Shown: piece by piece, positions 1 through 64,000 of the stretch
How the letters are laid out: each line of letters starts with the position of its first letter
How positions within the stretch are numbered: position 1 is the stretch's first letter
Source: a virus
Taxonomy: Duplodnaviria; Caudoviricetes
Strand: one strand, 5' to 3'
Length of the DNA: 64,000 bases
Virus record (IMG/VR): IMGVR_UViG_2636415703_000001
Location: 30,143-94,142 of that record
The notes under the pieces: model-generated
The model's input: only the letters and a program-made list of their open reading frames with translations
Database searches by the model: none
Told to the model about the DNA's origin: nothing
Made by a program: the position numbers and the translations under genes

Positions 1-275
1 TCATAAAATTAATCTAACTGACTGATCTGCCGTCTCGCTTGCATAGTAAACTAGTAGAATATGCAAATAATTTCAGATTTATTACCGGTAAAAAAAACCA
101 AAAAAATCTAGAGTGAATTATTTAGCGCCACTGGATTACCGCATAAAGATCAGTTTTTATGTACAAGTAATCATTGCTTTTATCAAAAAAATTGACCTTC
201 AATCGAAGCTGTTTAATACAACAAGAAATAATATATCAGAGTTATTATTTTTTGTCTTCTGACAGTTAGCAGCAC

Positions 276-312
276 AAAAAAAGCCGCACCCGGATATTCC
301 AGTGTGCAGCTT
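276..312 (-). terminator. Rho-independent terminator downstream of the 153-aa gene
   Basis: Minus strand reads GCTGCAC..GTGCGGC stem followed by a T run. Confidence 0.55.
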
Positions 313-356
313 CAGATTATTTTCTTATAGTAAATGCCCTGCTGTGACAAGCGCAG

Positions 357-818
357 CTAATTGGGCCACTCATATAAAAAGTGTTGCACCGCAACGACCT
401 CCAGGCCTCTCTTGATTTTCACAACCTGCTGAGGGCCGGTCGGCTCAAGTTCGATCGCCTGTTTAATCAATGGTGCTGCAGGCTTAACAGCCGCCGCTTT
501 GACCGGCTGGCATGCCTGCGTCGCCATCATTTTCTTTGCTTTGGCCGCAGGCCTCTTTATGGGCTTCTGGCTGAGATTCAGCAGCCGCTCTTTGCAGGAG
601 TCTGTTTCTTCAGGATTCTGGTTTTTCAAACATACTGGGCATCGCTCGGAATTACTATGATGCGTAAGTGCCACCGTCATCGCCTGCTTTGGGGTATAGA
701 GCGTGCCGATAAATATCCGGCTATCAGGCGTTTTCGGCAGAATTTTACAGCCTTCACGATGCAGCAGAGTACCGCTTTCATGATGAAAGCTGAGGTAGTA
801 TTTCTTTGCTTCTAACAT
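357..818 (-). CDS. Hypothetical protein with putative N-terminal His/Cys metal-binding motif
   Basis: 153-aa ORF with HxxxC...CxxC, GGA SD, upstream TTGATA-17-TACCTT promoter-like sequence and downstream terminator. Confidence 0.7.
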   Translation of the reverse strand: MLEAKKYYLSFHHESGTLLHREGCKILPKTPDSRIFIGTLYTPKQAMTVALTHHSNSERCPVCLKNQNPEETDSCKERLLNLSQKPIKRPAAKAKKMMATQACQPVKAAAVKPAAPLIKQAIELEPTGPQQVVKIKRGLEVVAVQHFLYEWPN

Positions 819-1027
819 GCTAAATCCTTCGAGCAGTATTGAATCTGATTAAACAGAAACAAGGTAATGATATTGACTCTTATTATCAACCTTTTAATTT
901 GTGGGTATACAGCCTGTATAATTCAGCCTGGCACTGAATTATACGCGCACAAAGTTAATTAAAATAAATTAACAGCCGTAGCCTGAATCGGCCCTGATAT
1001 CTCAGCCATAAAGTAAATCATGACGCT

Positions 1028-1285
1028 TCAGTGTAGCAGCGAAATGATTTTCCAATCAGTTGAAATAATATCGTCAGGAGTCGGATCATAAAAAGACAGC
1101 CCGCCTGACTCGCTCATGACAATAAATTGTCTTTGACTGTCAGCGTCTGTTTCAGTGAATACGTGAACTGGTGTATCGCCCCACTTGGTACGACGACAGA
1201 TAATACTGTCCGTCTGGCTTATGGCTGTCATGGCGTAGTTAAAACCTGTTTCCGCCTGGGATGGCGTGTCGGGGATATCAGACAT
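1028..1285 (-). CDS. DUF2829 / Tad2-like (Thoeris anti-defence sponge-like) protein
   Basis: Motif pattern F.xA...RxxW...YxPTxDDIIxxDW matches the DUF2829 family as recalled; GGGAG SD. Confidence 0.6.
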   Translation of the reverse strand: MSDIPDTPSQAETGFNYAMTAISQTDSIICRRTKWGDTPVHVFTETDADSQRQFIVMSESGGLSFYDPTPDDIISTDWKIISLLH

Positions 1286-1339
1286 GAAATGCTCCCTGTG
1301 CTTTGAGACGCGTCACAACAAGAGGTTCCAATCTCCGGG

Positions 1340-1417
1340 TGGTGACGTTGACAGGGTTGGAACTACCGGCGCACAAGAAAACCGGCCTACCCGAAGGTAG
1401 CCCCGCCAACGCCACCA
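1340..1417 (-). ncRNA. C4-like antisense RNA (P1/P4 immunity type)
   Basis: 78-nt unit closed by a TGGTGGCGTTGGC/GTCAACGTCACCA stem, with a CTACC-TTCG-GGTAG hairpin, a loop TTCTTGTGC and a bulge GTTCCAA; complementary targets upstream (1472-1480, 1491-1496) and downstream (1293-1301, 1326-1331). Confidence 0.85.
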
Positions 1418-1525
1418 TAGATACGCCTGGTTTTTTCCAGACGTGGTAGCGCCGAAGGCACTGAGTGCCTGTTCTTATGCTTCAGCAGGGTTCCAATCCT
1501 GACCGCTATACTCACGCGGCGCGGA

Positions 1526-1554
1526 CACTATAGCCACCATGTTGATAAATTCAA
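1526..1554 (-). promoter_or_regulatory. Sigma70 promoter for the c4 operon
   Basis: TTGAAT-16-TATAGT on the minus strand. Confidence 0.6.
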
Positions 1555-1621
1555 TATGTCTTATGTGAAATTATCCACTGGTCATTAGATCCAGACGCGG
1601 GTGAAGATTAACTAACCTCAT

Positions 1622-1642
1622 AAATTACAACCTTTCTACCAT
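1622..1642 (+). promoter_or_regulatory. Late promoter (pro)
   Basis: AAATTACA-N7-TACCAT; the same motif precedes six other virion/lysis operons. Confidence 0.7.
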
Positions 1643-1712
1643 CCTCCCGCGCTGGTGATCACCTGCGCTGCCTCCGCTTTGCGGGGTATCCCAATGTGAT
1701 TATGAGGTTTTT

Positions 1713-2717
1713 ATGAACGCTCTCCGCACTGTTACGGACCGTTTTTCGCTGATTGATAAAATCCGCCGCTTTACGCCACAGAATGACCGCAATTACCTGC
1801 TGCGCTCTGTACGTGAAACGTTCGCCAACCCTGAAACCCTGGAGCGAATCCAGCTGGGGGAAATGTTCGGGTATTACGGCCACGGACGCCGCGCCGCCTA
1901 CTATGCGAAGACCGGGCGGCTAAACCTGCCTGAATTTGCAGTTGTGATGATCGACGGCAAGCCGGTGACGCTGGAAAACGTGCCGTCTAACCGGACGCTT
2001 GAGGCCAGCGTGGATGATAACGGCATCGTGACTCACGTTCAGGAGATTCTGGACACTGAGCCAGGCAACATCGTTGACGGCATGAACCGTTCCCGCGCCG
2101 GTGGCTGGTCATGGGCGACAGGCGGCGACGACAACGCCATCTCAAAAGTGACCAGTTTTCACGGCTTCGATTACGTGACCAATCCAAACTATATCAGCCA
2201 GGATCACCCTGCTCTTCTGCTGGAATCTGCCAGCGAACGCGCTGACGCGATGCACGCGGGCCTGATTGAAAAGGGGTATTCGGAGAACCAGGCGGCTGAC
2301 ATTATCCAGCACTTTGAAACCCTGCGCGCCCAGGCGGCAATGCTGGAGTCTGCGGATTCTTCGCTGATGGAATCGGCGCTTCACATTGAGCATGGAAAGC
2401 GTCTGGAGCTGGAGGAACGTCTGCGCAGCGCGCAACTGATGATCGAGAATGCAGGCGCCGTCGCAAAGACACGCCGCCGGATTATGAAAGATGCGCTGGC
2501 TAACATGCCGCTGTTTTTAAGTAAAGCCCAGCAGGCGGCACTATGCCGGATGGACACGCCGGAAGACGCGCAGATTGTCGCGGCAATGCTGGAATCAATT
2601 GGCACAAATGCGACGGCCACGCTGCCGATTGGAACAGCCCACCAGCACACATTACCGCAGACGCGCCCGCCAGCCGTGAACTCAGCACCGCTACTCTGGA
2701 TCAACACGAAGCGGTAA
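1713..2717 (+). CDS. pro: Prohead (head-processing) protease, P1 Pro-like
   Basis: 334 aa; GYYGHGRR, GGWSWA and FHGFDYV motifs typical of P1 Pro; GAGG SD; late promoter. Confidence 0.8.
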   Translation: MNALRTVTDRFSLIDKIRRFTPQNDRNYLLRSVRETFANPETLERIQLGEMFGYYGHGRRAAYYAKTGRLNLPEFAVVMIDGKPVTLENVPSNRTLEASVDDNGIVTHVQEILDTEPGNIVDGMNRSRAGGWSWATGGDDNAISKVTSFHGFDYVTNPNYISQDHPALLLESASERADAMHAGLIEKGYSENQAADIIQHFETLRAQAAMLESADSSLMESALHIEHGKRLELEERLRSAQLMIENAGAVAKTRRRIMKDALANMPLFLSKAQQAALCRMDTPEDAQIVAAMLESIGTNATATLPIGTAHQHTLPQTRPPAVNSAPLLWINTKR

Positions 2718-2726
2718 TGGGAAAAG

Positions 2727-2758
2727 AAAACCGTGCCCGGAATGAGCGGGCACGTTTT
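2727..2758 (+). terminator. Terminator after pro
   Basis: CGTGCCCG-loop-CGGGCACG followed by TTTT. Confidence 0.65.
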
Positions 2759-3056
2759 AGACGAAACTAAAAATTAGGAAAAAACTGAGTGTTGATCCTT
2801 TTTTGGATCGCGTTTATTATCCGCGCTCTGATTCAGTTTGACGGCTGAACCAAAGACGAAAAAAAATCGCCTGTTGACGCAGACGATTTTTAAACAACTT
2901 TGTGTGGTCTTCGACAACCACACCGGCGTTGTGCCGCATAACTTCTTTGAACGGAAGTTGCCCTTAATTCCCAGTAGCAAGGTACCTCTAGCAAGGAACC
3001 AAAATGATTAGAGCCTCGCAAAAAAAAGAGACTGCAACCATGACGGAACTAAAAGC

Positions 3057-3974
3057 ATGTCTGAAATCACAAGGATTCCAAACGTGTCTATAGTAGCTAA
3101 TAGCACCGATCCCGGCAACACTTTTCCCGCAATTCGCTCAAATAACGAGCACAGATCTGCCCGAATTACAGGCTTTGATCTTACTCACATTATCGAGCTA
3201 TCACCCCTCCCGAAGTCAGTAAGCCGCGTCTTAAAATTTGCCTGCAATCTGGCCGGTTCCACGTCCGAGTTCATCATCATCAAATCGCTCCGGAATCTGG
3301 CTGAAGAAGCCGGTTGCAGTATCTCAACCGTTCAGCGAGCCTACCGTGCTGCCGTTAAGCTGGGGATCCTCAGCTATGAAGAGCAGCGCGATGAGAAAAA
3401 TCACAGCGTCAGCAAACCCAGTAAGTACACATTTACCAGTAAAGCCCTGTCCTTTGTCCAGGCGAGTCTGGATGCTTTGAAAGAGGCAAATCTGAAACCG
3501 TCAGGCCGTCAGACTATTGTCCGGAGGGTTATCGCTAACGCCTTCTTTAAAAACGATTTTATCCACAATACCCCTGGTCAGAATGAACAGGCTACCCCTG
3601 GTCAAACTGACCAACAAGAATTAAGAGATCACTCCAGTAAAAGAGAAATACAAAATGGGGAGCCATTAAATTCTGAGGTTAAAAAGTCAGCAGAGCCACA
3701 ACTGGTACCGGTGAAAAAAATCGGGCTCTACCAGAACACACAAAAGCAGCTGGCAGCAGCATCGTCAGCAGCACAAAATGAGCGAAGCGCAGAAGAGTAT
3801 CAGCGCAAAGGCGGCGTACTGCATGAAGCCTACCAAGCGCTTAAGTCCACGTTCAGGGCAAAGCCTGCTGGTGGCAGGAAGCCGAAAGGCCGCCGCTACT
3901 CTGACCCATTGAGCGGCAGCTTTTCGGCGGGTTTGGATTACTCAGTCATACCTGAAGGCTTTCGAGGCTGTTAA
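3057..3974 (+). CDS. repL: Lytic replication initiator, RepL-like (HTH)
   Basis: HTH SLRNLAEEAGCSISTVQRA; internal DnaA box and direct repeats as in phage initiators. Confidence 0.65.
   Translation: MSEITRIPNVSIVANSTDPGNTFPAIRSNNEHRSARITGFDLTHIIELSPLPKSVSRVLKFACNLAGSTSEFIIIKSLRNLAEEAGCSISTVQRAYRAAVKLGILSYEEQRDEKNHSVSKPSKYTFTSKALSFVQASLDALKEANLKPSGRQTIVRRVIANAFFKNDFIHNTPGQNEQATPGQTDQQELRDHSSKREIQNGEPLNSEVKKSAEPQLVPVKKIGLYQNTQKQLAAASSAAQNERSAEEYQRKGGVLHEAYQALKSTFRAKPAGGRKPKGRRYSDPLSGSFSAGLDYSVIPEGFRGC
3559..3660 (+). promoter_or_regulatory. Putative lytic origin (oriL) inside repL
   Basis: Perfect DnaA box TTATCCACA (3559-3567), TACCCCTGGTCA at 3569 and 3593, then an A-rich tract. Confidence 0.55.
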
Positions 3975-4462
3975 TCGGTAACTGTGCCACCAGCGTTCAC
4001 ATAGGCCGTCAGCAGCGCTTCAATCTTGTGCGTTTTCTGACCATAAGGTGAGCCAGTGAGCGAGGCCCAGATATCATTGGTTTTACCGATCGCCGTGCGG
4101 ATCCGCCCTGCCAGCACGTCGGCATAAGCACCCTGCTCTTTCAGCAGTTGATCGAGTAACCGCTCCTGTGAGGCAGGACTAAAATCAGGCAGACCCAGCT
4201 GCTTTTTGTAGGCAGGCCAGTAGCGATAAAGCTGCTGATAGCGGCCCGCTGCGGTTGATGCCAGGCCATTGTGATTAATCTGTTTCGCATTGCGATGTGC
4301 AAACGGGTGATCACCGAAGTCGGTAAAGATCTCACCCTGCATTTCACCCAGCCCGGTCACGATGACGTCGTAGCCGCGCATGCGTGTTAACGGGTGAGTA
4401 CTGGTGCCTTCTGAAAAGGCCAGCATGTCACCAAAGGCTTTACGGTTTGGGGATTGTTCCAT
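3971..4462 (-). CDS. Endolysin, lambda R-type lytic transglycosylase
   Basis: AFxDMLAxSEGT, GYDVIV, STAAGRYQ and LPDFSP motifs; start moved to 4462 because the late promoter lies at 4497-4517. Confidence 0.9.
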   Translation of the reverse strand: MEQSPNRKAFGDMLAFSEGTSTHPLTRMRGYDVIVTGLGEMQGEIFTDFGDHPFAHRNAKQINHNGLASTAAGRYQQLYRYWPAYKKQLGLPDFSPASQERLLDQLLKEQGAYADVLAGRIRTAIGKTNDIWASLTGSPYGQKTHKIEALLTAYVNAGGTVTD

Positions 4463-4496
4463 TGTGGTTCCGCTCTCAGTATTGATAAAGAGCGGT

Positions 4497-4517
4497 AATG
4501 TAGGGAGTTTGTACTTT
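4497..4517 (-). promoter_or_regulatory. Late promoter (endolysin)
   Basis: AAAGTACA-N7-TACATT. Confidence 0.7.
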
Positions 4518-4612
4518 TCATGTTTAATCCATTGCATAATCAATGTATGTACACTTACTCTATTCTTAATGAGCTACATTAGTTATAAAAAACTCAAGGA
4601 ATATATAATTTA

Positions 4613-6325
4613 ATGAAAGGTACAAATCCCTTAATAATCCAACTTTACAATATGGATGAGTCTGTCATAAGACGCTTCGAAAAAGAGAATTTAGAGCATT
4701 CAGAGCATCCACTCAATGGAATGATTGATGTAGAAAATATAGATGAGATCCCTTACTTTTCTTCTATACCTAATAATATTCATGAAGCTGATTTCATCAT
4801 TATAGATACTACAGCGAGAAAACAAAAACCAGCAAACCGCTCAAGCAATATAAACATTCAAGTGCCAGACGGTGTTACTCATTATAATATTTTGCCTTTT
4901 GATGTTCATAGCATCATGAATGGCGTAAAACAAACCAGCCATAATCAATGTGTTATTTTTTTCATGAGCCGTTATTTTGCAGCCCAATATACTGTTTTCC
5001 TTGAAGGCTATGCAAAGCCATCACACCCTAATTACAACACGACAGGCATTGAATATAACGACGTCTCACGCGCGCCAAAATCAAGGCAAGGAAGTTTCTT
5101 TTCACCTCCCGGTGACAATAAATATAGAAACATTACTAAATTATTGAATAAACATATTAAAGATGCAATTTATAATGTTGTATTTCCGCAATCTCTTGAC
5201 TCAACACTATTAATGTCTAAATCAGGAGAAGTAGTATCAAAAGTCAGCGAATGGAACACGAAAGTTCTTTTCTTTTTTCCTGACATAAGAGATAAGGCTG
5301 GATTCTTAGCTGAATTGTTTACCAGCGTATTCCCTAGCGAGAAATACGATTTCATTAGCAAAAATCTCTCAGATTATGGAGATTTTAGATGGATTAATGA
5401 TTTCCCATACTTATCTCATAATGAAAGAAAAATAAATATTAATATAGCCACTGAAAAAGCTAGACATGAAAAGGCCTTAAATACCTTAGAGCACAGCCTA
5501 ACTTATGAGTCCCAACGCATTGAAAATGTTAAGCTAAAAAAATTACTTACTGAAACCGGTGATGATCTTAAGGACTCCGTTGAGTGGTTCTTAGAATATA
5601 TAGGTTTCGATAACATCGAAAACCCTGATGAAAAAACCCATAACCAAAATGAGAAAATTTATGAAGAAGATATCAGGATTGTCTCGCCTGAGATTACTTA
5701 TATTATAGAGACTAAAGGGCTTGGTGGAACGTCAACTGATTCCGACTGCGCACAACCGTCGAAAATAGTCCTTAGAAAAGAGGATGCAGACCTTGCTAAA
5801 AATAATGGGGCTGCAACTATTAATTATAAGGCTGTATATATAGTAAATAGTCAAAGATATAAAGAGCCAAAAATCAGAGATAACCCGCCCTTTAAAAAGC
5901 AGCAAATTGAAGATGCAAGAATAGCCAGAAGAGCGATGACCACCACATATGAATTATTCACCACATTTCATATGATAGAGGCCGGAATTTTATCAAAAAG
6001 CAACGCTAGGGATGCATTTAAACAAAGTGGTTTAATTAACTTTAAGGTGGGAATAAAATCATTATTTTGCGATGATCGTTTTGATGGTCCTGCTGTATAC
6101 TCTTTTGACCTAAGTAAAACACCAGAAATAGAAATTAATGAAGATGATTGTGTTGCATTCCAAGATGGAGACGACCATTGGTATCTATCGCCTATCATCG
6201 AAATACAAATCAAAAATTGCAAGGTAAGTTCCGTTAATGCTTCATCAGGCGCCAGTGCAGGAGTAAAGTTAAAAAAATATATTAAGTCGGCTAAAAACTT
6301 CTATCTAAAGAAAGCTCACAGTTGA
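4613..6325 (+). CDS. AT-rich accessory protein with C-terminal PD-(D/E)xK-like nuclease domain
   Basis: 570 aa; coiled coil then EEDIRIV...IIETKG...AQ motif; low GC. Confidence 0.6.
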   Translation: MKGTNPLIIQLYNMDESVIRRFEKENLEHSEHPLNGMIDVENIDEIPYFSSIPNNIHEADFIIIDTTARKQKPANRSSNINIQVPDGVTHYNILPFDVHSIMNGVKQTSHNQCVIFFMSRYFAAQYTVFLEGYAKPSHPNYNTTGIEYNDVSRAPKSRQGSFFSPPGDNKYRNITKLLNKHIKDAIYNVVFPQSLDSTLLMSKSGEVVSKVSEWNTKVLFFFPDIRDKAGFLAELFTSVFPSEKYDFISKNLSDYGDFRWINDFPYLSHNERKININIATEKARHEKALNTLEHSLTYESQRIENVKLKKLLTETGDDLKDSVEWFLEYIGFDNIENPDEKTHNQNEKIYEEDIRIVSPEITYIIETKGLGGTSTDSDCAQPSKIVLRKEDADLAKNNGAATINYKAVYIVNSQRYKEPKIRDNPPFKKQQIEDARIARRAMTTTYELFTTFHMIEAGILSKSNARDAFKQSGLINFKVGIKSLFCDDRFDGPAVYSFDLSKTPEIEINEDDCVAFQDGDDHWYLSPIIEIQIKNCKVSSVNASSGASAGVKLKKYIKSAKNFYLKKAHS

Positions 6326-6329
6326 TAAG

Positions 6330-6355
6330 TTAAAGGCCGCCTCGACGGCCTTTAA
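6330..6355. terminator. Hairpin between convergent genes
   Basis: TTAAAGGCCG-CCTCGA-CGGCCTTTAA. Confidence 0.65.
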
Positions 6356-6395
6356 ATTTGCCCTACTAAATATTACGTTCTAACAAGTTATGTAG

Positions 6396-7775
6396 CTATA
6401 GCGTGCTTTCAACCGCAGATTCAGGCGAAAACATGGCAAAAGACATGCCTCTGCCTTCGCCAAATTCCTCTTCAATCTCCCCGGATACGGCGGTCAGAAC
6501 GTCGGTCAGCGTCAGCTCACCGCCGCCGAACATATCCCCCAGCGCCTGCTGCTGGTGTAACAGCTCGTCATTGATCTTCTGCGCCATCTTTTTAAACGCG
6601 GCCCCGATACGTTTCGCGCTGCGGTTGTTTGCCACGATAAACAGCGCCAGTGCTTCGGCCTCTTTGCTGGATTCCTCAAATAGTCCCTGCTGTGCCAGCA
6701 CTTCCTGTATGGCCTGCCCGCTGTCTTTTGCCTGGCGCACCAGCTTGATCGCATCCTGCAGCGCGGCGATTGCCTGCTGATCAAGCCCATCAACCGACTG
6801 CACCCCGTCCACCAGTCCGGTGACGGCCTGGCGGTGAACGTCTCCGGACAGCATCTGCATCTGCGCAAATTCGCTTGCCGATGTGTTAAGCGCCGTCAGG
6901 ATGTTGCGCATTTCCGGGTCCGGCTCTTCGGATACCAGTTTAACCAGGCGTTCATCTTTGTAGGCGCGGGCAAAGATCGCATTCTGCATACGGTCGATCA
7001 GCTGCTTCGTCGGGCGCCCGTCTTCGGTCAACAGGCCTGCCGTCGCCGTGTCGCCAATCTCTTTCATGAATGCCCGGATAAAGCTGTCATTTGAGCGCGC
7101 CAGAAGGTTGCCGTCGTCGGACGGATTGAATATGGCCATCAGCCGTTCATCAAGCATTTCGGCATCAACAAAGGCCTTCTCGCTCGCTGCCATTTCCTGC
7201 AAATCAGAGAGGTTTGAGTCTTTCGCAAACTGCGCCCGGTCAACGTCCGTAATACGCTCACGCACCAATACCGGCATATCCATCTGCGCTATATCTGACG
7301 CTTTAAGGCCGTAGTCTTTTGCGTGGTCGATCAGGTACTGCCGGTACTCGTCGGCCTGTCCCTGCTCATAGGCGCGGGTGATCCCCATCGAGCGGCCATT
7401 GCCCGACTCCACCACATTATCAGCGCCTACGATTGGCGCGCCGTGGCTGCTCATACCTGAATCGGTCAGCTTGGCCGGTCGGAGGTTGCCCGCGATTTTG
7501 GAAACCTGCACTTTGCTGGTCAGGCGGGTGCGGTCGCGTGGCTGCAACTCAGCCGGGAACAGCGGGTTAATGGTGCCATCGAGGTTGTTGGAGATGATTA
7601 GATGGCGCGCATCCACCACCTTAAACGCGGTCTTTACTTCCTGCCCTTTGCCGGTGACGACGTATGACGATCGCCCGGTTGTGGTCTGCGCCTTACGCAA
7701 TGAGCCCACCAGCCCGATCAGGGCAAATATGCTGCCAGCTTCGCTCAGCAGATTTTGAATTTTCTCGTTCAGCAT
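6396..7775 (-). CDS. ddrB: DdrB-like protein (ParB-like domain)
   Basis: ELQPRDR, GAPIV and VESGNGR motifs; last gene of the dar operon as in P1. Confidence 0.75.
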   Translation of the reverse strand: MLNEKIQNLLSEAGSIFALIGLVGSLRKAQTTTGRSSYVVTGKGQEVKTAFKVVDARHLIISNNLDGTINPLFPAELQPRDRTRLTSKVQVSKIAGNLRPAKLTDSGMSSHGAPIVGADNVVESGNGRSMGITRAYEQGQADEYRQYLIDHAKDYGLKASDIAQMDMPVLVRERITDVDRAQFAKDSNLSDLQEMAASEKAFVDAEMLDERLMAIFNPSDDGNLLARSNDSFIRAFMKEIGDTATAGLLTEDGRPTKQLIDRMQNAIFARAYKDERLVKLVSEEPDPEMRNILTALNTSASEFAQMQMLSGDVHRQAVTGLVDGVQSVDGLDQQAIAALQDAIKLVRQAKDSGQAIQEVLAQQGLFEESSKEAEALALFIVANNRSAKRIGAAFKKMAQKINDELLHQQQALGDMFGGGELTLTDVLTAVSGEIEEEFGEGRGMSFAMFSPESAVESTL

Positions 7776-7790
7776 TTTGATTCCGGGAAT

Positions 7791-7814
7791 AAAAAACCCC
7801 GCCGAAACGGGGTT
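7791..7814 (-). terminator. Intra-operon terminator before ddrB
   Basis: AACCCCG-TTTCGG-CGGGGTTTTTT. Confidence 0.7.
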
Positions 7815-7818
7815 AGGA

Positions 7819-8244
7819 TTAAGCAGCGAGGCCGCTGGCCGCTATCCAGCTGGCGGTCTGTTTTCTGGCATCGTCGAGCTCCAGATAGACGCCGATGTAG
7901 TCACCGATGCGGCGCAGCGTTTCAACAAAATCAAGCTGTGCCTGGCTGGTGAACTTCCCGGCCAGAAAGTCAGTAACCACTTCCGGGATGGGCTGATCCT
8001 CTTTCACTGGTTCCGGCTGTGGCTCAGGTTCCAGCGCCGGGCGGGGCGCTGGCTCCGGTACCGGATCAGGTGCGCTGGTGGCGGGTACTGGTGCTGGTGC
8101 AGCGCCATACCCCAGCTGGAGCATGATTGCCTCCATCTGGTCATTGAGATCCAGCAGGTCCAGCCCCTTCACGGTCGGCGCTTTGATAATCAGCTCGTCC
8201 AGCTGGTCGGCTAAATCCAGCTTTTGCAGTGCGGTTAAGCTCAT
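7819..8244 (-). CDS. Dar-system accessory protein at the DdrA position
   Basis: 141 aa, Pro-rich linker, coupled to the darA stop; called by synteny. Confidence 0.55.
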   Translation of the reverse strand: MSLTALQKLDLADQLDELIIKAPTVKGLDLLDLNDQMEAIMLQLGYGAAPAPVPATSAPDPVPEPAPRPALEPEPQPEPVKEDQPIPEVVTDFLAGKFTSQAQLDFVETLRRIGDYIGVYLELDDARKQTASWIAASGLAA

Positions 8245-10394
8245 GCGGCCACCCCATTACGCTGCACGGCCACCAGCAGATCGCTCAGGTGCTGCACGGC
8301 GTCATTGACCAGGGACTCGTTTTCATCGAACACGCCCGCGGCCGTCAGTGCCGCAATAGCCTCGCGGACCTGATTACGGCCAGCGCGGATCACGTCCATA
8401 TCGTCAGTATTGAGTGAGGTCAGCCCTCGGAGATAATCGATAGCCTTCTTCGCTTCAGTATCTGCTTCCGGCATTGGCTCCGGCTGTGGCTCCAGCTGGG
8501 GCTCTGGCTCAGCGGTACTCAGTTCCTCCACCAGCGGGATACGCTTGCCAGTGACCATCGCCGCCTCTACTGCCTTCAGATACTCAGGACTCTGATTAGC
8601 CGCGACGTAATCAGCCGCCTGCTTTAACTGCTCACTGCCGTAGCCCAGTGCTTCAGCCCAGGCATTAACCAGGTCAGACGCCCAGCCCACCAGGTCGCCC
8701 AGGCGCTTCGCTGCTATCCAGTACGGGTCTGTCGTTTCACGATCGTCAGTCACGTCAGTTTCTTCCTGCTTTGATTCACCGGCTGCCAAGGTCTGCAATC
8801 TGGCATTGATCGCCTGATTGAAATAGTCCAGGTCCTCGCCTTCCGGGTATGCAACACCGGTCAGATTTTTGCGGGCAACCATGCGCACCTGTTTGGCGTA
8901 AGTGTCCTGATCTTCAGCAGACATTTTCAGATACTGCGCAGCGTAATCGCTCATCTTGTCGGCCACGGTAACGGCCAGCGTATCGAGGTCCGCATGCGTC
9001 GGGATCAGCTTCAGCTCAAAGTCGGCAATCTCTTTGTCGGTCAGCGGACGGTCGTAGAAAATAATGCCGTTGCGCGCAACGCCGCTGTACGGCTGGCCCG
9101 CTGCTGGCTGGTCTGCGACGGAGGCATAGTCTGGCGGTACCGCGCCAACACCCACGGGACGGTTTACCAGCGCATAACGCCAGACGGCTACTGGTGTGAC
9201 AGGTTCTGGCTGCGGCTGCGGCTCTGGTTCAGATTGCGGCTGTGGTGTGGGCTCTGCCGTCGCTGTAGCAACGCGATATGGCTGTGCCGCGCCGGTGCGG
9301 TAGGCCTTCAGCAGTTTGGTCGCCGCTTTACCCATGTCTGCGACCTGGCTGGATTTGGACGGCATTTCATACGTGGTGCCGTCCTGCTCAGTGATGATCA
9401 CTTTGCCCTCCAGGTCACCGTTCAGGTCATAGCTGTGATAGCGGACCGTCGCGCCGTTGCTCAGCGTCGCCTGTCCGTCTATGTTCATGCGTGCCTTCAC
9501 CTGAATAGTGCGATCGCTGAAAGTGTCCGTATTTTCAGGCTGACTGGCTTTCGCCTGCTGTAGCGCCGCCAGCTGGTCGGTAAGGTCGGCATTTATCTGA
9601 CGTTGCGCCGCGACTTTGCCACGCAGCGTCTGCTCGTTGTCCTGCTGCATCTGCACGCGTGCGGTCTGTGCGTCCACCACTTCCAGCAGTGCAGACTGCT
9701 GCTCTGCCAGCTTGTCGGTTTCCGCCTGGGTAGTTTCCACTTCGGCGCGCAATTTTGTCTGTGCGTCTTTCTGCTTAGTGAACTTGCCGCTGTTCTTCTC
9801 GATCAGGTTGGAAAGCGCCTGTGTTACCTGCTGCAGAGACACATCCCGTCCGCCAATCGGGGCCACGATGTGTGTCACGTCTCGCTTGTTGATCAGGAAC
9901 TGAAACGCCACCAGCGTATCTTGATTGCTGATCTTGCCGTTGTCTGCGGTCGGTGAGTGAAACACCAGCGACACACTCTGCCCGTCAGATAATGGGATCA
10001 GCGCACTCAAAACCGGTATGCTGGCCACACGGCGTACTTTGCCAATTACCGCGCCGCCCACGGTTTTCTGCCCGGACGTATCCGCGCCTGCATCGTCTGT
10101 TCCGGCGCTGATATTGGTCCCGTTAAGGCCACGGTTTAAAGCCTTCACAAAGGCGCGCATTGTCTGCGCCAGGCGCATGCGCTCGGTGCTGATTGCTTCA
10201 AACATTGCACCCGGCACCAGGCTTTCATCCCCCAGGTAGGTGTGATCAATGTCGTCGATAGTGACGCTTTCCAGCATCATATCTGCGCTGCTGCCGGTCA
10301 TCAGGCCGTCGTAAACCGCCTGCGCCAGTACTGCGCCCGGTGTGCGGCTCTGGAGGTCCAGCACCATACGATTGCTTAAAATCTCATTCATCAT
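8241..10394 (-). CDS. darA: Defence against restriction protein A
   Basis: LSDGQSVSLVFHSP..NKRDVTHIVAP (DarA_N) and YALVNRPVGVGAVP..YDRPLT (DarA_C) motifs. Confidence 0.85.
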   Translation of the reverse strand: MMNEILSNRMVLDLQSRTPGAVLAQAVYDGLMTGSSADMMLESVTIDDIDHTYLGDESLVPGAMFEAISTERMRLAQTMRAFVKALNRGLNGTNISAGTDDAGADTSGQKTVGGAVIGKVRRVASIPVLSALIPLSDGQSVSLVFHSPTADNGKISNQDTLVAFQFLINKRDVTHIVAPIGGRDVSLQQVTQALSNLIEKNSGKFTKQKDAQTKLRAEVETTQAETDKLAEQQSALLEVVDAQTARVQMQQDNEQTLRGKVAAQRQINADLTDQLAALQQAKASQPENTDTFSDRTIQVKARMNIDGQATLSNGATVRYHSYDLNGDLEGKVIITEQDGTTYEMPSKSSQVADMGKAATKLLKAYRTGAAQPYRVATATAEPTPQPQSEPEPQPQPEPVTPVAVWRYALVNRPVGVGAVPPDYASVADQPAAGQPYSGVARNGIIFYDRPLTDKEIADFELKLIPTHADLDTLAVTVADKMSDYAAQYLKMSAEDQDTYAKQVRMVARKNLTGVAYPEGEDLDYFNQAINARLQTLAAGESKQEETDVTDDRETTDPYWIAAKRLGDLVGWASDLVNAWAEALGYGSEQLKQAADYVAANQSPEYLKAVEAAMVTGKRIPLVEELSTAEPEPQLEPQPEPMPEADTEAKKAIDYLRGLTSLNTDDMDVIRAGRNQVREAIAALTAAGVFDENESLVNDAVQHLSDLLVAVQRNGVAA

Positions 10395-11008
10395 GCTGCC
10401 TCTTCCAGTTGGGCGATCTGCTCTTTCAGCTGGCGGGTAATCGCCTGCTCCTGATTAAGCTCGGTCTGTAAGCTGTCGGCGTTTTTTTGTGCCGCGTCGG
10501 CATCCCGTGTCAGCTGGTCCGCCTTCGCCTGGGTTTCCGCGATCCCCGCTTTGTAGGCGTCACGCTGCTGGCGCACTTCAGCCAGCATCTGCACCGATGA
10601 TTTCACGCCGCGTTTTGGCTGCGGTGAGTCGTCTTTACTTGCAGCAGCGCGTGCCATCTTGCGAGCCAACACCTTCTGAAATGCCGTTGAGCCTTTCTTA
10701 AATAGCGCGGCCAGCTGGCGCCCCAGGTCGGGGATAGTGGTGACATGGGTAAAAGGCACGTTTTTGCCATTCAGCTTCAGGCCGGAAATATCGCCGCTGT
10801 CGTTGACCTGCACGGTCATAACCTGCTCGTCCATGCCCGTCAGGTTGAAGGTTTTAGTGAAAACGCCATCCTTTTTCCGGGCTGTGCCGGCGGCGGTAAT
10901 TTTGGCTACTTCAAAGCCGCTGGTGGCGATCGCCTTTTTCAGCTTCGCCAGGCCTTTCTCGTTGAGTTCGTCAAAGCTCAAAAGGACGTAGGTTTTAGGA
11001 TTCGACAC
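10391..11008 (-). CDS. hdf: Hdf (homologue of DarA fragment)
   Basis: 205 aa with VNDSGDISGLKLNGK and a C-terminal coiled coil; lies between lydB and darA. Confidence 0.75.
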   Translation of the reverse strand: MSNPKTYVLLSFDELNEKGLAKLKKAIATSGFEVAKITAAGTARKKDGVFTKTFNLTGMDEQVMTVQVNDSGDISGLKLNGKNVPFTHVTTIPDLGRQLAALFKKGSTAFQKVLARKMARAAASKDDSPQPKRGVKSSVQMLAEVRQQRDAYKAGIAETQAKADQLTRDADAAQKNADSLQTELNQEQAITRQLKEQIAQLEEAA

Positions 11009-11450
11009 GGAATGCCCCCTGCTCTGACTTGCTCAGCTGGTAGGTTCGGGTGACGGTATCTTGCAGCGGGAAAATGCGATAAAGCGGATTCAGGCGGCTG
11101 TTACCGTGAGTGACGCGCACTGTCAGTGACCACTCGCCAGGTTCCAGATAGCGGGTGTCGATCAGCAGAAATTCTTCGCTCACGCCTTTTGGTGAGAGGT
11201 CCAGCGTGCGTTGCTTGCCTGAAATGACCACTGTTGGATCGTTACTGTCGCGAAGCCAGTACTCAATTTTGGCTCCCGCAAGTTTCCCCACGCAGGCAAT
11301 GCTCAGGCGGACCGGAAATGCCAGCGCGTTACCGCGCACGGTGGCCGCACCACATCCAAGTAAAGACACTTTTTTGCGGGCAAAGGCACAGCGATCGACA
11401 ACCATTGCCGCCGCCATCGCTGTGATAAACAGGTTCTGGTAATCAATCAT
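10995..11450 (-). CDS. lydB: Antiholin LydB-like
   Basis: 151 aa, N-terminal hydrophobic stretch, P1 synteny. Confidence 0.6.
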   Translation of the reverse strand: MIDYQNLFITAMAAAMVVDRCAFARKKVSLLGCGAATVRGNALAFPVRLSIACVGKLAGAKIEYWLRDSNDPTVVISGKQRTLDLSPKGVSEEFLLIDTRYLEPGEWSLTVRVTHGNSRLNPLYRIFPLQDTVTRTYQLSKSEQGAFRVES

Positions 11451-11764
11451 GGGCCGGAGCCTCCTTTTGACCCAAATACGCCGTTTATTGCCGCAATGAG
11501 TCGTTCTTTAAACACAGTTGAGAGTTCACGCCAGTTGTTGCTTGCAACCAACACGGCGAGGTAAATCACGATTTCGTCCAGTCCTTGCTGTCGCGCAAAA
11601 AAGTAAGCAGTCAGTCCGGTAATCAGCGCCAGCACCAGCTCAGTGATGAAATTGAACACGTTCGGTTTGATTCGGTATTCGCGTACTCCCAGCAGAAATA
11701 CGCCTGTGCCGCTTAGCAAAGACAGGAGAAGCGAAACCGCGAGCATTTTTTCTACATCGGTCAC
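11447..11764 (-). CDS. lydA: Holin LydA-like
   Basis: 105 aa with three hydrophobic segments; GTG start with a G-rich SD; first gene after the late promoter. Confidence 0.7.
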   Translation of the reverse strand: MTDVEKMLAVSLLLSLLSGTGVFLLGVREYRIKPNVFNFITELVLALITGLTAYFFARQQGLDEIVIYLAVLVASNNWRELSTVFKERLIAAINGVFGSKGGSGP

Positions 11765-11799
11765 ATACCCCCCTTAGCACCTGGTAATCAGGTGGCGAG

Positions 11800-11820
11800 A
11801 GGGTAAGGAGTCTGTAATTT
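11800..11820 (-). promoter_or_regulatory. Late promoter (lydA-dar operon)
   Basis: AAATTACA-N7-TACCCT. Confidence 0.7.
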
Positions 11821-11832
11821 AGAGAGGTAAAG

Positions 11833-11859
11833 AAAAACAGCGCCTGGGGGCGCTGTTTT
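11833..11859 (-). terminator. Terminator after the tail-fibre operon
   Basis: AAACAGCGCC-loop-GGCGCTGTTTTT. Confidence 0.7.
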
Positions 11860-11869
11860 AAGGGGGGGA

Positions 11870-12460
11870 TCAGAGTGCTGCCGGTGGTGCAGGCCAGGCA
11901 GATTCCGGCACGCTGCCAATATCTGTCTCTTTCAGCTGTCGAATATAGGCCATCCATTCCACCAGCTGCGCCTTGTCAGTGTCCGGCAGCAAGCCAAGCG
12001 CCAGCTCCGCCTGCCAGTCGCTGGTATAGGCCCGCGCTTTGGTTAATAGTGAACTTCTGGTGCGCTCCGCCATTTCCTGCAGCTCTGCGGCGGTATGCTC
12101 ATACGCCCGTACTTTGCCGTTACGGTAAGCCCACCCGCCTAATCTATCCATGCCTTCTGGAATATCGGAAGCGTCCACTTCTGCCACCCAGCAGTTGATT
12201 GGCCATAGCTTTGAAACATCCATGTCAAAGCTGACAATCCGGCCTGCTTCGTCATAGACAATCTTCATCGTGTCTGGTGAAAATAGTGCTTGAGATTCAT
12301 ACCAGTCCTGACCGCTTTTGCACCGAACGAAAATAATATTCATGTCAGTGAGCGACTGTATCTTAGCGGCCTGCTCTTTTTCTTCGTCAGTGGAAGATTC
12401 ATTAATGGCCGGTATATCCGGCGTATATTTTTTAAAAGGTCCGAAATTTAACATGTTCAT
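11870..12460 (-). CDS. Tail fibre assembly chaperone (gpU/Tfa family)
   Basis: GQDWYESQ..TMKIVYD and C-terminal L.EW..Y...L......WP.PP motif. Confidence 0.85.
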   Translation of the reverse strand: MNMLNFGPFKKYTPDIPAINESSTDEEKEQAAKIQSLTDMNIIFVRCKSGQDWYESQALFSPDTMKIVYDEAGRIVSFDMDVSKLWPINCWVAEVDASDIPEGMDRLGGWAYRNGKVRAYEHTAAELQEMAERTRSSLLTKARAYTSDWQAELALGLLPDTDKAQLVEWMAYIRQLKETDIGSVPESAWPAPPAAL

Positions 12461-12462
12461 CC

Positions 12463-15400
12463 TTACGCAAAGCCTGCTGTATACCAGCCACCGTTAATAC
12501 AATACTGAACACATCGCGCAGTCACGACGTCGATATATGCATCAGAGTTGTCATTCTTAGCTGAAGTTAAAACGTAGCCGCTCTCTTCAGTAAGACCGGG
12601 ACCGTTCCAGGATGTTGCCTGTTTAAAACCAGCAAATCTGACGCCCGTAACAAATCTATTAAGCAAAAAATTTGAGAGATATCCACCCCATATAGAACCA
12701 GAGAGATTTCCATCCGGATGTATAATTACCGCTCCATTACCGCAGCGTAAGTAGTTCTGAGCAATGACATCGCCAGCTGAATTAATGTTTGCGTTTACAG
12801 TTAAGTTGCCACCGATGCCCACATTATGGGACATATTAACGTTGCCATTAGTGCCGCTGAAACTGAACGGTCTGAGGCCGTTATAACCGCCATCGGGATC
12901 GTTCTGGTTTGTGACCAGCATGTAATAGTTTGCGCCATCGAATCTGTGGATCATACCGATGCCGTTACCGCCGGGCGGACGTATACGCAGGCCGTTTGCA
13001 TCTTCGGTGACAAATCGTCCGTAGGCGTAAATCTGATTGGGACTTAAGCGAAATGTCAGCGCATTATTTGCATAAAAATCAAGAATGCCATCCCCAGGGC
13101 AAACAAAACCTGTATCTGCGTCTCCAATATTGATAGACGCACTGGTGCTTGCAAAAACTCCTGTACCCTGATTACCTATGCAAAAACGAGTAGAAGTGAA
13201 GATGAGGCCGCGAGAATAAACAGCGTCTTCGAAGTGCGCATCTTTATCGACAACCAGCTGTCCCTGAATATGCGACTTCGCACCAATATTCAGAAGACCG
13301 GCAACAATATTCATTGTTGCCTGACCTATTATAGTTGCATTGGTCGGGTCAACCAGAATACGAGCGTCGTAGTCATTTAACTGCGAAGTCGATGAATTAA
13401 AGTCAATATATGGATTCGCTGAAATTAGACTGACCTGATTCCTGAACTCCGCAGATCCTTTAACTCGTAGCGAGTCAGTTACTTCTGCTGCCCCTCTGAC
13501 AGACAATGCCACGTAGCTATCTGGAATGCTTATATCCGCACCGCCAATGATCGTCTGACCGCGCATGTAATTTGGCGCGGTTCCCTGCATAAACAGGTTC
13601 CAGCGGCTTAATCCACTACGTGCTGCCTGACGGCCTTCAAAAGCATAGGCTGTTGCAATACTGGCACTCGTTTTGTCATAAGAGCGGAAGGAGGTCAAAA
13701 GCGAGACTGCCGCATTGGTGTTTACAACGCTGCTGTTGCCCCAGAACTCTACCAGATCAGCTACAGTCTGCCCGGTATTACCATCACCTACTGATAGTTC
13801 TACTCCGAAGCCAATACCGAGCGTTTTTGCGTCTGCGCCAATATTTGCATAAGCCATCGCAGCGATTTGCGTCGAACCGGACATATTGCCTTTGCCGGGT
13901 GCTGAGTTCCCGATTGTCAGCATGCGGCTTGTGCTGTCACTCCCGCCACCAAGTGCAAGGTGGCCTTTATCGCTGAAAAGCGCGATGTTCTGGTTCCATG
14001 TTACGCCGTTATTCCGGTTGTCCACATCGAGGCGCAGGCTGCTACCCTCGCCTCTCAGGCGGAAGCCCGCTGCGTCTGCGTCACGATCGATGAGGGTGAC
14101 AGTAGGTGCAAAGCTGTTAACCGTTATCCCCTGAGTGCCGTCACTGCTGCTGCCCGTTACCACCAGCGCGGCATTGGTCAGATCGCCTACAGCAGTTGCT
14201 CCTTTAGCCAGCACGTTTACCGGACCGGTAAAGTCTGCTCCGGCTGCGACCGTCAGGTTGCCGCCGACCGTAGCATTATTGCGGAGTTTCATCGTTGAAA
14301 CGTTGGTTTCACCAGTGCCATCACCCGCCAGGGTCAGCCATGTACCGGGAATAGAATTACCCCATGTCACGGCGTCGTTATTGTCTGTGGACTGACCAAA
14401 GTACCAGTGCAGCGTGTCATCTGACTTTCGCCCACGCATGTAATAGGCTTTATCTTTAGTTGCTGGCCGGAGTTGTAACGCCGCAACGTCAGAGGTAAAG
14501 GATCCGGCACCATCAGACGACAGGCCACCACCACCAGTGATAGCCAGCCCACCAACCCCCTGCAGCGTGGCTAAGCCGTCTCCGCCGTTTAGAGCGAGAC
14601 GTGCAGTAATTACGCCGGTTGACGAGCGCGCATCTACTACAATTTTTCCACCGCCATGAGTCATATTGGTAGTGGTAATGCCACCGAGGATCCTGCCGCT
14701 CCAGGCATCACCACTTAATGCCGCGACCCGACCAACGATCTGCATCACGTCCGTTTCATAGGTCGGCGGCTTATCACCCAGTTGATCAGTTCGTAAAAAC
14801 GTCATCGACGGAACGGAGGGTTCAGAACGAATTACTCCAATACGATATCCGGCACTGATTTGAGAGCCAACTTCCAGATTTTTTGAGACTGTCAGCTTTG
14901 GCGTGTTGATGTTTGTCAGCTTGCTGGTACTGGTAATATCGTCGTTATCGCCCGCCTTTGCTGCGCCCGCCTTTACCAGATCAGCCAGTGTCATGCTGGC
15001 GCTGTCCATGACCTTTCGCCAGCCGTTGTTGTCCGCGCCAGCTGACTGCCCGGACCACGCCCAGTCGCCTGAAACTTTGGCGGCCAGCCGCAGATACATC
15101 ACACCACCCTGCGCCACCAGCAGCTGCAGGAGTGCAGCGTCGGCATCATATTTCCGGCGCATATTGAATAGCTGGCCGCGCAGCGTCTGCGTGGTTTTGC
15201 CAAGATCAATCGGGCCATCACTGAAGGTCCCACTCAGCGTCCAGAAGGCATTCTGCTCTGTCACTGATACATCGGCCAGTAAGGTGATTTTGCTGTCGAG
15301 TACCAGCGACGGCGCGCCTACTCCAAATGCACCTACGGCCATCAGCGCACCTGGCGTCATATCCAGAGGGCTGGTCTGCTGATCTGCCTGTGCGGCGGTA

Positions 15401-16185
15401 CCCAGACCGAGGTGTTTCCGCGCCTCCGGCACATCCGGAATATCAGCCAGATTCTCACTGGCGACCAGCTGCTTCTCATTGACCAGCTGATCCAGCTCGA
15501 TGTTTTTTCGGAACATCGCTTTGTCATGAATATCCGAGCCGTTATTGGCAATGACCATGTTGTTATCAATCATGCCTTTGAGGATTTTTAGCCCTTTCAG
15601 GTTGGCCGCAATCAGCTCGTCGTCACTGGTATAGATGGAATCCAGCGTGATCCCGACCTGCCGGTTAATGCGGTAGTTGGTGACGATCATCGCCTGCGTG
15701 ACCTGCGTGGTGTCGGTTGGCACCAGCACGCGGCAGAGCTCCAGCTGGTTCGGCTTCAGCGCAACAGAGATATCCTGCGAAAAAACGCGTGCAGCCTCAA
15801 CCGTGGAGGTGATATCAACCTGGTCAGTCTTAACGCCCAGCTTGTAATTTGCCTCCAGCACAATACGGGTGGTTTTGCCCGCCACGACCGGCAGCGTCAG
15901 ATCGGCCAGGTGCTGAACGGTGATCTGATGTGCGTTCACATCAATCGAGGCTGCGCCCTGTCCGCCTTCCGCCCCTTTTGAGGTAACGACAACATTCAGC
16001 CCGGAACCGGCGACCGGCGAGAAGCCCAGGTAAAAGCCGGATCGCACTATGCCTTTCAGTTTTCTGTTCAGCGCGGAACTGGTGTAGGTCTCCAGATACT
16101 GCATATCCGCCGACAGCGGCGCGGTGCCGTATGCCTTGCCCGCCATAACGCCGATATCGGTAATTTCGTTACTGCTCATGTGCAT
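12463..16185 (-). CDS. Tail fibre protein (P1 gpS-like N-terminus)
   Basis: N-terminal ADMQYLETYTSSALNRKLKGIV typical of P1 S; Gly-rich modular fibre body. Confidence 0.85.
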   Translation of the reverse strand: MHMSSNEITDIGVMAGKAYGTAPLSADMQYLETYTSSALNRKLKGIVRSGFYLGFSPVAGSGLNVVVTSKGAEGGQGAASIDVNAHQITVQHLADLTLPVVAGKTTRIVLEANYKLGVKTDQVDITSTVEAARVFSQDISVALKPNQLELCRVLVPTDTTQVTQAMIVTNYRINRQVGITLDSIYTSDDELIAANLKGLKILKGMIDNNMVIANNGSDIHDKAMFRKNIELDQLVNEKQLVASENLADIPDVPEARKHLGLGTAAQADQQTSPLDMTPGALMAVGAFGVGAPSLVLDSKITLLADVSVTEQNAFWTLSGTFSDGPIDLGKTTQTLRGQLFNMRRKYDADAALLQLLVAQGGVMYLRLAAKVSGDWAWSGQSAGADNNGWRKVMDSASMTLADLVKAGAAKAGDNDDITSTSKLTNINTPKLTVSKNLEVGSQISAGYRIGVIRSEPSVPSMTFLRTDQLGDKPPTYETDVMQIVGRVAALSGDAWSGRILGGITTTNMTHGGGKIVVDARSSTGVITARLALNGGDGLATLQGVGGLAITGGGGLSSDGAGSFTSDVAALQLRPATKDKAYYMRGRKSDDTLHWYFGQSTDNNDAVTWGNSIPGTWLTLAGDGTGETNVSTMKLRNNATVGGNLTVAAGADFTGPVNVLAKGATAVGDLTNAALVVTGSSSDGTQGITVNSFAPTVTLIDRDADAAGFRLRGEGSSLRLDVDNRNNGVTWNQNIALFSDKGHLALGGGSDSTSRMLTIGNSAPGKGNMSGSTQIAAMAYANIGADAKTLGIGFGVELSVGDGNTGQTVADLVEFWGNSSVVNTNAAVSLLTSFRSYDKTSASIATAYAFEGRQAARSGLSRWNLFMQGTAPNYMRGQTIIGGADISIPDSYVALSVRGAAEVTDSLRVKGSAEFRNQVSLISANPYIDFNSSTSQLNDYDARILVDPTNATIIGQATMNIVAGLLNIGAKSHIQGQLVVDKDAHFEDAVYSRGLIFTSTRFCIGNQGTGVFASTSASINIGDADTGFVCPGDGILDFYANNALTFRLSPNQIYAYGRFVTEDANGLRIRPPGGNGIGMIHRFDGANYYMLVTNQNDPDGGYNGLRPFSFSGTNGNVNMSHNVGIGGNLTVNANINSAGDVIAQNYLRCGNGAVIIHPDGNLSGSIWGGYLSNFLLNRFVTGVRFAGFKQATSWNGPGLTEESGYVLTSAKNDNSDAYIDVVTARCVQYCINGGWYTAGFA

Positions 16186-16628
16186 TACGCCGTTTTCTGT
16201 TCGATGGTGACGATAAGACGGTAGGCCTTACCACGGAATACGGTGTCCTGCTGCAGACACAGCACGGCAAAAGCGTTGCCGTCCGCATCTACCAGCGTCA
16301 GCGTATTGAGGTCATAGGCTTTGCCTTCCGGTAGAATGGCTTCATCCAGCTGAATAGTGATCGAGATATCCGCGCCGGTGCTGGTGAGTACCAAAGGCGT
16401 TTCAGTGAACTTATTAGTCAGGTTGTCATTGCTGAAGGTTGAGGGAATATCCGCGATATTCCAGCCACCGGCGGCGTTGCTGCTGACCAGTGTGGACTTG
16501 CCCCAGTAGGCTTTTACCATCTGGAATCGGGAACCCTTGCCGATCGAGGATTCGGCGCGACGGATGTAGTAGTAATCCAGCAGCTTCGCCTTAAACAGCT
16601 TGCTGCTAACGGAAATAGTATCAGCCAT
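16185..16628 (-). CDS. Tail fibre attachment protein gpR-like
   Basis: KAKLLDYYYIRRAES motif; synteny; ATG at 16628 with a GAGG SD. Confidence 0.7.
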   Translation of the reverse strand: MADTISVSSKLFKAKLLDYYYIRRAESSIGKGSRFQMVKAYWGKSTLVSSNAAGGWNIADIPSTFSNDNLTNKFTETPLVLTSTGADISITIQLDEAILPEGKAYDLNTLTLVDADGNAFAVLCLQQDTVFRGKAYRLIVTIEQKTA

Positions 16629-16657
16629 AAAAAAGCCTCTCAAAGTTAAGAGGCCAG

Positions 16658-16678
16658 AGGGTATGGAGTTTGTAAAAT
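16658..16678 (-). promoter_or_regulatory. Late promoter (R-S-U)
   Basis: ATTTTACA-N7-TACCCT. Confidence 0.65.
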
Positions 16679-16689
16679 CCGATGGTCAA

Positions 16690-17781
16690 CTACGCGACAA
16701 ATTGCTCATAAAAAAGCGTGGCGATTGTGCTGGTGCCGTTGCCGTCGTCGGGCAGCGCCAGGACAAACTCTGGTGTACCGTCAAACGGAAACGCCATTAT
16801 GACGCTGCTGCCGTCCGTGCTGGTGGCTGTAATGCCCTGACTGCTGCCCTTCTGAATGCCAATGTATTGCACGCCACCTTCTGTAAATATCCGGGCGCGG
16901 CTGTCACCAGCTGCACTGGCTACATCAATCGGCGCTGGCGCGGCGTCAGGCCTTGCGAGGTAGTCATTCGTCCAGGCATCTGCGGCAAACATATCGTACC
17001 TTTCGCAGCGCCTGACCTGCCGGAGCGGCACTGCGGGAATATCGAACTGCTGCTGTGTGGCCATGTGCAGCTTTTTGATCTCCGACTGAAGATCGGCGTA
17101 TGACATTTTTGCCTGATAGTCGATACCGGCACTGATGAGCGTGATGTTCTCAGCATCAGCACTCATTTCAAACGAGATGAAGAGCGCCAAGCCGTCAAAC
17201 ACAATGTGAAGCGGCAGCAGCGGCGCAATGATACGGTCAAACTGCGTCAGCAGCTTCTGCACTGCCTGATCCTGCTCCATGTAGCCATACCTCTCGTACA
17301 ACTCATTCAGCGCCACCGAGATTTGCGCCCGTGACGTCAGGAAAAACTCGCCATATTTCGCTTCGGCAATCGCCAGGCCCTCTTTTGTAGTGAAGAAGGT
17401 GCCATAGGGTGCCAGTTCCTGATCCACGGGCGCATACAGCTCCTGCCAGCTGACCGGCAGGTTATCAAACTCACGCCAGAACGTTGAGGTGATCGGCTTA
17501 TCGGTGCCTTTAAAATGCACTTCATCCAAGCGTTGCGCCAGCAGTACAGGCCTGCTGGTGTCCGTGGTTTCAGCCACAATGAAGAATCGGCCATATTCGC
17601 CCATGCGCAGCGTCAGATCGTCCTTATCCATTGTGTAATAGCTTTTGCGGTTGGTAATGCGCTCCAGAATCGGCTCGACCGTATCCTCAAAAATACTCTG
17701 GAGGACGTTAGCAAACCCCGACCATAATTCAGAGCCCTGCTTTTCCGGTGTAAGACGGTCTTTTACCCAGTTTCTGATCAT
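16690..17781 (-). CDS. Baseplate wedge protein, P1 gp16-like
   Basis: Synteny between bplA and R; PLLPLHIVFDG motif. Confidence 0.7.
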   Translation of the reverse strand: MIRNWVKDRLTPEKQGSELWSGFANVLQSIFEDTVEPILERITNRKSYYTMDKDDLTLRMGEYGRFFIVAETTDTSRPVLLAQRLDEVHFKGTDKPITSTFWREFDNLPVSWQELYAPVDQELAPYGTFFTTKEGLAIAEAKYGEFFLTSRAQISVALNELYERYGYMEQDQAVQKLLTQFDRIIAPLLPLHIVFDGLALFISFEMSADAENITLISAGIDYQAKMSYADLQSEIKKLHMATQQQFDIPAVPLRQVRRCERYDMFAADAWTNDYLARPDAAPAPIDVASAAGDSRARIFTEGGVQYIGIQKGSSQGITATSTDGSSVIMAFPFDGTPEFVLALPDDGNGTSTIATLFYEQFVA

Positions 17782-17790
17782 GACCGTGCC

Positions 17791-19224
17791 TTACAGGTAG
17801 TTAAAATCAAACGTGGAGTCAGCCACATTGAGGTAGATAAAATCATTCAGCTGCAGAGCCGTTTTCATGTTGTGTGGAGTCAGTTGATAAGAGATAAACA
17901 GGTTGAGCTCTTCAATGACGCGCCACAGGTCTTTAACCTGCACCTGCGGGAAGTGTTTACCGGCATCTACGCCATTCTGATCGCTGTCGCCAAATGTCGT
18001 TGCATCGCGCCCGAATTGGGCTTCCAGCGCCTCCTGAACGGCTTTCAGTGCATCAGAGAGGATGACGTTCTTTTTCGCCAGTGCAGTCAGGGTGATCGTG
18101 AACGGTTCTTCATTTGTCTGGACGTAGCGAAAATTCTTATTGATCTCATTCGGAATGGCCGTGACAGCGGTCATGATCATAGTTTCGAGCTCAGCCTGAG
18201 TGTAACCCGGCTTATGCCCGCAGAAGAAAATCGTATTGATGTTGCTAAGCGACTTAACGCCGGTTGAAAGCTCCTGCTCCTGCTCACCCCAGGCGCTGAT
18301 CCAGGACATACCCGGTACAGCGCCTTTCAGGAAGTACTTATAGTCGCCACCCCACACAACCTGTTCGTCATACGCCACGTAGTACTGTGCCCGGTTGCGC
18401 GTTTCCTCCGTGCTTTCAAAGCCACTGCCGCCCGTGATAGGCGTTGTGGTCACGACTTCGATTTTGCTATTCATATCGGCAATGTTGCCCGCTGGCGTCA
18501 GCTTCTGGCCCTGTGTCAGCGTGGTGTCACCCCGGCTACACCACACGTCCAGATCGACCTTACTGCCGGTCTTTGGCATCTTGCCGATTGCGCCGTCACC
18601 AAAGCGCACGCCCAGCTGCTCAGACGGCTTATAAACCAGCACGTAATGCTGGCTGGTGCCGCGGGAAAGGCGAAACAGCGGGTTATTTTCCCACCGGGAT
18701 TTATTCTCGTTCTCCGTCACAAACACGTCCAGTGAGACGGTTTCCTCCGTGATATCACGCGGCAGCATTACCGTGTAAAACGGCGCTTCGGCGTCGATCG
18801 CGGAGGACACGTTGACGTGCTCCATCTGGCGGACGTCGTTCACAATGACGCTGCCGCCAGCAGGGATAATCACGACGTCGGTTGTGACATAGGGCAGCTG
18901 CGCATTCGACAGGAACTCTGCATAAATTGGCAGCTGAATGACTTCATCCGTTTTATTCGTGATCTTCACACTGCCCCACGACGGCGTGATCAAGTGACCG
19001 AGATAGTTACGGTCTTCGGCTGCGGCCAGAATGCTCGATCGCTTCGTCGCCGTGGAGATAAAGCCCTCCGTCAGCCCGCGCTCAGCGGTGGTTTTTGCCG
19101 CGTAGATGATCTGTGCGCCAAAGACAGCCATCATCTGAATGAACTGGCTGTTGGTAAACTTTCTCCACCAGCTGTTCGCCTGCAACTTGCCGTTAAAATT
19201 CTCCAGTAATTCTCCAATACTCAC
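17791..19224 (-). CDS. bplA: Baseplate wedge protein BplA (T4 gp6/J-like)
   Basis: VRFGDG..GKMP and GGSGFES.EETR motifs. Confidence 0.8.
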   Translation of the reverse strand: MSIGELLENFNGKLQANSWWRKFTNSQFIQMMAVFGAQIIYAAKTTAERGLTEGFISTATKRSSILAAAEDRNYLGHLITPSWGSVKITNKTDEVIQLPIYAEFLSNAQLPYVTTDVVIIPAGGSVIVNDVRQMEHVNVSSAIDAEAPFYTVMLPRDITEETVSLDVFVTENENKSRWENNPLFRLSRGTSQHYVLVYKPSEQLGVRFGDGAIGKMPKTGSKVDLDVWCSRGDTTLTQGQKLTPAGNIADMNSKIEVVTTTPITGGSGFESTEETRNRAQYYVAYDEQVVWGGDYKYFLKGAVPGMSWISAWGEQEQELSTGVKSLSNINTIFFCGHKPGYTQAELETMIMTAVTAIPNEINKNFRYVQTNEEPFTITLTALAKKNVILSDALKAVQEALEAQFGRDATTFGDSDQNGVDAGKHFPQVQVKDLWRVIEELNLFISYQLTPHNMKTALQLNDFIYLNVADSTFDFNYL

Positions 19225-19236
19225 AATTTCCCCCGG

Positions 19237-19596
19237 TTAACTTTTGTTCATGGATACGGCCAGCGGGCCGTATGACGTGATGAATGTGATTTGCCATGTA
19301 TCGACGTTTTGCGGCGCGCAGCGGATCGCACGCAACCCCAGCCCTGGCAGATCGATACGCAGCTTGCGGATCAGCGCGGCCTCAATAGCCACTTCAGTTA
19401 AATGGCCGGTTTCAGAGCCGACCGGTTCGTGTTTGTAGTCCTGCATGGTGTTGCCCCATCCGGGCAGACCGTAAACGCTCCCCTGCGGCGTTCTCAGCCA
19501 TTCCTCCAGACGGGCAAGCCATGCATCTGACTCCCCTGCTTTAACCACCACGCCACCCTGATCCACGCGCATGAGGCAGTCGATTTCGTTTTGCAT
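19237..19596 (-). CDS. pmgA: Baseplate/sheath initiator PmgA (gp25-like)
   Basis: WLRTPQGSVYGLPGWGN gp25-like motif. Confidence 0.75.
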   Translation of the reverse strand: MQNEIDCLMRVDQGGVVVKAGESDAWLARLEEWLRTPQGSVYGLPGWGNTMQDYKHEPVGSETGHLTEVAIEAALIRKLRIDLPGLGLRAIRCAPQNVDTWQITFITSYGPLAVSMNKS

Positions 19597-19599
19597 GTT

Positions 19600-22500
19600 T
19601 TAGTCCTGCAGAAGTTCGTTGAGCGCCGGATCATTGATGCTCAGGGTTGATGACGTGCGGGGGGCCGGTTGAGCGGTGTTAACCACTTTGTCCGGCGCGG
19701 TATCGCTTTTCTTTTTCGTGACGCCCAGCAGCGCCTCCAGCTGGGTGCGCATGCCTTTCAGCTCTTTGAGCATGTCCTGATTTTGATTGCTGTTGTCACT
19801 GCTCATCATCGGTCGCATGCCACTCCGAGGTAGATCAGTCACGTTCAGAATTTGGGCCGGATGACTCAGCAGAGGCTGTTGTGCAGGCCTTGTCTGTGCC
19901 GCACTGCCGCCGCTCAGGTATGACTTACCGGCGCTGGCCAGCGTCTCGATGCCACTATCAAGCCAGCCGCCAGCCTTGCTGCTCAGCGGTGAAATGGCGC
20001 GGAGCATACCCGGATCGGTAATGCCTGCCTGGTCCAGCACGCTGCTGATCATGTCGTTGCCGCTGAAGCCACCCAGGGTCTGACTGAATGTGTCGCTAAT
20101 AGCGGGCATGATCGAGGCGCTGACGGCGTTAACTCCATCCTTTGCGCCGCCCAGCATGCGATCAAAGAATCCGCTGGCTTCTTGCGCTGCAGCTGGCCGG
20201 GTGCTGGCCATTGTGATCGGTGCGCCGGACGTTGCAGAGCCCGGACGGGCTTGTACACTGCCGGTTGAAACTTGAGATACAGCGGCGGGACGTGAACGGC
20301 TGGCAATCTGGTCCGGCGCCAGCGCGGCCAGCTGTAGGCCTGCGGGAAGAGATTCACCACCAGGCAGGGACAGGCCGCTGGTGGGACGTTTGCGGGACAT
20401 ACCGGCCACGCCCAGGGATTCTGTTGCGGCCTGCACTTTGCCGTCAGCCCACTCGTTCAGGGCTTTGACCTGGCCCCATGCACCTGCCCCGGCGTGCCTG
20501 ATTTTGTCGGCTGGGCCGCTGGCAGGCTGGCCCTTATCAGCTTCCTTTGCTGCAGCAACCTGCGATGCCGTGGGCGCTGTCGGGGCAACGGCTTTCACTG
20601 CTGCCGGTGCGGCCGCGGGCGTAGTAACAGTTGCCGGTGCGGCGGCGGGTGCCACTGCGCCAGCCGTCAGCTTCACTTTGTCGCCAGCTGAATAGAGTGA
20701 GTCCACTGCAACGGGTGCCAGGCCCTGCTTCGCACGCGCTTCATTCACTGACTTAAGGGATTCGTCGCTGAATTTCCCTCCGACCCACTTACCATCTTCA
20801 TTGTGACCAATGGCGTTCATCATGAAGTCGTTCGTGACCTGCGGGTTGCCGCCCTCGATGGTGGCAATACCGCGCATCATCTGCGTCATGACTTTTGGAT
20901 CTTTCAGGTTCAGCTGCTCATCACCACGGACGCCCAGCTTTTTCGAAAGCGAATCCACGTACTGTGACGTGTTGTTTTCACTCTCTGGCGCGTACAGCTT
21001 GATAATGTCCTGTACGGTATTCAGTTTCTTGTAGCCTGCGGCTTTAGAGGTGCCTTCTGAATAGCTTGTGAGCTGGTTCGCCAGAGCCCTAAATCCTTCC
21101 TCTGGAGTGTTGAACTTAGCAAACCGGGCTTCACCTTTACCGTTTTTAGCCTCCAGGCTTGCGCCCTCTTGCCCCACATAGTTCAGATTGCCAAAGTTGT
21201 TGTTACGGAAGGATCGGACCTTCGCATTTGCGCCGCCCACATTGAGATCTGCGCCGATGCTGTTCTGCGCGACGTCGGCATAATCAGCGGCGTTTTTGCC
21301 CTGCGTACCTACGCCGTCCTCACCCCACTCGCCACCCTGCAGCTGTGTACCGAGGCGGTTTATAGCCGTGACGGTTTTCGTGGTGCCATCGGTGATCGCC
21401 TTCGTCTGCTCTGCGCTGGTGCCGGTCAGCTTGTCATAGACGCCCGACGCGCTGGTTGAGAAGGCGCTGAACATGTCGCCCACTTTGCTCAGCCCGGAAT
21501 CAAGCCCCTTCGCAATGTCGCCGGTATCAAACGTCAGTGATTTTGCCACCCCATTCATACCCAGCGCTGACGCGCCGGACGCCAGCAGCCCGGATGCGCC
21601 GGATACCAGCCCGCCCATGTTCAGGACGTTTGCAGCTGTATACTCGCTTTTCTGCCTGCCGCTGGCCTTCTCCCCTTCTTTCAGTCCGAAGGCCCGCTGC
21701 TGGCCTTCTGTGTCGTTATAACCTTCGTAGGCGTCCATGCCCGCGCCAATTACGGTCCCGACCAACGGGATCGCTTTAAGCGCAGTCTTACCGGCAATTT
21801 TACCGGCCACCTTCAGCCCGCCTTTTTCTGCGGTCTTCTCCGCTGCTGCTTCAGTAGTTTTCTCAGCGACTTTAAGCCCGCCTTTCTCGGCGGTTTTCTC
21901 TGCTGCGGCCTGTGTGGCTTTCTCTCCGGCTTTAGCGGCTTCACTGCCCGCCTTGCCGCCAGCGGCAATCGTGGCTCCGGCTGCAGCCGTTGTGGCCGCT
22001 GCACCGGCGACGGTTGCTGCTTTTTTACCGCCTTTCAGCAATTCCATAGCCTTAGTCAGTAAGCCTTTCTTCTTAGGCTTTGGTTTTGGCTTAGGATCGG
22101 GTTTCGGTCCCTTATTCGTTTTTTTACTGTCCGGCAGCAGATCGTCGGCCATATCCGCCACATCAGCTGCAGTCGTTGCGAGTCCATGCCTGCGGCCCCG
22201 GCGTTTACGCCTGCCAGGAATGAGCGAATCCATCAGCCCGCCAGCGCCTTTGCCAGATGTGTGAGAGAGCTTTTTAACTTCCTCCCGCACGTCATCTAGG
22301 GCTTCAACAATGCGATCGTCATTCGCGGCAATAACTTTGGTCTGCTCCTGCGTGACCTGGATAGCTTTTGCCTGTTGAGCAGACTTGAAACCGTCAGCTG
22401 ATTTTGGCTTGCCGATCGCTGGTGGCGTTCTGGCTTCGGTTGTTACTGGTGGGTGCGTCAACGGCGGCTCAATTTTTAGCGCAGCGTTGCCCTCCGTTTT

Positions 22501-23337
22501 TCCCTGCATGAAGTTTTTCAGCGTAACGACGTTTTTGCCGACTTCTGCAGATATGTCGTACATGCCTTTACCCATCATCCAGAGCGGGCCACCAGCAGCC
22601 GTGCCTGCAATGTCTGCGCCTGAAGACATACCATCGCTGTTCGTTTCAGTAGCAGTTTCCAGCATGCTACCCAGGGTGCGGAAAAATCCCTGCTGCTGTT
22701 TTTGCTCAGCACGGCGCGCATTTTTCTCCTGCGTTGCAGCGGAAGCATCAGCAGAATCTGTGCGTTTTTTAAAGCGACCGTTAGCGTCACGGCCTGCTGG
22801 TTTACCACCTGCCGCCTGCATGTCAGAGTCAGAGTCAGAAGCAGTATCTGGCTGACGCTTTACAGGCTTTTTACGAGCGCTTGTAAAGCCACCAATCATC
22901 TTTAATCTGTTCTTTTTGTTACCTTCTGAAAGCAAATTATTTTTACCACTTGAGCCTTTAGCTTTTTTCCAGCCCTCTAAAGACACAGCATTGTTATATT
23001 TATTACCTTCGAAGAGTAATTTTTCTTCTCTTGAGTGCTTTTTTGATTCTTTTAAAGAGACATCACCTTTAGAAGGTGAATTTCCTTCTTTTTCAGGTTT
23101 ATTTGTGACTTTTAAAGCGTCATTTTTGTGATTACTTATGACTTCATTCCCGACGCCCCTCCTTTTAGTAAGCGATCTAGTCACTTTAATTTCAGAAGTA
23201 ACACTACGTTCTTTTATAGGATGATTGGACCGTATGTTAGATATTCGATGCCGGATTAGTGCCATTTCCTTGAGTTGATCACGGCTGGCGTGCTCAATTG
23301 CATCAATAATCCGGCTTATTTCCTGAGAATTTTTCAT
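19600..23337 (-). CDS. sit: Tape measure / injection protein Sit-like with muralytic domain
   Basis: 1245 aa, Ala/Gly/Lys-rich; RNNNFGNL..FAKFNTPEEG..YAPESENNT lysozyme-like domain; synteny. Confidence 0.75.
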   Translation of the reverse strand: MKNSQEISRIIDAIEHASRDQLKEMALIRHRISNIRSNHPIKERSVTSEIKVTRSLTKRRGVGNEVISNHKNDALKVTNKPEKEGNSPSKGDVSLKESKKHSREEKLLFEGNKYNNAVSLEGWKKAKGSSGKNNLLSEGNKKNRLKMIGGFTSARKKPVKRQPDTASDSDSDMQAAGGKPAGRDANGRFKKRTDSADASAATQEKNARRAEQKQQQGFFRTLGSMLETATETNSDGMSSGADIAGTAAGGPLWMMGKGMYDISAEVGKNVVTLKNFMQGKTEGNAALKIEPPLTHPPVTTEARTPPAIGKPKSADGFKSAQQAKAIQVTQEQTKVIAANDDRIVEALDDVREEVKKLSHTSGKGAGGLMDSLIPGRRKRRGRRHGLATTAADVADMADDLLPDSKKTNKGPKPDPKPKPKPKKKGLLTKAMELLKGGKKAATVAGAAATTAAAGATIAAGGKAGSEAAKAGEKATQAAAEKTAEKGGLKVAEKTTEAAAEKTAEKGGLKVAGKIAGKTALKAIPLVGTVIGAGMDAYEGYNDTEGQQRAFGLKEGEKASGRQKSEYTAANVLNMGGLVSGASGLLASGASALGMNGVAKSLTFDTGDIAKGLDSGLSKVGDMFSAFSTSASGVYDKLTGTSAEQTKAITDGTTKTVTAINRLGTQLQGGEWGEDGVGTQGKNAADYADVAQNSIGADLNVGGANAKVRSFRNNNFGNLNYVGQEGASLEAKNGKGEARFAKFNTPEEGFRALANQLTSYSEGTSKAAGYKKLNTVQDIIKLYAPESENNTSQYVDSLSKKLGVRGDEQLNLKDPKVMTQMMRGIATIEGGNPQVTNDFMMNAIGHNEDGKWVGGKFSDESLKSVNEARAKQGLAPVAVDSLYSAGDKVKLTAGAVAPAAAPATVTTPAAAPAAVKAVAPTAPTASQVAAAKEADKGQPASGPADKIRHAGAGAWGQVKALNEWADGKVQAATESLGVAGMSRKRPTSGLSLPGGESLPAGLQLAALAPDQIASRSRPAAVSQVSTGSVQARPGSATSGAPITMASTRPAAAQEASGFFDRMLGGAKDGVNAVSASIMPAISDTFSQTLGGFSGNDMISSVLDQAGITDPGMLRAISPLSSKAGGWLDSGIETLASAGKSYLSGGSAAQTRPAQQPLLSHPAQILNVTDLPRSGMRPMMSSDNSNQNQDMLKELKGMRTQLEALLGVTKKKSDTAPDKVVNTAQPAPRTSSTLSINDPALNELLQD

Positions 23338-23520
23338 TCCGATCTGCTTCTGCTTGATCTCATTTGCTCAGTGAGCGTCGTGTTCATCTGAATTGCACGC
23401 CATAACGGCAGGGCATCAACATCACCGACCGGCTGGTGTGCAGTAAGCGTCAGGTTGTCAATGATGGTTAGCCATCCACTGAGGGGAAAATCGTGGAATA
23501 AAAAATCCAGAGCGAAAGGG
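23334..23520 (-). CDS. Probable frameshift extension of the tail assembly chaperone (GT-like)
   Basis: +1-frame ORF with no good start of its own, ending in an ATGA overlap with sit; candidate slip sites at 23499-23520. Confidence 0.5.
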
Positions 23521-24276
23521 GATAAACAGTTGAGTCGTGTTCTTCTGCATGCCCTCCTTTTCACAGGCACAGGGCGGAAGCAAAAGCCGGACTTCACCCT
23601 GTGTGATTTGCATCAGCAGGCCGTGGCGCAGGTTGCGCTGCATCAGCTGGATATGAGCCACCAGCGGCGCGAACTCAAGATCGGGAACCATGCTTTCCAT
23701 AATGTCGAAGCGGCGATTTGCAGCCTCTTCAAAATCAGCCGGGTCATCGTCCAGCGCGGTGCAAAGCGCGAACTCCGCAATGCGCATGCGCATAATGGCA
23801 GTTTCATATTCCGGCGCGTCAGTATCCGGCAGACCGGCGCGCATGCGCTCCAGCATTTCCTGCCCGTGCCCGGTAAGTGGTTTAAGGGTCCAGACAGTCG
23901 GTACGCCATTAACCGGAACGCTGACGCGCTCATGAGGTGCGATGGTCAGCAGCTCAACGGTTTCCGCCAGTTTACTCAGATCGAAGTCGTAGGTATGAAT
24001 CTCGCCGCAGTGTTCACAGGTATAGTGAAACGCCTCAAGATTATCGGCGCGGCTGTTGATCATGATCCACCACAGCGCGGTTCGGCGCTCCTGTGCGGTC
24101 CAGTCGCGGCTGTCATCAATCGGACCTTCCTGCAGGGCATTCAGGTATTCCGTAACGCGCCGTTCATCACCTAAAACGTCGGGAGAGCAGTATTTCAGAG
24201 CGTCTTTCATCACCGGCTGTCGGAAGATGATTTCTGTGGCAGGGCGCGACGCCAGCGGCAGTGGAGGGATGATCAC
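23458..24276 (-). CDS. pmgB: PmgB-like tail assembly / hub chaperone (T4 gp26-like, CxxC)
   Basis: 272 aa, YTCEHCGE; directly upstream of the tape measure gene. Confidence 0.6.
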   Translation of the reverse strand: MIIPPLPLASRPATEIIFRQPVMKDALKYCSPDVLGDERRVTEYLNALQEGPIDDSRDWTAQERRTALWWIMINSRADNLEAFHYTCEHCGEIHTYDFDLSKLAETVELLTIAPHERVSVPVNGVPTVWTLKPLTGHGQEMLERMRAGLPDTDAPEYETAIMRMRIAEFALCTALDDDPADFEEAANRRFDIMESMVPDLEFAPLVAHIQLMQRNLRHGLLMQITQGEVRLLLPPCACEKEGMQKNTTQLFIPFRSGFFIPRFSPQWMANHH

Positions 24277-24287
24277 TGTATTGTCCT

Positions 24288-25010
24288 TCAGAATTTAATG
24301 AGGTTGGATGCAGATGATTGAACCTGGTTTGTAATTCCCCCGGTTACTCCTTTCAGCAAACCGTTTGCGAGACTTCCGGCGCTGGTGTACTTCACGAACG
24401 TCACCGGAATGGTGGCAAACTCGCCCACGGCATCGCGGGCGCGGGAGATCTCGCCAATGGTGGTGATGAAGCCTTTCATTTCCTCTTCCAGCGAGGTGCG
24501 ACCGTCCTGTAAGACACGGTAGATCCGGATGTTGAGCAGGTAGGCTGGCGGCAGATTAAAAGTGCCATCGCCGTTATGGATGCGCGCACGACGCTCCTTA
24601 AACTTCTGGAGAATTTCGCCATCCTCATTGTCACGAACGGTCATCGAGACAGAGCCCGCAGTGACATGTGTCGGCTTCACAAACTCGTTGCCGCCAATCA
24701 GCTTGCTTTCGGTTTCAACGTTGCCCGTGCTATAGGTGATATCTTTCACGTACATGTCCACGCGGGAGAAGCCGTCAATCTCGATGTTCCACTGCCAGCC
24801 CTGCGCATACCGGATACGCATAGCCATTTCGAGGATGGTTTTCGCGTTGGCCAGCTCAGGCGGCAGACCGGCATACGACGCGCCGGCGCCGCCGCTCATA
24901 CTTGAAGAGGCACGGGACAGGATGTTAGAGATCAGGCTGTTTCCGGCCTGCTTAGCCGTGCTGGTGGCAAATCCCTTAATGTTCCCGGCCAGACCGTTAA
25001 AAAAGCTCAT
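24288..25010 (-). CDS. tub: Tail-tube-like protein Tub
   Basis: Beta-rich tube-fold pattern; synteny. Confidence 0.65.
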   Translation of the reverse strand: MSFFNGLAGNIKGFATSTAKQAGNSLISNILSRASSSMSGGAGASYAGLPPELANAKTILEMAMRIRYAQGWQWNIEIDGFSRVDMYVKDITYSTGNVETESKLIGGNEFVKPTHVTAGSVSMTVRDNEDGEILQKFKERRARIHNGDGTFNLPPAYLLNIRIYRVLQDGRTSLEEEMKGFITTIGEISRARDAVGEFATIPVTFVKYTSAGSLANGLLKGVTGGITNQVQSSASNLIKF

Positions 25011-25019
25011 AGCGCCCCC

Positions 25020-25571
25020 TTACCAGGTGCTCATTGCGGGGATAATTGCCCGGCTGGCGGAGATCTGCATTTCCAGATCGGTTTTACGCTGATGGAGCGT
25101 GGCCTCATCAGGCAGAAACGATGCGTCGAATTTACCGGCGATGTGCAGGCGGCGCAGGCGCTCGACATTCGGGATAGCGATCAGCACTTCCAGGTAGTCT
25201 TCGAGCAGGCCGGTAATGTCTGCCGGTAGCTGTGTCTGTTCGTAATCGCAGTCGCGGATATTGCGGAAGTAGAGCAGGGTAAACGGCCATTTCTCGCGGC
25301 CAGTCAGCTCAAGCTCAATGGTTGAATCGTAGGGATGGGCATACACCAGCGCGCCATTGAAATCGTTCACGTTTACCAGTGACAGGTAATCAGACGGAAA
25401 AGGGAGGCTTGCGCCCCCCGTTTTCTCAATGCGTTTACGGCCTGGTACACCGGCCCGATCCTGATAGACGCCGAGAGCCTGGCGGAGAAGGCTGGTTAAC
25501 AGCGCCTCTTCATCCACCAGCAGCGTCGTGAAGCGCGCTTTCACGGCCTCAAGCAGTTCGACCGGCGTCAT
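25020..25571 (-). CDS. pmgC: PmgC-like head-tail adaptor
   Basis: MTPxELLE..LLRQALGxYQDRAG; synteny. Confidence 0.6.
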   Translation of the reverse strand: MTPVELLEAVKARFTTLLVDEEALLTSLLRQALGVYQDRAGVPGRKRIEKTGGASLPFPSDYLSLVNVNDFNGALVYAHPYDSTIELELTGREKWPFTLLYFRNIRDCDYEQTQLPADITGLLEDYLEVLIAIPNVERLRRLHIAGKFDASFLPDEATLHQRKTDLEMQISASRAIIPAMSTW

Positions 25572-25573
25572 GA

Positions 25574-26065
25574 TTATTCAGCCCAGTTGTAAACTACGCG
25601 CAGCGGCAGCTTAACGGCAGCAGTGGTGTCTTCAGAGCCAAAGTCCACGGCATCAGAGTACACCTTGCAGTGCAGGTAGCTTCGGGTCAGGCCCGCGTCG
25701 GCGCCGCCGTTCGATTCTGCTGCTGCAGCAAAGGTGATATCCACGTACTCCTTGTTAAGCACCATCTGGCGGACCGCTGCAAACACATCGCCTTTAATGG
25801 TTTCTACGCAGGTCATCTGGAACTCACCAGAGTTTTTCAGGGTGCCATGCTGGTTAAACTTCATGCCACCAGGTGCCACGTCTTCAACGTCCTCACGGGC
25901 CATTTCCGGCAGCTGTGCGGTACGGATCAGAATTGACAGGTTCGGGTAGCCTTTTACGGTCATCCAGTACTCAGAGCCGATAAGTTTTTCGCCCGCGGCA
26001 AGGTTCTGGTTAAAGCGTTTTTTCAGAAAAGCCGTGTCGGCTTTCGTGTTGGAAAATCCGGACAT
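25574..26065 (-). CDS. bplB: Tail tube protein BplB-like
   Basis: 163 aa with tube-like sequence; synteny with pmgG-21-22-23. Confidence 0.7.
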   Translation of the reverse strand: MSGFSNTKADTAFLKKRFNQNLAAGEKLIGSEYWMTVKGYPNLSILIRTAQLPEMAREDVEDVAPGGMKFNQHGTLKNSGEFQMTCVETIKGDVFAAVRQMVLNKEYVDITFAAAAESNGGADAGLTRSYLHCKVYSDAVDFGSEDTTAAVKLPLRVVYNWAE

Positions 26066-26075
26066 AATTTGTTCC

Positions 26076-26666
26076 TCAGATAAACATGTATGGAATGTCA
26101 GACTGGTTCTGGACGCTCAGGCCGGAGCACTGGAGCGTGACGGTGTTGTGGGTGTAGTGCCCCTCAGCAGTGCGGGGTGCGTCCAGCTGATAGCCGACGT
26201 GTCGGATCACCACGTCCATCAGCTTCAGGCGACGGCCAATGTCCATGATCACGGGAAGAGGACGGCGGCCACCCGGCAGTGCGGCGTTCAATTCAGGCGA
26301 GGCCATCTGCTGCAGCGTCATGATTGCGTCCATCACTTCCACCTTCGCGTTCATGGTGGCCATCAGGTCTACGACGATGCTGAACTCAGGCGGCTGCTGG
26401 CCTTCCCAGATAAGCAGGGAGTTGAAGTCTGACTTTGATGTACTGCCGCTAACCGCCTGCACACCGCCCGCCAGCTTGCCGCCAGCTGCACTCACCGCAC
26501 CGGCTACGCCGCCCAGCGAGTCATTGGCAAACGGAGATTCCCACATGGATTCAATGCTTGCGCTGGAGCCTTCCCCGATGTAGCCCACAACCATCGCCGT
26601 TTCAGACGTGATGTAGATCTTCAGGAAAGGGCTGACGCCATCCGGCATGATTGCACCGCAGATCAT
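26076..26666 (-). CDS. pmgG: PmgG-like tail tube initiator
   Basis: WESPF and WEGQQPPEF motifs; synteny. Confidence 0.65.
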   Translation of the reverse strand: MICGAIMPDGVSPFLKIYITSETAMVVGYIGEGSSASIESMWESPFANDSLGGVAGAVSAAGGKLAGGVQAVSGSTSKSDFNSLLIWEGQQPPEFSIVVDLMATMNAKVEVMDAIMTLQQMASPELNAALPGGRRPLPVIMDIGRRLKLMDVVIRHVGYQLDAPRTAEGHYTHNTVTLQCSGLSVQNQSDIPYMFI

Positions 26667-26709
26667 CGTGCTATCCTCAATGCCGCCGGTCTTACCCGGC
26701 GGTTATCCC

Positions 26710-27420
26710 TTAAAGGCCGCGCTTCTTACGCAGTTTCATCGACTTTTTACGGTGCGCATTTGCCATCGAGCTGTGCGCCTTCGTGCGGGCTTTTTTCAGC
26801 GCCTGCTTCTGGAGCGACGTCATGCGGCGCTTCTTCGGACGCTTGCGGATCAGCGTCACCTGACCGTCACGCACGGCTTTAAAGGTGGCCGATTCCAGCA
26901 TCGCTTCACCGCCTTCACCGCCAGCCACGGTGTAATCTGCGATCGCTTCGTCGTCGTCAGCCAGGCCGGAAAGCGCTTCGAAAACGCTTTCAGCGGCGCT
27001 GTCGTCGTCGTCATCGATCATGCTGGTGACGTCATCCTGATCCGCGCCCAGAGCAACAGCGGCGTTTGCCAGCTGGCCCAGTGCGTCGTTGAATGCGTCT
27101 ACCTGCTCGTCATCCAGATCGTCGTCGTCAGACAGCGAATCCAGACCGGCCAGCACCAGCGCCAGCGCTTCAAAGCTGTCAGAGTCGGCTTCGCCATCAG
27201 CTACCCAGCCCGCCAGCAGGGATGCGGCTACGGAGCGGGCATCTTCACCAGCGCGACGCTCCACAGCCTCAAACATAGCCACGATGCGCGCCGAGGCGGC
27301 GTTGCCTAAGCCCGCACTTTCCAGCATGGAATCCTTAATGGCTGGCTCTCCAGCTGCAGCAGGTGCCGCGAATGCCGCACCCAACAGGCCATGCGTTTTG
27401 TGATTAAAAATGTTGTTCAT
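26710..27420 (-). CDS. P1 gp21-position protein, probable prohead core protein
   Basis: Very acidic body, very basic C-terminus, repeated M(L/F)E(S/A) motifs. Confidence 0.6.
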   Translation of the reverse strand: MNNIFNHKTHGLLGAAFAAPAAAGEPAIKDSMLESAGLGNAASARIVAMFEAVERRAGEDARSVAASLLAGWVADGEADSDSFEALALVLAGLDSLSDDDDLDDEQVDAFNDALGQLANAAVALGADQDDVTSMIDDDDDSAAESVFEALSGLADDDEAIADYTVAGGEGGEAMLESATFKAVRDGQVTLIRKRPKKRRMTSLQKQALKKARTKAHSSMANAHRKKSMKLRKKRGL

Positions 27421-27431
27421 AATTTCCTCTG

Positions 27432-29009
27432 TTAACGGAACAGCGTTGGCTTACCGACAATGCGGCGGGATGATCCGGTAGGGCAGACAGACCAGGAGGC
27501 TTCCCACAGGTCGATATCTTTCTGCACGACGGAAACAACAAAAGGCTGGGTGCCTTGCGTGACGTCACGCGGTTTAACCAGTGCTTCAGCGGCAACGAAG
27601 CGCTCCAGCAGATCGGTTAAGCCATCAGTCAGGCCTTTGAAGGTGATACCGTCCGGCTCATGCTTCAGCGCTTCTGCCACGTCATAAAAACCGCGTGCGA
27701 TCGCATTCATCAGCGAACTGATGTGCTGCAGGCGCAGGTAGTTGTTTTTGGCGAACGTGGTCAGGGAGTCGTCGATATACATGTTCCCGGCTTTATCGAG
27801 GCTGACCGGGTTGATGCGCGCAGTGACAAAGGCTTCGCGGTCGATCTCGTCCAGGTTCGGGATAGGCTTGATGTTCTGACGGTTGATGATTGCGCGTGAC
27901 ACGCCAGCCGGTGAGTAGTGCCAGCCGCCGACGTCGGAAACCAGCGCCACACCCTTCGCCTTCGCCACAAACGCGTCACAGGAGATACCCCAGTTAACGT
28001 TGGTGCCGGTAAATGCGTCGCGTGCGGTGTACGGCCAGTAATAGCGCGCTGGCTGATGGGAACCGCCGAGGCCGTGGCCCTGTGCCTCTTCAATAGCTGC
28101 AGCAGACAGCTGCGCGCCGTGAACGTCATAAAACACGTCGGTACGGGTGTCTTCTCCCAGTTTGACCAGCGCCGCAATGACGGTCGGGTCATAGCAGCCC
28201 AGCGACAGTACAGCGGTCCAGGAGAACATGGATTTACGCAGAACTGTCAGGGCTTTGGTGTAGTCAGCAGTGGCAATAGCAGACAGATCGCCATCGGAAC
28301 CGCCGCTGAACTGCATATCGTCAAAGCCTTCGGTGATCGACTGCATCAGTGTTTCAACGTCATCAGACACGATAGCGCGCAGACGGGTTGAACCATTTTC
28401 CAGCGCGGTTGGCAGGAAGGCAGGCGATCCCATGTCGCTGGTGGCGTTGGCGTTGAAAGAAATCTGGTGAGATTCCAGCACTGACTCACCGCCAGCCGCG
28501 TCAACTTCCTTCAGCGTCAGGATGTAGAAGCCCGGTGCCGTTTTATCGGCTTCCATGCTCAGTGTGCGGTTAGCTGAAGCATCGCCATCCTCGATGTAAA
28601 TCATCGCTGCGGCGCCAGCCGCCAGAACCGGATCGGAAGAAGGCGCAAAGTTGCTGGCCTCCACGCTCAACTCCTTCATGGTGGTATCAGCCATCAGGGA
28701 CAGGGCAGGGATCTTCATACCCGGCGCCGCCACACGGACCACATAGCCATCACCGCCGTTAACGGCAGTCGCTACGTGGCGCAGCGGCTCAAATGCCGCA
28801 CCACTGCGCGGGTGAATGGCTTCACCCAGCACCGATTGATAGTTATCAGCCGTAACACGCAGAACAGCGCCGATTTTGCCGCGACGGGCAATGACCAGAC
28901 CGGCAAAGACGGACGCACCGCCAGAGGCAACGGAAGTCGTCGCGTCAGCGTTGACTTCCTGCACCGCGATGCCGGATGCCTGGCCCACAGAAAAACGAAT
29001 CTTATTCAT
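27432..29009 (-). CDS. Tail sheath protein (P1 gp22-like)
   Basis: 525 aa; WHYSPAG..RA and ARINPV sheath motifs. Confidence 0.85.
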   Translation of the reverse strand: MNKIRFSVGQASGIAVQEVNADATTSVASGGASVFAGLVIARRGKIGAVLRVTADNYQSVLGEAIHPRSGAAFEPLRHVATAVNGGDGYVVRVAAPGMKIPALSLMADTTMKELSVEASNFAPSSDPVLAAGAAAMIYIEDGDASANRTLSMEADKTAPGFYILTLKEVDAAGGESVLESHQISFNANATSDMGSPAFLPTALENGSTRLRAIVSDDVETLMQSITEGFDDMQFSGGSDGDLSAIATADYTKALTVLRKSMFSWTAVLSLGCYDPTVIAALVKLGEDTRTDVFYDVHGAQLSAAAIEEAQGHGLGGSHQPARYYWPYTARDAFTGTNVNWGISCDAFVAKAKGVALVSDVGGWHYSPAGVSRAIINRQNIKPIPNLDEIDREAFVTARINPVSLDKAGNMYIDDSLTTFAKNNYLRLQHISSLMNAIARGFYDVAEALKHEPDGITFKGLTDGLTDLLERFVAAEALVKPRDVTQGTQPFVVSVVQKDIDLWEASWSVCPTGSSRRIVGKPTLFR

Positions 29010-29027
29010 GTGAAATATCCATGAAAT

Positions 29028-29045
29028 GCCCCCTTAACGGGGGCG
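29028..29045 (-). terminator. Hairpin between capsid and sheath genes
   Basis: GCCCCC-loop-GGGGGC. Confidence 0.5.
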
Positions 29046-29055
29046 TTAAGGGGGA

Positions 29056-30795
29056 TTAGCTGCCAGTAGTGGTAGCTGCTGCTTCAGGTGCGGTTTCGCC
29101 TTCGATCTGCTTACCGGTCAGCATGTTGTATGCGCCGACTTTGGTATTGGTCAGGGTCAGCTTGGCGAAGTAGTTTTCACCATTGCGCGGGTGCAGCTCA
29201 TTCAGGGAAGAGCCCCAGAGCGTCGTGCGGTTAACCAGCGACGGGTTGGTTTCGTGGACGTACGGAATGGCCGGAACTGCGTCACCCGCGATCAGGCCTG
29301 CGTCACCGATGGAATCGCCGCGACCGTAGAAAAGAATGTCCTCTTTACCCAGCGCCACGCCGTTGGCCACGAACTGATCGCAGATTGCCGTAGGCACTTC
29401 GAAGATCTGATAGATGCCGAACAGGGTGCCGATACGCTGGATGTACGGAGACTGCACAAAGTTAGGATCCGCCTGGAAGACATTAGCAGGCAGGCTCTTC
29501 AGGAAGTTAGCCGCTTCACCACCAGCAAAGCCACCACGAATACCGGCCTTACGCGTACGGTTCACCATGTCAGTGCTCAGCTGAGTGATCGCGTGCTTCA
29601 TCAGGCCTACCCACGATTCGTAGGTCTGGCCTTCCGGCAGTGCTACGTCAAATTCACGGTCATAAACGTTGTGGAATGCCATCGTGCGCAGACGCATCAT
29701 GTCCTGCTCATGGCTCAGCCAGTTACGCATAGCAGTAAACTGCGTAGAGGACAGGTTGATGCCAAATTCGCGACTCAGATCAGATGCGGCCATTACGGTG
29801 TGCTCAGACGCGATCACGAACTGTGACGGCTTAACGGTGAACTCACGCATGGACTGGTTAATAACCGGGATCAGGCCTGGTGCTTTCTCAACGTTGATTT
29901 CAACTTGTGCCGCCAGCTCGGTACCTTTCGCCGGTGCATCGGTGAAGGTCACAGCGATGGTGCCTTTGTCGTAATCAACCTTACAGGTAGCCGCAAAGGC
30001 ATTGCCTTTGACGTCTTTATCGGAGAAATACAGGTTGCCGTCGCCGTCATCGACTTTGCCCGGACGACGGTTGATCAGCAGCTTGGCGCGGCCAGCACGA
30101 ATCGGCATATCAGCGCCTTCCACGGTCTTCATGGAGAAGGTGAAGGTTTTCTTGGTGCCGTCCGGCTGCATGGCGGCAGGGAACGGATACAGGCGCTTCA
30201 TCTGCGAGTACACAGCAGCAGACTGCATGTGCATTTCGTCGCCCTGGTCAAAGGTACCGAACTTCGTACCGGCAACGTTCAGGAGCTCGTAGATCTTCGC
30301 TTCATCGCGCTCACACGGGACAAAGGTACACGCGTCGCTGGTGGCCGCGCCCAGCACAGCTGGCAAAATCAGGGCGGCAAACTGCGCCTGACGCAGTACA
30401 CCATCAGAAGTGCGCATGTCAGCCGCGACAGATTCAAACATCGCCTTGCCGTTGCCTTCGTGCTTCTCAGCCGCTGATTCGATCATCAGGTTTTCCAGCG
30501 CACGGCTGGCGTTCGCCAGCTGGTCAGCTGGTGGATAATGACCGTGGCGCTCTTTGTACTCGATCATGCTCGACGCCCAGGCGGTGCCGACAATACGGCA
30601 AAACTCCGGATTAGCGCCTTCAAACATCGGATCCTGGCCTGCTGCAGCGCCAATGTTCTGAGACATTTCGACGCGATCAGAAATCATAGCGCCAGAGGCA
30701 TTGCGCTGCGCATCAACGGTAAAAGCCATAACACGCGAGGCGCGGGTCATGATGTCCTGCTCACGCATACGTGCAGGGGTAATATCTTTGCTCAC
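29056..30795 (-). CDS. Major capsid protein (P1 gp23-like)
   Basis: 579 aa; first gene after a late promoter; N-terminal propeptide with MFE/S site; synteny. Confidence 0.85.
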   Translation of the reverse strand: MSKDITPARMREQDIMTRASRVMAFTVDAQRNASGAMISDRVEMSQNIGAAAGQDPMFEGANPEFCRIVGTAWASSMIEYKERHGHYPPADQLANASRALENLMIESAAEKHEGNGKAMFESVAADMRTSDGVLRQAQFAALILPAVLGAATSDACTFVPCERDEAKIYELLNVAGTKFGTFDQGDEMHMQSAAVYSQMKRLYPFPAAMQPDGTKKTFTFSMKTVEGADMPIRAGRAKLLINRRPGKVDDGDGNLYFSDKDVKGNAFAATCKVDYDKGTIAVTFTDAPAKGTELAAQVEINVEKAPGLIPVINQSMREFTVKPSQFVIASEHTVMAASDLSREFGINLSSTQFTAMRNWLSHEQDMMRLRTMAFHNVYDREFDVALPEGQTYESWVGLMKHAITQLSTDMVNRTRKAGIRGGFAGGEAANFLKSLPANVFQADPNFVQSPYIQRIGTLFGIYQIFEVPTAICDQFVANGVALGKEDILFYGRGDSIGDAGLIAGDAVPAIPYVHETNPSLVNRTTLWGSSLNELHPRNGENYFAKLTLTNTKVGAYNMLTGKQIEGETAPEAAATTTGS

Positions 30796-30846
30796 AATTC
30801 AGCCCTTTTTTCAGGGCGCGGCTGCGAGGGAATTTTTGACGAGGCA

Positions 30847-30867
30847 AATTTATGCGGTTTGTACTTT
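30847..30867 (-). promoter_or_regulatory. Late promoter (gene 23 operon)
   Basis: AAAGTACA-N7-TAAATT. Confidence 0.7.
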
Positions 30868-30964
30868 GCGGTGTGATAGAGGCAAGAAAAGATTTTAAAA
30901 TCTAAGGAAAAAATTTATTTTTTGATGTACCTTTTCCGCATGTAATTGACCACTGGTAATCCTC

Positions 30965-31393
30965 ATGTCTTATAAGCTCTATTTTCAGTACATCAACGGT
31001 ACCAAATCGCACACCTTATCGACCGGAAGCCAGCGCGATGCCCGTCTCCATCTGGACTATTTGCTCAGCGAAAAAGAGCCACGCTCGCTGTCTAAACAAA
31101 TCGTCATCATGTACGGCGCTGAAATCATCATGGAGGCATGCCCGACGTTAGAGGACGACGCTATCCGTGGTATGGCGCGCTGGCGCAGGGCAGGAAATAC
31201 GCAGCAGATGCACAACCCGGTAACAGCTTCCATTTACATGCCACTTGCGGCGCGGGAATTTCTGGTTAATCAGGGTGACGGTTCCCTGGCAGCGGGCATG
31301 CGTAAAATTATGCTGGAGATTGGCGGGCCAGAAGTGGCGGCGGGCTACATGGTTGAAGCTATAAAGAATCAACCTGAGCCATTTATAAGATAA
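30965..31393 (+). CDS. Hypothetical protein, possible C-terminal ribbon-helix-helix
   Basis: 142 aa; SIYMP..AREFL..GDGSLAAGMR. Confidence 0.6.
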   Translation: MSYKLYFQYINGTKSHTLSTGSQRDARLHLDYLLSEKEPRSLSKQIVIMYGAEIIMEACPTLEDDAIRGMARWRRAGNTQQMHNPVTASIYMPLAAREFLVNQGDGSLAAGMRKIMLEIGGPEVAAGYMVEAIKNQPEPFIR

Positions 31394-31424
31394 TATTTTG
31401 AAAGTAAACTGATTCTTTTAAATT

Positions 31425-31456
31425 AAAAAACAGCCGCCTATTAGCGGCTGTTTTTA
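31425..31456. terminator. Bidirectional terminator
   Basis: AAAAAACAGCCGC-CTATTA-GCGGCTGTTTTT. Confidence 0.8.
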
Positions 31457-33121
31457 TTTTTTACTATTAGTAGTAAGAGGCACTATAGTGAAACTATCCA
31501 CGGAAAACCCAAACACTCTTTCAAAACTAGATTTAACCCACACCTCAACTTTTTTCTTGCCGCTATTATTAGAAAGCCACTTCGCATCGCATACAAAATC
31601 TCCCTTCCCAAAAGCCCATTGATTGCAAAGGTCATAAACAGTAACTGATTGATAAAACTTCGTAGCAGTATCCTCAAGTACTTGAACATCTATACCTGGC
31701 AAGGGTGCTGGCACTATTTCTTGATGTCTATTTTCTATGAAAACAGCTTGATGCTTGTAATAAAGATGTGTAGCTCGGAGATTGCCTTGCGCCGGATTAA
31801 CAAACATGCTCGGCCAGCAGAAAATCTCAGGACTTTTCAGTTTATCCATTTGAAAACTTAAAAACCTACCAAATATCAAGCGGACGGGTAAGTTTGCATC
31901 ACTATAACTAAAATCATCATTCTCTTTAATTAACCGCTGAAGGTTTTTGCTATTTTTACACCAGCCATTTATCTCCCCTAAGTATTTCCTAGGGCTAATA
32001 TAACCTAGTTCATCACAAAGTGCAGTGGAAATAGTCCAATACTCTTCAGAAGAATGTAACTTTATATAAGATTTAAACTGCTCATACTTAGTACTTACTG
32101 TAATACATAGCTTTTCAAATCTAATTGCAGGGTTAATATCGTGTGTAAATCTTTCAGGTTGGGAAAGATCAAAAATTAAACCCTCTGCAGGATTGATAGC
32201 AATATCGATCAGTAGTAAATAGAGCGCCACCAGTGGGCTTTCAATGCTGTCAGGCCTTTTCCCGTCATTTACAACATCAAGGAAAAACCTAAATGCATTA
32301 TAGTACTTTCCACTAAGCATATTTGCACTGTCAAAAAAAGCCCAATCACAAGCACTTCTTTTAAAAAAAGTCCTGATGTAAAGCATTTGATTAAATCTTG
32401 CCTGACCTTCATACAAATCAACAAGGTTTAAGGTAGGAAAATATTCATTGTTGCCTTCTGCATCTTTATGTCCCTCTCCATCAAAGTATTTATTTATATT
32501 TTCACAAAAAACCTTAGCGGTAGGTATAAGATAGTTTTCTTCACCAAATGTTGTCTCAAGCAATAATAAGTGATGAAAAAACACTTTCGACATAACATCT
32601 ATAGCTGATGTAAATCCTTCACTCTTTTTTAATTCGTCAATTCCACTCGATTCTTTTAATATCGCATGGTAATTATATATACTCACGTAAGAATCCAATA
32701 AAGAACATATTACTGGAACTTCTTGCTCGGTTATTGTGTAATCATGACTTTTGGCATAAGCAACAATTGGTTTGAATTTCCCACTTAACTTCGAAAATTC
32801 GTCAAAATCTTCTTTATTACAAATAGCCAGAGCTGGTAAGCTTAAACTAAAAATTATACCTGACAAAGATCCTATATACTGCCACCAATGCAGGTTTTCA
32901 TGTAGTGCAGTTGATCCTGCAAAAACAATCTCTCCTTTAGTTAAAAGGTGCAAGTCCTCTTCTGCATCATTTTTTCTCAGCACCTCCTGGACATCTGGAT
33001 TTACACGTAATGTATAATATGTAAAAGTATAAACCCCCCTTATATAACCGCCAGGCTCTAATGGACCAAATTTATCTTGAAGACTCATATCAACAATTAG
33101 TTTTTCTATTTTACCTTTCAT
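31454..33121 (-). CDS. AT-rich accessory protein, putative gluzincin metallopeptidase
   Basis: 555 aa; HENLH (HExxH) plus downstream YEGQA. Confidence 0.55.
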   Translation of the reverse strand: MKGKIEKLIVDMSLQDKFGPLEPGGYIRGVYTFTYYTLRVNPDVQEVLRKNDAEEDLHLLTKGEIVFAGSTALHENLHWWQYIGSLSGIIFSLSLPALAICNKEDFDEFSKLSGKFKPIVAYAKSHDYTITEQEVPVICSLLDSYVSIYNYHAILKESSGIDELKKSEGFTSAIDVMSKVFFHHLLLLETTFGEENYLIPTAKVFCENINKYFDGEGHKDAEGNNEYFPTLNLVDLYEGQARFNQMLYIRTFFKRSACDWAFFDSANMLSGKYYNAFRFFLDVVNDGKRPDSIESPLVALYLLLIDIAINPAEGLIFDLSQPERFTHDINPAIRFEKLCITVSTKYEQFKSYIKLHSSEEYWTISTALCDELGYISPRKYLGEINGWCKNSKNLQRLIKENDDFSYSDANLPVRLIFGRFLSFQMDKLKSPEIFCWPSMFVNPAQGNLRATHLYYKHQAVFIENRHQEIVPAPLPGIDVQVLEDTATKFYQSVTVYDLCNQWAFGKGDFVCDAKWLSNNSGKKKVEVWVKSSFERVFGFSVDSFTIVPLTTNSKK

Positions 33122-33268
33122 ATTAACAATTGATATTTGATGAATGGTTCAATCAGTTTACTAACAAAGTTAAGTAAAAAAAAGCATAGGAGTGATTTAT
33201 CATTGAATCCGCTCACAATCTCTAAAACCCCCTTAAGATTCATGAGCGACTTTAACATTCTAAATAAA

Positions 33269-33571
33269 TTACAGGCTAATGTTATGACTTGAGACTAAGC
33301 CATTTCGCCGGTTGCATTCATCGATTGCTGTCAGGATCCCCGCTACATAAGCGGGCAGCTGATCAGTGAATCCCGGTATGTTTTCATCCACCAAGCACGG
33401 CTGATAAGCCTGCGCTTTTTGAGGCGGCAGCTCCACCAGCTTTGTGACCGTCACGACTTCGGGCGTTAACGGCTCGGGCTTTGTCGCGGAGCATGCGAAT
33501 AACGCTGGCAGGCAAAGCAGTATGATTAACACCAGCAAGCAATATCGCACGGTTGATCTCATCGATTTCAT
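33269..33571 (-). CDS. o-spanin (Rz1-like lipoprotein)
   Basis: Signal peptide with lipobox LFAC, Pro-rich region, overlaps the i-spanin 3' end. Confidence 0.7.
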   Translation of the reverse strand: MKSMRSTVRYCLLVLIILLCLPALFACSATKPEPLTPEVVTVTKLVELPPQKAQAYQPCLVDENIPGFTDQLPAYVAGILTAIDECNRRNGLVSSHNISL

Positions 33572-33908
33572 TTTGACTATCCTCTTTAATTTTCTCTAAT
33601 TCCTGCTCCAGCTCAGCCTGCTTTTGGGCGTATTCCTGTCGGTCCTTTTCCCGCTTAGCAAGGGTCTGCTGCAGCGTGGCTGTCTGCGCTTGCTGATCGG
33701 AAAGCGCGGCTTTCAGCGTGCTGTTATTGCCTATGAGCGTTTTGTTGTTAGTGGTTAGCGCATTGTTGGCTGACTCCAGCGCCGCGACGTGCGCCAGGTG
33801 CTCTGTGACTGTGACGTAGCCCTTATGGACCAGCAGCAGCAGAGCCGCGCATAGCGCCACGGCTACAGTGCGTTTAAGCCAGCCGGTAAAGGTGATTTCA
33901 CTGAACAT
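33384..33908 (-). CDS. i-spanin (Rz-like)
   Basis: N-terminal TM helix, long coiled coil, ALPxSVIRML motif; AGGA SD before 33908. Confidence 0.75.
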   Translation of the reverse strand: MFSEITFTGWLKRTVAVALCAALLLLVHKGYVTVTEHLAHVAALESANNALTTNNKTLIGNNSTLKAALSDQQAQTATLQQTLAKREKDRQEYAQKQAELEQELEKIKEDSQNEIDEINRAILLAGVNHTALPASVIRMLRDKARAVNARSRDGHKAGGAAASKSAGLSAVLGG

Positions 33909-33959
33909 GGTTATTCCTGTGTAAGCGCAGCCATGACGGCTGCGTGAGAGTGAGAGCAA

Positions 33960-34244
33960 TCAGTTCACCTGGAATCCGGCATCGCCCGTTGCAACTGTCG
34001 ATCCGCATGAAACCTGATCGTCAACGCACACAATGCCTTTGCCATTGATGGTGAACCACGGGCGGGCAGAGACCGCCTTGCCGTTGTGGGTGCTTTTCCC
34101 GTCCGTGTGGTCCTTAAACAGTTTGCCGTCCACCAGCACGGCCTTGCCGTTAATGGTCAGCCCTGCATCAGCCTCTGCGGTCTGACGCGGGGGGAAGGCA
34201 CCGTGTCCGGAACAGACGGAATCCAGCGTACCGGCAGCAGCCAT
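33960..34244 (-). CDS. PAAR-domain spike tip protein
   Basis: CSGHGAFPPR, INGK, CGS..ATG motifs. Confidence 0.85.
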   Translation of the reverse strand: MAAAGTLDSVCSGHGAFPPRQTAEADAGLTINGKAVLVDGKLFKDHTDGKSTHNGKAVSARPWFTINGKGIVCVDDQVSCGSTVATGDAGFQVN

Positions 34245-34271
34245 CAGCGCCTCCCGGCGCCGGAGCGCGTT

Positions 34272-34469
34272 TTACTGGTCATCAGGTATCAGCTCCAGAG
34301 CCCAGCCGGGATAATTGAGCGGGCAAGAGTAGAAGGGATGTTTCAGCACATAGCACTGTCCATGCTCCAGCCAGTCCACCCGGTCAACTACACATACCGC
34401 CCCGTTAAACAGGTTCCCGCGCAGACGCACGCGGGAGCCTTTACGGATCGGCCTTTCGGCTTCGGTCAT
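34272..34469 (-). CDS. Small hypothetical protein (SH3/KOW-like)
   Basis: 65 aa, translationally coupled within the late operon. Confidence 0.6.
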   Translation of the reverse strand: MTEAERPIRKGSRVRLRGNLFNGAVCVVDRVDWLEHGQCYVLKHPFYSCPLNYPGWALELIPDDQ

Positions 34470-35047
34470 TGCGACTCCATCAAATCGTAAAAATCATCCG
34501 GAATGTCGCTGAAGGTTATGAATAGGCCCAGCCAGACAGCACGGCTGGCATCCGTGATGTAGCGCGACAGCTTGACGGTACTCAGTACCTTCTCAACCCA
34601 TTTGGTCTGCGTCAGTTGGTCAGCCGGTGACATTGTGCTCCAGACGTCGGTGGACATATCGCGCCCCAGGTTAAGCGCGTAGATCGCGGCCCACATGACC
34701 GGCATCAGATCGACGGTCGCAGGCTCGTCAGATAGGGAGTCCTTTACCTCCAGGTAGTACTCCGCTGTCGCAAGGCAGACATAGGTTGGGATCAGCAAAT
34801 AGCGGTGTTCCGGACGCATGGCCATCATGCGCACGCGAGTATTTTCCGCCGTGGCGTTTGCCATCGTCTGCTCAATCATGGCGTTGCGAGAGGTGCGCTG
34901 GGATGGGGTAAGACGCCAGTAAGGCGTTTCCATCAGGGTGCGCGTTTCACGCGAATAGTCATATTCATAGGAAAACTGCGTGTCTTCGCGCATTGCCATA
35001 TTCAGGTTATGGAATAGCTCAAAGTGCGTGGTCTTACGGTTGCTCAT
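34466..35047 (-). CDS. Hypothetical protein in late operon
   Basis: 193 aa, directly after a late promoter. Confidence 0.7.
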   Translation of the reverse strand: MSNRKTTHFELFHNLNMAMREDTQFSYEYDYSRETRTLMETPYWRLTPSQRTSRNAMIEQTMANATAENTRVRMMAMRPEHRYLLIPTYVCLATAEYYLEVKDSLSDEPATVDLMPVMWAAIYALNLGRDMSTDVWSTMSPADQLTQTKWVEKVLSTVKLSRYITDASRAVWLGLFITFSDIPDDFYDLMESQ

Positions 35048-35078
35048 AATTCATCCGTTCGTGCAAGTTGGAGCGGGG

Positions 35079-35099
35079 AGAATAGGGGGTTTGTAATTT
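35079..35099 (-). promoter_or_regulatory. Late promoter (PAAR-spanin operon)
   Basis: AAATTACA-N7-TATTCT. Confidence 0.7.
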
Positions 35100-35241
35100 A
35101 GGTAGGGTGAGTTACAGCAACACTAAAAGATTTTAAAGTATAAAGTTTATTTAAATATGACTTTATGTTTTTGACACTTTTCCCGTATAGTCTGGCTTCG
35201 CGGCAGGTTATGCCGCTGCTCACTGAGAAAAGGAATGCAAA

Positions 35242-35622
35242 ATGAACGATGTTTACGGACGAATGATCACCGATGCTAATTTGCCTGTTAAGAAAACCGT
35301 GCTGGTATCGTCTGAAAGAACTGGCGTGCAGCTGCTGGACTGCGGTGAGGACTGTCAGGGACGCTATGAAGTGATCACAGACAATATGCTGGTGGCCTGC
35401 ACCGACGATTACGCGAGAGCGCGGGACTACTATTTCAGGGAGACCAGCCGTATAAGTAATGAATGTCAGAGCGCTTACAACGTAAGGGCGAGGGAGGCAA
35501 AGGCAGCAGGCCTTATCGGCTATCTTTTCCGTGAATATGCCTGTGAGCGCATCACGATGGATCAGGCATTGCAGCTACTGAATACGCCGCGAGGTATACC
35601 GGCAGAATTTCTGCCCGGCTGA
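35242..35622 (+). CDS. Hypothetical protein
   Basis: 126 aa, AAGGA SD, TTGACA...TATAGT upstream, terminator downstream. Confidence 0.7.
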   Translation: MNDVYGRMITDANLPVKKTVLVSSERTGVQLLDCGEDCQGRYEVITDNMLVACTDDYARARDYYFRETSRISNECQSAYNVRAREAKAAGLIGYLFREYACERITMDQALQLLNTPRGIPAEFLPG

Positions 35623-35637
35623 TCGCTCGCGAAGATG

Positions 35638-35686
35638 AAGAACCCCGCATACAGCGGGGTTCTTCGTTTTAGAGAACAGCAATTAT
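35638..35686 (-). repeat. Relic copy of dmt 3' end (IIAVL*) plus terminator
   Basis: Imperfect direct repeat of 36581-36628. Confidence 0.75.
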
Positions 35687-36513
35687 TATGCCTCTGACTG
35701 TTGCAGGTCGGACGCTTGCTTGACCTTCTTTTTTCTCTTGAGATGAGGAATTAAAGGTGTTGCATCTACAATGATTGACTTTAAATTCTGCTCAACCAAG
35801 TCTTGGCCGTCATAGCATTCAAAGATGAAACGCACTTCTTTTTCATGGCTGTATCTTTCAGGCTTCAGGTAACGATAGTTTTGAACTATTTCCGTTAAGA
35901 ATTTCGAGCCTCTGGCATCATGACTATTATTTCTGATATTAATGTGGCGACTGCTGTATGTAACCTTCTGAACTTTCATCTTGCATGAAAATCTTTTTGC
36001 ACGCTTGACAGCAGCTTTGTTACCAGTATCGAGAATATTTTTCTTTAATTTTGACTCAACTTGCTGCCGAATGAGTTCTCCAACCATTTGTAACTTATTC
36101 TCTTCAAAGTACCAATAGTCATCATATGAGTCAAAAAGCTCACTGGCATCTTCAGGAGCATCAAGGCATGACATACAGAACACCAGGCAATTATTGCCGT
36201 TCCAAATGTGTCTACCTTTCATCCTTTGAAAATAGATATACCCTTCAACTGGGCTCCGCCTCATTCCACTCCATTCTTCTACCATTGAAGTAGATAGCAT
36301 TCCATTGCCGTACTGAAGCGCATTAAATAGTGCTATCGAAATATGCGCATTATTTAAGTCTATATTAAAACTAAAAGTAGCTTCTCCTTTATCTGCTATC
36401 TCTTCTATTTCAGTATGCCGATACTCATCAATACTGCCTATTCTGATCGTTTTGCCGACGAAAGGATTGTTTCTTGAATGACAACTCTTGACAATATACA
36501 TTTTATCTTCCAA
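35686..36513 (-). CDS. AT-rich accessory protein (DUF2971-like motifs)
   Basis: 275 aa; IRIGS..EYR, FCMS, VTY and KxxxYxxEKEVRF motifs. Confidence 0.6.
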   Translation of the reverse strand: MEDKMYIVKSCHSRNNPFVGKTIRIGSIDEYRHTEIEEIADKGEATFSFNIDLNNAHISIALFNALQYGNGMLSTSMVEEWSGMRRSPVEGYIYFQRMKGRHIWNGNNCLVFCMSCLDAPEDASELFDSYDDYWYFEENKLQMVGELIRQQVESKLKKNILDTGNKAAVKRAKRFSCKMKVQKVTYSSRHINIRNNSHDARGSKFLTEIVQNYRYLKPERYSHEKEVRFIFECYDGQDLVEQNLKSIIVDATPLIPHLKRKKKVKQASDLQQSEA

Positions 36514-36580
36514 TGATTTAATAAGAATGACTATTAACTTTGATAGGGTAAATATTTATCTCCGTCTTTGTAGCCATTAA

Positions 36581-36628
36581 AAGAACCCCGCGTAGAGCGG
36601 GGTTTTTGTTTCAGAGTGCGGCAATTAT
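36581..36628 (-). terminator. dmt 3' end and terminator (second repeat copy)
   Basis: AACCCCGC-loop-GCGGGGTTCTTTT on the minus strand. Confidence 0.75.
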
Positions 36629-39253
36629 GTCATTAACCGTTTTGCGTGTCTCACTTTTGCAGGACACATTTCGCCGTGTGGCCAGCGGGGCGATTCTGAA
36701 ACCATTGCTGATATACAGATGCAGAATGGCAGGTGCGCTGCTGTTAGTGATGACCACCTTCGCCCCACGGTCCTGCGCCGCTACCAGGCACTCCACCAGC
36801 CGCACCTGATCCGCAAACGTGAATGAGGTGCCGCTGTAGGCCGTAAAACCGGCTTCGTCAGGCAAAGGCTCATACGGCGGATCGCAAAACACTACGTCGC
36901 CTTCACCCGCCTGCGCTATCACATCCCCAAATCCGGCACACACGAACTCCATTTCTTTCTGCATGCCGGTGAAGTGCGCCAGCTCGTCCATCGGGAAATA
37001 GTTTGCTTCGCCCTTTTTATTCCAGCCCACATTAAACTGGCCTTTCTGGTTATATCGGCACAGTCCGTTATAGCTGGTGCGCATCAGCGCCAGGAAAAGC
37101 GCTGCATGCCGTACTGCGTGCGCCTCACGTCCGTTAAACTCATCCCGAATGGCAAGATACGCCTTATTGGACAGACAGCCTCGCTCCAGCTGGTAGGCCG
37201 TCTTAATCACGGCTTCAGGATTACCCTGCAGCTGATTGAAGAGGTTGATCAGGTCCGGGTTAACGTCGCCCAGCAGGTTACGCTTAAAGCCCGCGTTGAT
37301 GAACACCGTACCACTGCCGACGAACGGCTCAATCAGGCGCTTTCCTGCGGGCAGCATTGGCAACACTTCATCCAGAACGGAGTATTTGCCGCCCGCCCAT
37401 TTCAGGAATGAACGGGGGTACTTGTCGTCCGGAACCTTTCGCGTCGGCGCACGCTTTTTCTTTGCCGCTGGTGGTACGGGCAGGGCAGCTGGCTGCGGTT
37501 CAATGTCGCCAGTCACAAGCATGATCTGATTAGCAATACGGTTTCCGATCCAGCGCATAACCGGCACGGGCATAGAGTTACCGATCGCTTTGTAACGCGG
37601 ACCATCAGCCGCCAGCCGGTGGGCTTCTTCTTCCGGCATGTCGGGGTGAATCAGACGGAGGTATACCAGCTCATCAGCGGCAAGCATATTGCGCTTCTTT
37701 TCCGGGATCAGGGTCCAGCCATCCGGGAAGCCCTGCAGGCGCTCACACTCTTTAGGCGTCAGGCGCCGGACTTCGCACTGGCTGACGACAGAGGGGAAGC
37801 CCTGGCCGGGTTTACCGCCGCCAGCTGATAGCGCCCCGGTGATCTGGCCGTCGCCATTGAACAACCGGAGCTCGCCGCGAGTGTTTTCGGCAAAAGCAGC
37901 ATGCTCCACACATCGTGCAACACATGGCGCGGCGTCACCTTTCCCCGTTTCCCCGGATTCAGCGTTAAGCGCGTGGCAAAGGTCGTCCATGTCGCCGCGG
38001 CCGTTCCTCGCAATGCGAGTCTGGAAGCCATAAGCAACAGTTGGCAGAAGAGTACGTTCATCCACTACTGCCACACCCTGAGTTGCGGCTGTGTCTATCG
38101 TGTAACTTGTACCATCTGCATTCCAGCCTTTGCCGTTCTGAGCTTTATCCCGTGCATTTACATCCTGAAGTGAAAATATGGTCATATTTTCTGTTTGCTG
38201 GCTGCTTTTCTCGCTCTGCTTCGCTGCAATCTCTCTTTCAGGTTGATACGCCACTACAGGCGTACCGCGCCCGGTACCATCCTCTGAGGCGTCGTGACCT
38301 TCAGCGGTCAGCGTGTGGCTTACCTCACCCGTGGCGCTTTGCACAGCAAACGTCTCGACGTCAAAATCATTGCGCTGGCCTTTAGCCGTCAGGCACGCAG
38401 CCACGTTAAGCGATCCTGAGCAGTTACCTCCGCCAAATGCAGAAATTAAGTGACCGGCTGCGGCGTGGGAGAAGTCAGGGCCACCGACTCCAGAGCCGTT
38501 AGCAGTAAGGGGGGCAACTGCCTGCCCCGTTTCTCTGCGCGGCGGAGAATCCCGGCGCACGCCGTCGAACTCAAGAAGTATTTCTGCGGGATCAACGTCG
38601 TTTCGAGCACTTGAGACAACGAACACACGACGGCGGCGTTGGGCCACTCCGAAGTATTGGGCATCGAGCAGTCGCCAGGCGAGTTTGCGCTGTCGTCCAA
38701 TAACACAACCAGACTTTGGCCACTTCGCCACATGCTTGCCGTCGCTTTTTTTCCATCGCCAGCCGGGGCCGTTTTTGCCTTGTTCAGGTCGTGGGCCTGG
38801 TTCAAACGCTTCATCTTCGCCAGCCATTCCGGCAAGGAAGTATCCAAAGGCGTTGTCATCGGTACTGAGGCTTCCCGGCACGTTTTCCCACAGGTGTACG
38901 GCTGGTGGTTCGCCGTCTGAGACTCGTTTTTCGTCAATTGCATTCGCTAAATCTACATAGGCAAGGGTGAGTTGACCGCGGGGGTCATCAAGGCTTTTAC
39001 GGAGTCCGGCGATCGAGAACGCCTGACATGGGGTGCCGCCAACCATCACGGCTGGGGCAGGGATGGAGCCAGCGCGAACGCCAGCGGCAATTTTGGTCAT
39101 ATCGCCCAGGTTAGGGACGTCCGGATAGCGGTGCGCCAGCACGGCCGCGGGGAACTTTTCGATCTCCGCGAACCATGCCGCTTTCCATCCCAGTCCGTCC
39201 CACGCGACGCTTGCCGCTTCAATGCCTGAACAAACGGAGCCGTAAGTGATCAT
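36611..39253 (-). CDS. dmt: Bifunctional C5-cytosine / Dam-type N6-adenine DNA methyltransferase
   Basis: PCQ, ENV, QRRRR, RRLTP.ECERLQGFP and GNS motifs followed by KWAGGK, EPFxGSG and DPPY. Confidence 0.9.
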   Translation of the reverse strand: MITYGSVCSGIEAASVAWDGLGWKAAWFAEIEKFPAAVLAHRYPDVPNLGDMTKIAAGVRAGSIPAPAVMVGGTPCQAFSIAGLRKSLDDPRGQLTLAYVDLANAIDEKRVSDGEPPAVHLWENVPGSLSTDDNAFGYFLAGMAGEDEAFEPGPRPEQGKNGPGWRWKKSDGKHVAKWPKSGCVIGRQRKLAWRLLDAQYFGVAQRRRRVFVVSSARNDVDPAEILLEFDGVRRDSPPRRETGQAVAPLTANGSGVGGPDFSHAAAGHLISAFGGGNCSGSLNVAACLTAKGQRNDFDVETFAVQSATGEVSHTLTAEGHDASEDGTGRGTPVVAYQPEREIAAKQSEKSSQQTENMTIFSLQDVNARDKAQNGKGWNADGTSYTIDTAATQGVAVVDERTLLPTVAYGFQTRIARNGRGDMDDLCHALNAESGETGKGDAAPCVARCVEHAAFAENTRGELRLFNGDGQITGALSAGGGKPGQGFPSVVSQCEVRRLTPKECERLQGFPDGWTLIPEKKRNMLAADELVYLRLIHPDMPEEEAHRLAADGPRYKAIGNSMPVPVMRWIGNRIANQIMLVTGDIEPQPAALPVPPAAKKKRAPTRKVPDDKYPRSFLKWAGGKYSVLDEVLPMLPAGKRLIEPFVGSGTVFINAGFKRNLLGDVNPDLINLFNQLQGNPEAVIKTAYQLERGCLSNKAYLAIRDEFNGREAHAVRHAALFLALMRTSYNGLCRYNQKGQFNVGWNKKGEANYFPMDELAHFTGMQKEMEFVCAGFGDVIAQAGEGDVVFCDPPYEPLPDEAGFTAYSGTSFTFADQVRLVECLVAAQDRGAKVVITNSSAPAILHLYISNGFRIAPLATRRNVSCKSETRKTVNDIIAAL
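38446..38943 (-). CDS. Nested +1-frame ORF within dmt (M.EcoHK31I beta-like)
   Basis: 165-aa open frame ending CSLSQVLE..PQKYFLS..ACAGILRRAEKRGRQLP. Confidence 0.5.
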   Translation of the reverse strand: MQLTKNESQTANHQPYTCGKTCREASVPMTTPLDTSLPEWLAKMKRLNQAHDLNKAKTAPAGDGKKATASMWRSGQSLVVLLDDSANSPGDCSMPNTSEWPNAAVVCSLSQVLETTLIPQKYFLSSTACAGILRRAEKRGRQLPPLLLTALESVALTSPTPQPVT

Positions 39254-40158
39254 CGCTTCGCCTCGCCGCCCAGCGCATCCACCAGCCCGGAGAAGAAGCC
39301 GGAAAACTCGGACGTGAAAAGCATGAAGTCGGCCAGCATGCGTGCGCGCTGATCCTCACGGTCGATATCATCATTTTGCTCGGTGAGCATGTCGGCGTAT
39401 TTAATGCCCTTTATGCTCAGGTCATCGGATACGCGGCAGAAAATGCGCTCCTGCCAGTCCAGGCTAAGCTGCGTGACCAGTTTCCCGGCCTCAATGTGCG
39501 TACGCACCTCATCACTCAGCAAGTCCTGTTTTTTACAGCGGATTTTGCCGCCGTCTTCCAGAATTGCCGCCAGCTCGGCCTCGTCTCCCAGCGCAAAACC
39601 GGCGGGCAGTTCTGCGGCGCGGAGCCATTCTGTCAGCGTCAGCTCAATGGGATCAGCGGTCATCATTGGAATAACCGGCAGGGAGCCGATAGTTTTACGC
39701 AGCAGCGCCAGCATATCCTCAGCGGCTTTCGCGCTGGCGGCGTCAACGTAGATACGGCTGTTAACGCTATCGATCCAGATATAGGACTCAGAGCGACGCG
39801 TGAAAGCACGCGGCAGAAGCACACACAGCGCCTCGTCTCTCAGACTGACTCTTTCGCTGCGGCGTACCTTGCGCGCCTGTTCACGCTCGATTATCTCCAC
39901 TTTCTCGGCAACGTAATCGTTGAGCGTTGCGGCTGGCATAATTTTGGTTTCATGCTGACAGCACAGCAGGTACTGGCCGTTCTCGGCCAGCAGCAGGCCG
40001 TCTGACGTGACATTGATCCAGCCTGATTTTGCCTTGTCCTGCGCTGCGCAGGGGGAAAACGTCATCGCCTGCAGCTGCTGCTCCAGCTGCTCCGCATCAA
40101 GCGGAATATCCCGGTTCAGGCTGTAGGCCATGACGTTTTTAAAGAAGGGTGATTTCAT
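39250..40158 (-). CDS. rdgC: Recombination-associated protein RdgC (P1 HrdC-like)
   Basis: FFKN, LLPRAF, LLRKTIGSLPV and GKLVTQLSLDWQ motifs. Confidence 0.92.
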   Translation of the reverse strand: MKSPFFKNVMAYSLNRDIPLDAEQLEQQLQAMTFSPCAAQDKAKSGWINVTSDGLLLAENGQYLLCCQHETKIMPAATLNDYVAEKVEIIEREQARKVRRSERVSLRDEALCVLLPRAFTRRSESYIWIDSVNSRIYVDAASAKAAEDMLALLRKTIGSLPVIPMMTADPIELTLTEWLRAAELPAGFALGDEAELAAILEDGGKIRCKKQDLLSDEVRTHIEAGKLVTQLSLDWQERIFCRVSDDLSIKGIKYADMLTEQNDDIDREDQRARMLADFMLFTSEFSGFFSGLVDALGGEAKR

Positions 40159-40191
40159 TCAGGAATGTCTCAACTTATAGCGTTAATACAT

Positions 40192-40209
40192 TCTAAATAA
40201 TATTTTAGA
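40192..40209. promoter_or_regulatory. Candidate repressor operator upstream of rdgC-dmt
   Basis: TCTAAA-N6-TTTAGA, also found at 47185 and near-perfect at 33221. Confidence 0.45.
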
Positions 40210-40222
40210 TTTAAGATAACCC

Positions 40223-40831
40223 TTACTGCTTGAACTCGAATTGCGGTGCGGTTGCGCTGAATGGCCCGCCAGACTGGAACACAATTTTCCCGCCAGCTTT
40301 GATAGTCAGGTCGCCGCCGACATCAATTACCAGGTTCCCCGGCCCCAGCAGATAAATATCTCCGCCTTCGTTCATCCCGACACGCGAACCGCTGGCCGTA
40401 TTGGCAATCTCGTACCCGCCACCAGCAGATCGGATTTCCAGCAGGTTATTGCGGTGCGACACAAAATCCGTTGTTGGATTCAGGGAAGGGCGCGCCGGCG
40501 CACCGCCCACTGCTGGAGGCTCATACCCGCTACCTTGGCCGGATGCTTCAGGCGCGACGCTTGGCACGCCGCCCGGTGCCGACTGCGCAGCGCCGGTGAT
40601 CAGCGGACGTCGAGTGTCCGGCTTCCCGCGGCCGTCTTTGTAAGGAAACTCCACCCATACCTGATCGCCTACAATGCAGGGTACAAACGTGTTGCCGATC
40701 GGCAGCTGATATTCCGCCCACGGCAGGGTATCAGCGTCCACGTCCGCCCACTGCGGAGTAAGGCGGATCTGCGCCCGCATGTGTCCCAGCGGGTCTTTTG
40801 TCGCCGTGATAATGGCGCGCTGCTTACTCAC
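40223..40831 (-). CDS. Baseplate spike (P1 gp5 / gpV-like)
   Basis: OB-fold DP..RAQIR..LPWA..GDQVWVEF and C-terminal beta repeats. Confidence 0.8.
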   Translation of the reverse strand: MSKQRAIITATKDPLGHMRAQIRLTPQWADVDADTLPWAEYQLPIGNTFVPCIVGDQVWVEFPYKDGRGKPDTRRPLITGAAQSAPGGVPSVAPEASGQGSGYEPPAVGGAPARPSLNPTTDFVSHRNNLLEIRSAGGGYEIANTASGSRVGMNEGGDIYLLGPGNLVIDVGGDLTIKAGGKIVFQSGGPFSATAPQFEFKQ

Positions 40832-41817
40832 TTGTTGGGTACTCCTAAAATCATGCGCGTGGTGTAGCCAATGCGATCCTCATGGTGAATGACCGCAACG
40901 GCGATAAAGTTTTTCGGTAACGTCTCGTCTACCTGGTTTTCCGCGTCATAGCGATGGATCTGCACGCCTATAACCATGCCTGCGGTAATGTCCGCGTTGC
41001 CGCTGACCTCAATGTCGAGTTTGGGAACGATCACCCGTGCCATGTTGGTGAGCGTGGCAACGTCGGCGTCGGAAATGTATTTGACCGGCTTCGATTTATC
41101 GCCCACGGCCACGTAGCCCTCTGTCATGGAGTAGCCGACATACTGGTAGTCCCGGCTGCTGGTGGCGGCGGCATCCTGGTTGATGTTGCTCAGCTTGCTG
41201 ATCGTGTATTCGGCCTGCGGATTGTTGGCCTCATAGACAAATGCCGCCTTTGTGCCGGTCAGCTTTGCCATGTCCTTCATGCAGAACCTGCCACGGGCGC
41301 ACCACACCAGCGCGCCATGATCGTCAGCAATCTGGCGCAGCACGCCGGACGGCTTTTCGCCCATATTCAGGTGATAGGTCATCGCTTTGCGGAAGGCATC
41401 AGCCTCAATCGTCATTTTGCCCGCGAACTCCGCCATGACGTCGCCCGGCTGGCGGTCGGCATACAGCCGCACGCGGGCTGAAGGGGTTTTGAGACGCTTC
41501 AGATCCGCTGACACGGCGATGATCCGCACCACGTCACCGCTGGCGGGCGCGGACGTCACGAAAAATGTTTCCGTGTAAGCCCCGCGCTGCCCGGTCGGGT
41601 CGCCCAACTCTGCCACCAGCTCAGCGCCATACCGGGCACCCATTTCATCCACCAGCTTTCCGGCTGGGTCGTGCGTCTCCAGTACCAGCAGCGGCGCAGT
41701 CAGCGACGTCTTCTCGATGTAAATCGCGGACGTCACCCAGCTGCGCGGCATTTCCGCGCCGTTAAGCAGTACCGACTGCAGGAAGTACTGCATGGGCTTA
41801 TTCTGCTGCTCAGCCAT
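40828..41817 (-). CDS. Baseplate hub protein (P1 gp6-like)
   Basis: 329 aa; synteny; hub-like C-terminus GNADITAG...YTTR. Confidence 0.7.
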   Translation of the reverse strand: MAEQQNKPMQYFLQSVLLNGAEMPRSWVTSAIYIEKTSLTAPLLVLETHDPAGKLVDEMGARYGAELVAELGDPTGQRGAYTETFFVTSAPASGDVVRIIAVSADLKRLKTPSARVRLYADRQPGDVMAEFAGKMTIEADAFRKAMTYHLNMGEKPSGVLRQIADDHGALVWCARGRFCMKDMAKLTGTKAAFVYEANNPQAEYTISKLSNINQDAAATSSRDYQYVGYSMTEGYVAVGDKSKPVKYISDADVATLTNMARVIVPKLDIEVSGNADITAGMVIGVQIHRYDAENQVDETLPKNFIAVAVIHHEDRIGYTTRMILGVPNK

Positions 41818-42587
41818 CAGCTGCCCCCTGGTGCCAGTTGGGTGTCATACCGGACGTTCCGGGCATCAACTTCATGTGCGGTCAGTACATCCACTATGAC
41901 GATCAGCGACGCCTGGCATGCGTAAATCCGATCCTGCGTGAACGGCGGCGACATATCGCTGAACATGATGGTCTTAGCATCCTGAATGCTGCAGTTGAGC
42001 TCTACAGGCCAGTGGACCAGTTTTTCCTGCGCCGTGAAGTTAGTGGTGAGCCGGGAGCGGAAGTTAGCGGCCAGCGTGTTGCACATCAGCGACAGCGTAT
42101 CTTTGTCACTGGCAATCAGGGTGATGGAATAATTGAGCGAGGCCTGGGTAGCCTCGACGTCGGCCAGCGGCATATTGCCCTGTGACGGGTCGGTAAACTG
42201 GCCCAGGTTGCGGTCGATCTCCTGATCGTTGTTGTCATAGGTGATATCAAACCCGCGTGACAAGTTAATCAGCGGCAGGGCGTCGCGGTTCAGGTCTGGC
42301 ATGTCCGACGCCTTTACGCTGCGGCGACCGGCGCCCGCCTGGCGGACGGCGCGCAAAAAGTCCATGACGTCATTAAACTTGCCGACGAATACACGATCTT
42401 CAGGCTTCCGCGCCAGGAATGAGGCAAATCGCTGCTCATGCTGGCGCGGTCCAGTCATTACGGCGCTGCTGAATACGTCATTCAGCGCCTTCGCTACGGC
42501 GGCATCAGCAGCGGTGAAGCCGGTACTCTCCACTTTGCCGGTGCGGGTAGTCACCCATTCACGGGTGCGGGAAAGCAGCTGATTCAT
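41817..42587 (-). CDS. P1 gp24-like tail completion protein
   Basis: Synteny 5-6-24-7-25-26; LPLINLSR motif. Confidence 0.6.
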   Translation of the reverse strand: MNQLLSRTREWVTTRTGKVESTGFTAADAAVAKALNDVFSSAVMTGPRQHEQRFASFLARKPEDRVFVGKFNDVMDFLRAVRQAGAGRRSVKASDMPDLNRDALPLINLSRGFDITYDNNDQEIDRNLGQFTDPSQGNMPLADVEATQASLNYSITLIASDKDTLSLMCNTLAANFRSRLTTNFTAQEKLVHWPVELNCSIQDAKTIMFSDMSPPFTQDRIYACQASLIVIVDVLTAHEVDARNVRYDTQLAPGGS

Positions 42588-43354
42588 TCGATCCGTCCGT
42601 TACTGGTGGTGTCAAAATTGCGGGCAGGGATACAGTAGTAAAGCGATCCGACAGTCTGTGTGCCGAAGCCGTAAATCCGGTGAACGTACCACCAGCGCCG
42701 CGCTAGGGTGCCGCTGGCCATCTCTTCGTTCCACTCCAGAATTGAGCCAACCGGAACACCCTCGGCGGCGATACGCAGGATCAGCACGTCGTCAGTTAAT
42801 CCGTCCTGTTCGCCGTCGGCATCGAGCACCTGAAAACTCTCGCGCTCGTCCGGGCAATCTAGCACCGTGACAATAACCGGATCGGCATCTTCATAGCTCA
42901 GCTGACGCTGGTTGTTGTTCAGCTCGGTAAACGAAGGCTGTTCAAAGCCGGTTTCATCGTCCACCTCGCCCACGTCGCGCATGTCCGGCAGGTACAGCAG
43001 CGCCTGATACGCGCTGTAGTCGCTCTCAATAGCTTTAATCCAGTCGCGGCGGACCATGTTGTTAAACGGGGCGTGGCCTTTGTAGCGTGGCTTCAGCGCC
43101 GTGCTCTGTTCGCGTGCGGCAAGCGTGTCCGGCAGCGGGGCACTTAGCGGGTCATGATCCTCAGTACTGCCGCTGTCAGCGTCATCAGCACTGCCAGCGG
43201 TATCGCCATTGGGTGACGGGGCGGCATCCAGATCGATAATGGCGCTGCTGCTACCTTGCGTATCGACGGCGGCAGAAGGTTGCTCTGTTTCACTGCTGGT
43301 GGCCTCGTTTATTGTCGGTGGATTGTCGGCCAGAAATTCGTCGTACCGTCCCAT
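42584..43354 (-). CDS. P1 gp7-like neck/tail stability protein
   Basis: Synteny; GSILEW..RWWYV motif. Confidence 0.6.
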   Translation of the reverse strand: MGRYDEFLADNPPTINEATSSETEQPSAAVDTQGSSSAIIDLDAAPSPNGDTAGSADDADSGSTEDHDPLSAPLPDTLAAREQSTALKPRYKGHAPFNNMVRRDWIKAIESDYSAYQALLYLPDMRDVGEVDDETGFEQPSFTELNNNQRQLSYEDADPVIVTVLDCPDERESFQVLDADGEQDGLTDDVLILRIAAEGVPVGSILEWNEEMASGTLARRWWYVHRIYGFGTQTVGSLYYCIPARNFDTTSNGRIE

Positions 43355-44571
43355 TACTGATTACCTGCTTTTGTCTGGTTCTTTGCGTAGTCGATGAACA
43401 TCTTCTCGGCCTGTTCGCGGGGTGTGCCGCTCAGCACCAGGGCATCAATGAACGTCTGGCGCTGGATCTTCGCTTGGTCAGCCAGCTGCTGACGCAGAAG
43501 GGCGTTTTTGGCCTTTTCATCCGCCAGCTCCGCCTGCTTCTTCGCGGCGCGGGTGCGCTGCGCTGCCGTCAGTTTTTTGGCGCGGGTCAGCTGGCCGCGC
43601 AGTTTGTCGATCCGCCCGTCGTCGTTGCTCAGGCGCTTCGCTAGCGCGCCCATGCGCTTCTGGTATTTCTCATGCTCCCGCTTAACCGCGGCGACATTCG
43701 TCTGTGAACTGCGGTTGCGGTTGAACTTCGCTTTGTCGGCATCGGTGAAATGCTCAGTGGTTTTGCGCGGATCGTCGCCATAGGCGTTATTACCGGCACT
43801 TTTGTGCAGCGCCTGCCCGATGCGCACCTGCCAGGAGGCGGATTGCAGGCGGGTGAAGGCGTGAATGACGTGCTTACAGGCGACGCCTTTCAGGCTCGGG
43901 TTTTTCTCTTTGGGGTAGGCGTACTCTTTTGGCGGGGCAAGGGCAAAGTTGCCTGCCGTGGCGATGTAGCGATACCAGTACTGGTGACGGCCACAATCGC
44001 AATCAAAAGAGACGCGGCCAGCGCAGAGTCGTTTGGCAATTTTGGCCGCGCTGTCTTTGTCATCGGTCACTTCCTCCATCAGCTGATCCCACTCTTCAAA
44101 GCGGAATTTCACGCGATGATGCTTGTCGAGTGAGACGGCGGACGCCTCCACGCTGACGGTCAGAACGTTGTGCTTAAGCGTGGTGGGCGTGGCGCGCTTA
44201 ATGCCTGAACCGTCGTCCACCCGGTTGTTGGCGCGCTTGATGTCTATCTGCTGACTACCGGCCACCAGCTGTGCATACGTGATCCCGGCCAGTGAGGAAT
44301 TGAACTGCTGGCGGGCGCCGGCGCGATTCGCTTCGAACCCTTTCAGGTCCTCTTTCGTGAAGAACATGCCGGACTTCTTTTTGCCTAGGGCAATAATGTC
44401 GTCCAGCGCCTTATTCTTCAGGGTTAGCGGGTTGAGCGTACGCCGCGCTGTACGCCGGGATTTGCGACGGTCTTTATCAATCTGGTCAAAGACGCGGGAG
44501 AACTCTTTGGAGGAAAGCCCTGCCGTGTCGTAGCGCCCGGATTTCGTGCGGGCAAACGGAGTATCAGCCAC
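43354..44571 (-). CDS. P1 gp25-like protein with SWIM-type Zn finger
   Basis: CDCGRHQYW...CKH; synteny. Confidence 0.65.
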   Translation of the reverse strand: MADTPFARTKSGRYDTAGLSSKEFSRVFDQIDKDRRKSRRTARRTLNPLTLKNKALDDIIALGKKKSGMFFTKEDLKGFEANRAGARQQFNSSLAGITYAQLVAGSQQIDIKRANNRVDDGSGIKRATPTTLKHNVLTVSVEASAVSLDKHHRVKFRFEEWDQLMEEVTDDKDSAAKIAKRLCAGRVSFDCDCGRHQYWYRYIATAGNFALAPPKEYAYPKEKNPSLKGVACKHVIHAFTRLQSASWQVRIGQALHKSAGNNAYGDDPRKTTEHFTDADKAKFNRNRSSQTNVAAVKREHEKYQKRMGALAKRLSNDDGRIDKLRGQLTRAKKLTAAQRTRAAKKQAELADEKAKNALLRQQLADQAKIQRQTFIDALVLSGTPREQAEKMFIDYAKNQTKAGNQ

Positions 44572-44896
44572 TGATTAACTCCGGCTTGCCGCCTGCAAAG
44601 TCACGTATGCGCCCGCGCAGCCACGCCATGTCCGGCAGGGAAAGCGTCTGGCCTGCGGGCAGCGGTTCCATTTCCGACTCGATGCCGCACAGCAGCCGGA
44701 ACACCCAGCGCAAATCGTCATTTCCCTCATAGGCGCGGTATGCCGCCAGGTCAGCCCGGTATATCTCATCGAGACGAATGGTGTAGTCGCGGTTATCTTC
44801 GTGGAAGGAGGCGGATCGCTTAATCACTTCCTGGTGAAAGAGACTGCGCAGCACCACGTCACTGATAGAACGATCGTCGAGGCGGTTGTAACTCAC
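44564..44896 (-). CDS. Baseplate protein gp26-like (LysM/gp53-like)
   Basis: YRADLAAYRAY..LRWV..LPAG..L.LP. Confidence 0.7.
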   Translation of the reverse strand: MSYNRLDDRSISDVVLRSLFHQEVIKRSASFHEDNRDYTIRLDEIYRADLAAYRAYEGNDDLRWVFRLLCGIESEMEPLPAGQTLSLPDMAWLRGRIRDFAGGKPELISG

Positions 44897-45546
44897 AGGA
44901 TGCGCTCCTCGTCACTGATTCGCTTCCCGGCCAGCGTCTCCGGCACCGCTTCGGCGGCTTTGATTTTCTCATAGCCGATGATGCGCTTAAGCGAGTCCAT
45001 AAGGGACGGTTCCGGCGCTGCGGTCGCAGCGGTCATGGCGTTTATGTAGTCCGCCGAAGCCACGTTGTTGTAGCCCACGGCGAAGCAACACAGGATGGTC
45101 AGCACCTGCTCCGGGCGAATCTCGCGCCAGTTGATCCGGTAGATCTCTTCACCGCTGGCGTTGTACTCCACCTCAACGATGGAGTCGGGGATCTCAAATG
45201 CGCCTTTATTCTCTGCGGGCAGCGCAATGTTGTCCTGCAGCAGGAGCTCGTTGTAACGCTCAATGCCGATTAGCACCGCTGCGCGCCCGTCGCTTCCCCG
45301 CGTTTTGAGTGATACGTGATTACCGCCTACTTCGTTTGCCACTTTGCCAGTGGCTTCATCCACCAGCACCTTAAAGCCCTGCTTACGCAGCGCTTCAACG
45401 TAGGGGGTGAGTTTGATCAGCTGCTTTCGCATGCCCTTTAGCAGCGTCTGCGGCTTTGACATAACGAGTGTGTGCTCTTCGTAAATGGCGGTGATCGCCA
45501 TTGGCTGACTGGTGGAAAGGCTGATTACTGCGATTTTCTGTTTCAC
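44893..45546 (-). CDS. Late protein, possibly Mat-like maturation factor
   Basis: 217 aa, first gene after a late promoter, close to ref as mat is in P1; function from synteny only. Confidence 0.5.
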   Translation of the reverse strand: MKQKIAVISLSTSQPMAITAIYEEHTLVMSKPQTLLKGMRKQLIKLTPYVEALRKQGFKVLVDEATGKVANEVGGNHVSLKTRGSDGRAAVLIGIERYNELLLQDNIALPAENKGAFEIPDSIVEVEYNASGEEIYRINWREIRPEQVLTILCCFAVGYNNVASADYINAMTAATAAPEPSLMDSLKRIIGYEKIKAAEAVPETLAGKRISDEERIL

Positions 45547-45675
45547 GTCTGTACCCCTGAAAAGGCGAAAGGCCGCATATAGCGGCCTCTCTGGCTTTTA
45601 ACGTTCCCAACCGCGCGTTGCAGATTAGGTAAGTTGTCAAAAATTCCATCAGGGAACCGCTAACAGCTTGGGGCG

Positions 45676-45696
45676 ACTTTAAGCGGTTTGTACTTT
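45676..45696 (-). promoter_or_regulatory. Late promoter (26-25-7-24-6-5 operon)
   Basis: AAAGTACA-N7-TAAAGT. Confidence 0.7.
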
Positions 45697-45708
45697 GCGA
45701 AGTTAGTG

Positions 45709-46452
45709 TCAATCAGTTTTTTCACTGATTTTTTTTACATTCCGATCGATGTATTCGTGGACACCCTCTACGAAGGTGCGAATGTGAGAAATGCAAGAAT
45801 CGACCTGAGCCAAGTCAATGTTGATTTCTTCGCCATTACGATTTTTGCCGTTACGATGAACAATATCATGCCGTAACTCAGTTAAAACGCGAATCACCTT
45901 ATTACCTTCATCAAAAACTGATGGGAATTGTTCGCCAATAACATCTGTATAGACTTTCGAAACCTTATCCATATTATGATAAATGACATGTGTCAAATGC
46001 CCCATTATTGCATTATCTAAAATATCTTTTGGATTTTTGTCAAGAAGGTCAGGAGCATATATTCTTAAAGTTTTAAGATCATTTATATTTTTAATAGCAT
46101 TACACCTGAATGCCTCGTATTGCATAGTTACAGCTTTTATCATTTCGCTTAGGCATGACTCCATCAGTGTCACAGCATAGGAGAATCGCATTTTTAAATA
46201 AATGCTACTATTGCCTGTTCTGATTTCTGACAAACTTACTGACTCAAGCTCGTTAAGGAAATCTTTATATATTGCAGTATGCCTATGTAGCTTTGACCAT
46301 TTTACTTCCGATAAATAGTCATCTAAGGAGCCATAATCCGCTTTCTGCAATACCAGCATGCTACTCATCAAATGTTCCGCACCTGAAAACATACTTTCAA
46401 TCTCACTTTTCGTGAGTGACCCATCGTTTTCGTTATTTTCTCTCTTAATCAT
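45709..46452 (-). CDS. AT-rich HEPN-domain protein
   Basis: RHDIVH (Rx4H) followed by RNG; helical; low GC. Confidence 0.7.
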   Translation of the reverse strand: MIKRENNENDGSLTKSEIESMFSGAEHLMSSMLVLQKADYGSLDDYLSEVKWSKLHRHTAIYKDFLNELESVSLSEIRTGNSSIYLKMRFSYAVTLMESCLSEMIKAVTMQYEAFRCNAIKNINDLKTLRIYAPDLLDKNPKDILDNAIMGHLTHVIYHNMDKVSKVYTDVIGEQFPSVFDEGNKVIRVLTELRHDIVHRNGKNRNGEEINIDLAQVDSCISHIRTFVEGVHEYIDRNVKKISEKTD

Positions 46453-46494
46453 TCTTTATTCCTTTAAAGTCTCATTCATGGCTAATTCAATCTG

Positions 46495-47172
46495 TTATGT
46501 AGATAACTCAACCGTTTTTTTGGGGAGCAAATGGATGATACCAGCCAAGTCATAGGCTTTAACCATTAATTCCTCCTCAGTTCCGTTGTATCGACTGAAC
46601 TCCGCCTTACCGCCCGTGATGCCGTCCGCATGCACAGGCACCAGCCAGGGGAACTCAGCGCGAACGTGTGCCGGTGCAGCGTGCTGGTGGTGCGGGTTGC
46701 AAAGGGGTAGCTGTAGCAGGTGTGCACCGGGTTTAGTGCGCCCGTCAATGTGATGCAGGCTGATCAGCGTTGATTCCTTCCCATGCTGAAGGCAGGCAAT
46801 GCAGGGTAGTTTCCCCAGTGCATCCATAACCACGCGCTCGGCTGCGGTCGGGGTGCGCCCTTTAAGGCCTCTGCCTGACGCGCTGGTGCGTGTTTGCCGC
46901 TTCGGTGTCACAGGTGCAGGCTTTTTCTCTTTCAGGCGCTCAGAGACGCTTACAGCGCGTTTAACTGCTTTAGCTCTTTGCTCTGCGATCCATTCTGGGG
47001 AATTACGCTTCTCAATCTGCCTGGCTATCATCCTGCTGCTGGTCGCCTTCTGCTTTGCATACTGCTGCTGGCGATACTCCGGGTCTGCCAGCTTTGCTGC
47101 CTGTTTATCGCGCTGGCGCTGCTGCGCTCTGGCCTGCTTTTCCCGTGCTGCCTGAAAATCTGCATTTTCCAT
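46495..47172 (-). CDS. ref: Recombination enhancement nuclease Ref (HNH-like)
   Basis: Basic N-terminus; GLKGRTPTAAE, CIAC, HHIDGR and PLCxxHH motifs. Confidence 0.9.
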   Translation of the reverse strand: MENADFQAAREKQARAQQRQRDKQAAKLADPEYRQQQYAKQKATSSRMIARQIEKRNSPEWIAEQRAKAVKRAVSVSERLKEKKPAPVTPKRQTRTSASGRGLKGRTPTAAERVVMDALGKLPCIACLQHGKESTLISLHHIDGRTKPGAHLLQLPLCNPHHQHAAPAHVRAEFPWLVPVHADGITGGKAEFSRYNGTEEELMVKAYDLAGIIHLLPKKTVELST

Positions 47173-47184
47173 GAATTAACCAAA

Positions 47185-47202
47185 TCTAAATTATTTTTTA
47201 GA
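47185..47202. promoter_or_regulatory. Candidate repressor operator upstream of ref
   Basis: TCTAAA-N6-TTTAGA. Confidence 0.45.
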
Positions 47203-47273
47203 TTGTTGATCACCTTCTGGCTACAGTAAAGCGATATGGAATTGACCACGGGAGAAATCTAACCTCGAAAAAC

Positions 47274-47312
47274 ATAACGTAGATGTTGTCTTTATTAACA
47301 CTTATGTTATCA
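47274..47312 (+). promoter_or_regulatory. Putative HicB operators in the hicAB promoter
   Basis: Two tandem imperfect palindromes ATAACGTAGATGTTGT and TTAACACTTATGTTAT. Confidence 0.4.
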
Positions 47313-47352
47313 TTCTTTTCGTGGCGCACAGCCACAGAAAGCAAGGAGCGAA

Positions 47353-47535
47353 ATGAAGTACAGCGAGTTTCGCAGGTGGTTACTCAGTATGGGGGTGGAG
47401 TTAACGAAATCCCCAGGTGGAAGCAGTCACTTTAAAGCGAGGTACAATGGCCGTATAAGCATTGTTCCTTTCCACGGGGCAAAGGAGATACCAGAGCCTC
47501 TACGGAAGAAAATAATTAAGGATTTGGGGCTTTAG
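47353..47535 (+). CDS. hicA: HicA mRNA interferase toxin
   Basis: GSSH and VPFHG.KEI motifs, 60 aa. Confidence 0.9.
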   Translation: MKYSEFRRWLLSMGVELTKSPGGSSHFKARYNGRISIVPFHGAKEIPEPLRKKIIKDLGL

Positions 47536-47571
47536 GCCCCACCTTTTTCGTATCTGCTGCAGGAGAAAACC

Positions 47572-48021
47572 ATGTTTGTATACCCGGTACAGTTGGAGCA
47601 CGACAAGGCAACCGGTTCTTATGTTGTTTCATGTCGTGATCTGCCGTTACTGAACTCAGTAGGCGATACGGTGGAGGATGCGCTGCTAAATGCAGCTGAA
47701 GCCGTTGTTCTGGCAATCTCCATCGAAATGGACGAGCGTCGTATGGTGCCGCATACCAGCAAGGCGCAGCCGGGGGAATACCTCGTCGGTGTGCCGGTGC
47801 TGGTGGCCATGAAGGCTGTTTTGCACAATTTGATGATCGAGACTGGCACGCGAAAAGCAGACTTGGCGCGCAGCATGAATCTGAAAGGCCCGCAGGTTGA
47901 CCGGCTGCTCGATGTGCATCATCCGTCAAAGGTGGAATCAGTCGAGCATGCTATCCACCAGCTTGGACGGACAGTTAGGCTGGGGTCGGTAGAAGCGTTT
48001 GCACCGAACAAACCAGTGTGA
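47572..48021 (+). CDS. hicB: HicB antitoxin with C-terminal HTH
   Basis: YVVSCRDLP..SVGDT.EDAL and KADLAR motifs. Confidence 0.9.
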   Translation: MFVYPVQLEHDKATGSYVVSCRDLPLLNSVGDTVEDALLNAAEAVVLAISIEMDERRMVPHTSKAQPGEYLVGVPVLVAMKAVLHNLMIETGTRKADLARSMNLKGPQVDRLLDVHHPSKVESVEHAIHQLGRTVRLGSVEAFAPNKPV

Positions 48022-48030
48022 TGGGGCCAG

Positions 48031-48275
48031 CGTGGATAATTTGTTGTTTATTGAGTTATCCACTTATCCACCGGATAGATCATATAAATCGATCATATAT
48101 AGATCCTATTTAGATCAAATAAGATCACCTGCTTTTTAGGATGATGATTTTATTGATAAATATTACACTTCGCGTTGTTGGTTTCATGGTAATTGTTGCT
48201 GGTTTCATGGTGAATGTTGCTGGTTTCATGGTGAATGTTGTTGGTTTCATGGTAGGGTGTTGCTGGTTTCATGGT
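48031..48275 (+). promoter_or_regulatory. Plasmid origin (oriR-like)
   Basis: Three DnaA-like boxes (48031, 48056, 48064), five GATC sites (48078-48126), an AT-rich spacer and five iterons. Confidence 0.9.
48174..48275 (+). repeat. Five origin iterons GTTG(C/T)TGGTTTCATGGT
   Basis: Starts at 48174, 48195, 48216, 48237 and 48259 (21-22 bp period). Confidence 0.95.
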
Positions 48276-48318
48276 AGCGCAGCGAATTACCCACATTGAT
48301 CGCTAAAAGGTTCTTTCG

Positions 48319-49200
48319 ATGGAAAATGACGAAGAAATCAAGACGATAGGTGATGCTCTGGTGTACAGCTCTGAGCAAGAAGCGAAAAGTTATACACTGA
48401 CACCTACAGCTAATCGGACAGTCCAGCCGATCGCGTTGATGCGTTTGGGGGTCTTTGTGCCTGCTGTCCGTAATAAACCCCAGCGCGGGAATGCTGTCAT
48501 TGATGCGTCTGAAGACTTTGGTCAGCTGGAGATAGCGAAAGCAGAGGGCTACACCAATATCATGATTAAGGGCAGCAGGCTCGATATGAGCACTGACTTT
48601 AAGACGTGGATCGGTGCTATCCGGGCATTCAGTAAGTATGGTGCTGACAGCAATCGCATTAAGTTACCGTTTACCGAATTTGCCAAGCTGTGCGGAATAG
48701 CTGTCGATGACATTAATCAGCGTTCTCGCGATCGCTTCTTCAACTCCTTTCTAAGACTGGCCTCTCTTGTCGTCTCGTTCAAAAACAAAGACGGCAGCAA
48801 AGTGACCATTACGCACCTACTCAATAGCGCCCATTTTGATACTGAGAAAGACATTATCACTCTGGAAGGGGACTCCCGGCTGTGGGAGCTTTACGCCTTT
48901 GATCACAAGGTGTTACTCCAGCTAAAAGCTATCCAGGCATTGCCGCGCAAAGAGTCGGCCCAGGCGCTCTATGTTTACATCGAGAGCCTGCCTACTGGCT
49001 TCCTGCAGGTGTCGTTAGAGCGTCTTCGTGATCGCCTCAACTTGAACTCCACTATCAGCACACAGAACAACGTAGTCCGTAAAGCCATGAAAGAGCTGGC
49101 CGACATAGGATACCTGTCGTTCACTGAAGTTAAGAAGAATGGCGTGGTTTACTTCCAGATTCACTCTCGAAAGCCTGACCTCCTTCCAAACAAAGAATAA
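48319..49200 (+). CDS. repA: Plasmid replication initiator (P1 RepA / RepFIB family)
   Basis: TVQPIALMRLGVFVP and RLDMSTDFKTWIG motifs; flanked by iterons. Confidence 0.92.
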   Translation: MENDEEIKTIGDALVYSSEQEAKSYTLTPTANRTVQPIALMRLGVFVPAVRNKPQRGNAVIDASEDFGQLEIAKAEGYTNIMIKGSRLDMSTDFKTWIGAIRAFSKYGADSNRIKLPFTEFAKLCGIAVDDINQRSRDRFFNSFLRLASLVVSFKNKDGSKVTITHLLNSAHFDTEKDIITLEGDSRLWELYAFDHKVLLQLKAIQALPRKESAQALYVYIESLPTGFLQVSLERLRDRLNLNSTISTQNNVVRKAMKELADIGYLSFTEVKKNGVVYFQIHSRKPDLLPNKE

Positions 49201-49202
49201 TC

Positions 49203-49712
49203 ATTGCTGGTTTCATGGTAAGCGTTGTTGGTTTCATGGTGAACATTGTTGGTTTCATGGAAGCATTGCTGGAATATCGGTAGTTAATGCTAATGGCTCA
49301 GCTTTTTAGAGTGTTTTTTACTCACAAATGGCTGCTACCATGAAATCGACAACGCTTTTTGTGATTGAGTTGGCGTATTGCCATGAAACCAGCAACGCTG
49401 GTTACTCTCATAGTCGTGTTCACCATGAAACCAGCAACTGCAAAGGGAACACAGCTGTTAAGCCATGAATCCAGCAATGCCACAGTAAAGGTATTACGAT
49501 AGTAAGCTATCTGCGGTGTAAAACTGCATTGTCTTGTCAAAGCAGCACATCAGCAAACCCACGTGAAGAGTATGTGATAGATGTTGCTGGTTTCATGGCA
49601 ACTCTATAATCAACAACTTTATGAGGATAAAATTTGAGCGGCAAAATTGTTTTGCCATGAATAGAGCAACGTTGGTGGAAAAAGCGACTATTTCGCCATG
49701 AGCCAACTATCT
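49203..49712. repeat. incA-like copy-control iteron array (about 10 copies, both orientations)
   Basis: Direct copies at 49203, 49224, 49245 and 49583; inverted copies at 49337, 49380, 49422, 49462 and 49655; further degenerate copies. Confidence 0.9.
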
Positions 49713-49728
49713 TTCACAAGGACCAAGG

Positions 49729-50439
49729 ATGTTTGATTTTAACAATTTTCCGCCCCAGTTTTTGCACACTGATGTCAGTCTCACATTAAGCATTATTGAT
49801 TCTTTTATTAATCAAACAGAAGTGTCAATTGCAGAAAGTGTTGAAAAGTTCTATCAAAATTCACCAGAAGAGATCGAACTAGATTTTCGAGATGATGAAG
49901 GAAATTTCATTAGTATTGACTACTACATGGGACTTGATAGTAGCTCTGTAGATCTGCATGACATGTTCACGTCATATTACCCCAGCATAACTCGGCGCTC
50001 TGTTTTTTTGACTCTTTATGGAATGCTTGAGCATGATTTTGAAAAGCTGTGTAATGGTTTTGCAAATCATCATGGAGCGCCAGTAAAGCTATCTGAGCTT
50101 AAAGGTAATGGCTTTGAGCGTTGCGATTTGTTTACGCGAAAGATCATAGGAATGCCAACTTCAGAGCATTTCTCTCTTGTCAAGAAAGTGACAAAGCTAC
50201 GCAATGCTTGTGCGCATAATGATGCAAGATTTGTTGAAAACGATGGAAGACCTATTCGTGAATTAGAAGAACTAATGCGCTTACATCCCGAGGTACTAGT
50301 CTGCGATCAAAAGCAGGTTAATTTCAAAGAAGGATCACTTCAGACGCTTACTGCAATATTGAAAAACTACTTCAACGATGTAGAGAAAGCTCTAAAGGCT
50401 CTTAAAAAACCTGACCCTTTTATTGCATTCCATAAGTGA
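49729..50439 (+). CDS. AT-rich HEPN-domain protein
   Basis: RNACAH (Rx4H) motif, upstream LEH; AAGGA SD. Confidence 0.7.
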   Translation: MFDFNNFPPQFLHTDVSLTLSIIDSFINQTEVSIAESVEKFYQNSPEEIELDFRDDEGNFISIDYYMGLDSSSVDLHDMFTSYYPSITRRSVFLTLYGMLEHDFEKLCNGFANHHGAPVKLSELKGNGFERCDLFTRKIIGMPTSEHFSLVKKVTKLRNACAHNDARFVENDGRPIRELEELMRLHPEVLVCDQKQVNFKEGSLQTLTAILKNYFNDVEKALKALKKPDPFIAFHK

Positions 50440-50461
50440 AAAAGCCGCCCTAAGGCGGCTT
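50439..50461. terminator. Terminator between convergent genes
   Basis: AAAAAGCCGCC-CTAA-GGCGGCTT; the U tract lies on the minus strand. Confidence 0.75.
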
Positions 50462-50464
50462 GAA

Positions 50465-50596
50465 TCACTTGTATTGGTTTATGGTAATAGGAAAGTTGAG
50501 AATGGTATTAACCTGCCAACCATTTTCAGCACCTTGTGTATTCCATAATGCCAAAAACAGGGTCACGGCCAAGCCGTAAATCTCGCTTTTGCTCAT
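50465..50596 (-). CDS. 43-aa hydrophobic peptide, candidate type I toxin
   Basis: MSKSEIYGLAVTLFLALW...; SD within hairpin GGTTC-AATG-GAACC; terminator immediately after the stop. Confidence 0.55.
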   Translation of the reverse strand: MSKSEIYGLAVTLFLALWNTQGAENGWQVNTILNFPITINQYK

Positions 50597-50918
50597 TATC
50601 TGGTTCCATTGAACCGCTGGCCTTCGGCTAGCCACATGCGCATTAGAGAAGGCTAACGCAGATGCTTGCGGGTGAAAATTAAGGTAACTCTGACGCCGAT
50701 AAATGGGCTGAGAATCCCGTCTACCTTCCTGTTTGTACAATCAAAGCATTCCACCGATCGCTGAACCTTTGCAAACTTTTTTTTTCAGAAAAGTGATATA
50801 AATTTCTCCCCTTTAAATTTTCAGCAATATCAGATAATTATAAACTTTTAAATTCTTAAAAACTGGCGGCGCTGGTGCTTGACACTGTATGTTGGGTGGT
50901 GTTAGTGCAGCCTTGCTC

Positions 50919-50946
50919 TTGAAACGGAAGCAACAAACCGTATACT
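50919..50946 (+). promoter_or_regulatory. Sigma70 promoter of the sRNA
   Basis: TTGAAA-16-TATACT. Confidence 0.7.
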
Positions 50947-50952
50947 GACTTC

Positions 50953-51089
50953 GAAGGCTAACGCAGGTGTTTTCGAAAGATTACTTCCCTGTTGCCCGCG
51001 AAGATTGCCTGAGAACAATTTTCGCATTCTGGATAAATGCTTGAGAACATTTCCCGGATTCAATTAAGCCGCCTTCGGGCGGTTTTTTT
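50953..51089 (+). ncRNA. About 137-nt sRNA, candidate antitoxin
   Basis: Bounded by a promoter and a GCCGCC-TTCG-GGCGGT(T)n terminator; no contained ORF; first 20 nt complementary to the minus-strand leader at 50648-50667. Confidence 0.65.
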
Positions 51090-51460
51090 GTATTTGCTGA
51101 ACAATCTTTGCTTATGAAGTAAGCATGACATAAATATAACTCAATACAATACCTTGACCGCGCGTTGAATCTTATCTCGTAATAATTACTCATCTAATAG
51201 TTAATTATATCAAAGACATGGCTTGTGGATAACTTTTAGTTAATTTGATCGAATGCGTATTTCTTATTCAATCCTAAGGATTCAGTAAGGCAACTCCCAT
51301 CAATTCGTCATGGCTTGCAGTATAACACGGTCGGTTTTGTGAATTATCCTGCGAATGTCAACGCGGTTAACCTGCAGAGCCAGAGCTATAGATCGCAGGA
51401 GCTGGGGAGGCGAAGCTGTATCAACATACAGCTTGGCAGAGGCGGAATGATGGCAGGTTC

Positions 51461-51691
51461 TTAGATATTATTTTTCAGTAGGGCAAAAAGCATTGGCCTG
51501 CTATCAATGGTGTTTCCCTTCAGGTCTTTACATACCCAATTCTTTTTCAGAAACGTGATATAGCAGTCAGTGCGATTTATCCGTAACGGCTCGGTTCGAC
51601 CAGCTTCTACAAAGCCTTTTGCCTTCCAGTAGCCGCGCATTTTGTCCAACTCGATCTGCTTCAAACTTAAGTTCATAAGTGCAAAATTCAT
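51461..51691 (-). CDS. Hypothetical protein
   Basis: 76-aa ORF divergent from umuD. Confidence 0.5.
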   Translation of the reverse strand: MNFALMNLSLKQIELDKMRGYWKAKGFVEAGRTEPLRINRTDCYITFLKKNWVCKDLKGNTIDSRPMLFALLKNNI

Positions 51692-51758
51692 AAAGTTTTA
51701 GAATGAACTTATTCTTATATGAAATCGCCCACTGGTCAATTCCATAACCTTAATCTTA

Positions 51759-51778
51759 TACTGTGTTTTTATACAGTT
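51759..51778 (+). promoter_or_regulatory. LexA (SOS) box
   Basis: TACTGTGTTTTTATACAGTT upstream of umuD. Confidence 0.9.
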
Positions 51779-51796
51779 AAAAAGGAGGGGGTGAGT

Positions 51797-52237
51797 ATGC
51801 GCTTAGAAATAATTGCAATGCCTGACGAAGCCGCGCCACGACAGGCTTTCAGGCAGTTTATAGAAAAAGTGGCGGCGGGGTTTCCGTCTCCAGCTATCGG
51901 ATATGAAGACACGCCACTGGACCTGAATGAGTATTGCGTCAGAGCCAAAACGGCCACTTATTTCGTCCGCTGCGAAGGCGAGTCGATGATTGGGGCCGGT
52001 ATTTTTGACGGCGATCTGCTGGTGGTAGATAAATCGAAGGCGGCGGCAGACGGGCAGATCGTGATTGCCTCTGTGGACGGAGAGTTTACGGTAAAAAAGC
52101 TACAGCTGAGGCCGGTGCCGATGCTGCTGGCCATGAACCCGCGCTATAAGCCGATCCCTGTCGAGCCTGATGGTCTGGAAATATGGGGGGTGGTGACATA
52201 CGTCATCCACCGTACTGACAATGTTCCTGCACAGTGA
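51797..52237 (+). CDS. umuD: DNA polymerase V subunit UmuD
   Basis: AGFPSPA cleavage site, GESM and FTVKKL motifs; AGGAG SD. Confidence 0.95.
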   Translation: MRLEIIAMPDEAAPRQAFRQFIEKVAAGFPSPAIGYEDTPLDLNEYCVRAKTATYFVRCEGESMIGAGIFDGDLLVVDKSKAAADGQIVIASVDGEFTVKKLQLRPVPMLLAMNPRYKPIPVEPDGLEIWGVVTYVIHRTDNVPAQ

Positions 52238-53486
52238 CGTTAACGCCTTCTACGTGTCGGCCGAGCTGGCATTTAGGCCGGACCTTTACGGGCGTCCTGT
52301 CGTGGTGGCGACCAACAATGATGGCTGTATTGCGGCGCTGAACCGTGAGGCGAAAAACGTAGGCCTGAAGCGGGGCGATCCGCTGTTTAAAATCCGCGAT
52401 ACCATCCGGCGTTACGGTGTGGTGGTGTTCAGCAGCAACTACACGCTGTATGACGCATTCAGCAAGCGTTTCCATACGATCGTGGGCGAGTATGTCCCTA
52501 ACCTGGAAGCGTACTCGATCGACGAGGTTTTCGGCTCTCTGGACGGTATGGAAAAGCTGGTGGAATTTCAGACATTCGGGGAAGAGATCCGGCGCACTGT
52601 TATCCAGCACACAACGATGAAGTGCGGTATAGGGATAGCAGAGACGAAGACGCTCTGTAAGGTAGCCACGCATGCAGCAAAGACTTGGCCCAAAACAGGC
52701 GGCGTGGTGGTGCTGACCGACCCGAAGAGGCGCGACAAGCTGCTGTCGCTGCTCGACGTCTCCGAAACTTGGGGTGTCGGCAGAAAGATAGGGGCCAGGC
52801 TGCAGCTGATGAACATCAAAACGATGCTCGACCTTGCCCGTGCTGACACAACCATGATCCGTAAAAACTTCAATGTGATGCTGGAGCGCACGGTCCGGGA
52901 GCTGCGCGGCGAACGCTGCTTTGAGCTCGAAGATAACCCGCCAACAAAACAGCAGATTGTGGTGAGCCGTTCGTTCGGCAAACGCCTCAGCAGTCTGGAT
53001 GAAGTGAGTAACGCGGTCTGCTTCTTTGCCACCAGCGCCGGTGAAAAACTGCGGCGTGAAAAGCAGTACTGCCGGAACATTACGGTATTCATTCAGACAA
53101 GCAAACACGATCCGCGCCGCCCGTATTATTCACGCGGCGCCAGCCATTCGTTTACGACGGCCACACAGGATACCCGCGATCTGATTGATGCTGCCGTGCG
53201 CGGCCTTAAGGCTATCTGGCGCGACGGCTACGAGTATGCGAAGGCCGGGGTGATGCTGGGGGAGTTCTGCGGTTCAGAGCAGCAGCTAAACCTGTTTGAC
53301 GAGGCTCCGCCACGTCCTGGCAGCGATAAACTGATGGCCGTGATGGATAAGCTGAACAGCTATCAGCGCGGCACGCTGTTTATTGCTGGTCAGGGCGTCA
53401 ATCCGGCCTACCAGATGAAGCGGGAAATGTTATCTCCACGTTATCTGACGCGCTGGGAAGAGTTACCCATCGTAAAGATGAAATAA
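52221..53486 (+). CDS. umuC: DNA polymerase V subunit UmuC
   Basis: DVNAFY, NNDGC, YSIDE, SRSFG and MKREMLSP motifs. Confidence 0.95.
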   Translation: MFLHSDVNAFYVSAELAFRPDLYGRPVVVATNNDGCIAALNREAKNVGLKRGDPLFKIRDTIRRYGVVVFSSNYTLYDAFSKRFHTIVGEYVPNLEAYSIDEVFGSLDGMEKLVEFQTFGEEIRRTVIQHTTMKCGIGIAETKTLCKVATHAAKTWPKTGGVVVLTDPKRRDKLLSLLDVSETWGVGRKIGARLQLMNIKTMLDLARADTTMIRKNFNVMLERTVRELRGERCFELEDNPPTKQQIVVSRSFGKRLSSLDEVSNAVCFFATSAGEKLRREKQYCRNITVFIQTSKHDPRRPYYSRGASHSFTTATQDTRDLIDAAVRGLKAIWRDGYEYAKAGVMLGEFCGSEQQLNLFDEAPPRPGSDKLMAVMDKLNSYQRGTLFIAGQGVNPAYQMKREMLSPRYLTRWEELPIVKMK

Positions 53487-53675
53487 TTTGCGATAAGTAC
53501 ATTATTATCAGTAATTTAACTTAATTATAATTGCGGAGTGGTTAGTGCCACTACTTTTAGTAGTTGCGCTGATCACTTCTTGATCGCTTCTTAGAGTGTG
53601 CCTACAATCAGAAAAAACTGAAAACGCATAAGATTATGAAATGCGTTAACTTTTCTGGCTTGGAGTTGTACGGAT

Positions 53676-53822
53676 ATGACTGACACAGCAAACTTAGCTT
53701 TTATTTTAATGACGTTTTTCTTTGCAGTACTGGCACTGGCAACTGTCGCTACATTGTTCAGATTGCCTGCGATGATGCGCGCATTTGACGACTATATAGC
53801 AAAATCAAACACGCCAAACTAA
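53676..53822 (+). CDS. 48-aa single-TM small protein
   Basis: MTDTANLAFILMTFFFAVLALATVATLFR...; below the ORF-track cutoff. Confidence 0.5.
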   Translation: MTDTANLAFILMTFFFAVLALATVATLFRLPAMMRAFDDYIAKSNTPN

Positions 53823-53991
53823 TCCCCTGATACACCCCGCTTTAAATTTTTGCCTATCTGATGACCTGCTGGCTGTACCTTAAGCCAGCGGGTCTTAGTC
53901 TTATCTTTTAAATGTAAGTTTAAGATTAAATTTAAATAAATTTTAGAATGTAATAAACTTAAGTGCGGAATTAACCACTGGAATATTACAT

Positions 53992-54168
53992 ATGACCGGC
54001 ACTGCTAAACCCCTCAATCTGAGCCAGCCGTTTCTCGTCAGCGCTTTAATCGCTGAAATCGCAAAACAATCACCTCATACCAATGTGAACAATGCGCAGT
54101 TCGCTGCCATTGTGGATGCGGTTAACCATGTAGTTGCTGCCTTCAACCGTGATAGCGGTGATGCCTGA
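53992..54168 (+). CDS. 58-aa hypothetical protein
   Basis: TGATG coupling to the next gene. Confidence 0.6.
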   Translation: MTGTAKPLNLSQPFLVSALIAEIAKQSPHTNVNNAQFAAIVDAVNHVVAAFNRDSGDA

Positions 54169-54812
54169 TGACCGACCGCTTTTACATGATCTGCACCAGA
54201 GATACAGTAGGCAGTAATGCCTCTTTCTGGTGCCAGAATGGTTATGGCTACCACACAAATATTGATAAAGCGCACGTCTATACCCTGGCAGAAGCACAGA
54301 GCCGGTGGAATACAGGCCGGAGTATCGATCAACCCGTTTGCGCTGACAGCGTGGATGCGCTGGCCGTCGTTCACGTTGACCACCAGCATGTACCCGGTGA
54401 GACGATCATTACCCCTGGCTGCAACCGGTATGTTGCCTTTCAGAGAGCACGCTGGGACGGCAATGATCTTTACTGGCTGCGCAACGGTGGACTGCCGACG
54501 ACCGACTTTTCACAAGCGGCCACTTTTAATCAACCAGGCGACACAGCCGATCTGGTCTGGCTACCGTTCGCCACGGCTGACGCAGTAAAGCGCCGCACGT
54601 TCCCAATTGCCATGCTGGATCATCGCCGCATGGTGCAGGGCGCTGGTCTGCGAGTACCGGCGCACATCAGCCGCGCCCGCCGCCGCAAACCCGGTACTGG
54701 GAAAATTCGTTTCAACTGCCCTGGATGCGGCCGCATCCACTGGCAACTCAATCCGTATGATTTTGAAGGCTGCGCCGACTGGCAGTGTGAAGGGGCGCGA
54801 ACGCATGGATAA
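54168..54812 (+). CDS. Phage hypothetical protein with C-terminal Zn ribbon
   Basis: Two GN..W...G..T..A..F/Y repeats; CPGC...C...C. Confidence 0.75.
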   Translation: MTDRFYMICTRDTVGSNASFWCQNGYGYHTNIDKAHVYTLAEAQSRWNTGRSIDQPVCADSVDALAVVHVDHQHVPGETIITPGCNRYVAFQRARWDGNDLYWLRNGGLPTTDFSQAATFNQPGDTADLVWLPFATADAVKRRTFPIAMLDHRRMVQGAGLRVPAHISRARRRKPGTGKIRFNCPGCGRIHWQLNPYDFEGCADWQCEGARTHG

Positions 54813-55284
54813 GGCCGTTTTAGATATGTGCTGTGGTCCGCGCATGATGTGGTTCGATAAAGCCGACCTCCGCGTACTGTATTCCGATATCCGGGAAGAA
54901 ACCCACCAGCTGCCCGACCGGGAGCTGGTTATCAGCCCGGACGTGATTGCCGACTTCCGATCCTTACCGTTTCCGGATAACTCATTTTATGTGATTGCCT
55001 TTGACCCGCCGCACCTAGAGCGGGCAGGAGAAAAGGGCTGGCAGCGCCTCAAGTATGGAGTGCTCAATCGCGGAACCTGGCGCAATGATCTGCGCGCCGG
55101 TTTTGCTGAGGCCTTCCGCGTGCTCCGCCCGAATGGCCTGCTGATTTTTAAATGGAATGAAACGCAGATCCAGGCGCGGGACATTCTGGCACTGACTGAC
55201 CAGAAACCCCTGTTTGGCCACATCAGCGGGAAGCGTGGTTTAACACACTGGTTTACCTTCATCAAAGACGGAGAGCAGCAATGA
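54805..55284 (+). CDS. Small phage class I SAM-dependent (putative DNA amino) methyltransferase
   Basis: LDMCCG.RMMWFDK, FDPPH and FKWNE motifs. Confidence 0.85.
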   Translation: MDKAVLDMCCGPRMMWFDKADLRVLYSDIREETHQLPDRELVISPDVIADFRSLPFPDNSFYVIAFDPPHLERAGEKGWQRLKYGVLNRGTWRNDLRAGFAEAFRVLRPNGLLIFKWNETQIQARDILALTDQKPLFGHISGKRGLTHWFTFIKDGEQQ

Positions 55285-55634
55285 ACCTGCGCAAATTTTT
55301 CCGGCTCAAAGCGCCCTGCGCAAACTGCCCATTCCTGAAAACTGGTGGTATCGAGCTGAATCCCGGACGCCTTGACGGCATCAAAGCGCACCTGTTGCGA
55401 GATGACTTCTCATCGTTCTATTGCCACAAAACCACGCACCATACTGGGGAAGAAGAGGACGAAGAGGGAGAGGGCTACAGCCCGTCCGGCAAAGAGGCGC
55501 ACTGCGCCGGCGCCGTAGCGTTTTTGCTGTCCCGCGGCCGTCATAATATCGCTATGCGCCTGGCGTTCAGTGAGGGTCATACAACGCCTGCTGACTTTGA
55601 GACCGCAATAAACATGATTGCCACGGAAAGCTGA
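55281..55634 (+). CDS. Cys-rich phage hypothetical protein
   Basis: PCANCPF, FYCHKT and HCAGA motifs. Confidence 0.75.
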   Translation: MNLRKFFRLKAPCANCPFLKTGGIELNPGRLDGIKAHLLRDDFSSFYCHKTTHHTGEEEDEEGEGYSPSGKEAHCAGAVAFLLSRGRHNIAMRLAFSEGHTTPADFETAINMIATES

Positions 55635-55644
55635 GGGTGCCGCC

Positions 55645-55944
55645 ATGATTAGCGCCCGCCTGACTGATAAAGAGCTGGAAATGTTCGCCGCCGATCCACA
55701 GAACTACCTGGCATTTGCGCCCAACTACGCGCTAACGCAGATGATGGCCAGAGAGCTGCTGGCGCTACGCCGTTCCGGTTCGGAGCTGGTGGAAGTGGCA
55801 AAGGCAGGGCTGGAGTATATCGACGCGATACCGGCTGATATCGCTGGTGCATTTGACGCTATGCCGGGATTCGATCGTGACTGGGCCGAAGAGACAATAA
55901 GTGAAGTGAAACAGCTGGTGCTGACCCGTAAGCCACTAGAATGA
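55645..55944 (+). CDS. Phage hypothetical protein (Eaa-like N-terminus)
   Basis: LTDKEL..MARELLALR; GAGG SD. Confidence 0.7.
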   Translation: MISARLTDKELEMFAADPQNYLAFAPNYALTQMMARELLALRRSGSELVEVAKAGLEYIDAIPADIAGAFDAMPGFDRDWAEETISEVKQLVLTRKPLE

Positions 55945-56056
55945 TTAAAATTAATTTGCTTGTATTGACAAGCAAAATCACGATCTGTATATTTCACTTC
56001 ATGGCGCTGCTTTAGCGCCACCGCCCTGGCGGCTCCAGGCACTAAGGAACAATGTT

Positions 56057-56737
56057 ATGAATACCTCTTCAATGACAGCTACCGCTGCGCTTCAGCACAT
56101 GTCTTACACCCTGACCGGTGCAATCAAGCAGAGTCAGCAGCCTGGTTTTATCACGGCGGAAGCCTACGCAGATATCCAAACCAATTATGAGTTGGTGGCC
56201 GCCAGCTGCACAGACATGGCGACCGTTGTCTGGCTGCGTAATCACCTCTGCTTTGGCTACAGTAGCGATGAACACACTTTTGAAGAGATCAATCTGCGCT
56301 ACCGCGATCACATCGACTTCATCCTCAAGTCTGGCTGGCGTCCAGGTACTGCACCGGCGCACCGCATGGTGCTCAGTAACATGTTTGAGCTGGATTGGTG
56401 GGATCCGCAGCAGATCGTGGTGACTTCACACACTGAGGATACCGTTACCGGCACGGCCACCATGACAGACACGGAAGGCGAATATCAATTCGCGTTTGAG
56501 TGGACAATGGTTATGGGCGAAGAGGCCGAGCAACACGATCTGCCGTTCATGGTAAACATCACGGCAGCACGGTTTACCCTGCCGTATGAGTTCGCCCTGT
56601 TTGAATGTGATGGAAGCCCGCTTGATGCGCTGACGGCGCTACAGGAACTGGACTGCGGCTTGGGCTTTTGTATTGAGTATTTCCCTGATATTTACAAGCA
56701 ATATGCCCCGGCAGAAGGGGCAACTAACCGAGGCTAA
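56057..56737 (+). CDS. Hypothetical protein
   Basis: 226 aa, TAAGGA SD, TTGACA promoter upstream. Confidence 0.7.
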   Translation: MNTSSMTATAALQHMSYTLTGAIKQSQQPGFITAEAYADIQTNYELVAASCTDMATVVWLRNHLCFGYSSDEHTFEEINLRYRDHIDFILKSGWRPGTAPAHRMVLSNMFELDWWDPQQIVVTSHTEDTVTGTATMTDTEGEYQFAFEWTMVMGEEAEQHDLPFMVNITAARFTLPYEFALFECDGSPLDALTALQELDCGLGFCIEYFPDIYKQYAPAEGATNRG

Positions 56738-56739
56738 TC

Positions 56740-56964
56740 ATGACCGATAAAGCACGCGATTCACGGGCTTTAAATTCAGTTAAAGGAGCCGCCCCAGCGA
56801 CGGCTCAGATTCAGATGCGCGTCATTCCCGAAGTTAAAAACCGATACGTCGCGCAGGCGCAGCGGGAAGGGATGAAACTGTCAGAATGGATACAGCATCA
56901 CCTCGATGCGGTATGCCAGTCGGCGGACGACGCAAAGCAACAGGATACGGACACCAGTGATTAA
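56740..56964 (+). CDS. Ribbon-helix-helix DNA-binding protein
   Basis: IQMRV.PE.K..Y...AQREGMKLSEWI. Confidence 0.7.
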   Translation: MTDKARDSRALNSVKGAAPATAQIQMRVIPEVKNRYVAQAQREGMKLSEWIQHHLDAVCQSADDAKQQDTDTSD

Positions 56965-57265
56965 ACAGGAAATCAGGGCGCTGTTTGTGGCGCACGGCTT
57001 CAAAGTGGAGCAGCAGCCTGACGGCAGTACCGATTTAAATCCCGCCTGCTACAGCGTCGCTCAGGCGCTTGCAGAGCGGTTCAGCGATATTTACGGGCAA
57101 CCGGCAGGGAATGTTGAGATCGCTGCTGGTGGTGGCGCAGAGGCCCGCACGATGGCTCTGTTTCACGATAAAGCAGCCAGTATCGAGTTTCCGACGTTCA
57201 TTATGCGCAAGCCTTCGCAAAACCCCGCGCTGGCCACCAGCAAAAATCCTGCATCCGGGCGCTGA
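56957..57265 (+). CDS. Phage hypothetical protein
   Basis: GTG start; HGFK..QPDG..DLNP motif. Confidence 0.65.
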   Translation: MIKQEIRALFVAHGFKVEQQPDGSTDLNPACYSVAQALAERFSDIYGQPAGNVEIAAGGGAEARTMALFHDKAASIEFPTFIMRKPSQNPALATSKNPASGR

Positions 57266-57471
57266 TGGACGACCGGCTAAATAAGTTCGGCTGGCTCTCT
57301 TTTGAGAACTGGCCGGACAGTGAAGTACACGACTATCTGACTACCAAATGCGGCATCATCCACGCCCGCAAGTTGCCGGATGGCAGCTGGATTAATGTTC
57401 TACGGCTGATACGTACCTTTGCCATTCGCTCTCAATGGACGTCTTTCATATTATCCAGTATTTTTAACTGA
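57265..57471 (+). pseudogene. Phage hypothetical protein, possibly 3'-truncated
   Basis: Coupled ORF whose tail runs into the AT-rich leader of the next gene. Confidence 0.4.
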
Positions 57472-57499
57472 TTAGGATGAGTGCTTAGGAATATAAAAA

Positions 57500-58330
57500 G
57501 TGATCGATAATCCGTTACCAGCAAGCTGGCAAGACCTTCAGTTCGGTGTTCAACGTATTTTTCGAAACCTGGGTTTGAATGCAGAAGTAGAAGTTGATTT
57601 AGAAACCCCGCGAGGTTCGGTGAATGTGGATGTACTTGCGACAGATATTCGTAGCTTAGATAAAATTACATATATTGTGGAGTGCAAAAATTGGGGCAAT
57701 AACATTCCTCAATCGGTGGTTCATTCGTTTACTACAGTAATGCATGAAACCGGCGCTAATGTTGGGTTTATTATTTCAAAGCACGGCCTTCAGCAGGGAG
57801 CAAAGCGATACACCAAAAATACCAATATTATCGGGATGACCTATCTGGAGTTTCAGCAAAGATATTTTGAGGCTTGGTGGAGAAGGTACTTTTGCCCGCG
57901 TATTGGCGGTGCAGCGGATGAGCCTCTTCAATACGTAGAACCGATGAACGGTAAGCGGGACAAAGAATACGCCAAACTTAGCCCTCAAGCTCAAGAGGAA
58001 TTTATTCAACTAGAGCGAGAGCGAGGCATGCTAGTTATGGTCATGGCTATGATGGATGCTTCATCATATAGTCCGTCCATGAGGCATCTGGGAGATATTC
58101 CAAATAACTTTGAAGAGTTTAAAGAGAAAGTGCTCACGCAGATAGCGCCGGGCATTGATTACCGCTGTAACACCTACAGGGAGTTGCTGGAAATTATTTT
58201 GGAATATCTGGCGGATACTAAAGCCAGGTTTGATGCAATATTCGGAGGGGCAATATTTGAGCCGAGGGAGTCTAGAAATAAGATTACTGTGCTGGGGCCT
58301 CCGTTAATTGGTGATGTTTACCATTATTAA
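57500..58330 (+). CDS. Mrr-like restriction endonuclease domain protein
   Basis: VDV..IVECKNW..V..F..G.IIS..G.Q.GA N-terminal domain; lower GC. Confidence 0.8.
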   Translation: MIDNPLPASWQDLQFGVQRIFRNLGLNAEVEVDLETPRGSVNVDVLATDIRSLDKITYIVECKNWGNNIPQSVVHSFTTVMHETGANVGFIISKHGLQQGAKRYTKNTNIIGMTYLEFQQRYFEAWWRRYFCPRIGGAADEPLQYVEPMNGKRDKEYAKLSPQAQEEFIQLERERGMLVMVMAMMDASSYSPSMRHLGDIPNNFEEFKEKVLTQIAPGIDYRCNTYRELLEIILEYLADTKARFDAIFGGAIFEPRESRNKITVLGPPLIGDVYHY

Positions 58331-58382
58331 TTTATCCGGCTGGTGGCCGGTTATCACTTCAAGCAATTCAGAACGGCAGAAA

Positions 58383-58826
58383 ATGGAAATCAGGATTAAA
58401 TGCCCGCACTGCGGATCAGGAAGCGTCAAGAGCAGCAGGGCAGTCTATGAGCAGGGAACCTCCAACACGCGCAGCGTCAGCCACACAGGATGGATATCGA
58501 ATCGCGGATCAGGCGGTAGCAGGCGACAGGGTAAATCAACGCGCCAGTCGGTTGCTGCTTCGCGCAATGCGCCAGCTGGCGGAAGGCTGGAGGGACTTAC
58601 ATTTGTTGCCTCGTTCCTCCTGTCTGCCTGGCTGATACTCGATATACCGGCGACCACAGTACTGGGATCGGTAATTGCCGGAGCAGTGATCGCATTCCTG
58701 ATAACCGCGCTGGTGGCGCACCTCAACCGGCATAACCGGCGCAGGGCGCGTGAGAACTACAACAGGCAGTGGTATTGCAGTAAATGCGGCGACACGTTTT
58801 TACGCGATAACGGTGTAAGCGCATAA
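58383..58826 (+). CDS. Membrane protein with split Zn ribbon
   Basis: CPHCGS...two TM helices...WYCSKCG. Confidence 0.7.
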   Translation: MEIRIKCPHCGSGSVKSSRAVYEQGTSNTRSVSHTGWISNRGSGGSRRQGKSTRQSVAASRNAPAGGRLEGLTFVASFLLSAWLILDIPATTVLGSVIAGAVIAFLITALVAHLNRHNRRRARENYNRQWYCSKCGDTFLRDNGVSA

Positions 58827-59004
58827 TCTGACGCGGCTGGTGGATAAGCGGGCAGTTCCGTTCAGTACCGGGCCACCAGCCCGCAGGAATAAAAGATCCA
58901 CTTAAAGCAGGCGTTCCCCCGACTGCCTGGCGGTTGCCCTCAGCTGCCAGCATCCCTAGAATGCGCCCTTATTTACAATATTTTGACGATTTTCAAACGG
59001 ACTT

Positions 59005-60081
59005 ATGACGCAACAACTCAAATCTATTCAGGCGCTGCGCGGGCTTGCTTGCCTCGCCGTCGTTACCTTCCATTTCCGCTACCAGATACAAGAGCAGTAC
59101 CCGGCATTAACCAAACTGCTTTCAACCGGCGTTGTTGGTGTGGATCTGTTTTTCATCCTCAGTGGCTTTGTTATTACACTCTCTGTATCTCGCATGGGTA
59201 TCGGATTTGCTGCAGCGGGCGACTTCCTGAAGCGCCGTGCGCTGCGCCTGCTGCCCGCCTACTTCATTCTGCTGCTAATAAACTTTTTCTTAAGCGGAGG
59301 AATGGCGACGTTTCACTATGCTGATAAAACGCAGGCGGTGATTAGCGCGGCGACGCTATCTGTTTACCTGCCGCAGCACGCGCCGTTTTACGTGGACGAC
59401 AGCGGGTTTATGGGTGTGCGCTGGACGCTCAACTACGAGTTTCTGTTTTACCTGATGATGGCTGTATGCCTGCTGGTGCGCGCACGCTGGGTGGCGCTGG
59501 TCGCAATGCTGGGCGCGGTGCTGGTGGCAGTACCGATGGCAGCTGGCCACCAGCCGACGCTGCTGGTGCAAGGATATGACATGGGCCACGCCTACCTGAA
59601 TCTGATGACGAACCCGATTATCTGGCAGTTCGCTGCAGGTGTGCTGATTGGTCTGGTTTACCCGCACATGGCGCGCCTGCCGGTTGCCATGCGGGTGCCG
59701 TTCCTGCTGGCTGCGGTTGCCCTGTTTGTGCAGCACATTATCAGCTACCAGAATATAGGGCATGGCCTGATGGCGTCCGGCACCGTACTGGCACTGCTGC
59801 TGGCCGCTGTAGCGTTCAACGAAAGCTGGTTAGGGCGTATCACACCGCGCTGGCTGGTATTCCTAGGGGATATTTCTTTCTCTGTATATCTGATTCATAT
59901 CGTGACCAAAGCCCGGTTAGCAAAAGCATTCACGGATCAGGGTATGGTGTTCTTCGTGTGTAACGTCCTGCTGGCGCTGTTGCTGGGCTGGCTCAGCTAC
60001 CGCTATATTGAGCCAATCGGACAGAAGATCGTGCGCTGGCGCAGAGAGAAAGCGCTCCGTACCGCAAGCAACGACGCATAG
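59005..60081 (+). CDS. Acyltransferase 3 family (OafA/Oac-like) membrane O-acyltransferase
   Basis: LRGLA...H, GVDLFFILSGF, WTLNYE.LFY, LGDISFSVYLIH and YIE motifs. Confidence 0.9.
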   Translation: MTQQLKSIQALRGLACLAVVTFHFRYQIQEQYPALTKLLSTGVVGVDLFFILSGFVITLSVSRMGIGFAAAGDFLKRRALRLLPAYFILLLINFFLSGGMATFHYADKTQAVISAATLSVYLPQHAPFYVDDSGFMGVRWTLNYEFLFYLMMAVCLLVRARWVALVAMLGAVLVAVPMAAGHQPTLLVQGYDMGHAYLNLMTNPIIWQFAAGVLIGLVYPHMARLPVAMRVPFLLAAVALFVQHIISYQNIGHGLMASGTVLALLLAAVAFNESWLGRITPRWLVFLGDISFSVYLIHIVTKARLAKAFTDQGMVFFVCNVLLALLLGWLSYRYIEPIGQKIVRWRREKALRTASNDA

Positions 60082-60097
60082 CCCGCAACCATTAACA

Positions 60098-60119
60098 GCC
60101 CGCATCAAGCGGGCTTTTT
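60098..60119 (+). terminator. Terminator
   Basis: GCCCGC-ATCAA-GCGGGC-TTTTT. Confidence 0.75.
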
Positions 60120-60216
60120 ACTGCCTTACAGTTCCACCAGCGTAACCCGCTTCTTTGCTGCCCCTATATCACAAACCGCTTATCCTGGCCGTCATATCCA
60201 TTCAGAGGCCACCAGC

Positions 60217-60651
60217 ATGACTATTCCAACTGACTCAAACAGCACTGCCAACAATGCGGTCGCACTGCCCGAAACATTCAACGCCGGTGAATTAACCCTG
60301 AACGCCGGCGCAGCATTTTCTATACCGATCGCCCCGGCGCCGCTGGTGATTACTTTCTGCGGAACGGATGGTACGCGCGCGCAGCTTACAGTGAATCAGG
60401 GCAGGGTGACGTTTGAGGGCGATCCCGACGCTGCAGCAGAAATGTTTATCGAGGCAGTGACGCGAAAGCATGCGCAGCAGTGGGGCGCGCAGCAGGCGCA
60501 GCTGGAGGAAGCAGAAGCCCGCCTGGCGACGTACTCACACCATAACGGCCTGATGATGCTCTCACAGCGGCTGGTGGACGTAGAGAAGGATCGCAACGTA
60601 TTACGGAAAAAAGTTAATCAGTCGGCAACAGTCATGTCAGGTTTAGATTGA
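60217..60651 (+). CDS. Phage hypothetical protein
   Basis: 144 aa; VTFEGDPDAAAEMF motif; GAGG SD. Confidence 0.7.
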   Translation: MTIPTDSNSTANNAVALPETFNAGELTLNAGAAFSIPIAPAPLVITFCGTDGTRAQLTVNQGRVTFEGDPDAAAEMFIEAVTRKHAQQWGAQQAQLEEAEARLATYSHHNGLMMLSQRLVDVEKDRNVLRKKVNQSATVMSGLD

Positions 60652-60769
60652 ACGATATGCTGTCAGGTCTAAACGTTCACTGTAATCAGCGGTTAAAGAG
60701 TCATTTGCAGTCGCATTAAATGACCCAAAAACTCATTAAAAAAAAGGGGGGTAAAATTTGTAATAAATA

Positions 60770-60798
60770 TTGCACCCCATCCGGACTTTTGCTACCTT
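60770..60798 (+). promoter_or_regulatory. Promoter of the TA-like pair
   Basis: TTGCAC-17-TACCTT with extended TGn. Confidence 0.5.
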
Positions 60799-60901
60799 AT
60801 GCGCTGAGAGCTTGTGCAGCTGCCAAACTGGCTGGCTGACAACGTTAAGGAGATGGCAAACAGTCCGCTCTCACTGGGTTGCCAACACTGGAGTAAAAAA
60901 G

Positions 60902-61171
60902 ATGACGACGATTTCTCAGAAGTCGGCCCGCGAAATGCTCGGAACACCAGAGCAGTTTAGAGGCGGAGTCTTTGTGACAAAGAATGGTGCAGCTGAACTG
61001 TTTATCCAGACCGCCGAAGAACGTGAAGCGGAACTGGTAGAACGCCATCAGCAGCAACAGGTAAACGCGATGCTGAAACTGGTTAGCCTGTCTCAGCGTG
61101 ATTATGAACAAGGTCGCTTTAGCTCGGCCCGTGACCTACTGGCGCGGAGGCGTGCGGAGCAAATAAAATAG
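60902..61171 (+). CDS. Phd/YefM-like antitoxin
   Basis: 89 aa; VFVTKNG...L; C-terminal DYEQGR; GGAG SD. Confidence 0.6.
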   Translation: MTTISQKSAREMLGTPEQFRGGVFVTKNGAAELFIQTAEEREAELVERHQQQQVNAMLKLVSLSQRDYEQGRFSSARDLLARRRAEQIK

Positions 61172-61185
61172 AATAGGAGTAATAA

Positions 61186-61524
61186 ATGGCAAAAGCTTTA
61201 ACATCTGAAACAACTGATCTCACCCTTGATATTATCGGGGCTTATAAAGAAAAACGGATGACACAATCCGAGGCACGGGCTTTTGCCACCGACCTTCTTG
61301 CACAAGCTATCGACGCTATTGAAGCAAATCCTCTCCAGTACCGTGAAGATATTTACGCTTTAGAGCGCGGTGTGCGCTTGCGTCGCTGGTTAAATCCTAC
61401 CGGTGAATACATCTGTCTTTACCGCTACGATGAAGTCACTGATGAGGCAAAACTTGATATTTTTGCCAGCACACGTCAGGACTTGCAATCACTTCTCTAC
61501 CTCGTCCAGATTTCCCATCCATAG
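61186..61524 (+). CDS. RelE/ParE-like toxin
   Basis: 112 aa; I..NP..Y...YICLYRY....IFASTRQD pattern; AGGAG SD. Confidence 0.6.
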   Translation: MAKALTSETTDLTLDIIGAYKEKRMTQSEARAFATDLLAQAIDAIEANPLQYREDIYALERGVRLRRWLNPTGEYICLYRYDEVTDEAKLDIFASTRQDLQSLLYLVQISHP

Positions 61525-61638
61525 GATGTAAAACGCCTCCTGAAACCGGATGTTCGGTAGTAAGGGGGATATCGCTAAAAAGCGCATCTGCTGCCAGCCA
61601 AAGCCCCTGTAGTGGGCTTGGTAGCTGGCTGTTAAATG

Positions 61639-62670
61639 CTATTTGATGACCGGGATATCTCGCAGACGAGTTGTATAGCGCGGCGACAGCATATTACGCT
61701 TCATCTGCCACGCGCTGTCCTGCTCTCCCTGTCCCGCGAAAAATACCTTCCCCCTCCCGGAGCGATTGATAGCATCCAGCGCGGCCATCAGCGCATCTGC
61801 GTTTGCACGCGGCTGCTGCTCACTGAACATGTCGAACTGCGCCACGCCAGACTGATAAAAATCCCCCAGCATGACGCCAGCTTTTGAATACCGGTAGCCA
61901 TCGCGCCAGATGGTACTTAACCCGCGAAGCGCAGACTCTATAATATCCCGCGTGTCGCTGGTGGGGTAGTCGCAGACGCATGACGCCGAATTGGAATACT
62001 GCGGTTCGTTCGCGTGCCTGGCGGTAGCGATCGATACGCTGATATGTCGGCAACGCGAGTTCTGCTCTCTCAGCTTTTCTGCCGCACGGGTGGCATAGAG
62101 TGTGACGGCCTGCTTCATGCCCTCCAGTTCTGTGATCTTCTCGCCAAATGACCGTGAGTTCAGGATGTTCTGCTTCGGCGGCGGAGCGTCTTCCAGTGCA
62201 ATGCAGGACTCGCCATTGAGCTCGCGTGTTGTGCGCTCAACGATAACGTCAAAGTTTTTCCTGATCATGCTGATGTTACTGTCAGCCAGCTGCAGAGCCG
62301 TGGTAATTCCCAGCTGGTACATGCGCTTAGTAATGCGCGGGCCAATACCCCAGATATCGCCAACGTCGGTCAGGTGAAGCAGCTTTCGCTGCCTGATACG
62401 ACTGGAGAGGTCAACTACACCCTTAGTCTGCGTCCACTTTTTCGCAGCATGGTTAGCTAGCTTGGCCAGCGTCTTCGTTGGGCCGAACCCTACGCCGATG
62501 ATCAGGCCAGTTTCCTGCCGGATGCGCTCACGCATCTGGTGTCCGAACGTCTCAAGCGGGATCAAATTGGCAATGCCGGTGACATCCAGAAACGACTCAT
62601 CAATGGAGTAAACCTCCTGTCCCGCAGCCATCTCGCCCAGCAGGGCCATCATGCGTGCCGACATATCGCC
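61639..62670 (-). pseudogene. umuC: 5'-truncated umuC (starts at the GDMS motif)
   Basis: Lacks motif I (DxNxFY) and NNDGC; retains YSIDE through MKRNMLSP. Confidence 0.85.
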
Positions 62671-62719
62671 GTTTATGTGGAATACAAAAACAACGTCAAA
62701 GGCAGGTACATTTGCGTGA

Positions 62720-64000
62720 TTAGAGTACGCGTGCAAGAGGAATATCAGACCAGCGGGTTGTCCATGACGGACTCAGCATCTCCCGTTTCATTTTCCATTC
62801 CGGATTAATTCCCTGTCCGGCGAACCATATGCTACCCAGTCCGGACTGGTTGATCCCGTCCAGCACTTTCATCAGCTGTGCACTGTTGGACCGCGGTTGC
62901 ACATCATCAAAGAGATTCAGCTGGCTGATACCATCTGGAGTGAAGTCATCGAGCATAATTCCCGCTTTCATGTACCGGCGGCCTTCCAGCCATATACGGT
63001 CAAGCGATCTCATAGTTACCCCGATGATGTCCCGGGTATCCTGCGTGGGTACACTGAGCTTTTCGCCAGCGCTGTTGCCGTAAAATACCTCATTGGCTGT
63101 GTGAGGAGATGTACGAATAAAAACACTGATGCGCCTGCAGAACTGGCGTTCGAGTCTTAGCTTTTCAGCCGCTCGCGTTGCATACTGACAAAGCGCCTGC
63201 TGCATGGCCACTTTCGAGGTAATGCGCTCTCCAAATGATCTGGAGCAGCAAATCTGCTGTTTAGCAGGAGGCAGCTCCTCTAACGGGATGCAGGACTCAC
63301 CGTTCAGTTCACGTACGGTTCGCTCCAGTACCACGTTAAAGTTCTTTCGTATAAGGGCCGGGTGAGAACATGCCAGCTGAAGGGCATTATGAATTCCCAT
63401 CAGGTTGAGACGTTTGCCGATGCGCCTGCCAACCCCCCAGATTTCCTCTACAGGCTGTTTTTCCAGAAGAGTGGCGGTTCGCTTCGGATTGCCTGGTGTC
63501 AGTGCCAGTACACCCCTGAACTGCTTCCATTCTTTACTCGCCCATTGGGCTGATTTTGCCAGAGTTTTTGTTGGCCCCATTCCGACGCCGACAGTCAGTC
63601 CCGTGATATTAAGCACGTGCGTTCTCAGGCGGCGGCCAAAATGTTCGAAGTCTTCGCAGCTGTCAATACCTGTGAGGTCAAGAAACATTTCATCAATACT
63701 GTATTGCTCGACGCGGGGCGCGATTTCTTCCAGTGCGGTCATCACGCGCTGGCTGAGGTTATGGTAAAGCCCGTAGTTTGAACTGAAGATAAATACCTCT
63801 TCAGGATAGGGATTATTCTTTAGCTGAAACCACGGTACGCCCATTTTTATGCCGAGCTTTTTAGCTCCTGCGCTGCGAGCAATCACGCAGCCGTCATTAT
63901 TTGAAAGAACCACGACAGGTTTGTCCCGTAAATCCGGACGGAAGAGCATCTCGCAGCTGGCATAGAATGAATTAACGTCAGCAAGTCCAAACATGGCCAT
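62720..64000 (-). CDS. umuC: DNA polymerase V subunit UmuC (possibly hybrid)
   Basis: Full motif set DVNSFY, SNNDGC, YSIDE, SRSFG and MKREMLSP; starts at the window edge. Confidence 0.92.
   Translation of the reverse strand: MAMFGLADVNSFYASCEMLFRPDLRDKPVVVLSNNDGCVIARSAGAKKLGIKMGVPWFQLKNNPYPEEVFIFSSNYGLYHNLSQRVMTALEEIAPRVEQYSIDEMFLDLTGIDSCEDFEHFGRRLRTHVLNITGLTVGVGMGPTKTLAKSAQWASKEWKQFRGVLALTPGNPKRTATLLEKQPVEEIWGVGRRIGKRLNLMGIHNALQLACSHPALIRKNFNVVLERTVRELNGESCIPLEELPPAKQQICCSRSFGERITSKVAMQQALCQYATRAAEKLRLERQFCRRISVFIRTSPHTANEVFYGNSAGEKLSVPTQDTRDIIGVTMRSLDRIWLEGRRYMKAGIMLDDFTPDGISQLNLFDDVQPRSNSAQLMKVLDGINQSGLGSIWFAGQGINPEWKMKREMLSPSWTTRWSDIPLARVL

Follow-up and report, generated by a model that had tools for sequence, protein, structure and literature searches.

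The closest described system to the locus analysed here is immI of phages P1 and P7, which comprises the promoters P51a/b, the elements a1, b1, c4, a2 and b2 and the genes icd and ant1/ant2. In P1 the C4 RNA is cut from a precursor by RNase P. The heteroimmunity of P1 and P7, reportedly treated by Citron and Schuster in 1990, resembles the loop/target specificity classes that we describe below.

Phage D6 carries a module that is syntenic with our locus, located between darB and repL/pro, in which C4 is followed by icd (orf19), an antirepressor gene (orf18) and a 65-aa gene (orf17), the last two abutting with one shared boundary base. The orf17 product (65 aa) aligns to the Tad2-like family over 63 columns (E 1e-4), with a CRR..W motif common to both, and in a second C4 operon of D6 (orf83 icd - orf82) the last 65 residues of a 313-aa antirepressor are the same domain (65 columns, E 5.7e-5); the hhalign probabilities of these alignments are just 58-66%. 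Tad2 sponges, defined here as homotetramers sequestering gcADPR or another immune signal, include SPO1 Gp34.65, ModTad2, HgmTad2/AcrIIA7 and SptTad2, and the frequent occurrence of Tad2 genes in P1/D6 phage-plasmids has already been published.

The C4 RNA and its target sites

The window, that is, the whole stretch of DNA analysed, comprises 64,000 nt (positions 30,143 to 94,142 of virus record IMGVR_UViG_2636415703_000001) and belongs to a 94-kb P1/D6-like phage-plasmid, a Pantoea relative of phage P1. The module under study lies on the minus strand, with prt and pro on either side, and its transcription runs away from repL. The original prediction for this region had proposed a 78-nt C4-like RNA, to be verified with cmscan against the Rfam C4 models. 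This search confirmed its identity, matching RF01695 at window positions 1422..1335 of the minus strand with 85.2 bits (E 2.4e-15; gathering score 45) and covering model positions 1-87 of 87; it is the only C4 copy in the 94,142-bp genome. A mature C4 of ~78 nt, with predicted ends at roughly 1417-1340, is plausible because the P1 record annotates a 77-nt misc_RNA.

According to the cmscan alignment, the loop of the second C4 hairpin carries b' (UUCUUGUGC, 1371..1379) and a single-stranded bulge carries a' (GUUCCAA, 1357..1363). Target copies of both are present in the leader, b1 (GCAUAAGAA, 1472..1480) pairing with b' through one G.U pair and a1 (UUGGAAC, 1490..1496) pairing with a', and again downstream of the RNA, where a2 (UUGGAAC, 1325..1331) is the target of a' and b2 (GCACAGGGA, 1293..1301) that of b', with two G.U pairs. 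The b2 element overlaps the Shine-Dalgarno sequence GGGAG (1296-1292) of an 85-aa ORF (1028..1285, minus strand), the cargo of the proposed gate, whose ATG is at 1285-1283. Re-reading of the sequence upheld the original prediction on every one of these points: the pairing of the loop with 1472-1480 and 1293-1301, the overlap of the latter site with GGGAG and the pairing of the GUUCCAA bulge with UUGGAAC at two sites (1496-1490 and 1331-1325).

The P1/P7-type a1b1/a2b2 layout that had been proposed also agreed, element by element, with the P1 annotation. Both loci have the same RNA family and the element order a1-b1-C4-a2-b2-ORF, b2 lies on the ribosome binding site of the first ORF, and this ORF starts about 50 nt past C4. 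They differ in that the first ORF of the window is Tad2-like, not Icd-like, with no Ant after it or elsewhere in the genome. Within the 94-kb genome, the Icd-like NF033153, ANT, Bro-N and pRha (Rha) families gave no match at E 0.01, the NF033153 genome search being one without a positive control, and tblastn of the genome ORFs against the half of P1 carrying icd, ant and kilA yielded no Icd, Ant or KilA homologue. A C1-like repressor lies at genome positions 5936-7027. Thus, the proposal that the Tad2-like gene stands instead of icd-ant was right in that neither gene was found in the genome, but it did not hold as a simple swap, since the D6 operon contains icd, an antirepressor gene and a Tad2-like gene together.

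The D6 c4 modules share with the window their position by darB, repL and pro, a C4 RNA upstream and a small Tad2-like domain with the CRR..W and D..DW motifs. In D6, however, this domain comes behind icd, either as a separate final gene or fused to the C-terminus of an antirepressor, and scores 12.8 bits, far under the Pfam cut-off; the window has it as first gene and sole constant cargo, directly under b2 and with a score above that cut-off. As the D6 operons end in a Tad2-like domain, the Pantoea layout gives the impression of a C4 operon of which only the final gene is left, and the domain itself appears to be an old passenger of C4 operons.

A promoter-like site (1527..1554, minus strand), consisting of TTGAAT at 1554-1549, a 16-nt spacer and TATAGT at 1532-1527 (9/12 consensus matches), occupies the place of the P1 c4 promoter. 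Because the consensus scan gave a number of sites no higher than in shuffles, the case for this promoter rests on the conservation of its hexamers, both of which are kept in 8/9 distinct relatives, the remaining one having TTTAGT. A conserved 17-mer upstream of the -35 hexamer occurs three times in the window at <=3 mismatches (0.09 expected) and its 15-mer core has four sites in the genome (1.9 in mononucleotide shuffles); k-mer counts revealed no repeated element at the C4 promoter, and a repeated C1-type operator was not found there by these counts. In public RNA-seq data, two true RNA libraries carry the C4 region within one 98,191-nt contig, which is plasmid-length and therefore cannot demonstrate a C4-region transcript. 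Two runs of uncertain RNA type ('RNA?') gave contigs of 223-244 nt over 1271-1507, which reveal no ends, strand or level.

The downstream neighbour of the 85-aa gene is variable. In the window it is a 153-aa ORF (357..818, minus strand) of no known family in Pfam, PHROGs or NCBIfam, with unnamed ESM Atlas matches below 0.9 and with homologues only in Pantoea phage-plasmids; it probably has a promoter of its own. A scan of the minus strand between the two ORFs detected no terminator, and folding this interval gave no more than a hairpin rich in A and U together with a 12-bp inverted repeat near 925-950. The 153-aa ORF is missing from pPA-MXU-90 (L002), where no gene stands between the 85-aa ORF and the convergent portal gene; hence, the 85-aa ORF is the only constant cargo.

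Covariation and conserved linkage among relatives

In an alignment of 13 distinct relatives, b' and b2 are complementary in 96.6% of the cells, with compensatory changes at two positions (10 cells). None of 500 shuffles equalled either the pairing percentage or the covariation score of the real alignment, and sliding the partner by 1-3 columns lowered pairing to 29-52%. For a'-a2, 97.8% of the cells are paired, with one mismatch each in two relatives. The a1 element is paired with a' in 13/13 sequences, but as it is invariant, this pairing gives no evidence of covariation. The column count for b1-b' (70.9%) is an underestimate, since MAFFT sets the type-2 b1 one column off; for this reason RNAduplex was used instead, giving -10.6 to -19.3 kcal/mol for the b1-loop duplexes of the 13 relatives and -11.7 kcal/mol for b1 of the window with its own loop. 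The window loop against its own b2 region reached -13.4 kcal/mol, compared with a mean of -5.8 and a best of -13.6 among 200 shuffled targets. In the minimum free energy fold of the 258-nt transcript (z -4.07), b1 pairs in cis with b', and a1 is likewise paired in cis.

The loop and b2 covary as three specificity types. Type-2 loops reach only -5.7 to -8.6 kcal/mol on type-1 targets against -14 to -18 kcal/mol on most type-2 targets, whereas type-1 loops discriminate less (-13.5 kcal/mol on their own targets, about -11.5 in the cross combination). In locus L017 a type-2 loop stands opposite a mismatched, type-1 b2 (-7.5 kcal/mol), in L014 the loop-b2 duplex has an internal mismatch (-9.5 kcal/mol), and in the recombinants L010 and L011 it is b1 that is mismatched.

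The RNA and the gene are linked: in 17/18 fetched loci about 50 nt separate the end of C4 from the ORF, among them L014, whose protein is 32% identical to that of the window, and a distant metagenome subfamily (L018-L020). The single locus without C4 (L015) is a 26-residue partial match. Examples of Pantoea plasmids that carry the module are pEuc3 and pPA-MXU-90. The C4 RNA and the promoter are nearly invariant in the relatives while the protein diverges to 32% identity, and the dN/dS values of 0.10-0.41 among intact copies of the gene indicate purifying selection. On the other hand, the ORF is broken near codon 10 in 5/17 relatives, by a TAG in L010 and L011 and by one common frameshift in L012, L013 and L017, which implies that the gene is dispensable in some lineages; in L012 and L013, despite the frameshift, C4 and b2 still match.

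In a sample of loci with other C4 RNAs, 14 of 29 first ORFs belong to Icd-like or antirepressor families. A six-frame HMM search of 31 chromosomal C4 loci, with 1.5 kb of flanking sequence per side, gave one partial match to the Tad2-like domain as its best (E 0.007). Hence, in this sample, the link between C4 and Tad2 is restricted to P1/D6-type elements.

The 85-aa protein

The 85-aa protein had been predicted to be Tad2/DUF2829-like, and a fold search against Tad2 had been proposed as a check. Both the family profile and the fold searches agree with this prediction. The protein matches Pfam PF11195 (Tad2-like) with 28.9 bits (E 1.7e-6; cut-off 25 bits), residues 16-81 aligning to positions 4-73 of the 73 in the profile. 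Its AF2 model (pLDDT 82.3) is a soluble a/b domain with one helix (H10-23) and five strands, which matches the published description of Tad2 (a1-b1..b5) except that the short helix a2 is absent. In the Foldseek search the rows listed from rank 1 to 19 are all Tad2 (TM 0.48-0.65), and with VIA-align 10 Tad2 entries lie on top (Z 5.7-6.7, rmsd about 3 A over 66-68 residues), the next entry scoring 4.8; the scores of these matches are moderate (Foldseek E about 3e-3, Z <8).

The ORF alone gave no match at E 10 among PDB sequences, and tblastn found no match to it in the phage collection. A search of the ORF with NF033153 (Icd-like) returned 0 families at E <=1, P1 Icd scoring 52.6 bits in the same search, and the protein sequence contains no long hydrophobic stretch. 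Outside its own clade, the best relative of the protein is a paralogue in the same genome (32.4 bits), the D6 copies scoring about 14 bits. The 94-kb genome holds two further Tad2-like paralogues, of 194 and 172 aa and both outside C4 control, which could already provide sponge activity.

Compared with the Tad2 sponges, the protein has a like length (85 vs about 89 aa), the same arrangement of a1 and five strands, and the motifs R-x-x-W and P-x-x-D-x-x-x-D-W; in contrast, identity is 13-18%, helix a2 is missing and several ligand contacts are changed. The HMM alignment with SPO1 Tad2 indicates that the contacts W25, D79 and S76 are kept as W35, D72 and T69, that W73 is conservatively changed to Y66, and that N26, T78, H71 and D67 are altered to G36, D71, S64 and S60, respectively; D67 and H71 are water-coordinating residues in SPO1 Tad2. 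In the family alignment W35 is invariant and D72 is present in at least 90% of the sequences, and by eye, all 20 sequences have Tyr or Phe at position 66 and Ser or Thr at position 69. Cys30 and His41 are invariant and peculiar to the clade of the 85-aa protein. Judged by profile and predicted fold, the 85-aa protein belongs to the Tad2 (DUF2829) family as a divergent member; that it acts as a signal sponge is a tentative reading, which we hold to be somewhat short of probable.

A proposed RNA gate and its alternatives

The best explanation of the module in the window is an immI antisense switch of the P1 type that has kept just one cargo gene. We propose that a single promoter, at about 1554-1527, would drive a transcript comprising a leader with decoy a1/b1 sites, C4, a2/b2 and the 85-aa gene, and that C4 would be excised from its own transcript, as RNase P does in P1. 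In the established plasmid-prophage C4 would build up, and its a' and b' elements would pair with a2 and b2; as b2 covers the Shine-Dalgarno sequence, this pairing would block translation of the 85-aa protein. In a naive cell, where there would be no C4 pool, the first transcripts would be translated, so that the protein would appear briefly until C4 shuts the gate. The original prediction had likewise envisaged an RNA timer and a transient burst of an anti-defence sponge; it is supported in part, as the analysis bears out the RNA, its sites and their covariation, the family and fold of the protein and the conserved linkage, while processing, repression, the pulse and ligand binding are inferred. 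The protein, most likely a small oligomer that would bind a nucleotide-derived immune signal, would shield the incoming phage-plasmid at establishment and later leave the immunity of the lysogen intact. We regard an RNA gate on the 85-aa gene as highly probable. The account as a whole (C4 gate, transient pulse, sponge and silencing in lysogens) is possible, and we advance it with reserve.

This proposed course of expression has a parallel in acr-aca operons, in which anti-CRISPR genes are expressed in an early burst and then shut down by Aca repressors. Common to both would be a counter-defence gene that is strongly expressed at first and is subsequently turned off by a product of its own operon; however, Aca is a DNA-binding (in one case RNA-binding) protein, the shut-off factor here would be an antisense RNA released by processing, and the two systems are not homologous.

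The D6 operons bring in a different role, since the Tad2-like domain of C4 operons may be part of the lysis/lysogeny switch. On this view an operon of the D6 type (c4-icd-ant-orf17) would have shed icd and its antirepressor gene and kept the 85-aa protein, which could itself act as an antirepressor, serve one as a partner or form the portion through which one oligomerises. As in P1, the task of C4 would be to keep anti-immunity off in lysogens, and the loop/target types would be heteroimmunity groups like those of P1/P7. This explanation draws on the syntenic D6 operon with its 65-aa gene, which shares 63 alignable columns and the CRR..W motif with the family, and on the D6 313-aa antirepressor that ends in the same domain, although the hhalign probabilities of these alignments are low, as given above. 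It also accommodates the usual business of C4, as seen in the Icd-like or antirepressor first ORFs behind other C4 RNAs, the existence of loop/target specificity types, the alteration of half of the Tad2 contact residues and the genome's having no other recognisable antirepressor. We consider it rather unlikely but a serious rival. Against it, the protein passes the Pfam Tad2-like threshold and keeps the Trp and the Asp that are the most conserved ligand contacts of the family, and its closest relative outside the clade is the same-genome paralogue that is free of C4 (32.4 bits, against about 14 for D6). Moreover, repressor binding by any DUF2829 protein was not found in the literature examined.

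An antisense RNA lying over a ribosome binding site is also the architecture of a type I toxin-antitoxin system, in which the 85-aa protein would be harmful and C4 would act as the antitoxin that silences it while the plasmid is present. Type I toxins are typically small hydrophobic membrane peptides that are toxic when expressed, and the 85-aa protein has no hydrophobic segment of this kind. In addition, C4 and its target would be on one transcript, which leaves no room for the differential stability that addiction needs. The sole relative whose C4 no longer matches b2, L017, does have a broken ORF, as addiction would lead one to expect, but the same frameshift is found in L012 and L013, where the match persists. 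PGAP formerly called relatives of the protein 'MW1434 family type I TA system toxin', a label that goes back to a bioinformatic prediction table merely listing MW1434, and the accessible part of that source yielded no toxicity test. Harm by a sponge would be conceivable where decoy-guard systems exist, to judge from a preprint cited below. On balance, addiction is very unlikely. About as little credit can be given to the idea that C4 and the ORF are decaying remains of an immI operon, kept solely by linkage to the essential prt and pro; we rate it the least probable of the explanations considered. The five broken copies out of 17 and the recombinants with a mismatched b1 (L010/L011) or b2 (L017) fit such decay, but the dN/dS values, the compensatory loop-b2 changes, the near-invariance of RNA and promoter against a protein that diverges to 32% identity and the retention of the module in 17/17 relatives with a real homologue all speak against it.

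The proposed gate could also act in trans, in that a resident element would use its C4 to silence the Tad2-like gene of a related invader that shares its loop type, leaving this invader to be destroyed by a Thoeris-, CBASS- or Pycsar-like defence of the host. We hold this to be improbable; if it were true, the three loop/b2 types would be escape variants, and heteroimmunity groups would be set by the disarming of anti-defence and not by a repressor.

As stated above, the presence of Tad2 in P1/D6 phage-plasmids was known; the RNA gate on a Tad2-like gene appears to be new, as far as the literature searched goes. This literature yielded no paper linking C4 or an antisense RNA to Tad2 and no known Tad2 with an antisense-RNA gate, and the published paper on Tad2 in phage-plasmids does not contain the term 'antisense'; the Tad2 homologue lists of two Sorek-lab preprints may include these Pantoea proteins. 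According to a 2025 preprint, there are host systems that produce decoy signals and kill the cell once a sponge has taken these away; this would be a reason to keep a sponge silent in lysogens.

Temperate phages are caught between two demands on their counter-defence genes: these are needed at entry, yet they disarm the lysogenic host and may set off decoy-guard systems. With anti-CRISPRs, the known way out of this conflict is the repressor protein Aca. If our proposal is true, an antisense-RNA gate on a gene of the sponge family would represent a second, RNA-based solution, and the natural compensatory variants of loop and target make such a gate directly testable by reporters. Furthermore, it bears on the small Tad2-like domains that end C4-controlled antirepressor operons in P1/D6 phage-plasmids, which may be either sponges riding the earliest operon or parts of the switch itself.

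The C4 module and its targets

When the 64 kb were searched with cmscan, a single family cleared its threshold, C4 antisense RNA (1422..1335, minus strand; 85.2 bits, cut-off 45), and this is the one C4 copy in the whole genome. The original prediction of a C4-like RNA was thus borne out, as was its proposal that the loop and the GUUCCAA bulge are each complementary to two sites. Read on the minus strand, the loop of the second hairpin (b', UUUUCUUGUGCG) is the reverse complement of b1 in the leader (1480-1472, GCAUAAGAA), and the unpaired stretch that follows this hairpin (a', AGUUCCAACCC) that of a1 (1496-1490, UUGGAAC). The second pair of targets, a2 (1331-1325, UUGGAAC) and b2 (1301-1293, GCACAGGGA), lies just upstream of the ATG at 1285 of the gene encoding the 85-aa Tad2-like protein (1028..1285, minus strand), and b2 covers the GGGAG Shine-Dalgarno sequence, also as predicted. 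This order is identical, element for element, to the a1, b1, c4, a2, b2, icd annotation of the P1 record. When the 258-nt transcript was folded, a' and b' paired in cis with a1 and b1 (z -4.07). A promoter-like site, TTGAAT-16-TATAGT (1554-1527, minus strand), has both hexamers conserved in relatives, and just upstream of its -35 lies the conserved motif CCAGTGGATAATTTCAC (1565-1581, minus strand), a possible operator. This motif recurs with 2-3 mismatches at 31488-31504 and 53965-53981 of the window (both minus strand) and at genome positions 18142-18156, in numbers that barely exceed chance.

Relatives of the locus were gathered from plasmids, IMG/VR, GTDB genomes and metagenomes. In 17 of the 18 fetched loci the ORF was preceded, at a distance of about 50 nt, by a full C4 (77-85 bits), the remaining locus (L015) being a 26-residue partial match. 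Across 13 distinct sequences, 96.6% of the cells making up the nine b'-b2 pairs were paired, with compensatory changes at two positions (U-A to C-G in four sequences; G-C and A-U split six and six); none of 500 shuffles reached the observed values, and slid registers lowered pairing to 29-52%. The b'-b2 pairing is thus under selection. By contrast, a' and its targets are invariant and hence uninformative on selection either way. Three loop/target types were distinguished: UUCUUGUGC/GCACAGGGA, UCCUCGUAC/GUACGAGGA and CCCUUGUAC/GUACAGGG. In duplex energies, type-2 loops bound type-1 targets poorly, at -5.7 to -8.6 kcal/mol, where most targets of their own type gave -14 to -18 kcal/mol, and type-1 loops discriminated less because of G.U pairs. 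The exceptions were a type-1 b2 opposite a type-2 loop (L017, -7.5 kcal/mol), one internal loop/b2 mismatch (L014, -9.5 kcal/mol) and two loci, L010 and L011, with a type-2 b1 and a type-1 loop and b2.

A 46-aa ORF lies wholly over the C4 RNA gene (window 1278-1418, minus strand; 4027-4167, minus strand, in the relative L003). Its equivalent in CP060164 is annotated 'ash family protein' (Pfam Phage_ASH, 26.4 bits, cut-off 26), in a gene table that omits the real 85-aa Tad2-like ORF. In some cases at least, then, the name 'Ash family' seems to have been given to a translated C4 RNA gene.

Genomic setting

The window spans bases 30143-94142 of a virus record 94,142 bp long. Phage P1 proteins matched ORFs of the window at 22-61% identity across tail, head, replication and methylase genes, and the closest relatives at the DNA level were non-mobilisable Pantoea plasmids of 87-95 kb, which together mark it as a distant P1/D6-type phage-plasmid. 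Eleven copies of the core CCATGAAACC, in 19-21-bp repeats flanking a RepA homologue (about 48180-49600), look like P1-type iterons. The genome holds 92 Chi octamers (36 + 56). At the locus the order is a darB-like SNF2 protein, the portal, a 153-aa ORF, the 85-aa ORF and C4 (both leftward), the head-processing protease gene pro, a RepL homologue and lysozyme. The slot separating the Tad2-like gene from the portal is variable. The 153-aa ORF (357-818, minus strand) carries a conserved H-x3-C ... C-x2-C pattern near the N terminus and has a tail rich in Lys, Ala and Pro; it matched no family, its homologues are confined to Pantoea phage-plasmids, and a 12-bp inverted repeat overlapping a TATAAT precedes it (~925-950). 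In a metagenome relative (L020, 1226-3621), the C4-gated Tad2-like gene is immediately followed by genes for an ATPase of 511 aa (AAA_21/AAA_15) and for a 283-aa protein rich in Cys. Together these two form a candidate defence system, perhaps a Septu-like one.

The Tad2-like protein

That the 85-aa ORF is Tad2/DUF2829-like was upheld by sequence and predicted structure. It scored 28.9 bits against the Pfam Tad2-like threshold of 25; no NCBIfam model matched it, while P1 Icd matched the Icd-like model in the same search. The AlphaFold model (pLDDT 82.3) comprises one helix and then five strands; SPO1 Tad2 is described as having this topology, with an additional short helix a2 that the model lacks. 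Among the Foldseek matches listed from the PDB, ranks 1 to 19 were Tad2 entries only (E from 3.4e-3, TM 0.48-0.65); VIA-align placed ten Tad2 entries at Z 5.7-6.7, with the next fold at 4.8, and the BFVD matches were Tad2-like viral proteins. An exhaustive phmmer search (E up to 0.001) returned 19 proteins, 14 of them short. An alignment of 20 sequences (the short hits, six close homologues and the window protein, leaving out five long repetitive hits) showed A18, C30, R31, R32, W35, H41, G61, P68, D77 and W78 to be invariant. When the SPO1 contact residues listed in a preprint were placed on the protein through an HMM alignment, W25, S76 and D79 were kept, W73 was replaced by Tyr or Phe, and N26, T78, H71 and D67 were changed.

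The genome contains two further Tad2-like domains, both outside the window, on the minus strand and C-terminal to an unassigned part of about 100 aa: a 194-aa protein (genome 13706-14290; L057 1207-1791; 40.7 bits) and a 172-aa protein (genome 18536-19054; L057 6037-6555; 20.3 bits, below the cut-off). The latter was the best match of the C4-linked clade HMM outside the clade (32.4 bits, full length). The trio also occurs in two relatives; none of the three genes is present in P1.

C4 cargo and its possible function

The original prediction placed the Tad2-like gene 'instead of icd-ant'. This holds for the genome itself, where profile searches found no ANT, Bro-N, pRha or Icd-like families (the Icd search being run without a positive control) and tblastn turned up no counterpart of Icd, Ant or KilA from P1, but it needs qualifying in the light of phage D6, where the domain shares its operons with icd and an antirepressor. 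In D6 a C4 (20964-21049) is followed by icd (orf19), the antirepressor (orf18) and the 65-aa orf17, in the darB to repL/pro interval syntenic with our module. Orf17 scored 12.8 bits on PF11195 and aligned with the window clade across 63 columns (probability 58%, E 1e-4), sharing CRR..W and D..DW. The last gene of the second D6 module (C4 at 75233-75320, icd being orf83) is orf82, an antirepressor of 313 aa whose last 65 residues align to the same clade (E 5.7e-5, probability 66%). By these alignments the domain is an old passenger of C4 operons that has at times become part of the antirepressor by fusion. The Pantoea module appears to be what is left of such an operon once all but C4 and the domain have gone, so that b2 has come to lie on the ribosome-binding site of the domain itself.

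C4 was present in 19 of 151 Enterobacterales genomes. Our cargo sample comprised 31 non-plasmid loci, 29 of the 30 Enterobacterales loci from the screen and two from genome G002; seven further matches of the screen had no locus. A first ORF was named for 29, L056 and L028 having none with a Shine-Dalgarno sequence within 220 nt, and in L037, L050 and L046 it began 118-141 nt downstream of C4. These ORFs were eight Icd-like, three pRha, two Bro-N, one AntA, three Ner/SfsB-type HTH_35 (all in genome G097), two ankyrin-repeat (L052 1643-2050 and L054 804-1448, both of genome G052) and about ten unmatched; none was Tad2-like. C4 thus already serves as a portable gate: its cargo, though mostly switch proteins, is varied and of more kinds than icd and antirepressors. 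In this sample, Tad2-like cargo is peculiar to P1/D6 phage-plasmids. For APSE phages, C4 has already been noted ahead of genes other than ant, Bro-N among them, and a DefenseFinder screen reports Tad2 genes in most P1/D6 phage-plasmids (93% of sequences in the D6 group and 56% in the P1 group).

The RNA family, layout, covariation and conserved linkage make it very probable that C4 gates the 85-aa gene. What the protein does is less certain. A signal sponge used during establishment is our tentative choice, at somewhat under even odds; a component of the lysis/lysogeny switch, the kind of protein that most C4 cargo encodes, is less probable. An addiction toxin or a relic module are minor possibilities. 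Close homologues at NCBI are named 'Thoeris anti-defense Tad2 family protein', older PGAP records reading 'MW1434 family type I TA system toxin', a label that traces to a prediction table. Intact copies of the ORF have a dN/dS of 0.10-0.41, and the ORF is broken near codon 10 in 5 of 17 relatives by two independent lesions: an amber TAG at codon 10 from a C-to-T change in a CCAGG context (L010, L011) and one frameshift after codon 10 shared by L012, L013 and L017. For these copies gene callers give a 67-aa product from Met19 (P0008). L017 is also the sole locus in which the match between C4 and b2 has been lost, a single case of little weight.

In the P1 model a single transcript yields both C4 and its target, on which C4 acts in trans; by this model, expression would follow a course of 'pulse then silence'. 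Our literature searches found no published link of C4 to a Tad2-family gene; what is new here is a variation on the known C4 switch, with a Tad2-family gene as its cargo. According to a 2025 preprint, decoy-signal defences kill cells with an active sponge, and such defences offer a reason for silencing a sponge in lysogens.

Follow-up and report, generated by a model that had tools for sequence, protein, structure and literature searches.

Why would a phage-plasmid keep two very small divergent transcription units, one of them for a peptide of 43 amino acids, beside its replication genes? The question is raised by a locus of about 655 bp (50437-51092) in a virus record of 94 kb (IMG/VR, IMGVR_UViG_2636415703_000001). 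We analysed a stretch of 64,000 nucleotides of this record, which we refer to as the window. Families of type I toxin-antitoxin systems easily escape notice, their two genes being tiny and fast-evolving, and the locus had been proposed, from its letters, to be a new member of this class: a divergent sRNA facing the long leader of a gene for a small membrane-type peptide. A role in phage-plasmid addiction or abortive infection was suggested along with it. That outline has stood up to comparison with related loci, in which the sRNA seed and its target co-vary and the ORF is coding.

We argue that the locus is probably a self-contained type I toxin-antitoxin-like cassette with two-site recognition, which would serve the maintenance of plasmids and phage-plasmids. 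The two genes are conserved together and change in concert at both pairing sites; the structures of the RNAs are supported, and the ORF is coding. Toxicity and addiction we infer from the layout, from the obligate pairing of both genes and from the position beside replication genes.

The cassette and its setting

The cassette has a terminator at each end, and a repeat search finds that the minus-strand terminator and the sRNA terminator form a 23-nt inverted repeat. One side is flanked by a RepB-type initiator gene with repeats and by a gene for a 236-aa protein, the other side by umuDC; repA and its repeats lie no more than 1.5 kb away. The window also holds a C4 antisense RNA. Since P1-type Ref and maturation-control genes occur in addition in the relatives, the carrier is a P1-like phage-plasmid. 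The features of the cassette are collected in Table 1.

Table 1. Features of the cassette, with positions counted from the first letter of the window
Feature	Position	Strand	Remarks
Intrinsic terminator of the mRNA	50437-50461	-	Terminator call at 50461-50442; two-way hairpin common to the convergent 236-aa gene
ORF of 43 codons	50465-50596	-	Peptide MSKSEIYGLAVTLFLALWNTQGAENGWQVNTILNFPITINQYK; start 50596; pN/pS 0.26 among members of like length; residues 6-18 apolar
Local hairpin over weak Shine-Dalgarno	50602-50615	-	GGUUC-AAUG-GAACC; in MFE and centroid folds; prediction
Target of the seed in the leader	50648-50670	-	52-74 nt upstream of the ATG; variable half in a predicted hairpin loop
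5' hairpin of the mRNA (SL1)	50683-50726	-	Inner GGG/CCC stem presents the loop AUUCUCAG (50715-50708), complementary to the sRNA loops
Tentative mRNA promoter	50745-50776	-	Weak -10 TGGAAT 50753-50748; -35 TTGCAA/TTTGCA about 50769-50776; start about 50741
sRNA promoter	50919-50946	+	-35 TTGAAA 50919-50924; 16-nt spacer; -10 TATACT 50941-50946; 10 of 12 consensus matches
Seed of the sRNA (5' tail)	50953-50973	+	Complementary to the mRNA leader
Predicted antitoxin-like sRNA, 137 nt	50953-51089	+	Single-stranded 5' seed, two loop-presenting hairpins, terminator
Hairpin 1 of the sRNA	50998-51025	+	Loop CCUGAGAA at 51008-51015; 7 of 11 pairs changed on both sides
Hairpin 2 of the sRNA	51028-51058	+	Loop CUUGAGAA at 51040-51047; co-varies with the loop of the mRNA 5' hairpin
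Intrinsic terminator of the sRNA	51066-51089	+	Stem 51066-51085, then 7 T; conserved in the alignment

Related modules were collected by pattern and peptide scans of IMG/VR and metagenomes, to which tblastn added four plasmids. A script counts 45 instances, 32 of them unique, on Pantoea plasmids, on P1-like phage-plasmids and in metagenomes. The divergent sRNA is present in all 32, each time with the -10 of its promoter, a seed and a target; the peptide gene was never seen without its own sRNA. Several loci stand outside these counts: the window itself (L004, L048 and L049), a sequence that ends before the peptide gene (L006), a module that is complete by eye and was missed by the pattern because it has PVSV for PVTV (L030), and a divergent module found after counting (L050). 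A match of the pattern scan on a Nocardiopsis contig (L005) was dropped as a chance match in a GC-rich tandem repeat.

The similar plasmid records are from Pantoea in six of six cases by DNA search and in five of five by tblastn. When the Pantoea plasmids are found by DNA search, leader and sRNA align at 74-75% identity and the ORF is left unaligned. A replication initiator gene is present in the fetched flanks of six of the seven annotated plasmid loci. The carriers are RepB-family phage-plasmids and also conjugative IncF-type Pantoea plasmids (IncFIC/IncFII), so the module is not restricted to phage-plasmids. Its flanks sort into 16 and 20 k-mer contexts. Given these many different flanks and the presence on both kinds of replicon, the cassette behaves as a mobile unit. 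One contig carries two modules, which are unlike in both seed and loops. The sequencing runs found were mostly of DNA; the one contig from an RNA library (X18, metatranscriptome) matches 50437-51093 at about 92% identity, promoter gap included, with unrelated flanks on both sides; it may be DNA or read-through, and what it shows is the cassette in another context, not transcription.

Is the module new? It is, relative to the public families and the literature searched. Rfam has no family in the region 50300-51300 at the gathering score or at E <= 10. The peptide, which the original prediction could not match to anything familiar, indeed has no matching model in Pfam, NCBIfam, PADLOC or PHROG. 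A profile of the peptide family retrieves 14 clusters among 5.8 billion proteins and 21 matches among 1.84 billion representatives. Of the latter, 17 are of 37-88 residues, some of them N-extended gene calls, and the other four are long repetitive proteins (316-1665 aa, several matching stretches each) that we set aside. Relatives that bear a name are called only 'hypothetical protein' and come from Pantoea (including Pantoea ananatis) and Rahnella sp. The protein atlas returned only unnamed clusters for the peptide, with scores below 0.9. No match to the cassette was found by DNA search of a phage collection and of E. coli genomes, and tblastn of plasmids with three distant family members (P0033, P0022 and P0030) gave no further record. 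Full-text literature searches, for type I toxin-antitoxin systems in Pantoea and for four peptide motifs, did not retrieve a description of the locus.

The divergent sRNA

The plus-strand unit lies where it had been predicted, with its TTGAAA-16-TATACT promoter, a start near 50953 and a strong terminator. Its promoter is the sole plus-strand match of the sigma-70 type within 50200-51400, and in each of the 32 unique modules the -10, TATACT or GATACT, is equally far from the seed. The predicted 5' end is a G, 7 nt past the -10. In 30 of the 32 modules, those with a terminator found by the script, the sRNA would be 135-139 nt long. One of the other two (L028) has a terminator that is intact by eye, with one G-U pair. 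In the other (L015) the sRNA terminator is broken by an IS3 element and the peptide gene is intact.

An alignment of 25 sRNAs folds (RNAalifold) into two hairpins and the terminator, with 35 pairs, 10 of which show compensatory changes. The single-sequence fold of the sRNA has z = -2.86, and the covariance model built for the family (R1) scores 133.8 bits at the sRNA of the window. The loop of hairpin 1 contains CUGA, which we take to fit the YUNR motif.

Pairing of the sRNA 5' tail with the mRNA leader

The first 20 nt of the sRNA match 50648-50667, so that they would pair with the minus-strand transcript 52-71 nt upstream of the ATG at 50596, as had been noticed. The two differences within these 20 nt, G in the sRNA against A and T against C, give G-U pairs only for a plus-strand RNA on a minus-strand transcript. 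A repeat search extends the relation to a direct repeat of 23 nt with 87% identity (50953-50975 and 50648-50670). By simple arithmetic, about 3e-4 matches of 20 nt with at most two mismatches are expected by chance in 650 nt.

The same relation recurs in all 32 unique modules. Complementarity begins no more than 1 nt from the predicted +1 in every one of them, and the 30 modules listed all have their target 51-55 nt away from the ATG. The modules have 19 distinct seed/target pairs of 21 nt, or 399 cells. Of these, 361 are Watson-Crick, 29 are transitions compatible with G-U and 9 are transversions at the ends of the helix; transitions in the opposite direction (of A-C type) number zero. The G-U-type differences fall at about five or six distinct positions, so that they represent few events, all in one direction.

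The seeds differ widely among modules. There are 11 distinct 14-nt seeds in at least four groups: those beginning with GAAGGCUAACGC, GAAAACGCAUGC and GGAAACUUAUGC, and several variants around CUUCUGC. Cognate duplexes are predicted at -31.8 to -38.4 kcal/mol (28 pairs), and duplexes between major seed groups at -16 to -25 kcal/mol. Within the CUUCUGC group, non-cognate duplexes come close to cognate stability. L050, a divergent module, carries the seed GAGACGCUGCUUGUGC, which matches its own leader. A search for homologues with co-varying seed and target had been suggested with the original prediction, and it yielded the 32 modules and their 11 seeds, whose mismatches are G-U-compatible. Co-conservation of seed and target had been named beforehand as decisive; across the 11 seed variants the two change together. 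Judged from this pattern of sequence change, the pairing of sRNA and mRNA is very likely real.

A second site and the structure of the leader

A second, loop-loop recognition site, which was not part of the original prediction, is suggested by the same comparison. In the RNAalifold structure both sRNA hairpins present CCUGAGAA, and these CUGAGAA loops are complementary over 7 nt to the UUCUCAG loop of SL1, the 5' hairpin of the mRNA. GAGAA occurs in both sRNA loops and in the leader of 24 of the 32 modules, and GATAA at all three places in six. The latter state is confined to one clade and counts as one event. Of the two modules that are left, one is changed in loop 1 only and one has a variant leader loop. 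L050, which the sRNA model recognises at E 2e-9, adds a third state, with CUGCAAA in loop 2 of its sRNA opposite UUUGCAG in the mRNA loop. Across the states it is loop 2 that is the constant partner of SL1. A kissing contact is therefore argued for by three co-varying loop states, two of them independent changes.

The leader that carries both targets is itself structured. In an alignment of 20 sequences, 96.2% of the cells can pair, against only 20-44% in slid controls. Six pairs are changed on both sides, compared with 3.1 +/- 0.8 in shuffles, and none of 500 shuffles reaches that number. In helices 1 and 2 of SL1 five pairs are changed on both sides, and again the observed values are reached by 0 of 500 shuffles. 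The Shine-Dalgarno sequence, which is weak, had been thought to be held in a hairpin; both the MFE and the centroid fold do place a local hairpin over it. The peptide unit has its own terminator on the minus strand, as expected.

The mRNA promoter, placed tentatively near 50748-50775, fared less well. A weak -10 with TTGCAA/TTTGCA upstream can be seen there; TGG(A/C)AT is conserved in most clades and not in all, and a promoter scan did not pick the promoter up.

Two further contacts in the leader were considered and rejected. The Shine-Dalgarno region (GUAAGG) has a possible partner in the 3' arm of SL1 (CCUUAC); the two can pair in 94% of the cells, with one compensatory pair that 173 of 500 shuffles reach. 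This pairing is not distinguishable from plain conservation, and to build on it would be speculation. The sequence before the Shine-Dalgarno (UCAGAAC/UCAUAAC) could pair with the SL1 loop, in the manner of the timP pseudoknot, in part of the GATAA clade; the complementarity is absent from other clades.

The peptide

The 43-aa peptide is read from the minus strand, from 50596 down to 50465, exactly as first reported, and the hydrophobic N-terminal part ascribed to it is there as an apolar run. Members of the family are 37-46 aa long. Their pN/pS is 0.15, 0.26 and 0.43 in length groups of 2, 4 and 19 sequences, with an excess of third-position changes; a fourth length group, of two sequences, has 0.97 and is left out of the support. 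The ORF is a true coding sequence under purifying selection.

Members share a layout: first one to three basic residues, then a signal-anchor-like apolar run (11-17 residues), a Gly-rich hinge and a conserved tail. The polar tail is about 22 residues long, ends in PVTVIHSK or similar (IN.PVTVIHSK) and is the most conserved part of the peptide. Its conservation hints at a specific partner rather than at generic membrane damage. For a helix that spans a membrane, 11-17 apolar residues are few. In the AF2 model, which has low confidence (mean pLDDT 64), residues 3-18 form a helix. We count the short run, the low-confidence model and the conserved tail against the toxin-antitoxin explanation.

Proposed mechanism and alternatives

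If the cassette is what it appears to be, its operation may be pictured as follows. The minus strand would give an mRNA about 300 nt long, of which about 145 nt are leader, for a 43-aa peptide that resembles TimP in its layout. The plus strand would give the divergent, non-overlapping sRNA of 137 nt, which would recognise the mRNA at two sites. At one of them the hairpin loops CUGAGAA of the sRNA would kiss the UUCUCAG loop of the mRNA 5' hairpin; at the other the single-stranded 5' tail would pair over about 21 bp with leader sequence that lies 52-71 nt ahead of the start codon. By analogy with tisB/istR-1 and timP/timR, the duplex would block initiation of translation through a standby or activating structure, or trigger cleavage by RNase III, or both. 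Once the sRNA is lost, the peptide would be made and would damage the inner membrane, and such damage upon loss of the sRNA would stabilise the plasmid or phage-plasmid.

Other functions can be suggested for the same locus. The pairing might be real and the peptide no toxin. It would then be a small peptide of the membrane or for export with a task of its own, for instance to modulate a partner in the membrane or periplasm, to exclude or to signal, and the sRNA would keep its synthesis low. A specific interaction is what a polar tail more conserved than the rest suggests, the apolar segment has the length of a signal peptide, no toxin family matches, and L015 tolerates an insertion in its sRNA terminator. 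Against this stand the sRNA that accompanies the peptide gene in 32 of 32 unique modules and the two recognition sites, which diversify and which differ, both of them, between co-resident copies. A compact mobile cassette beside replication genes is also what known type I toxin-antitoxin pairs look like, and TimP, with the same layout, is toxic. On balance we consider a peptide that is not a toxin unlikely. We likewise think it very improbable that the sRNA is an antisense RNA for copy number or incompatibility of the replicon and the short ORF a leader peptide of the replication control region, after the fashion of CopA/tap or Inc RNA. This idea has in its favour that repA and its repeats are close, and kissing loops followed by extended pairing are typical of such antisense RNAs. 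Nothing, however, is translationally coupled to the ORF: a strong terminator comes directly after it, and then a convergent gene with its 3' end. Moreover, the sRNA does not overlap its target, the peptide sequence is under purifying selection, and the cassette occurs with varied flanks on RepB-family phage-plasmids and IncFIC/IncFII conjugative plasmids alike.

The repeats could also act as DNA, as binding sites for a protein or as relics of duplication, with no functional pairing of an sRNA and an mRNA. Seed and target, and likewise the three loop motifs, are after all direct repeats on the plus strand, and a DNA-binding protein or gene conversion could in principle maintain their likeness. 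Against this, 29 of 29 transition differences keep G-U in the orientation of a plus-strand sRNA and a minus-strand mRNA, with none opposite. In both RNAs the motifs are presented by hairpin loops, with compensatory changes in the stems, and complementarity begins at a predicted +1 behind a conserved -10 in a unit that ends in a terminator. We find a purely DNA-level role barely credible, and return to the toxin-antitoxin-like cassette as the preferred reading.

Some further observations are counted against this preferred reading. They are the IS3 element in L015, the weak promoter of the mRNA, the stability of cross-pairing within the CUUCUGC group and the restriction of the GATAA loops to a single clade.

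A bolder suggestion can be made. The two-part code, made up of the 5'-tail seed and of kissing loops present twice on the sRNA, may diversify so quickly that phage-plasmids and plasmids which compete or share a cell carry versions that do not cross-react. The cassette could then be an addiction device and at the same time a device for competition of plasmid against plasmid, its variants would be orthogonal RNA switches, and the conserved tail, in the periplasm, would have a specific target instead of forming unspecific pores. We regard this suggestion as possible, if doubtful.

Whatever the peptide does, the comparative data alone give an unusually complete picture, with two independently co-varying RNA-RNA contacts, support for both RNA structures and a coding signal. 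If the peptide is toxic, the family would be a new one, specific to Erwiniaceae-type plasmids and P1-like phage-plasmids, and part of the maintenance region of these replicons would be explained. The modules, with three loop pairs and at least four seed groups that do not match one another, would also offer a natural series in which the evolution of antisense specificity and the avoidance of cross-talk between co-resident modules could be studied.

Comparison with known systems

We know other small toxins that are governed in a similar manner. The Hok peptide of plasmid R1 is anchored by its N-terminus and has a tail of the periplasmic type; hok/sok recognition begins at a loop of the U-turn type (YUNR) and proceeds to extended pairing, and the system has a post-segregational role. 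The cassette resembles it in being plasmid-borne, in its small anchored peptide, in loop recognition combined with extended pairing and in the role that we propose. It differs in that the sRNA gene neither overlaps its target nor is opposite to it, being separated from the start of the mRNA by more than 200 nt, in that no overlapping frame like mok is evident, and in that most members of the peptide family have no cysteines. Neither Hok in Pfam nor sok in Rfam matches in the cassette.

In tisB/istR-1 of E. coli, summarised in PMC7667032, a small hydrophobic peptide has a long structured leader, and a divergent sRNA pairs within it at a great distance from the start codon. Pairing in our cassette is likewise far upstream in a long structured leader; the polar tail of its peptide is a difference. 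No Pfam or Rfam match to TisB or IstR is found in the cassette. A LexA box (CTGT-N8-ACAG, at most one mismatch) is absent from 50437-51092, and exact boxes occur only at 51416 and 51761, on the umuD side. Hence the control of the cassette is unlike that of tisB.

The closest known system is timP/timR (ryfA/ryfB, RF00126) of Salmonella and E. coli, which is alike in architecture; tests of membership gave no relationship. TimP is an inner-membrane toxin of 38 aa with an uncleaved signal-like N-terminus (PMC7667032, PMC11228461, PMC13000454). The divergent TimR binds the timP 5'UTR through 18 nt in its own 5' region, which blocks translation and relieves toxicity; the position of the target relative to the ORF is conserved, as is, more than the rest of TimP, its N-terminal part (PMC7667032). 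The timP leader is described as having a pseudoknot switch (PMC11228461).

Several tests of membership can be reported. At E <= 10, RF00126 matches nothing in 50300-51300 and nothing elsewhere in the 94-kb record, and the E. coli control was matched. NCBIfam has no family for the peptides at E <= 1, hhalign of the peptide family against E. coli TimP gives a probability of 0.5%, and the peptide profile (A2) has no match in E. coli K-12. The sRNA model R1 does not find timR in the K-12 locus: its best hit there (E 0.37) is on the strand opposite the annotated timR and overlaps only the timR 3' end. The stretch AACGCAGGTG of the type A seed is also present at the timR locus of E. coli; this likeness was rejected as a coincidence, the orientation relative to the peptide gene being opposite.

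The likeness in design is nevertheless extensive. Both systems have a divergent, non-overlapping sRNA with a 5' end complementary to the leader of the peptide gene, over 18 nt in timPR and about 21 nt in the cassette, at a conserved distance from the ORF. Both have a long leader, of 146 nt in E. coli K-12 by annotation and of about 145 nt here by prediction. The peptide here and E. coli TimP agree in layout as well: each is about 40 aa long and combines basic residues with some 14 apolar ones in a row and a polar tail. The differences are equally clear. The timPR locus is chromosomal, between sseA and sseB, whereas the cassette described here is borne by plasmids and phage-plasmids in Pantoea. 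It adds a loop-loop site with duplicated sRNA loops, and the conserved part of its peptide is the C-terminal tail, in contrast to the N-terminal part in TimP. The design of the cassette is convergent with timP/timR, where translation is controlled by the structure of the leader and not by processing.

Paired modules and the parts of the cassette

Two related modules can reside on a single replicon. At the loci L009, L010, L023 and L044, which come from a single contig in IMG/VR and another from a metagenome, they lie about 0.9 kb apart, one belonging to the type A seed group with GAGAA loops, the other being type B, with GAUAA loops and the seed GGAAACUUAUGC in the 5' tail of the sRNA that pairs with the mRNA leader. 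Duplex energies for these loci are -34 and -37 kcal/mol for the cognate pairs, against about -19 kcal/mol for the cross pairs.

The 34-nt stretch between the two cassette promoters is restricted to type A among the modules, and recurs in other contigs from four sequencing runs, where its flanks are unrelated. In X4, those other contigs are far deeper than the plasmid, reaching 297 versus 8.3.

The terminators that flank the cassette are inverted repeats of each other (23 nt, 91% complementary). At L015 (NZ_CP141613.1), an IS3-family element interrupts the sRNA terminator hairpin, and despite this the peptide gene, loops and seed are all intact. The end of the element has a hairpin and a T-run, which might substitute for the disrupted terminator.

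Features in and around the cassette, in window coordinates
Feature	Position	Strand	Remarks
Overlapping ORFs	49139-49540		directly after repA
236-aa gene	49729-50439	+	convergent with the peptide gene; weak HEPN/Abi-type matches
Cassette terminators	50439-50461; 51066-51088
34-nt stretch, GGTGCTTGACACTG..GGTGGTG	50868-50901		includes a TTGACA
LexA-box matches (CTGT-N8-ACAG)	51416-51431; 51761-51776		two, both exact
76-aa ORF	51461-51691	-
umuD, longest listed frame	51719-52237

Neighbouring genes and sites

The 236-aa gene may be a defence gene. It gave weak matches to RTasHEPN in PADLOC (E 0.0011) and to phrog_21382 in PHROGs (E 2.4e-5), and a match below cut-off to Abi_2 in Pfam (E 0.11). Its counterparts at the equivalent position in L003 and L015 are annotated as 'hypothetical'.

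One LexA-box match is upstream of the 76-aa ORF; the other falls just within the umuD frame, upstream of its internal Met. Beyond repA, the translations of the overlapping ORFs repeat MKP(T/A)T.., a pattern that suggests iteron-like direct repeats in the DNA.

Comparison with the E. coli timR locus

A further possible pairing concerns positions 5357-5456 and 5856-5900 of L045 (E. coli K-12), whose timP/timR is the closest known system by architecture. The antitoxin sRNA TimR contains GGAAAGGCCGC in addition to its known seed. As read from the sequence, GGAAAGGCCGC is a near-complement of GCGGCCCUUUCC, the extreme 5' end of the ryfA/timP toxin mRNA, and a second timR-like copy is found at about 5690-5790.
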